20,000 bases of DNA from an uncultured virus (IMG/VR IMGVR_UViG_3300044640_001367) (taxonomy: Duplodnaviria > Heunggongvirae > Uroviricota > Caudoviricetes). Within the stretch, counting starts at the first letter, position 1. The number at the start of each line of letters is the position of its first letter. Below the pieces are notes generated by a model. It saw nothing but the letters and a program-made list of their open reading frames with translations. It had not been told where the DNA came from and made no database searches. The stretch spans positions 51,998 to 71,997 of IMG/VR virus record IMGVR_UViG_3300044640_001367; one strand, 5' to 3'. Positions 1-20,000 of this stretch are shown piece after piece. The position numbers were made by a program, and so were the translations under genes.

Positions 1-2
1 TT

Positions 3-248
3 GGACGAGAGGAAAATAAACAAAAGGTGGCTAAATTCTTTGTTAAACCAGGATTTAAACTTAAAATTTTAGGCAATGCTGATAATTTGAAGCCAAAGGA
101 TCAATATCAAGTTGCTAAATCAAAAGCATTAGTTGAACCAAACAGTCAACAAAATGTTGTTCCATCAAACAAAATAACCGCTGATAAAGAGGATGCGACT
201 ACTCAAGATCAAAACGCACAAACGGGAACAACACAACCTAAAGCTTAA
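3..248 (+). CDS. Hypothetical protein, 5'-truncated (C-terminal part)
   Basis: Frame is open from position 3 (GREENKQKVAKFF...), so the GTG at 27 is probably internal. It ends with TAA 5 nt before the protease ATG and has a Q/T-rich tail. Confidence 0.65.
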   Translation, partial: GREENKQKVAKFFVKPGFKLKILGNADNLKPKDQYQVAKSKALVEPNSQQNVVPSNKITADKEDATTQDQNAQTGTTQPKA

Positions 249-253
249 TATAT

Positions 254-856
254 ATGAAACAAGTACTGATAGATATTTTACCATTTGAATTTAAAAAAAC
301 ATCTTTAAATGAATCTCTTAAAGATGGAAAATTATACGTAACCGGCGTATTACAACGTGCCGACGCAAAAAACCAAAACGGCCGTGTGTATCCAGTAGAT
401 GTGTTGAAGAGAGAAGCTGAGAAATATATGCAAAATTTCGTTAAACAACGTCGTGCTATGGGTGAATTAGATCACCCAGAATCATCTGTTGTTAACTTAA
501 AAAATGTAAGTCATAATATCGTAGATATGGGGTGGGAAAGTAAAGATTTAGTTGGTACAGTTGAAATTCTTCCTACGCCTAGCGGTAACATTTTAAGAGA
601 CTTGCTACAATCAGGTATTCTTTTGGGTATTAGTAGTCGCGGATTAGGAAGTGTTAAAAAAGATATGCGTGAAAATGCAGATGTTGTACAAGACGATTTT
701 GATTTAATTGCGTTTGATTTCGTAAGCAATCCAAGTACACAAGGAGCTTTTATGTATCCACAGGGAAAAATCAATGAAAGCGTTGAACAAAAAATAATAA
801 TTAACCCATATAGTAATGTTGAAAGAATTATTCACAACATTCTATCAGAACTATAA
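254..856 (+). CDS. gp21: Prohead core protease, T4 gp21-like
   Basis: Motifs GVLQRADAKNQNGRVYP, AMGELDHP, VSHNI, ILPTPSGNIL, GISSRGLGS and FDFVSNPS match T4 gp21-family proteases. It lies upstream of the scaffold and capsid genes. Confidence 0.95.
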   Translation: MKQVLIDILPFEFKKTSLNESLKDGKLYVTGVLQRADAKNQNGRVYPVDVLKREAEKYMQNFVKQRRAMGELDHPESSVVNLKNVSHNIVDMGWESKDLVGTVEILPTPSGNILRDLLQSGILLGISSRGLGSVKKDMRENADVVQDDFDLIAFDFVSNPSTQGAFMYPQGKINESVEQKIIINPYSNVERIIHNILSEL

Positions 857-863
857 TATTTAT
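856..863 (+). promoter_or_regulatory. ATATTTAT motif, candidate phage late promoter element
   Basis: 5 nt before ATG 869; the same motif and spacing recur at other gene starts. Confidence 0.6.
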
Positions 864-868
864 AAAGT

Positions 869-1291
869 ATGAAATTAAAACATTTACTGGAAAACTCTAC
901 GGAATCGACTTATGTCGCTTTGACCAAAGAAGAAAAATCAAAAATGGTCGGGGTTATTAAATCTTACAACGAATATCGTAAAGGATTAAAAGCTGATAGT
1001 GTCTATGAAACAGCACAAAAAATTATGGAAGCTGTTAATTTAGCAGAACGATATGCTATTAAAGAATGTAACGAATGGATGGAAGCTAAAATGGTGGAAC
1101 GTGATATGAAAGAAATCAAACGTGATGCCGCTAAGATGTACGAAGAAGCACAAAAGATGAAAGCTATTGAACAACAACTTGAAATGTTGTATGAACAAGT
1201 TGGTATGAGATTGGAACGTTATTTTGAGATCGCAGATTCAATGAATGAAAATCCACAAACAACCAATGTTAGTACTAACGCATCGGTATAG
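869..1291 (+). CDS. Hypothetical alpha-helical head-region protein (possible prohead core/internal protein)
   Basis: 140 aa, E/K/M-rich helical composition, N-terminus MKLKHLLE, directly after the protease gene. Confidence 0.75.
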   Translation: MKLKHLLENSTESTYVALTKEEKSKMVGVIKSYNEYRKGLKADSVYETAQKIMEAVNLAERYAIKECNEWMEAKMVERDMKEIKRDAAKMYEEAQKMKAIEQQLEMLYEQVGMRLERYFEIADSMNENPQTTNVSTNASV

Positions 1292-1733
1292 AATCGATAA
1301 ATTCCAACATCGAGATAAACGATTCAAAAACATATTTTCTATTTGATTCTAATACATAACCTTCGTCTGTTTTATAGACGAAGGTTTTTCTCTTTTCATT
1401 AACCATATCTAAAGAGGGAACTTCTACTTCAGAGAACATTCTGTACTCGTCATCTATACGAAAATCCATTTCGCCTAACAAATCTATCTCCATAAAATTC
1501 CATCCATTTGGATTATCTATATCTTCAAGTTTGTACATTTTTTCTTCTTCAAAATTATCATTATTTATAAAGTTAATTAATTTTGGCGATTTGTACTTGT
1601 TATAACTATTATTCATTTCACGTACATCGGGATTTGAATAAGCGTTTTCTTCGCCAGTTCTTTTTATGAACTTATAATTATCTTTTTTAGAATTCATATG
1701 TTTAGAAAAATTGGGATTAAAATTATAGGCCAT
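1275..1733 (-). CDS. Hypothetical protein
   Basis: 152-aa ORF with an ATG start that overlaps the upstream minus-strand gene by 11 nt. It also has a 17-nt convergent overlap with 869..1291. Confidence 0.7.
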   Translation of the reverse strand: MAYNFNPNFSKHMNSKKDNYKFIKRTGEENAYSNPDVREMNNSYNKYKSPKLINFINNDNFEEEKMYKLEDIDNPNGWNFMEIDLLGEMDFRIDDEYRMFSEVEVPSLDMVNEKRKTFVYKTDEGYVLESNRKYVFESFISMLEFIDSIPMR

Positions 1734-2316
1734 AAGAGTTAATTCTATCTATAAAGTCTGCTAACGAACTTGTTTGTTCACTATCTTTGTTTTTATCTAC
1801 ACCGGTACTCAACATACTAAATATTTCTTTTTCTGGTCGATCAGGATAGGTTCTTTGTACAAAACAAGCATAAACAATTAAATTTTCATTTTTTTGATCT
1901 ATTAATTTTTTAAACACATACTTTTTTGTACTACCGTTACTGAATATTTCGGTTTGTATCTGTGTGTTTTCCGGCGCATTTGGAATAAAATTGGTTTTGC
2001 CAAATCCGCTAAATCCATTTTGCTTATTTTGAAATATCAACATTTCTTTTTTGACAAATGGAACTCCTTCGTTTTCTTTCAACACTTGATTAAAAGATTT
2101 TCCTTTGATAATGTCAAAATCACTCAGTGAATACTCAGACTCTTTGAGACTTTTCAATATTTCTTTTAGTTTGGTAAAATCTTTAACGCTACTTGGTTTT
2201 ATAGTACTAGCCATTGTACGTACTGTTGAAGATACTTTTCCAGGTTTAATTTTTCCTTTTTGTAAGGCTCGTACTAATCTGAATAGTCTCGCTTGCTTTT
2301 CACTTTGTGCTGGCAT
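1723..2316 (-). CDS. Hypothetical phage protein with N-terminal 'MPAxSxKQ' basic module (DUF3008-like)
   Basis: MPAQSEKQARLFRLVRALQKG...VKDF resembles, from memory, the MPAKSKAQQR...VKDFA module of T4-like phage proteins. Preceded by the ATATTTAT motif. Confidence 0.7.
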   Translation of the reverse strand: MPAQSEKQARLFRLVRALQKGKIKPGKVSSTVRTMASTIKPSSVKDFTKLKEILKSLKESEYSLSDFDIIKGKSFNQVLKENEGVPFVKKEMLIFQNKQNGFSGFGKTNFIPNAPENTQIQTEIFSNGSTKKYVFKKLIDQKNENLIVYACFVQRTYPDRPEKEIFSMLSTGVDKNKDSEQTSSLADFIDRINSYGL

Positions 2317-2322
2317 ATATCA

Positions 2323-2330
2323 ATAAATAT
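2323..2330 (-). promoter_or_regulatory. ATATTTAT motif, candidate late promoter element
   Basis: + strand ATAAATAT, 6 nt upstream of the minus-strand ATG at 2316. Confidence 0.6.
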
Positions 2331-2361
2331 AAAATATTTTGATATATTTACGTTTTTAATT

Positions 2362-2369
2362 ATATTTAT
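2362..2369 (+). promoter_or_regulatory. ATATTTAT motif, candidate promoter for the scaffold-capsid operon
   Basis: Intergenic, divergent from the 2323-2330 copy, about 100 nt upstream of the scaffold ATG. Confidence 0.55.
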
Positions 2370-2471
2370 TATTCAAATACATCATTCTTTGATGTGACAG
2401 CGATTTATCTTCTTTGGAGTTCTTCAATAGCTTCATAAACAAATAACAATAAGAAAGGCAGAAATATAATT

Positions 2472-3557
2472 ATGAGCGATCTATTAAAAGAAAGTATTGC
2501 GGATGCAAAGGCTGTTCGTGAAACAGCATTGGCAAATGCAAAAACCTTCCTTGAAGAAAGTTTTGCAAACAGTATGAAAGAAATGTTTGCGGACAAACTC
2601 AAAGAAGAAATGGCAGAAGAATCAACCGAAGAAGAAGAAGGTAAGATTGAAGAAAAGCTTGCATCTTCTAACATTGGTAAAAATGATGGTTTAACAGCTA
2701 AGACTTCTAAGCCAGCAAATCCATCTACACTCAAGTCTACATCTTCAAACGGTAAACAAGAATTTGATGTTAAACTTGAAGAAGAAGCTTCATCTGAAGA
2801 AGGCGATGAAGTAACTAGTGAAGAACTAGATGAAATTCTAGCTGAATTAGAAGGCGAAGTATCTGACGAAATGCACAGTCAAGGTTCTTCTGAAACACCC
2901 GATACAGGTGAAGAAATGGGCGAAGACATGGGTGATATTAATCTAGACGAACTTCTTGCTGAACTAGAAGCTGAAGATCCTTCTGCACTAGCTCCAGCTC
3001 CAGCTCCAGCTCCTGTTGCTCCTGATGCTCAAGCACCTGTAGATCAAGTACCTGCAGCTCCCGCTCCAGCACAAGTTCCATCTCCTTCTGAAGGAGGATA
3101 TGCAGACGAAGTTTCCGCCGAAGAAATGGCAGAAGCTTTGGTCGCTATCAACGAAGAAAACGAATCTCTTAAGAAACATTTATCAGAAGCTCTAAGCACT
3201 GTTAAGTTTATGAAGGGCGTTCTATCTGAAACCAACCTATTGAATGCTAAGTTGCTTTATACCAACAAGTTGTTCAAAGGTAAGAGTTTAACCGAAGATC
3301 AAAAACTTAAGATCATTAACACTTTCGACTTGACCAGAAACATCCGTGAAGTCAAGTTGGCATATACAGTTTTAGCCGAATCATTTAATTCCGGTGCATC
3401 AGTTGTCAAGAAAAAAACCAATACAACTGCTCACACTATCACCGAAGGTTTGGCAAGCAAACAAGTATCATCAACTAAGCCAGTATCTACTATTGTAGAA
3501 CCACACGCTGACGAGATGACTTCAAGATTCCAAAAACTCGCAGGAATCAAGAAGTAA
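2472..3557 (+). CDS. Prohead scaffolding/core protein (T4 gp22 positional analogue)
   Basis: 361 aa, highly acidic and helical, with many L-x-E sites, a Pro/Ala linker and a C-terminal RFQKLAGIKK. Immediately upstream of the capsid gene. Confidence 0.8.
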   Translation: MSDLLKESIADAKAVRETALANAKTFLEESFANSMKEMFADKLKEEMAEESTEEEEGKIEEKLASSNIGKNDGLTAKTSKPANPSTLKSTSSNGKQEFDVKLEEEASSEEGDEVTSEELDEILAELEGEVSDEMHSQGSSETPDTGEEMGEDMGDINLDELLAELEAEDPSALAPAPAPAPVAPDAQAPVDQVPAAPAPAQVPSPSEGGYADEVSAEEMAEALVAINEENESLKKHLSEALSTVKFMKGVLSETNLLNAKLLYTNKLFKGKSLTEDQKLKIINTFDLTRNIREVKLAYTVLAESFNSGASVVKKKTNTTAHTITEGLASKQVSSTKPVSTIVEPHADEMTSRFQKLAGIKK

Positions 3558-3610
3558 AATTAGTTTGCGAGTAAAAACCTAACAGTAATTAAATAAAGAA
3601 AGATACAAAT

Positions 3611-5449
3611 ATGAGTATGGATATTAAAAGTCTATTGACAAACAATATGAATCCACAGGCCAAATTAATGGCAGAAACACGTGGACTACAAGGCAAATGG
3701 GAAAAGACAGGCCTCCTAGAAGGTTGCAAAGGTGTTGAAAAAGCACATATGTCAATCCTATTAGAAAATCAAGCAAAACAATTGCTTGACGAAGCAACCA
3801 CAACTGGTACATCTACCAGTTCAGAACAATGGGCTGGCGTAGCTCTTCCATTGGTTCGTCGTGTGTTTGCTGAAATCGCTGCGAAGGAATTCGTAAGCGT
3901 TCAACCAATGAATCTACCATCTGGTCTAATCTTCTATCTAGACTTCAAGTATGGTACTAACGCTCCTGGTTCAGATTTGCGCAACTTGAACAACGGTAGT
4001 TCTGTAACTACCCGCGCCGGTAAGCAATTGAACGACAGTTTGTTTGGTGGTACAGGCAAGAAATTGGGTTCAACTGATAGCGCAGTACGTGGTTTATACG
4101 GCCAAGGTGCTTTTGCATATTCAGTTCGTCCAGTAAGTAGTTCCGCTATTACAATCACGTATTCATCAGGAGCAACCAATAACGGTGGTACAATTCAAAC
4201 CGCTTCTTGGAATGACGTACAATTTGATGCTGAATTGAGTGGTTCCGTGGTAGCTAAGAAATTGTTTAAAGTAATCTTGAATCACGATGATAATAATACC
4301 CCTGTATCAAGTTACGGAAATCTATACAACGTTGACTTGAATGCAGTGCGTTCATTCAACTTGATCTCAGGTTCAGGTGCGACCAATCCAGGCGCACTCA
4401 TTAAAAACGGTGTGGTGTTGAACACTTACAGCAAAGCGGTCAATACTGGTAGTTTGAGCAATCCATTCTATCAAACTGTATACATCGTATCCGCTTCACA
4501 GAGTACATTCGCTGGCGCCGCCTCCGGTCCAAGACTTAAATTGATCTATAGTCTACAACCTACGGACAACCTACGTGGTGACTTTGAAGCTGGTAAGACA
4601 CCAGGTGAAGGTTCTGGTACAGCTGCTAACGTTGCTACTCAAAGCATCGACACTGATATCAGTATCCCAGAAGTTAACTTGGTACTAAACAGCGAACCAA
4701 TCGTTGCTAAGACCCGTAAACTAAAGGCAGTCTGGACCCCAGAATTAGCGCAAGACTTGAACGCATATCACTCTATTGATGCAGAAGCAGAATTGACTGC
4801 TCTGTTGAGTGAATACGTATCTATGGAAATCGATCTAGAAATCCTAGAAATGTTGAACGGTGCCGTTCAAGGTATAACTACCGAAGCTTGGTCCGCCCAA
4901 ATCGGTGTTGAATTCAGCAAGGGATTGAATGCAACTACTGGTGACGCAGTATTCACACGTAATGCAAATGCTTCTGCAAATCGTACAGCTTACGTTAAGA
5001 GCACTTGGTTCCAAACTCTTGGTAACAAGATTCAAAAGGTATCTAACACAATCCAAAAATTGACCCTCCGTGGTGGTGCTAACTTCTTGGTCGTAAGTCC
5101 AGACGTAGCAACCATCTTGGAATCAATTCCAGGATATGTAGTAAACACCGATGGTGACAGTGCTAAGTTCGCAATGGGCGTTGCACGTGTTGGTAGCTTC
5201 GCAAGTCGCTTCCAAGTTTACAAGAACCCATATATGACCGATAATATCGTATTGGTTGGTTTCCGTGGAAATAACTTCCTAGAAACAGGCGCAGTATATG
5301 CTCCTTATATCCCACTAATCCAAACTCCATTGGTCTATGATCCAGTGAACTTCACTCCACGTAGAGGTGTAATGACCCGCTACGCTAAGAAGGTCGTGCG
5401 CCCAGAGTTCTATGGAAAAGTTATTATCGGTGATCTCGATACCGTATAA
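3611..5449 (+). CDS. gp23: Major capsid protein, T4 gp23-like
   Basis: Motifs ILLENQ, LVRRVF, VQPMNLPSGLIFYL, AKTRKLKAVWTPELAQDLNAYHSIDAEAELTALLSEYVSMEIDLEI, YAPYIPL and FTPRRGVMTRYA are typical of the gp23 family. Confidence 0.97.
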   Translation: MSMDIKSLLTNNMNPQAKLMAETRGLQGKWEKTGLLEGCKGVEKAHMSILLENQAKQLLDEATTTGTSTSSEQWAGVALPLVRRVFAEIAAKEFVSVQPMNLPSGLIFYLDFKYGTNAPGSDLRNLNNGSSVTTRAGKQLNDSLFGGTGKKLGSTDSAVRGLYGQGAFAYSVRPVSSSAITITYSSGATNNGGTIQTASWNDVQFDAELSGSVVAKKLFKVILNHDDNNTPVSSYGNLYNVDLNAVRSFNLISGSGATNPGALIKNGVVLNTYSKAVNTGSLSNPFYQTVYIVSASQSTFAGAASGPRLKLIYSLQPTDNLRGDFEAGKTPGEGSGTAANVATQSIDTDISIPEVNLVLNSEPIVAKTRKLKAVWTPELAQDLNAYHSIDAEAELTALLSEYVSMEIDLEILEMLNGAVQGITTEAWSAQIGVEFSKGLNATTGDAVFTRNANASANRTAYVKSTWFQTLGNKIQKVSNTIQKLTLRGGANFLVVSPDVATILESIPGYVVNTDGDSAKFAMGVARVGSFASRFQVYKNPYMTDNIVLVGFRGNNFLETGAVYAPYIPLIQTPLVYDPVNFTPRRGVMTRYAKKVVRPEFYGKVIIGDLDTV

Positions 5450-5473
5450 TACTTAGTAGAAATAAAATAACTC

Positions 5474-5502
5474 AAAAACCCCAACGAAAGTTGGGGTTTT
5501 TT
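5474..5502. terminator. Bidirectional intrinsic terminator
   Basis: AAAAACCCCAAC-GAAA-GTTGGGGTTTTTT is a perfect stem with a GNRA loop and a T tract on both strands, between the convergent capsid and mom genes. Confidence 0.92.
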
Positions 5503-5508
5503 CTTGCA

Positions 5509-6282
5509 CTAATCGAAAAATTCGTTGGTATTTTCTACAACGATTTCTTGCACTTCTTCTTTGAACGAAGTATCTTTGGGATAAGGTAGAACTTTATGTT
5601 TAAGAGATTTAACCAGTTTCTTATTTTCTATCTTGTTGCTTATAAACTTGATATAACGATGTTTACCGCTTTCACGTTTGCGCCAAAATGTTCTACCAAT
5701 ACGTTCTTTTAGTTTATCTACACTGTGTGTTTTCCAACGTGCATATACACTTCTACTATGTATCCAATCATATTCAGTGGGGCCAATTAAACTAACACTA
5801 TAGTTAGGCATCAGTGCAATATCCACATAGTTATCACCTTGATATACAAATCCAGTTGCTTGATATATTGTTCCAACGTGACCAGCTTCACTATCCGCGT
5901 AACTAAGAATACATTTTATTTGTGGATAATCTGTGTTTAATAATCTAAAACTTTCAGCTATACAATAGCTTTCTATATTTTTACCATAACCATCTGCAAT
6001 CCACAGTCGTGTTAATTCCAACACATTGTTATTAGTAAGTAGAGGACATATGCTGGTACTTGCATTTCTACCCACGGCATTTCCATATACTAATACACCT
6101 ATTAGGCGTTCGTTAAAACCACCAAAGAATGTGCTTTCAATATACTCTTTATAATAAACTCCATAAGCTACAGTACAAAGAGACCATTTGTGTGTATAAT
6201 GGTTTTTTTCAATAAGAGTTTTTGCAACATTCTTATTGATACTTTTGAGATAAAGCAATGAGGTATCACAATATTCGGACAT
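5509..6282 (-). CDS. mom: Mom-family (GNAT-fold) adenine-modification enzyme
   Basis: Motifs IEKNHYTH, LIGVLVYG, VLELTRLWI, KNIES, and ILSYADSEAGHVGTIYQATGFVYQG are characteristic of phage Mu Mom homologues. Confidence 0.85.
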   Translation of the reverse strand: MSEYCDTSLLYLKSINKNVAKTLIEKNHYTHKWSLCTVAYGVYYKEYIESTFFGGFNERLIGVLVYGNAVGRNASTSICPLLTNNNVLELTRLWIADGYGKNIESYCIAESFRLLNTDYPQIKCILSYADSEAGHVGTIYQATGFVYQGDNYVDIALMPNYSVSLIGPTEYDWIHSRSVYARWKTHSVDKLKERIGRTFWRKRESGKHRYIKFISNKIENKKLVKSLKHKVLPYPKDTSFKEEVQEIVVENTNEFFD

Positions 6283-6288
6283 TCCCCC

Positions 6289-6316
6289 ATTATAAACCTA
6301 TAATAAAGAATGTCAA
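6289..6316 (-). promoter_or_regulatory. Consensus sigma70-type promoter for mom
   Basis: Minus strand reads TTGACA (6316-6311), 16-nt spacer, TATAAT (6294-6289), GGGGGA, ATG (6282). Confidence 0.8.
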
Positions 6317-6319
6317 CAT

Positions 6320-6532
6320 TTATATTAAATAAAACAAGCCTTTTGAATTATAAACTACAATTCTGATCTTGGTATCGTTATCTTTAATGATACCGAGTTT
6401 ATCTGAAATTTGAAATGGACCTGGATGATTACTTGTACGTACACCCATTACTTTATCTTTTATTTTATATACATCCAAATCTGTATTAACAACACTTGCG
6501 TGATATTGTCTTCCCAAAGGTATCATTTTCAT
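6320..6532 (-). CDS. Small hypothetical protein (70 aa)
   Basis: Its ATG overlaps the cyclase TGA (ATGA overlap, 6529-6532), suggesting translational coupling. It fills the gap exactly up to the mom promoter. Confidence 0.65.
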   Translation of the reverse strand: MKMIPLGRQYHASVVNTDLDVYKIKDKVMGVRTSNHPGPFQISDKLGIIKDNDTKIRIVVYNSKGLFYLI

Positions 6533-8307
6533 AATGGTTTATTTGTTGTTGGTTCTGCTTTTTTTACTCTACTTGATGGAAATTCTTTGTTACCAAACTC
6601 GGTACCGTGTAAACTGTACAAATGCATTATTACACCGTGTTTTACAATTACATCCCCCAAATCATTTACCAAAACGTATGCTGGTCTATCATATTTCAAC
6701 ATTACAGCTGAACTAACTAATAAATGATTTGTTTCACCCGCATCCATTACTCTTTGAGCATAATTGATTCCATCACCGCTTATATTAAGATTTCCATTGA
6801 TATCTTCCATTGGAATTACAGGTCCACAGTGTACACCCATTCTCATTTGTAAGTCGGGTCTATCTTTTACTGCTTTAGCTATAGCAACGGCACAATTCAT
6901 TGCATCTTCTAGATACGTGAAAAATCCCATTACCATACCATCTCCGGTGGGTAATATAATCAACTTTTCAAGAGCATTAGCTGTTTTATATTGCATTGTA
7001 GATTTAACTAGTGTACCCAAGTCTTTACAAGCCTTCTTTTGTTCATCTGTGGTTTTTTTACTGTAAGCCACAATATCCATAAAGAATATGAAACCTTCTT
7101 GTTCAGTATCTAATTGTAATCGTCCTGATTTGACTTCCACGTCGATCTTGTCAACTTTACGAACTATTTGTTTAACTGGTTTTGGTACTTCAACCTTTGG
7201 TTGTTCTTCTTTCTTTTCTACAACCGGCATATTCTTTAATTTTAAAAAGTCTTTCCAGTTAATCTTTTTTGTTGGTGCATCTTTCTTTTTTGGTTCTTTT
7301 GCAGTCTGTTCTGCTTCTAGTTTCTTTATTGCTTCTTCTTCACGATTGCGTTTTTCAATGAATAACGCAATTTGTTTCTTAACTTCATCTGTAATATAAA
7401 TGTTTACATCTTTACCATTACCACCCGTATCGTGTTTCTTCTTTCTTAAAGCACCTTTGGCTTGTAAATAACTTTGCATTTCTACATTGCCTGTCTTGAA
7501 TGCAATGTCTAACGGAGCAATTTCTCCCTTAAAATCTGCACCATTAACATTTGCACCCAAATGTACCAAAAACTCCGTCATATCAACATCGTTAGCATTA
7601 ACGGCGTAATGTAATGGCATCCATCCATTCTTTTCATCTCTACCATTAATTTTACCGTCTTTATCAAAAAATGACTGTACACCTTCAAAATCACCGGTTT
7701 CAGCACAAAAATGAATATTAACACCACCAGCAGATTTAGCGCCATTTTTATTTAACAACTTAACAATTTCACCTCTATTAACATTGGATAACACATCTAT
7801 TGGATTGTTTTTACCTAAGAAATCTTTCTTGTTGACATCAGCACCTTTAACAATTAAATATTCAACCAAATGTTTTTGTCCATAATTAACCGCATAGTGT
7901 AGTGCTGTCCAACCTTTACCAGCGTCAACTTCATTGATATCTTGTTTTTTACTCAACATTTCTTCAATAGAAACAATATCACCATTCTTAGCAGCCAAAT
8001 GAAAACTGCTACCACTACTATATTTTGCACCTCGACCTTGCAATAATTCTGAAATGTGTTTAAACCCTTTTTGTTCAGATATATCTAATGCAGTATTTTT
8101 GCTTGTCCAATCTTTTACATTTACATCGGCGCCACGATTTAATAACAATTTGACTATTTCTATTTGATTTTCTTCTACTGCAACAACCAATGGTGGATTG
8201 CCGGTATCGTCATCTCTCTGATTAACGTCTATTTTTTCTTTTTCGATGCAATTGTATACGTTATCATACAACCCTCGTTTAATGTGGGTAAAAATATTGA
8301 TTGCCAT
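6529..8307 (-). CDS. Ankyrin-repeat protein fused to a class III (adenylate/guanylate-type) nucleotide cyclase domain
   Basis: N-terminal ~290 aa hold about 9 ankyrin repeats (GWTALHYAVNYG, GWMPLHYAVNAN, GADVN), followed by a K/E/P linker. The C-terminal domain has FMDIVAYS, TGDG, MRMGVHCGPV, GDGINYAQRVMD and LLVS. Confidence 0.9.
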   Translation of the reverse strand: MAINIFTHIKRGLYDNVYNCIEKEKIDVNQRDDDTGNPPLVVAVEENQIEIVKLLLNRGADVNVKDWTSKNTALDISEQKGFKHISELLQGRGAKYSSGSSFHLAAKNGDIVSIEEMLSKKQDINEVDAGKGWTALHYAVNYGQKHLVEYLIVKGADVNKKDFLGKNNPIDVLSNVNRGEIVKLLNKNGAKSAGGVNIHFCAETGDFEGVQSFFDKDGKINGRDEKNGWMPLHYAVNANDVDMTEFLVHLGANVNGADFKGEIAPLDIAFKTGNVEMQSYLQAKGALRKKKHDTGGNGKDVNIYITDEVKKQIALFIEKRNREEEAIKKLEAEQTAKEPKKKDAPTKKINWKDFLKLKNMPVVEKKEEQPKVEVPKPVKQIVRKVDKIDVEVKSGRLQLDTEQEGFIFFMDIVAYSKKTTDEQKKACKDLGTLVKSTMQYKTANALEKLIILPTGDGMVMGFFTYLEDAMNCAVAIAKAVKDRPDLQMRMGVHCGPVIPMEDINGNLNISGDGINYAQRVMDAGETNHLLVSSAVMLKYDRPAYVLVNDLGDVIVKHGVIMHLYSLHGTEFGNKEFPSSRVKKAEPTTNKPL

Positions 8308-8314
8308 AAGTAAA

Positions 8315-8704
8315 TTAGTCTTGTTTGTTTTCTTTTTTGAAACGAGCCAAATCCAACTGAGGTAGTGGTTTTTCTATATTTAGACCGGCCAATCTTTCAT
8401 TTTGAATAACTAATTTACTGCCACCTACAACCTTACCATCTACTACATCATATATAAAGAATACCGTTTTGGTTAAACCTACACGTACAATTCTTCCTGG
8501 TTTACCATCAACATATACAACGTCATCTTCTTTATAATCGGATCCAATAAACATAAAAAGCGCAGCTGCTAACTTTTCAATGCTTGATTTGAATATTAGA
8601 ATTACTAAACCGGCTAAGAACATCCAGACATATTTGCCTGTCATATCTTGCGCTGTTGATTCTAATACTTTTTCTGAAATTACTTGTACAGTATTTGTGT
8701 CCAT
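8315..8704 (-). CDS. Small membrane protein with MscS-like TM helix plus beta domain
   Basis: Hydrophobic YVWMFLAGLVILIF, then SIEKLAAALFMFIGSDYKEDDVVYVDGKPGRIVRVGLTKT, resembling the MscS TM3/middle beta domain (F..GD.I.I.G..G.V..I....T). Confidence 0.65.
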   Translation of the reverse strand: MDTNTVQVISEKVLESTAQDMTGKYVWMFLAGLVILIFKSSIEKLAAALFMFIGSDYKEDDVVYVDGKPGRIVRVGLTKTVFFIYDVVDGKVVGGSKLVIQNERLAGLNIEKPLPQLDLARFKKENKQD

Positions 8705-8754
8705 ATTTGTTTTTGGTTATTTAAAACGAGTTTAACACCTAAAACAATTATATA

Positions 8755-8762
8755 ATAAATAT
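8755..8762 (-). promoter_or_regulatory. ATATTTAT motif, candidate late promoter element
   Basis: Intergenic, 50 nt upstream of the minus-strand ATG at 8704. Confidence 0.45.
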
Positions 8763-8773
8763 ATTTAATTATC

Positions 8774-9739
8774 TCACTTCGTCCACTTTTGTTCTTTCAA
8801 GATATCATCAATCAAATCTTTTTCAGAGTTGTCCATTTCTTTGTCAAATCTCTTTAACACTTCGGTCAATGGATATACTCTGTCAGGAGATTCTTTTTGC
8901 TTTTCTTTGAGTTCTTGAATTACATCAACTATCTTAGTAAGTGGGGACTTATATTCATCAACTTTGTCTTTTGAAGCAAAGTTAGATATTTCAAATGCAT
9001 GTGGAGTTAATACTTTTACCAAACTTAATAGTCCGGATCCGATCATATTGAATATACTAAATACTGCACCAGCTGCTGGATGTACTGTTGCTAATATTCT
9101 AAGTATAACGAATACTACAACAAATATGATAATTGCGGTTAAAGCACTAATAAAGAACTTTTTTAAACCCCAAAATACAGCATTTAATCCAAACATACCA
9201 CTCATTGTATCAAGTGTAGCCTTGCTTTGATCTGCTTCTTTTGCAATTTCTTTTGCTTTATCAGTCATTTGCCAAAGTTCATCATCATACTTTTCTTTTA
9301 AAGCAGACTTTTCTTTTTGTAATTTGTTTATGATTTCGTCCCGTTGTGATAATAATTGATCACCTTTTTTTCGTTCTTCAGCTACTTGAGAATTAAGCAG
9401 ATCAACTGTAGCTTTAATTCTTTTAATTTCATCTATGTGTGGAGAACCAACGATAGAAATTACTCGTTCATTCAAAGATTTAGCTGTTTCTACTTGTATA
9501 GGCGCATTAGTTACTTGACTTAACGAATGTTGAATACCAATTGATAAAGAAGAAGTTTGTACTATTTTACCTTTTTCTACTTTTTCCAATTCTACCATTG
9601 TATTGTCTACTTTGGCTTCTTGTTTTGCAACGGCATCTTGTGCCACACTAACTTGCTTTGCTGATTTAACCTCTGATGAAATACATCCAGTTAATATCAA
9701 AATTACAATAGTATAAAACAGTTGCTTTTTAAAGTTCAT
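8774..9739 (-). CDS. Lipoprotein with coiled coil and C-terminal transmembrane segment(s); candidate unimolecular spanin
   Basis: Signal MNFKKQLFYTIVILILTG-C (lipobox), about 160 aa of helical/coiled-coil sequence, hydrophobic FFISALTAIIIFVVVFVILRIL, and a charged C-terminal domain. Confidence 0.7.
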   Translation of the reverse strand: MNFKKQLFYTIVILILTGCISSEVKSAKQVSVAQDAVAKQEAKVDNTMVELEKVEKGKIVQTSSLSIGIQHSLSQVTNAPIQVETAKSLNERVISIVGSPHIDEIKRIKATVDLLNSQVAEERKKGDQLLSQRDEIINKLQKEKSALKEKYDDELWQMTDKAKEIAKEADQSKATLDTMSGMFGLNAVFWGLKKFFISALTAIIIFVVVFVILRILATVHPAAGAVFSIFNMIGSGLLSLVKVLTPHAFEISNFASKDKVDEYKSPLTKIVDVIQELKEKQKESPDRVYPLTEVLKRFDKEMDNSEKDLIDDILKEQKWTK

Positions 9740-9744
9740 ATAAT

Positions 9745-9752
9745 ATAAATAT
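9745..9752 (-). promoter_or_regulatory. ATATTTAT motif, candidate late promoter element
   Basis: 5 nt upstream of the minus-strand ATG at 9739. Confidence 0.6.
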
Positions 9753-9772
9753 TACTTTTTATAATAAAACTG

Positions 9773-9780
9773 ATATTTAT
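9773..9780 (+). promoter_or_regulatory. ATATTTAT motif, candidate late promoter element
   Basis: Divergent partner of the 9745-9752 copy, upstream of the Gp88-like gene. Confidence 0.5.
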
Positions 9781-9849
9781 ACTCAAAGAAAAGTATAACC
9801 GTGTAATAAAAGGTAACGGCAGTTGAAAAGTAAGAATAACAAAACACAT

Positions 9850-11079
9850 ATGAAATTAATCGATTTGCTAACCGAAGTTAAAATGTATGAAAGTCTAGGA
9901 TTACCAGCATCGGCTGTACAGTCATTAGATTCATTTGTTGCACAAGAATTAGACGAAGCTGATATGTTAGGCGCTGGCACCACAGAATTGCCATCCGATG
10001 AATTACAAGGATATTTAGACAGATCGGCCGGTCAACCTGCAGTTTATAAGAAAACTGGATTGCCTAAATTGGATAAAAAAGGTAAACAAAAGTATACTAC
10101 TACAAAAGATCCAACTGATAAATTCAAGTATCCATATGTACATCCAAAGCTTGCCAGAGAGATACAAATTGTAGATCCAAGTGGCCGTAGGTTTGATTTA
10201 AACAAACTAAAAACCCATATCACCACACGTCCTGATAAGATTTTAAAACAAAATGAAAAAATTTCACACAGTGGCGGTGAAAGTACTCAGTTTTATAATA
10301 TAGGATTGCCAGCTTTACAAGGACTTGGTTATGACGAAAAGAATCAAAAATTTGTTATCATAAATACGTGTCCAGGCGCAGGTGCATGCAAAGTTTATTG
10401 TTATGCTAAAAAAGGCGGTTATGTACAATATGTACCAGTTAACACATCGCAAACAAGACAACTTAACTTTTTGTTGAACGATCCGGATGGTTATAAAAAT
10501 ATGTTATCAAACGAAATTCGTGCAGCAGTTGAAAAAAATTCAAAGAAAAATGTAAAAACTGTGATTAGATGGCATGATTCAGGCGATTTCTTTAGTCCTG
10601 ATTATGTAAACCTAGCATATAGTGTTGCAAAAACATTTCCCAACGTAGACTTTTATGCTTATACTAAAATGGCAGATGTGGCTAAAGGTGATAAACCAGT
10701 CAATTTCAAGATGAATTTTAGTGCGGGTGCAAAACCTGATCAAGAAAAACAAGTCGATTTTAAAACAACTAAACATTCAACTGTAGTACCAAAGCAAATG
10801 TTTGCTGATTTAGTTGATAGAGAAGAAGTACCAGATCCAGATAAGCCAAATAAAACAATTAAAAAGTTGGTTTATAAATCCCCATCCGCTATTGATATTT
10901 TAAAGAAAAAGTTAGCATTAAAGTATAATGTTTCTGAAGACAGTGTCATTACCTACGATGAAATGATGAAAATTCCTGTGGGAGATAAACCAAAGTGGAA
11001 TGTTATAGTTAAACCAGGTGACGGCGACGATAGTGCAAATAGAGCAGATGTAGTGGGTACTTGGTTATTAATCCACTAA
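9850..11079 (+). CDS. Gp88-like protein (Cys-cluster, radical-SAM-like) with N-terminal extension
   Basis: TCPGAGACKVYCYAKKG (CX5CX3C), IRWHDSGDFFS and FYAYTK resemble the phage GP88 family. ATG 9850 (MKLIDLLTE), after A-rich AAAACACAT, is preferred over TTG 9823. Confidence 0.75.
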   Translation: MKLIDLLTEVKMYESLGLPASAVQSLDSFVAQELDEADMLGAGTTELPSDELQGYLDRSAGQPAVYKKTGLPKLDKKGKQKYTTTKDPTDKFKYPYVHPKLAREIQIVDPSGRRFDLNKLKTHITTRPDKILKQNEKISHSGGESTQFYNIGLPALQGLGYDEKNQKFVIINTCPGAGACKVYCYAKKGGYVQYVPVNTSQTRQLNFLLNDPDGYKNMLSNEIRAAVEKNSKKNVKTVIRWHDSGDFFSPDYVNLAYSVAKTFPNVDFYAYTKMADVAKGDKPVNFKMNFSAGAKPDQEKQVDFKTTKHSTVVPKQMFADLVDREEVPDPDKPNKTIKKLVYKSPSAIDILKKKLALKYNVSEDSVITYDEMMKIPVGDKPKWNVIVKPGDGDDSANRADVVGTWLLIH

Positions 11080-11105
11080 TTTAGTTGTATTATCTCACTC
11101 CAGAG

Positions 11106-11113
11106 ATATTTAT
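11106..11113 (+). promoter_or_regulatory. ATATTTAT motif, candidate late promoter element
   Basis: 5 nt before ATG 11119. Confidence 0.6.
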
Positions 11114-11118
11114 AATCA

Positions 11119-12342
11119 ATGAGTGCTAATTTGGACCAAGATAGGGTAAGATGGCCCGGGAGTGGTAGTAGTGTTAATATAAACACTGTGCCATTTGGCT
11201 ATTATCTAAACGAAAGTTGCGTTGGAGCTGAAACCACATTTGCAAATGATTGTAGTAGCAGTGCGATGTGGGCAGCAAAACGGTTGGGGTATCCAATCGT
11301 TGATATTGAAATGATCGACGTTAATTTCTACGCATGTTTTGAAGAATCTGTACTAGAATATAACCGTGTAGTTAATGAATTTAATATTGTTAACAACATG
11401 GTTGATTTACAGGGATTGCCTCAAAATAAATATAAAAATTTAACGGGGATGGGCGTAAAGAGTACTGGTTTACCTTTTATAGTTCAACTGAGCAAACAAT
11501 ATGGAGCCGAAGCACTTGTTGGCGGTGAATATGAAGTTAAGCGTAACTATGTAACTATTAGTGGTAGTATCAACCCTGGCAAAACACATCAGGTTTATGA
11601 CTTGAATACCTTAATTGGTCGAGACATTGAACATTTAACTGGGTCACGAATTGAAGTAAAAAGAATATTTCATAATAGACCCCCAGCAATTGCTCGTATA
11701 TACGATCCATTTAGTATGACAGGAATGAGTTACAGTAACGTACTCGGTGAAATGGGATTTGGGGCTTATAGTCCTGCTACACAATTCTTGATGACTCCTA
11801 TTTTTGAAGATTTGGAACGTGTACAGGCCATTGAATTCAATGATATGGTTCGTAAAAGCGCTTATAGTTTTGAAATTTTAGGTAATAACAAGTTGAGAAT
11901 ATTTCCAATACCATCTGAAAATTTCAAGGTATATATAGATTACATCGTTGAAAGTGAACGTGATATTACCAACTTTTATAGTGGATCTCGTTATGAATAT
12001 ATTAGTGACCCCAGTGATATTCCATACGAATACTGCACATATTGTAAAATTAATCAGCCTGGTAAACAGTGGATTAAAAAATATTTCTTAGCGTTGTGTA
12101 AGGAAACATTGGGTCGGATTCTTCAAAAATATAGTACAGTACCAATTCCTGGTGGAGAAGTAACTCTTGATGGCGCTGAATTACGATCCGAAGCCAAAGA
12201 AGAAAAAGATTCATTGCTTGAAAAACTAAGAGATATGTTGGAAAAGACACTTCGTGTTAATCAATTAGAAAATAAAGGAAAAGAAAGTGAAGAAATGAAT
12301 AAGATGTTGTCCCGTGTACCTTTACATATTTATATAGGATAA
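11119..12342 (+). CDS. gp13: Neck protein / head-tail adaptor, T4 gp13-like
   Basis: AKRLGYPIVDIE near the N-terminus and WIKKYFLALCKETLGRILQKY...IPGGEVTLDGAELRSEAKEEKDSLLEKL at the C-terminus resemble T4 gp13. Confidence 0.85.
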   Translation: MSANLDQDRVRWPGSGSSVNINTVPFGYYLNESCVGAETTFANDCSSSAMWAAKRLGYPIVDIEMIDVNFYACFEESVLEYNRVVNEFNIVNNMVDLQGLPQNKYKNLTGMGVKSTGLPFIVQLSKQYGAEALVGGEYEVKRNYVTISGSINPGKTHQVYDLNTLIGRDIEHLTGSRIEVKRIFHNRPPAIARIYDPFSMTGMSYSNVLGEMGFGAYSPATQFLMTPIFEDLERVQAIEFNDMVRKSAYSFEILGNNKLRIFPIPSENFKVYIDYIVESERDITNFYSGSRYEYISDPSDIPYEYCTYCKINQPGKQWIKKYFLALCKETLGRILQKYSTVPIPGGEVTLDGAELRSEAKEEKDSLLEKLRDMLEKTLRVNQLENKGKESEEMNKMLSRVPLHIYIG

Positions 12343-12347
12343 AACAT

Positions 12348-12917
12348 ATGGCTGCACCTGTATCTCCACAGTATCCAAAAACGGATCCAAAATTTAAAGA
12401 ATATTGGACATCAACTCGCACAGATGTTGGTATTTATAATAACAACTATTCACCTGGTAGATATTTTTCTTCAAGAGACTTAAACTTCTTGAACAGCGTT
12501 AGTTCTGAATTAATAGGTGATATAATTGAATGTGTTGTTCAAGTATTTAAGATTGCTGCTTATGAAACCAATACCAATATTTATGGTGAAAGTAGCAGTG
12601 ACAAAGGAAAGGTGTTCTATTCGGGTATTGATTTGAGTTGTCTTGTTCAACGTGAAGATATTAATACTGAAAATCAAGGTTATGGACCTGATAGAAAACA
12701 AGACATTGTTTATAGATTCAGAGAACGTGATTGTATTACCACCAACTATTTTCCAGAAATTGGCGATTTGGTTTTGTACAATCAACGTTATTACGAAATT
12801 GATAATGTTATCCAAGAACAATTTGCGGGTGGTCATCCAGACAAGTCTTTGAGTTTAATTGTTAATACTCATTACACAAGACTAAGCAAACTTAACCTCG
12901 TAGAAAGACAAACATAA
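12348..12917 (+). CDS. gp14: Neck / head-closure protein, T4 gp14-like
   Basis: NIYGES..K.F and FPEIGDLV motifs; position between gp13-like and gp15-like genes. Confidence 0.7.
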   Translation: MAAPVSPQYPKTDPKFKEYWTSTRTDVGIYNNNYSPGRYFSSRDLNFLNSVSSELIGDIIECVVQVFKIAAYETNTNIYGESSSDKGKVFYSGIDLSCLVQREDINTENQGYGPDRKQDIVYRFRERDCITTNYFPEIGDLVLYNQRYYEIDNVIQEQFAGGHPDKSLSLIVNTHYTRLSKLNLVERQT

Positions 12918-12920
12918 TTT

Positions 12921-14309
12921 ATGGCATGGGGTCCAAATACTAATGTAAATCCACCGCCAAATCCGATTGAAAACGCATCAGCTCAATCAGATAGTAAAAA
13001 GCTTTATAATAGAGCCAATGCAACTCGCCGTGATACTGATAAACAGAAAAATTTCACGGTTACTTTATTAGATATTGATACAGCTATTATTAATACTTTG
13101 AATGATACACTCAGACTTCAAGTTAATGATAATGGTGAAGTTGTAAAAGTACCAGTTATATATGGCAATCCTGAAAGATGGTTTGCTATGAAAAAGTTTG
13201 GTCATATTAGAGATAATCAAGGCAAAATATTGTTGCCAGCCATAATGTTTCGTAGAAAAAGTGTTGAAAATAACAAAGAACTTGCCACGTTTAATCGTTA
13301 TCTAAACTACGAAACTATAATGAATTATAGTGAAAAAAACAAGTATGATCGTTTTGATCTAATGAATAAAGGTGTTTTTACTAGCAAACCAACCAAACAA
13401 ATTTATAGCGTAAGTTTACCAGTTCACGTAAATATAACATACGAATGCATCATTTGGACTGATTATGTAGATCAAAATAATAAGTTACTGGAACAAATAA
13501 ACTACGCAGCTAAAGACTACTGGGGTGACGCTGAGAGATTTAAATTTAGAGCTAGGATAGACAGTTATAGCATCGAACAAGAAGTTAACGACGGCGAAGA
13601 TCGTAATATCAAAACAACGTTCGATATAAATGTCAACGCTTACTTGTTAAATGAAAATTATATAACAAATTTAAACGGGGTAAAAAATACTACCCAAAAG
13701 CTATTTACCGTAAGAAAAGTAATGATGCAAGAAAATGCTGTTGCTAGTGCGAGTGAAATGGGCACAATTACAACTAATATTATTAAAAACAATAGCAATC
13801 TAAAAGACAGTCCATTGGATTATACCGATGTAACTGGTCAAGGTACAATGGCATTAAAGCCAAATGAAGTAACCAATTTAGATGGTTATAACAAAATACC
13901 GTCAAATTATCAAAATATAGTAAATACGCCATTTCACCCAGCACCTAAATCTATTACTGATTATGGTGAAAATGGATGGTTAGCATATGACAGTAAGTAT
14001 ATTTACGTATATCAATATCCATCTGGGTGGTTAAAAAGAGAAATTGCTACATTTGACTATGATTATAGTAGTCAAACATATATAAGTGGATATGACTGTA
14101 ATGGTAATCCTGTATACACTACAGCTAATAAAAGACCTATAAATACAGCTTTCAGAATATTTCAAAGATTTCCTGATAAATTCTATCATCAAGTGCCATA
14201 TCAGTCATCTGATTATGGAGAAGATGGATGGGTAAGTTATGATGGTAATTATTTTTATATTTATAGCACATCACAATGGAGACGAATACCAATTACTCTA
14301 TTTAATTAA
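12921..14309 (+). CDS. gp15: Tail terminator / sheath stabilizer, T4 gp15-like, with C-terminal duplicated module
   Basis: VKVPVIYGNPERW, ILLPAIMF and PVHVNITYECIIWTDYVDQNNKLLEQI resemble gp15. It carries about 190 aa of extra C-terminus. Confidence 0.75.
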   Translation: MAWGPNTNVNPPPNPIENASAQSDSKKLYNRANATRRDTDKQKNFTVTLLDIDTAIINTLNDTLRLQVNDNGEVVKVPVIYGNPERWFAMKKFGHIRDNQGKILLPAIMFRRKSVENNKELATFNRYLNYETIMNYSEKNKYDRFDLMNKGVFTSKPTKQIYSVSLPVHVNITYECIIWTDYVDQNNKLLEQINYAAKDYWGDAERFKFRARIDSYSIEQEVNDGEDRNIKTTFDINVNAYLLNENYITNLNGVKNTTQKLFTVRKVMMQENAVASASEMGTITTNIIKNNSNLKDSPLDYTDVTGQGTMALKPNEVTNLDGYNKIPSNYQNIVNTPFHPAPKSITDYGENGWLAYDSKYIYVYQYPSGWLKREIATFDYDYSSQTYISGYDCNGNPVYTTANKRPINTAFRIFQRFPDKFYHQVPYQSSDYGEDGWVSYDGNYFYIYSTSQWRRIPITLFN

Positions 14310-14367
14310 TAATAATTAGTATTTCAATTTTTATACATTTTGTTGGTATTGCTTAATGGTTTTCTTT

Positions 14368-14375
14368 ATATTTAT
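14368..14375 (+). promoter_or_regulatory. ATATTTAT motif, candidate late promoter element
   Basis: 5 nt before ATG 14381. Confidence 0.6.
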
Positions 14376-14380
14376 TAAAA

Positions 14381-17300
14381 ATGTCAACATTGAAGAAAGA
14401 TCCATGTGAAGTTTCTCCATTAAAATTGGACAATGCTTTGTATGACTACAAAAAATTAACAGCGACTTTTAAAGATCCTACTACACCACTGTTTCTTAAA
14501 ATAATCGAAGAATTACGTGTTATTATTAATTGTAATGCCAATTTACAAAAAAATACACAGTCTATACAAGAATTTCCATGTGATTCAAAAACAGATACAT
14601 GGGTATATAATCATAATTTAAATTCGGAATTTGTATTGTTCATTGTATATGATCAAGATTTAAATCAAATAATACCTGAAAGCATAACTTTAAACAATAA
14701 AAACACAGCCACAATAAAATTCTCATTTCCTGCATGTGGTTATGTTTTTGCTATAGGTAGTAATGTAAGTACAAGTGGTATATCTGGCACAGGCACAAGT
14801 GGTAGTAGCGGTCAAAGTGGATCTAACGGAACAAGCGGAACAAGCGGAACAAGCGGTACTAGCGGAACTAGTGGCGAAAGCGCATTAAGTGGTACTAGTG
14901 CTACTAGTGGTAGTAGTGGTGAAAAAGGTTCATCTGGATCAAGTGGTACTAGCGGAACGAGTGGATTTAGCGGAACGAGCGGAACTAACGGAACTAACGG
15001 AACAAGTGGTACAAATGGAACTAGTGGATCTAGTGGTACAAGTGGATCCAGTGGTACAAGTGGAAGTAGTGGTAGTAGTGGATCTAGCGGATCTAGTGGT
15101 ACAAGTGGTACAAGTGGTACAAGTGGCGAAAGTGGAACTAGTGGTACAAGCGGATCTAGTGGTACTAGCGGATCAAGTGGAACCAGTGGATCTAGTGGAT
15201 CTAGTGGATCTAGTGGTACAAGCGGATCTAGTGGAACCAGTGGAACTAGTGGAAGTAGTGGAAGTAGTGGAACCAGTGGAACTAGTGGAAGTAGTGGAAC
15301 CAGTGGAACCAGTGGAACTAGTGGAAGTAGTGGATCAAGTGGAACCAGCGGAAGTAGTGGATCTAGTGGATCTAGTGGTACAAGTGGAACAAGTGGAAGT
15401 AGTGGTGAAAGTGGTACCAGCGGAAGTAGTGGATCCAGTGGATCTAGTGGTAGTAGTGGATCTAGTGGATCTAGCGGAACTAGTGGTACAAGTGGATCTA
15501 GCGAATCAAGTGGATCTAGTGGATCAAGTGGTACTAACGGAAGTAGTGGATCTAGCGGTACTAGTGGTGAAAGTGGTACTAGTGGTGAAAGTGGATCTAG
15601 TGGCGAAAGTGGATCTAGTGGTGAAAGTGGTACTAGTGGTGAAAGTGGTACTAGTGGTGAAAGTGGTACTAGTGGTACCAGCGGATCTAGCGGAACTAGT
15701 GGATCAAGTGGAACCAGTGGATCTAGTGGTACAAGTGGTACAAGTGGATCCAGTGGAACCAGCGGATCAAGTGGATCCAGTGGAACTAGCGGATCAAGTG
15801 GATCCAGTGGAACTAGCGGATCAAGTGGATCAAGTGGTACAAGTGGATCAAGTGGTACAAGTGGATCAAGTGGTACAAGTGGATCAAGTGGTACAAGTGG
15901 TACAAGTGGTACAAGTGGTGAAAGTGGTACAAGTGGATCAAGTGGATCAAGTGGTACAAGTGGTACAAGTGGTACAAGTGGTACAAGTGGATCAAGTGGA
16001 TCAAGTGGATCTAGCGGATCAAGTGGTACAAGTGGATCTAGCGGATCAAGTGGTACAAGTGGTTTAAGTGGAAGTAGTGGTACAAGCGGATCTAGTGGTA
16101 CAAGCGGATCTAGTGGTACAAGCGGATCTAGTGGTACAAGCGGATCTAGTGGTACAAGCGGATCTAGTGATACAAGCGGATCTAGTGGTACAAGCGGAAC
16201 AAGTGGATCTAGCGGAACTAGTGGTACAAGTGGTACAAGTGGTACAAGTGGATCTAGCGGAACTAGTGGTACAAGTGGTACAAGTGGATCTAGCGGAAGT
16301 AGTGGATCTAGCGGATCCAGTGGTACAAGTGGATCTAGCGGATCAAGTGGTACTAATGGAAGTAGTGGATCTAGCGGTACAAGTGGTACAACTGGATCAA
16401 GTGGATCAAGTGGTACAACTGGATCCAGCGGATCTAGTGGTTTAAGTGGGTCTAGCGGAACCAGCGGATTAAGTGGTGAAAGTGGATCTAGTGGTACAAG
16501 CGGATCCAGTGGTACAAGCGGATCTAGTGGTACAAGTGGATCTAGTGGCACAAGTGGTACAAGTGGATCTAGTGGAACTAGTGGAACTAGTGGATCTAGT
16601 GGATCTAGCGGATCTAGCGGATCTAATGGATCTAGTGGTACAAGTGGTACAAGTGGAAGTAGTGGTACAAGTGGAAGTAGTGGTACAAGTGGAAGTAGTG
16701 GTACAAGTGGATCTAGCGGAACTAGTGGTACAAGTGGATCAAGTGGTGAAAGTGGATCCAGTGGTACAAGTGGAACTAGTGGTACAAGTGGTACAAGCGG
16801 ATCTAGTGGAAGTAGTGGTACAAGCGGATCTAGTGGTACAAGCGGATCTAGTGGTACAAGTGGTACAAGCGGATCTAGTGGATCTAGTGGTACAAGTGGA
16901 TCTAGTGGATCTAGTGGTACAAGTGGTACAAGCGGATCTAGTGGATCTAGTGGTACAAGTGGATCTAGTGGTAGTAGTGGTACAAGTGGTACAAGTGGTT
17001 TAAGTGGATCTAGTGGAACTAGTGGTACAAATGGTACAAGTGGCGAAAGTGGATCTAGTGGTACAAGTGGATCCAATGGATCTAGTGGTACAAGCGGAAC
17101 TAGTGGATCTAGTGGTACAAGCGGATCTAGTGGTACAAACGGAACTAGTGGAAGTAGTGGTACAAGCGGAACTAGTGGATCTAATGGTACAAGTGGAACA
17201 AGTGGATCTAGTGGTACAAGCGGATCTAGTGGAACAAGTGGAACAAGTGGAACAAGTGGAACAAGTGGAACAAGTGGAACAAGTGGAAGTAGTGGTTTAA

Positions 17301-20000
17301 GTGGATCTAGTGGAACTAGTGGTACAAATGGTACAAGTGGCGAAAGTGGATCCAGTGGTACAAGCGGAACCAGTGGATCTAGTGGTACAAGCGGATCTAG
17401 TGGTACCAGCGGATCTAGTGGTACCAGTGGAACTAGTGGATCTAGTGGTACAAGCGGATCTAGTGGATCTAGTGGTACAAGCGGATCTAGTGGATCTAGT
17501 GGTACAAGCGGATCTAGTGGAACCAGTGGAACTAGTGGAAGTAGTGGTACAAGTGGAAGTAGTGGATCAAGTGGTACAAGTGGCAAAAGTGGATCTAGTG
17601 GTACAAGCGGAACTAGTGGTACAAGTGGAACTAGTGGATCTAGTGGTACAAGCGGATCTAGTGGTACAAGCGGAACCAGTGGATCTAGTGGTACAAGCGG
17701 ATCTAGTGGTACAAGCGGAACTAGTGGATCTAGTGGTACAAGCGGATCTAGTGGATCTAATGGTACAAGTGGTACAAGTGGTACAAATGGTACAAGTGGA
17801 TCTAGTGGTAGTAGTGGTACAAGTGGAAGTAGTGGAACAAGTGGAACAAGTGGAAGTAGTGGTTTAAGTGGATCTAGTGGAACTAGTGGTACAAGTGGCG
17901 AAAGTGGATCTAGTGGATCTAGTGGATCTAGTGGATCAAGTGGAAGTAGTGGTACCAGCGGAAGTAGTGGATCAAGTGGATCAAGTGGATCTAGTGGTAC
18001 CAGCGGATCTAGTGGTACCAGCGGATCTAGTGGTACCAGCGGATCTAGTGGTACCAGCGGATCTAGTGGAACTAGTGGTACAAGTGGCGAAAGTGGATCT
18101 AGTGGATCTAGTGGATCTAGTGGTACAAGTGGAAGTAGCGGTACCAACGGAACTAGTGGATCTAATGGTACAAGTGGTACAAGCGGATCTAGTGGTACAA
18201 GTGGAACTAGTGGATCTAGTGGTACAAGCGGATCTAGTGGTACAAACGGAACTAGTGGATCTAGTGATACAAGCGGATCTAGTGGATCTAATGGTACAAG
18301 TGGTACAAGCGGATCTAGTGGTACAAGTGGAAGTAGTGGATCTAGTGGAAGTAGTGGAATAAGTGGATCTAGTGGAACTAGTGGTACAAGTGGCGAAAGT
18401 GGATCTAGTGGATCTAGTGGAACTAGTGGTACAAGTGGCGAAAGTGGATCTAGTGGAAGTAGTGGATCTAGTGGAAGTAGTGGATCAAGTGGTACAAGTG
18501 GAAGTAGTGGTACAAGTGGAAGTAGTGGTACAAGTGGAAGTAGTGGAACAAGTGGAAGTAGTGGTACAAGTGGAAGTAGTGGAACAAGTGGAAGTAGTGG
18601 TACAAGTGGAAGTAGTGGATCAAGTGGTGAAAGCGGATCAAGTGGATCTAGCGGATCAAGTGGATCTAGCGGATCAAGTGGATCTAGCGGATCTAGTGGA
18701 TCTAGTGGTACAAGTGGAAGTAGCGGTACCAACGGAACTAGTGGATCTAATGGTACAAGTGGTACAAGCGGATCTAGTGGAAGTAGTGGAACAAGTGGAT
18801 CTAGTGGATCTAGTGGATCTAATGGAACTAGCGGAAGTAGTGGTAGTAGTGGTTTAAGTGGATCTAGTGGAAGTAGTGGATCTAGTGGAAGTAGTGGTAC
18901 AAGTGGAAGTAGTGGTACAAGTGGAAGTAGTGGAACAAGTGGAAGTAGTGGATCAAGTGGTGAAAGCGGATCAAGTGGATCTAGCGGATCAAGTGGAAGT
19001 AGTGGTACAAGTGGATCCAGTGGAAGTAGTGGTACAAGTGGATCCAGTGGAAGTAGTGGTACAAGTGGAACTAGTGGATCCAGTGGAAGTAGTGGATCAA
19101 GTGGAACTAGTGGAACTAGTGGATCTAGTGGATCAAGTGGTAGTAGTGGATCTAGTGGAACTAGTGGTACAAGCGGATCTAGTGGTACCAACGGATCTAG
19201 TGGTAGTAGTGGAACAAGTGGATCCAGCGGATCCAGTGGATCAAGTGGTGAAAGTGGAACTAGTGGTACAAGCGGATCAAGTGGAACTAGTGGATCCAGC
19301 GGAAGTAGTGGTACAAGTGGTACAAGTGGTACAAGCGGATCAAGTGGAAGTAGTGGAAGTAGTGGATCTAGCGGAACTAGTGGATCAAGTGGTGAAAGCG
19401 GATCAAGTGGATCTAGCGGTTCAAGTGGATCTAGCGGTTCAAGTGGAAGTAGTGGAAGTAGTGGAAGTAGTGGATCTAGTGGAAGTAGTGGTACAAGTGG
19501 AAGTAGTGGTACAAGTGGAAGTAGTGGTACAAGTGGAAGTAGCGGTACCAACGGAACTAGTGGATCTAATGGTACAAGTGGTACAAGCGGATCTAGTGGT
19601 ACAAGTGGAAGTAGTGGATCAAGTGGTAGTAGTGGTTTAAGTGGATCTAGTGGAAGTAGTGGATCTAGTGGAACTAGTGGATCTAATGGTACAAGTGGTA
19701 CAAGCGGATCTAGTGGTACAAGTGGATCTAGTGGTAGTAGTGGATCCAGCGGATCAAGTGGTACCAGCGGAAGTAGTGGTACCAGCGGATCTAGTAGTAC
19801 AAGTGGAAGTAGTGGTACGAGTGGAACAAGTGGATCAAGTGGTACAAGTGGATCTAGTGGAAGTAGTGGTACAAGTGGATCCAGCGGATCAAGTGGTACC
19901 AGCGGAAGTAGTGGTACCAGCGGATCTAGTAGTACAAGTGGAAGTAGTGGTACGAGTGGAACAAGTGGATCAAGTGGTACAAGTGGATCTAGTGGAAGTA
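14381..20000 (+). CDS. Giant Gly-X-Ser repeat (collagen-like periodicity) protein, probably a virion fibre; 3'-truncated and not in the ORF track
   Basis: Manual translation gives MSTLKKDPCEVSPLKLDNALYDYKK...TWVYNHNLNSEFVLFIVYDQDLNQIIPESITLNNKNTATIKFSFPACGYVFAIGSNVSTSG, then (GTS/GSS/GES)n. No stop was seen in this frame to the window end (>1870 aa). Confidence 0.9.
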   Translation, partial: MSTLKKDPCEVSPLKLDNALYDYKKLTATFKDPTTPLFLKIIEELRVIINCNANLQKNTQSIQEFPCDSKTDTWVYNHNLNSEFVLFIVYDQDLNQIIPESITLNNKNTATIKFSFPACGYVFAIGSNVSTSGISGTGTSGSSGQSGSNGTSGTSGTSGTSGTSGESALSGTSATSGSSGEKGSSGSSGTSGTSGFSGTSGTNGTNGTSGTNGTSGSSGTSGSSGTSGSSGSSGSSGSSGTSGTSGTSGESGTSGTSGSSGTSGSSGTSGSSGSSGSSGTSGSSGTSGTSGSSGSSGTSGTSGSSGTSGTSGTSGSSGSSGTSGSSGSSGSSGTSGTSGSSGESGTSGSSGSSGSSGSSGSSGSSGTSGTSGSSESSGSSGSSGTNGSSGSSGTSGESGTSGESGSSGESGSSGESGTSGESGTSGESGTSGTSGSSGTSGSSGTSGSSGTSGTSGSSGTSGSSGSSGTSGSSGSSGTSGSSGSSGTSGSSGTSGSSGTSGSSGTSGTSGTSGESGTSGSSGSSGTSGTSGTSGTSGSSGSSGSSGSSGTSGSSGSSGTSGLSGSSGTSGSSGTSGSSGTSGSSGTSGSSGTSGSSDTSGSSGTSGTSGSSGTSGTSGTSGTSGSSGTSGTSGTSGSSGSSGSSGSSGTSGSSGSSGTNGSSGSSGTSGTTGSSGSSGTTGSSGSSGLSGSSGTSGLSGESGSSGTSGSSGTSGSSGTSGSSGTSGTSGSSGTSGTSGSSGSSGSSGSNGSSGTSGTSGSSGTSGSSGTSGSSGTSGSSGTSGTSGSSGESGSSGTSGTSGTSGTSGSSGSSGTSGSSGTSGSSGTSGTSGSSGSSGTSGSSGSSGTSGTSGSSGSSGTSGSSGSSGTSGTSGLSGSSGTSGTNGTSGESGSSGTSGSNGSSGTSGTSGSSGTSGSSGTNGTSGSSGTSGTSGSNGTSGTSGSSGTSGSSGTSGTSGTSGTSGTSGTSGSSGLSGSSGTSGTNGTSGESGSSGTSGTSGSSGTSGSSGTSGSSGTSGTSGSSGTSGSSGSSGTSGSSGSSGTSGSSGTSGTSGSSGTSGSSGSSGTSGKSGSSGTSGTSGTSGTSGSSGTSGSSGTSGTSGSSGTSGSSGTSGTSGSSGTSGSSGSNGTSGTSGTNGTSGSSGSSGTSGSSGTSGTSGSSGLSGSSGTSGTSGESGSSGSSGSSGSSGSSGTSGSSGSSGSSGSSGTSGSSGTSGSSGTSGSSGTSGSSGTSGTSGESGSSGSSGSSGTSGSSGTNGTSGSNGTSGTSGSSGTSGTSGSSGTSGSSGTNGTSGSSDTSGSSGSNGTSGTSGSSGTSGSSGSSGSSGISGSSGTSGTSGESGSSGSSGTSGTSGESGSSGSSGSSGSSGSSGTSGSSGTSGSSGTSGSSGTSGSSGTSGSSGTSGSSGTSGSSGSSGESGSSGSSGSSGSSGSSGSSGSSGSSGTSGSSGTNGTSGSNGTSGTSGSSGSSGTSGSSGSSGSNGTSGSSGSSGLSGSSGSSGSSGSSGTSGSSGTSGSSGTSGSSGSSGESGSSGSSGSSGSSGTSGSSGSSGTSGSSGSSGTSGTSGSSGSSGSSGTSGTSGSSGSSGSSGSSGTSGTSGSSGTNGSSGSSGTSGSSGSSGSSGESGTSGTSGSSGTSGSSGSSGTSGTSGTSGSSGSSGSSGSSGTSGSSGESGSSGSSGSSGSSGSSGSSGSSGSSGSSGSSGTSGSSGTSGSSGTSGSSGTNGTSGSNGTSGTSGSSGTSGSSGSSGSSGLSGSSGSSGSSGTSGSNGTSGTSGSSGTSGSSGSSGSSGSSGTSGSSGTSGSSSTSGSSGTSGTSGSSGTSGSSGSSGTSGSSGSSGTSGSSGTSGSSSTSGSSGTSGTSGSSGTSGSSGS
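14792..20000 (+). repeat. Degenerate 9-bp coding tandem repeat (GGW-NNN-AGY), about 578 units
   Basis: Units such as GGATCTAGT, GGTACAAGT and GGAAGTAGT. The 9-bp register was the same at every checkpoint tested (14882, 15503, 16169, 18266, 19796, 19931). Confidence 0.97.

Follow-up and report, generated by a model that had tools for sequence, protein, structure and literature searches.

In Pycsar, a PycC class III cyclase is combined with a PycTM or PycTIR effector. Canonical adenylyl cyclases carry Lys and Asp (or Thr) at the positions that select adenine. TcMscS of T. cruzi is a working heptameric channel of miniature MscS fold (PMC12334622), and because it is a functional heptamer a minimal MscS fold can work as a channel. 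In the bCNG channels an MscS is fused to a cNMP-binding domain, which links MscS folds to cyclic nucleotides; the roles of these channels are not understood (PMC13591265). U-spanins combine an N-terminal lipobox with a C-proximal membrane anchor, and those of the T1 gp11 family have a beta-rich periplasmic domain (PMC6139136).

The window, a stretch of 20,000 nt, comes from a large uncultured aquatic phage. It contains a minus-strand gene row in which a mini-MscS gene precedes the gene of an ankyrin-repeat nucleotidyl cyclase. A literature search found neither an MscS nor an ankyrin-cyclase reported from a phage, none of the cultured phages in INPHARED has either, and the main text of a 2026 preprint on huge-phage envelopes mentions neither MscS nor cyclases.

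Layout of the gene row

Five open reading frames were found on the minus strand between 5509 and 9739 (Table 1), exactly where a sequence-only reading of the window had placed them. They are real genes under purifying selection. The gap of 7 nt between the mini-MscS and cyclase genes (8314-8308), the ATGA overlap of the cyclase gene and the 70-aa ORF (6532-6529) and the motif in front of the first two genes were all present as described. The same reading located the row between capsid and neck genes; this position is correct, except that the row is separated from the neck gene by a further gene on the plus strand, which is gp88-like (9823-11079, PF17338).

Table 1. Features of the gene row and its flanks (positions in the window)
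Feature	Position	Strand	Basis or remark
Probable late-type promoter element of LP, ATATTTAT motif	9745..9752	-	motif match
Envelope lipoprotein (LP), 321 aa	8774..9739	-	lipobox ILTG|C19
Second ATATTTAT motif, probable start of the mini-MscS/cyclase/70-aa unit	8755..8762	-	motif match
Mini-MscS, 129 aa	8315..8704	-	MscS fold
Ankyrin-repeat class III nucleotidyl cyclase, 592 aa	6529..8307	-	Pfam and catalytic residues
70-aa ORF	6320..6532	-	ATGA overlap with cyclase gene
Sigma-70-type promoter for Mom, TTGACA-16-TATAAT	6289..6316	-	12/12 match, 6 nt before Mom ATG
Mom-family DNA modification protein, 257 aa	5509..6282	-	PF25680, phrog_1384
Hairpin terminator between convergent capsid and Mom genes	5474..5501		

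The TATTTAT core of ATATTTAT begins 12 nt before the ATG of LP and 57 nt before that of mini-MscS. On the 72-kb contig 15 of the 25 copies of the motif are situated at most 90 nt upstream of a start on the same strand, with 0.88 expected, so that the motif occurs there beyond chance. TATTTAT also precedes mini-MscS in the loci L018, L058, L326, L334 and L337; in L122, L125 and L132 it abuts LP and is not found within 100 nt before mini-MscS. The promoter of Mom is the sole 12/12 site among 19 lenient matches, and because Mom has this promoter of its own the row is more than a single transcription unit. Parts of LP, mini-MscS and the cyclase turn up on RNA-library contigs from four studies, which speaks for presence only and not for strand, level or cotranscription. 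The row consists of three units and is not one circuit: LP; mini-MscS and the ankyrin-cyclase, optionally with the 70-aa ORF; and Mom.

The encoded proteins

The AlphaFold model of mini-MscS (pLDDT 82.5) shows one long helix (residues 3-53), equivalent to the TM3a/b pore helix, followed by the strands of an MscS beta-domain (62-101), which is the order that the MscS superfamily requires. All top Foldseek matches belong to the MscS family, and VIA Z values of 9.9, 7.7 and 7.5 were obtained with Flycatcher1, H. pylori MscS and T. cruzi MscS. The fold search thus confirmed the MscS-like assignment, though the Pfam family MS_channel_2nd (E 0.044) stayed under its cut-off; a homolog, L424, clears PF00924 with 31 bits (cut-off 20.2). 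The relatives of mini-MscS amount to 239 clusters. The 129-aa model has neither the TM1/TM2 paddle nor the C-terminal alpha/beta cage of canonical MscS, and the protein, which is 21% identical to a bCNG channel, shows no cNMP-binding domain in Pfam. A complex prediction of mini-MscS with the ankyrin-cyclase scored 0.00, but with controls that did not fold this speaks neither for nor against an interaction.

In the cyclase protein the ankyrins (about 10-290) are connected by a charged linker to the cyclase domain (about 400-580). Both parts of the earlier assignment were recovered by Pfam (Ank_2, E 5.7e-34; Guanylate_cyc, PF00211, 23.4 bits, cut-off 21.9), the latter match placing the domain in class III, and down to E 0.1 the PDB matches are all cyclases. 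Matches to Legionella Ank effectors and to MzaA (NCBIfam) were discarded, as they cover the ankyrins only and lie far under the cut-off. D411 and D456, N515 and R519, and R489 and K556, which we take to be the metal-binding Asp pair, the transition-state Asn/Arg and the phosphate-binding Arg/Lys, respectively, are intact and each invariant in 25 of 25 homologs. At the base-selecting positions the protein has L452 and N508, again invariant in all 25, and not the canonical adenylyl cyclase pair; the membrane cyclase of a neighbouring lineage carries K/T there. The most likely product would be cAMP, at slightly better than an even chance, with cGMP or a pyrimidine nucleotide as possible alternatives. 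The dN/dS ratio is about 0.06 and conservation about 90%.

The 70-aa ORF is an optional passenger, coupled to the cyclase in translation. It evolves with a dN/dS of 0.21-0.29 and has no match in Pfam or PHROG and no usable one in the Atlas; it accompanies the cyclase in L016 and L017, and other genes take its place in L059, L058, L332 and L337.

All 30 aligned homologs share the lipobox cysteine of LP (C19). This residue is followed by a helical, coiled-coil part of about 160 aa, by one or possibly two hydrophobic segments at about 195-245 (hydropathy peaks in the windows starting at 195 and 226) and by a C-terminal tail of about 75 aa. The protein has no family match and only unnamed viral clusters in the Atlas. 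Structure prediction, one of the checks proposed earlier, succeeded for mini-MscS and gave for LP an all-helical model of low confidence (mean pLDDT 64, pTM 0.24), for which PDB and BFVD gave no matching fold. The predicted topology is u-spanin-like, and LP probably acts apart from the other genes, in lysis or in bridging the envelope.

The Mom assignment was upheld by PF25680 (E 1.8e-44, 152 bits, cut-off 27.1) and phrog_1384 (E 1.2e-44). Mom is probably a separate early DNA-protection gene. It is confined to the lineage with the capsid-neck slot and was not found beside the mini-MscS/cyclase pair in other lineages; in L079, the LP of which is 96% identical, LP runs directly into Mom.

Linkage among relatives and possible functions

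A set of 185 loci anchored on LP was collected, and the 161 with enough flank were condensed to 33 groups. Mini-MscS and the cyclase are both present in 14 groups and both absent from 18; one group has mini-MscS with an HD gene only, and none has the cyclase only. On the LP tree this distribution takes at least nine state changes for mini-MscS and at least eight for the cyclase. Independent pairs on the tree were concordant in five cases, opposite in none and tied in one (sign test not significant, p 0.0625). The identities of mini-MscS and cyclase are correlated (Spearman 0.72), those of LP less with either (0.33 and 0.39). The data support that mini-MscS and the ankyrin-cyclase were gained and lost together; the history of LP is decoupled from the pair. 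The conserved neighbourhood asked about by the sequence-only reading is therefore that of mini-MscS and cyclase, LP occurring without either in the 18 groups.

Whole records were scanned as well (28 searchable of 50 chosen). Mini-MscS is present in all eight that encode a class III cyclase, and 13 LP-only records have neither gene; six whole records, one of them 95% complete, have mini-MscS without cyclase. In G001 and in the contig of L016 and L132 the two genes are about 13-15 kb apart. In distant loci no cyclase was found within 6 kb of mini-MscS (32 of 32). A distant lineage of ankyrin-cyclases (34% identity) includes L598, which has mini-MscS (39% identity) 8 nt upstream; in this lineage the tandem recurs without LP and the other genes of the row. 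Mini-MscS lies within the locus, at varying position and strand, in 17 of the 80 loci of this lineage and is missing from 63, including 17 of the 30 loci of at least 10 kb. Counted by loosely dereplicated groups, four of 11 have it (p 0.009-0.023 against random placement in an assumed genome size). In loci lacking the ankyrin-cyclase, mini-MscS stands first in a unit with an unrelated membrane adenylyl cyclase and an HD gene, being upstream in eight of 12 such loci; the other four are cut off.

We tentatively favour, at just under an even chance, that mini-MscS and the ankyrin-cyclase are a late-expressed, dispensable two-gene module acting together on inner-membrane permeability or turgor, often with the 70-aa passenger and parked behind a widespread LP, the whole row being a mosaic slot of three units. 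The support consists of the anatomy of the pair, the MscS fold, the intact catalytic residues, purifying selection, joint gain and loss, and the distant recurrence. The link between cyclase and membrane protein suspected from the sequence is supported for these two genes only, by joint gain and loss, shared history and a distant tandem, and not for LP, the 70-aa ORF and Mom, which are separable. Adjacent genes can also be deleted or moved together without a common function, a point against a module.

In such a module a cyclase dimer would form a 3',5'-cyclic nucleotide, and the ankyrins could tie the cyclase to a protein partner or input. Mini-MscS may form oligomers through a ring of beta-domains, either by itself or as part of mixed MscS-type heptamers with the host subunits, and late in infection both proteins together would change the turgor or the permeability of the inner membrane. 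As had been remarked before, none of the five proteins has a recognisable cNMP-binding domain: PF00027 was found neither in them nor in G000 or nine other phage records. Because of its absence from these ten records, the self-contained sensor-cyclase-effector circuit first proposed is not supported. If there is a receptor, the host probably encodes it.

Only three bacteria with the ankyrin-cyclase were found, all of them Verrucomicrobiota and without mini-MscS. Two further carriers were rejected: L219, a 35% GC contig with phage neighbours and with LP and mini-MscS in the same bin, seems to be a phage binned by mistake, and L221 is a mere fragment where its contig ends. In each of the three bacterial genomes, two of three MscS genes are in frame with a PF00027 domain (e.g. 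L425 and L426); of the 301 genomes of that taxonomic order, 18 others also have bCNG-like genes. The fused MscS channels of the three bacteria are a candidate host target. The cyclase is the sole link to these putative hosts: a 235-aa protein of the phage has no match in the three genomes, and the nearest capsids of cultured phages, about 50% identical, are from unrelated hosts. A quick tree nests the three bacterial cyclases among the phage ones, but monophyly of the latter was not rejected (AU test, p 0.142). In the most specific version of the module reading, which we regard as unlikely, the signal would act on host bCNG-type channels, and a mini subunit without cNMP domain would retune or replace them. 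If true, the ankyrin-cyclase would supply the bCNG ligand and mini-MscS would enter or replace the host heptamer, so that the phage could set turgor and membrane permeability at a late stage of infection.

The best surviving alternative, unlikely but clearly above the following ones, is hitchhiking: mini-MscS and cyclase would be accessory genes independent of each other, and a common late promoter would make them travel en bloc. Mini-MscS would then be an osmotic valve or dominant-negative subunit, and the cyclase a source of cAMP reprogramming CRP-type transcription of the host. The promoter motif belongs to mini-MscS, so that any gene inserted downstream of it would be carried along, and PAS, barrel and holin genes do occupy this place. 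Mini-MscS is common without cyclases, the bacterial cyclases do without mini-MscS, and the 7-9 cNMP-binding matches in each candidate host mean that many other cyclase targets exist. Against this, the association survives at 34-39% identity and in varied positions and strands, and the eight cyclase records keep mini-MscS even at 9-15 kb.

A lysis-control locus, with LP as helical u-spanin, mini-MscS as holin-like or anti-lysis protein and the cyclase timing lysis, is a good deal less probable. Besides the topology of LP, it could draw on a 3-TM protein near LP in other lineages that matches the holin phrog_2359 (E 1e-11). Such a neighbour occurs in the LP slot of six of the 33 groups, in L122 between mini-MscS and cyclase, and not in the window; however, the phrog_2359 holin was found in only two of five records, no endolysin was identified near LP, the all-helical LP with its extra tail departs from the T1 gp11 type, and LP does not share the history of the pair.

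We consider it very improbable that the pair is a Pycsar-like defence or exclusion system in which the ankyrins let the cyclase sense a competing phage and the cell is depolarised by mini-MscS. Its patchy occurrence among close relatives, the pairing of cyclase and membrane protein and the unusual base-selecting residues would fit, but PADLOC yielded ankyrin-type matches only and no Pycsar profile, mini-MscS and the ten phage records have no cNMP-binding domain, and the conservation and dN/dS are not those of fast turnover. That the four upstream or all five genes are one self-contained circuit, as their intact order in most close relatives might suggest, is largely refuted by LP standing alone in 18 groups, by the replaced 70-aa gene and by Mom with its restricted lineage and own promoter.

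Comparison with known systems

The phage pair shares with Pycsar a class III cyclase adjoining a membrane protein gene; it differs in being phage-encoded, in the ankyrin fusion and in the missing cNMP-binding effector and PADLOC match, and by these features it is not Pycsar. The closest PDB sequences are the soluble class III domains of Ruegeria 3mr7, M. tuberculosis Rv1900c/LipJ (1ybt) and Ma1120 (5o5k), with E 2.4e-4, 4.1e-3 and 6.3e-3. They share the metal-binding Asp pair and the Asn/Arg, whereas the phage cyclase has N-terminal ankyrins in place of a hydrolase or membrane domain, and Leu/Asn as base-selecting residues. An adenylate cyclase beside curli/T8SS genes in a Pelagiphage is a precedent for an aquatic phage cyclase in an envelope-related cluster; its neighbours are different (histidine kinase, FecR, curli), and the word 'mechanosensitive' is absent from the text (PMC9599517). 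With the T1 gp11 u-spanin (PMC6139136) LP shares the lipoprotein signal and a putative C-ward anchor, but it is longer, helical and not beta-rich in the middle, has an extra C-terminal tail and matches neither sequence nor fold.

Compared with bCNG channels, the phage pair has the cyclase as a separate phage gene and an MscS without cNMP-binding domain. A phage module acting on bCNG channels would provide a phage-encoded MscS and a physiological handle on them, and would make the question of their role testable with two small genes. In mini-MscS as in TcMscS (PDB 9bgq) the MscS core lacks both TM1 and the C-terminal alpha/beta cage; the two match with VIA Z 7.5 and an rmsd of 3.3 over 86 residues, at 10-12% identity. 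TcMscS retains two membrane helices (TM2 and TM3) and an N helix, whereas the predicted phage channel has one clearly hydrophobic stretch; with its 129 aa it is a natural test of the smallest workable MscS.

The five-gene row and its setting

The window is the terminal part of a 72-kb fragment of a T4-like large phage (27% complete). Complete related records measure 175-296 kb, and the nearest capsids of cultured phages are about 50% identical. All five minus-strand ORFs described in the sequence-only reading are present, as are the 7-nt gap between the mini-MscS and cyclase genes, the ATGA overlap of the cyclase with the 70-aa ORF, and both copies of the TATTTAT-core motif. Of 25 copies of this motif, 15 precede a gene start versus 0.88 expected, usually 11-13 nt 5' of the ATG; enrichment and spacing together suggest a late promoter for leaderless messages. 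The Mom gene has a perfect sigma-70 promoter of its own and a terminator behind it; Mom is an ordinary member of its family and is unrelated to the mini-MscS/cyclase module.

Comparison with three relatives revealed purifying selection on all five genes, with dN/dS values of 0.21-0.29 for the 70-aa gene, whose product has no known family match, and of 0.05-0.12 for the others. In locus L332 the position next to the cyclase is taken by a PAS-domain protein gene in place of the 70-aa gene, and in L337 a gene of similar size substitutes for it.

The envelope lipoprotein (LP) has an invariant lipobox cysteine and an extended helical stretch, with a hydrophobic segment late in the chain; sequence and fold searches found no known relative. 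It looks like a separate envelope-spanning protein, possibly spanin-like, but its helical middle region differs from that of the gp11-type u-spanins (PMC6139136). A holin-like gene is found in the LP slot in 6 of 33 locus groups, and, judging by the neighbours of LP in L120 and L122, other lineages may have a lysis locus there.

Features of the window and of loci from relatives (L-numbers)
Feature	Location	Strand
LP, 321 aa	window 9739-8774	minus
Mini-MscS, 129 aa	window 8704-8315	minus
Ankyrin-cyclase, 592 aa	window 8307-6529	minus
70-aa ORF	window 6532-6320	minus
Mom, 257 aa	window 6282-5509	minus
Prohead protease, Gp23 capsid, neck and gp15-like genes	window	plus
Second gene pair within the head module, encoding 197 and 152 aa and preceded by a TATTTAT motif	window 1275-2316	minus
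gp88-like gene (PF17338), divergent from LP; close relatives swap in 56-100% identical versions	window 9823-11079	
Open frame >1,870 aa, almost all Gly-Ser-Thr triplet repeats, continuing past the contig end	window 14381-20000	
206-aa membrane protein, holin-like 3-TM protein (phrog_2359) and 73-80-aa XhlA-like protein, beside LP	L120:6959-8165; L122:7355-8303	
2H-phosphoesterase just upstream of LP, matching Acb1 (anti-CBASS) weakly at E 0.001, short of the cut-off; similar gene in L132	L125:5421-5942	
PAS-domain protein	L332:9795-10394	
Two adjoining mini-MscS paralogs, divergent, 1-2 kb upstream of distant ankyrin-cyclase	L343:5597-6416; L579:7779-8601; also L578, L580, L581, L626, L645	
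Endonuclease-like insertions (homing-endonuclease-like by eye) on both sides of the slot	L079:1-408 and 3568-4311; L186:1992-2885 and 4135-4902	
Beta-barrel/membrane adenylyl cyclase/HD unit	L058:6609-9472; L125:7335-10195; L204:8384-11246; L186:8394-11267	

Linkage of mini-MscS and cyclase

The order of the five genes is intact in most close relatives but breaks consistently farther out. From 185 LP-anchored loci, 24 were dropped for too little downstream DNA; the 161 kept were clustered, at 97% LP identity and by state, into 33 groups. Fourteen groups have both mini-MscS and a cyclase, 18 have neither, one has mini-MscS with an HD gene and none has a cyclase alone. On the LP tree this state changed at least 8-9 times, and five of six independent pairs were concordant and none opposite (p 0.0625). 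L079, with a 96% identical LP, lacks precisely mini-MscS, the cyclase and the 70-aa gene. The row is a mosaic, and its unit is mini-MscS with the cyclase, not these two together with LP. Endonuclease-like insertions may drive the turnover of the slot in relatives.

Among 21 chosen representative contigs, whose pairs are not independent, pairwise identities correlated at 0.72 for mini-MscS/cyclase, 0.33 for LP/mini-MscS and 0.39 for LP/cyclase. In a survey of 28 searchable records, mostly fragments, among 50 chosen, all eight records bearing the cyclase profile PF00211 have mini-MscS, 13 LP-only records lack both genes, six distant mini-MscS records lack a cyclase, and one record breaks off within the ankyrins. 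In a distant ankyrin-cyclase lineage mini-MscS occurs in 17 of 80 loci (13 of the 30 at least 10 kb long) and LP in none; in L598 the tandem recurs, the cyclase (34% identity) lying 8 nt behind mini-MscS (39%). Against linkage counts that none of 32 distant mini-MscS loci has a cyclase within 6 kb. A phage with a cyclase tends to have mini-MscS as well, but not the other way round; the dependence runs in one direction.

A second, unrelated unit, consisting of a TorF-like beta-barrel, a membrane adenylyl cyclase (canonical K/T) and an HD protein, occupies the position after mini-MscS both where the ankyrin-cyclase is present and where it is missing. It lies 3' of mini-MscS in 8 of 12 loci, the remaining four being cut off upstream, and the record G001 has both cyclases.

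Proposed function and candidate host

The 129-aa protein genuinely derives from MscS: the best matches of its confident structural model (pLDDT 82.5) in two programs are MscS-family channels, and the pore helix and beta-domain are kept while the sensor paddle and cage are absent. The 592-aa protein combines ankyrins with a class III cyclase domain whose catalytic residues are all unchanged across the 25 homologs aligned, picked from 120 listed. Leu452 and Asn508, at the base-selecting sites, do not predict the product.

The pair is real and conserved, and its proposed mechanism is testable. We tentatively favour, at a little under an even chance, a functional late module in which the cyclase would make a cyclic nucleotide late in infection and the module would alter inner-membrane permeability. 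The main rival, that the two genes merely hitchhike together behind a shared promoter, we consider rather unlikely. The most specific form of the late module, action through host bCNG channels (MscS fused to a cNMP-binding domain), is improbable. The five-gene circuit of the sequence-only reading found no support, given the 18 LP groups devoid of the pair, the separate Mom promoter and the lack of the cNMP-binding domain PF00027 in the source phage record and nine others (four of these nine at least 90% complete); by that absence, and by the lack of a Pycsar profile hit in PADLOC, the system is not Pycsar.

Three Verrucomicrobiota genomes carry full-length cyclase orthologs (68-71%) at 61-65% GC among chromosomal-looking neighbour genes; orthologs turned up in 3 of their family's 81 genomes and in 1 of a 301-genome sample of the order. 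LP and mini-MscS are absent from these three genomes. The only protein there that matches the mini-MscS profile (E about 1e-4) is an MscS of 511-519 aa whose C-terminus carries a cNMP-binding domain. Each has three MscS genes, two sharing an open frame with PF00027; two of the six frames are Pfam-confirmed, one is indicated by the mini-MscS-profile match and three were read from coordinates. These fusions have the bCNG architecture. A host bCNG channel as target is a lead, not a result, since a single gene in common points to this host, that gene may have been transferred in either direction, and 18 further genomes among the 301 have similar channels. Phage-type cyclase DNA also turned up in two bacterial genome bins: L219 (G012) is a contig of 35% GC binned with Gammaproteobacteria, and L221 is a fragment, 94% identical, in which a Bacteroidetes contig ends; both copies are probably mis-binned or chimeric.

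Comparison with known systems

Literature searches found no published account of a phage mini-MscS/cyclase pair. The main text of bioRxiv 10.64898/2026.10.24.761521 contains none of the terms MscS, cyclase and ankyrin, and its supplements could list these families. PMC9599517 describes a pelagiphage in which an adenylate cyclase gene neighbours curli genes. The physiological role of bCNG channels is not understood, according to PMC13591265. The phage system is not a bCNG and mini-MscS is not a canonical MscS. The MscS of T. cruzi is a conducting channel despite a similarly cut-down fold (PMC12334622); it differs from the phage protein in retaining two membrane helices.

Follow-up and report, generated by a model that had tools for sequence, protein, structure and literature searches.

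The window, i.e. the whole stretch of 20,000 nucleotides analysed here, forms the final 20 kb of a virus record that is 72 kb long and 27% complete and comes from a large phage of lake water. A T4-like head module is present in it, with prohead protease, gp23 capsid, neck and gp15-like genes. The ankyrin-class III cyclase gene and the capsid and neck genes are on different strands; the domains, key residues and immediate neighbours of the former are collected in Table 1. Three further features of the window were recorded. An open-ended ORF of more than 1,870 aa (14381-20000, plus strand) begins with a 140-aa head that weakly matches a virion protein, and the rest is made up almost entirely of Gly/Ser/Thr triplets. 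A 12-of-12 sigma-70 consensus (6289-6316, minus strand) is located directly upstream of a Mom-like gene, and a 12-pair hairpin (5474-5501) lies between the converging capsid and Mom genes.

Table 1. Features of the ankyrin-cyclase locus, in window coordinates.
Feature	Position	Strand	Basis
Ankyrin-class III cyclase gene (P0001)	6529..8307	-	Intact ORF, 592 aa; 76 viral loci; purifying selection
Nine ankyrin repeats as three 96-residue, three-repeat blocks, aa 1-288	7444..8307	-	Pfam, structure model, motif spacing
Charged linker, aa 289-398	7114..7443	-	K+R 30, D+E 20 of 110 residues
Class III cyclase domain, LPTGDG subfamily, aa 399-582	6562..7113	-	Pfam, model, structure matches
Asp411 (FMDIV), first metal ligand	7075..7077	-	119/119 aligned copies; 148/149 subfamily representatives
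Leu452, Lys (AC) / Glu (GC) site	6952..6954	-	Conservation and profile alignment
Asp456 (IILPTGDG), second metal ligand	6940..6942	-	119/119 aligned copies; 149/149 representatives
Asn508, Asp/Thr (AC) / Cys (GC) site	6784..6786	-	Conservation and profile alignment
Asn515-x3-Arg519 (INYAQR), transition-state pair	6751..6765	-	119/119 aligned copies and subfamily
Lys556 (VKHG), likely gamma-phosphate lysine	6640..6642	-	119/119; 148/149; role by analogy with RhGC Lys612 (excerpts of PMC7384201)
Mini-MscS-like membrane protein	8315..8704	-	Directly upstream of cyclase, 7 bp gap; gained/lost with cyclase in slot
70-aa orphan	6320..6532	-	Start overlaps cyclase stop (ATGA)
Lipoprotein-like coiled-coil membrane protein	8774..9739	-	Flanking resident; stays when cyclase cassette is absent

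A Pfam scan of the protein gave Ank_2 at an E value of 5.7e-34 and Guanylate_cyc above cut-off. The initial annotation had read the ankyrins as three blocks of three repeats, each block ending in GA(K/L), and this arrangement was reproduced: GAK falls at residues 93 and 189 and GAL at 285, GA[DN]VN falls at 59, 155 and 251 (an exact 96-residue spacing), and the ankyrin region of the structure model contains nine helix pairs. The linker was modelled as a long predicted helix (307-337) and a short conserved helix (351-358), with the remainder at low confidence; the site of the N-terminal hallmark helix of PycC, immediately preceding the cyclase domain, falls within this low-confidence linker. 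The cyclase-domain model had a pLDDT of 97 and a Foldseek E value of 3e-11, and class III cyclases matched it at Z 19.8 (rmsd 2.5, 156 residues aligned). Foldseek with the full-length model returned ankyrin proteins alone. The ankyrin and cyclase assignments do not reflect chance, given the Pfam scores, the pLDDT, the Z score and the residue invariance described below. PADLOC and NCBIfam searches with the protein produced generic ankyrin matches and a weak LipJ match far below cut-off, on which basis filing as a defence gene or secreted effector was dropped.

The protein set used for conservation was drawn from 123 matches, of which 120 were listed; two non-ankyrin matches were left out, and 118 ankyrin-cyclases were aligned with the window protein. 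D411, D456, N515, R519, R489, K556, Leu452 and Asn508 were invariant in 119 of 119 sequences (among the matches listed, many of them near-identical). The metal-binding Asp pair and the N-x3-R pair reported in the initial annotation are accordingly present and fixed. The register of the base-site residues was set by a profile-based alignment with a canonical adenylyl cyclase of phage origin, which places L452 opposite K and N508 opposite T. An alternative register with residue 451 at the Lys site was of no help, as phage copies have Ile or Val there. The earlier claim that Lys or Glu had been lost just before GD was right about the loss and wrong about the position, which is Leu452, four residues before the second Asp. 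The Asn noted earlier at the second specificity position was placed correctly, since Asn508 pairs with the Thr of the canonical enzyme. The catalytic fold, the two metal-binding aspartates and the Asn-x3-Arg pair of class III enzymes are all present, and from these residues the protein is probably an active class III cyclase. With Leu452/Asn508 it has neither the Lys plus Asp/Thr of canonical adenylyl cyclases (rule as given in excerpts of PMC7384201) nor the Glu plus Cys/Ser of canonical guanylyl cyclases.

Ankyrin-cyclases were found at 76 loci in IMG/VR. dN/dS was calculated for 33 unique phage CDS from pairs with dS of 0.1-1.5 and was 0.044, 0.047 and 0.066 in the three ankyrin blocks, 0.083 in the linker and 0.042 in the cyclase. 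A shorter ankyrin-cyclase with two ankyrin blocks was carried by a second phage group (38 loci). This group is called marine-type here from one Tara source label and from its gene content, which we take to be marine-type. One small unrelated phage (L107) also carried an ankyrin-cyclase. At least three lineages of uncultured phages carry the ankyrin-cyclase, which is under strong selection. No match to the cyclase domain was obtained in any of 50,697 GenBank phage records. At L055 and L142 the gene is apparently split into two ORFs, representing either an assembly error or a broken copy. Contigs from RNA libraries covered parts of the gene in 4/4 runs, although such contigs cannot show transcription. 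A promoter scan of the cassette gave nothing above chance (19 found, 22 expected).

Neighbouring genes were compared across 79 loci: 71 had the mini-MscS-like gene, 68 the lipoprotein-like gene and 63 the 70-aa orphan. For the mini-MscS-like protein, an MscS beta-domain was matched at E 9e-7 in a distant relative and at 0.033 in a near one; the window's own copy gave no match. The term 'lipoprotein-like' is a reading from the protein's sequence, for which there is no curated family. The orphan start overlapped the cyclase stop in 63/63 cases, and the orphan occurs only behind an ankyrin-cyclase: the cyclase was directly upstream at 63 of 64 loci, the last being cut by a contig end. Family scans assigned no family to the orphan and no Atlas match was found. 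Complex prediction for the full protein with the orphan scored 0.00, the orphan itself being poorly folded, and carries no weight for or against an interaction. At three loci a membrane-anchored PAS protein takes the place of the orphan behind the cyclase (e.g. L070:9769-10386).

Twenty loci at least 85% identical were compared with the capsid gene as anchor. The cyclase was in the slot at 13 of these and missing from 4, and 3 were cut. The four loci without it also had no mini-MscS or orphan gene and kept the lipoprotein-like gene, so a fixed unit of lipoprotein, MscS and cyclase genes was rejected. The ankyrin-cyclase was not found in four records that lack it at the slot, a result that is uninformative since they are fragmentary (6-30% complete). 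Description of the gene as cargo of a structural region was misleading, given the opposite strand, the slot without a cyclase in 4/20 close relatives and the unrelated surroundings in other phages.

Loci were also anchored on the mini-MscS gene (best 80 of 89). The next gene was the ankyrin-cyclase in 72; in 4 it was replaced by an outer-membrane-barrel-like gene, a canonical membrane adenylyl cyclase and an HD gene; an HD gene alone followed in 2, and 2 were cut. The ankyrin-cyclase was present elsewhere on the same contig in 3 of the 6 loci at which it was not adjacent. A cyclase or HD gene therefore followed at 78 of 78 uncut loci among these best 80, which suggests that the mini-MscS gene is followed by a cyclic-nucleotide island with exchangeable contents, the ankyrin-cyclase among them; the slot loci belong to related phages, and the counts are not of independent events. 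Among loci of the second phage group, 21/39 had a mini-MscS gene nearby and none had it adjacent to the cyclase, and given this non-adjacency physical pairing of its product with the cyclase is only putative. The mini-MscS gene was not found in the three cellular carriers of the fusion. At L119, L126, L131 and L132, all of the second group, prepilin-like genes (cluster M14) lie near the cyclase. This gene type is common in Verrucomicrobiota and Planctomycetota.

At L283 the three-gene replacement set lies between the same flanking genes as the ankyrin-cyclase. The cassette of barrel-like, canonical membrane adenylyl cyclase and Npun_R2479-like HD genes was located at L283:4394-7267, L021:2947-5814 and L381, and is a candidate make-and-break cAMP unit. 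The canonical second cyclase carried Asp, Lys, Asp, Thr, Asn and Arg at the six key positions in 120/120 copies, and its best PDB match was CyaB. Among 18 close loci of this enzyme, the ankyrin-cyclase was just upstream, i.e. in tandem, in 8; in one complete genome the two genes were 15 kb apart. Retention of both cyclases together (the eight tandem loci and the complete genome) is as compatible with two different products as with two inputs. The HD protein (L283:6488-7267) resembled Npun_R2479 at a score far below the NCBIfam cut-off (54 of 400 bits). Homologs at approximately 30% identity were present in 3/3 gene-sharing bacteria, and in the HD protein search PDEase_I was found on 15-23% of two viral clusters. 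A phosphodiesterase-like role of the HD protein, as read from these matches, is only a lead.

Representatives at 50% identity were searched with the cyclase domain, and the clusters matched numbered at least 500 with an E value of 1e-30 or lower and 1,998 with one of 1e-10 or lower. The name LPTGDG is a working name coined here for this subfamily and does not denote a published family. In the best 149 representatives, with the self cluster excluded, the first base site was Leu in 128, Ile in 16, Arg in 3, Thr in 1, Val in 1 and Glu in none, and the second was Asn in 143, Asp in 5 and Thr in 1. The phage protein has the subfamily motifs L-P-T-G-D-G-M, N-x2-G-x-G-I-N-x-A-Q-R-V-M-D and V-K-H-G. 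Pfam was run on 60 of the 149 representatives and identified TPR repeats in 22, Ser/Thr kinases in 15, trypsin in 2, ankyrins in 2 and TIR in 1. The base residues were rightly described at the outset as non-canonical, but they are no peculiarity of the phage: a large subfamily of bacterial enzymes has Leu/Asn as its usual pair, and the phage did not invent the pocket. As far as these residues go, enzymes of the subfamily cannot be classified by the textbook specificity rule. At 17 loci of bacterial relatives, the base sites were Arg/Asp in 5 and Arg/Asn in 2. The Arg/Asp members are acidobacterial (L087, L090, L091, L094 and L096), four of them Pyrinomonadaceae. In a separate 368-aa protein (P0135) an LPTGDG domain is joined to a canonical Lys/Asp cyclase domain, possibly forming a single-chain pseudo-heterodimer.

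To identify cellular copies, 185,579 species genomes were scanned and 23 loci were obtained. Three full or near-full copies, 68-70% identical, were located in Verrucomicrobiota assemblies of 63-65% GC. Their GC3 was 0.81-0.82, versus 0.24 in the phage, and they had chromosomal neighbours such as DNA ligase. One of these cellular loci (L078) has its copy between an MreB-like actin gene (3526-4608) and a formylglycine-enzyme-like gene (6774-7763). AT-rich copies in bins labelled Gammaproteobacteria, Bacteroidetes and Flavobacteriales (L079, L081 and L082) look like mis-binned phage DNA. The fusion was present in 3/61 of the nearest Verrucomicrobiota relatives and in 1/151 order-level genomes, this one being the query genome itself; assemblies in both sets are incomplete. 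These counts weakened a first reading in which a host gene had been captured by the phage. The ankyrin-cyclases formed one branch (SH-aLRT 100), and in a quick tree the cellular copies nested with one freshwater phage subgroup (support 99). Phage monophyly was marginally rejected (AU p 0.031), the tested group having been named after the first tree. Transfer of the fusion from phage to host is likely on this phylogeny, subject to the long outgroup branch, the differing base composition and the post hoc naming of the group. We infer a Verrucomicrobiota host from gene sharing alone. Each of three gene-sharing genomes encoded 7-9 cNMP-binding domains as well as other cyclases. No cNMP-binding domain (PF00027) was detected in six of six phage records, four of them rated complete, and a receptor of an unrecognised type is possible; nor was any cNMP-binding TIR or membrane effector family found among the window neighbours. 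With such domains in the bacteria and none recognised in the phage, the signal would be read by host proteins.

The reading that we favour, tentatively and at slightly less than an even chance, is that a class III cyclase behind ankyrins makes cAMP in the infected cell, where it is read by the host, and that the enzyme is switched through its ankyrins and encoded in a swappable island. The protein would likely dimerise via its cyclase domain and produce 3',5'-cAMP. For ATP preference, Asn508 would stand in for Asp/Thr at adenine N6 and Leu452 would supply a hydrophobic wall only. A protein bound to the slowly evolving ankyrin blocks would set when or where the cyclase acts, and such control through an ankyrin ligand is plausible. 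The cAMP would in turn act on regulators or channels of the host that bind cNMPs, and these would alter metabolism or the state of the envelope to the benefit of the phage.

Evidence on the product was drawn from the pocket and from structural ranking. Adenylyl cyclases use Lys plus Asp/Thr and guanine is selected mainly by Glu (excerpts of PMC7384201 and PMC2576301). In the accessible text of the Pucsar preprint, PucC has Glu118 four residues ahead of Asp122 (bioRxiv 10.64898/2026.08.12.744502), where the phage protein has L452 ahead of D456. The PycC pocket fillers given in the available part of PMC11224242 are Y50/D94/R97, F100/R142/Q144 or F60/K104/F109, i.e. D, Q or K at -2 with R at +1 or F at +3. 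With the catalytic aspartates as reference points, the pocket of the phage protein comprises F409, L452, T454, G457 and V459, with T454, G457 and V459 at these filler positions; the comparison was mapped by distance from the catalytic Asp and not by superposition. Purine cyclases ranked at Z 17-19.8 in structure comparison, led by Rv1264, a guanylate cyclase, Rv1900c and CyaB (18.2-19.8), and PycC structures ranked lower (Z 16.1, 15.2 and 14.3). Among the 29 PDB sequences that the family profile picked up, 3mr7, Ma1120 and Rv1900c came first and none was labelled PycC. The Arg/Asp pair of 5/17 bacterial relatives resembles the adenylyl Lys/Asp pair, so that these polar variants would point the pocket to adenine. 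Rv0386 has Asn at the second base site and Rv1900c is without the Lys. Because Asn can act as either donor or acceptor of a hydrogen bond, Asn508 is compatible with GTP as well. The two-residue rule is a poor predictor of specificity. Ma1120 K101E/D157G keeps its ATP preference, so that swaps do not follow the rule cleanly (portions of PMC4215837), Rv0386 has 20% guanylyl side activity (portions of PMC4452763), and Rv1900c has been characterised as atypical and perhaps dual (portions of PMC4886424).

From this pocket, cAMP is considered somewhat better than an even bet as the main product, because no guanine-selecting Glu and no PycC-type filler is present and relatives carry the adenine-type pair. 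The earlier view of an active cyclase with an unpredictable product holds insofar as the K/D or E/C rule cannot read the product. It is weakened as regards an exotic product, since the missing Glu and fillers and the higher rank of purine cyclases lean towards cAMP. A purine cyclase making cGMP, or both cAMP and cGMP, as a second channel beside the canonical adenylyl cyclase is unlikely. The missing adenine-N1 lysine, the ambivalent Asn508, the two cyclases kept together and the easy product change that Pucsar cGMP cyclases show among relatives (same preprint, accessible text) would all suit it, but Glu is missing from the first site throughout the 149 best representatives, unlike Glu118 of PucC, and the polar variants of the subfamily are Arg/Asp. 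Production of cUMP, cCMP or a modified-base nucleotide is highly unlikely. Both purine-selecting residues are replaced, F409 matches the PycC aromatics F100, F60 and Y50 (PMC11224242, available part), and Q423, D502, N504 and Q518 are further invariant polar residues with no assigned role; however, F409 is also standard in adenylyl cyclases (FSDI), the PycC fillers at -2 (D94, Q144, K104) and after the Asp (R97, F109) are small residues here, PycC structures rank below purine cyclases, and no CNBD effector was found in the six phage records. An equally low probability is given to a near-inactive nucleotide-binding or scaffold domain with the ankyrin array doing the work: loss of both selecting residues could lower turnover, yet the metal, transition-state and phosphate residues are all invariant in phage copies and nearly so in the 149 relatives. 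Any other outcome has only a very slight probability.

Two wider readings concern the role of the signal. In a counter-defence role, which is rated improbable, a 'wrong' cNMP would flood the cell and block host cNMP-gated immune effectors, or host LPTGDG cyclases would be poisoned by pairing, with the ankyrins sensing a defence protein. The TPR, Ser/Thr kinase, trypsin and TIR fusions of the subfamily are architectures typical of conflict systems and the gene occurs in several phage lineages. The slow evolution of the ankyrins (dN/dS 0.044-0.066) is nevertheless unlike that of arms-race sensors, a search of the 61 genomes nearest to the cellular carriers found no other LPTGDG cyclase at E 1e-20, and the gene has a chromosomal setting in three bacteria. 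It is similarly doubtful that large aquatic phages run a cNMP circuit of their own, encoded in an island linked to mini-MscS and composed of an ankyrin-gated cyclase with a non-cAMP signal, the canonical cyclase and a phosphodiesterase, with the fusion having arisen in phages and later passed to a host lineage; if true, this would give the first product assignment for hundreds of bacterial cyclases.

To our knowledge, most of the phage genes reported in connection with cyclic nucleotides act to destroy signals of the host. The ankyrin-cyclase, unlike these, looks built to make one. A product assignment for the phage enzyme would also serve the whole subfamily, whose clusters at 50% identity number at least 500, and the cyclase domain is soluble, 190 aa long and easy to express. 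No report of a phage ankyrin-cyclase and no assay of any LPTGDG subfamily member was found in the open-licence literature. PMC7824862 mentions no cNMP cyclase and no ankyrin, and the available portions of PMC2447327, PMC13573597 and bioRxiv 10.64898/2026.10.24.761521 contain no relevant passage. Conflict systems with cNMP cyclases are mentioned in excerpts of PMC8195603, and Table S1 of the Pucsar preprint may already place the LPTGDG subfamily. The concept is not new: phage adenylate cyclases have been published in pelagiphage curli clusters (PMC9599517, in the parts available), and non-canonical pockets are known in mycobacterial enzymes.

Among known systems, the phage cyclase is most like Rv1900c/LipJ (1ybt), Rv1264 (1y10), Ma1120 (4wp3) and the Silicibacter protein 3mr7, with which it shares the fold (Z 19.8, 19.0, 15.9 and 18.1, respectively), the GDG loop and the metal aspartates, and which are among its best profile matches. 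It is only 15-24% identical to soluble bacterial adenylyl cyclases and differs from them in its Leu/Asn pocket, its ankyrin fusion and its carriage by a phage; 3mr7 has Lys and Asp at the two base sites. The named LPTGDG relatives, from Acidobacteriota, Chthoniobacterales and Armatimonadota, have the same motifs at 40-50% identity over the domain, whereas their fusions are to TPR or kinase domains and the ankyrin fusions form their own, mostly viral branch. With Pycsar PycC (7r65, 8jsz and 8jsf) and Pucsar PucC it shares the class III fold, a non-textbook base pocket and a phage-host context. PycC and PucC belong to host defence and are encoded next to an effector of the CNBD-TIR or membrane type, whereas this gene is viral and has neither such an effector nor their pocket residues. 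The cyclase of the pelagiphage curli/T8SS cluster (PMC9599517, available text) is likewise a phage-encoded adenylate cyclase among envelope genes. Comparable cassettes of CsgG-like, FecR-like and 680-aa membrane adenylyl cyclase genes were seen in other large aquatic phages (L400:725-5864, L414 and L397), their labels being a reading of the genes made without a family scan. The cyclases of the curli-type cassettes seen here are canonical membrane enzymes; they have Lys as the first base-site residue and no ankyrins, and they belong to an unrelated gene set.
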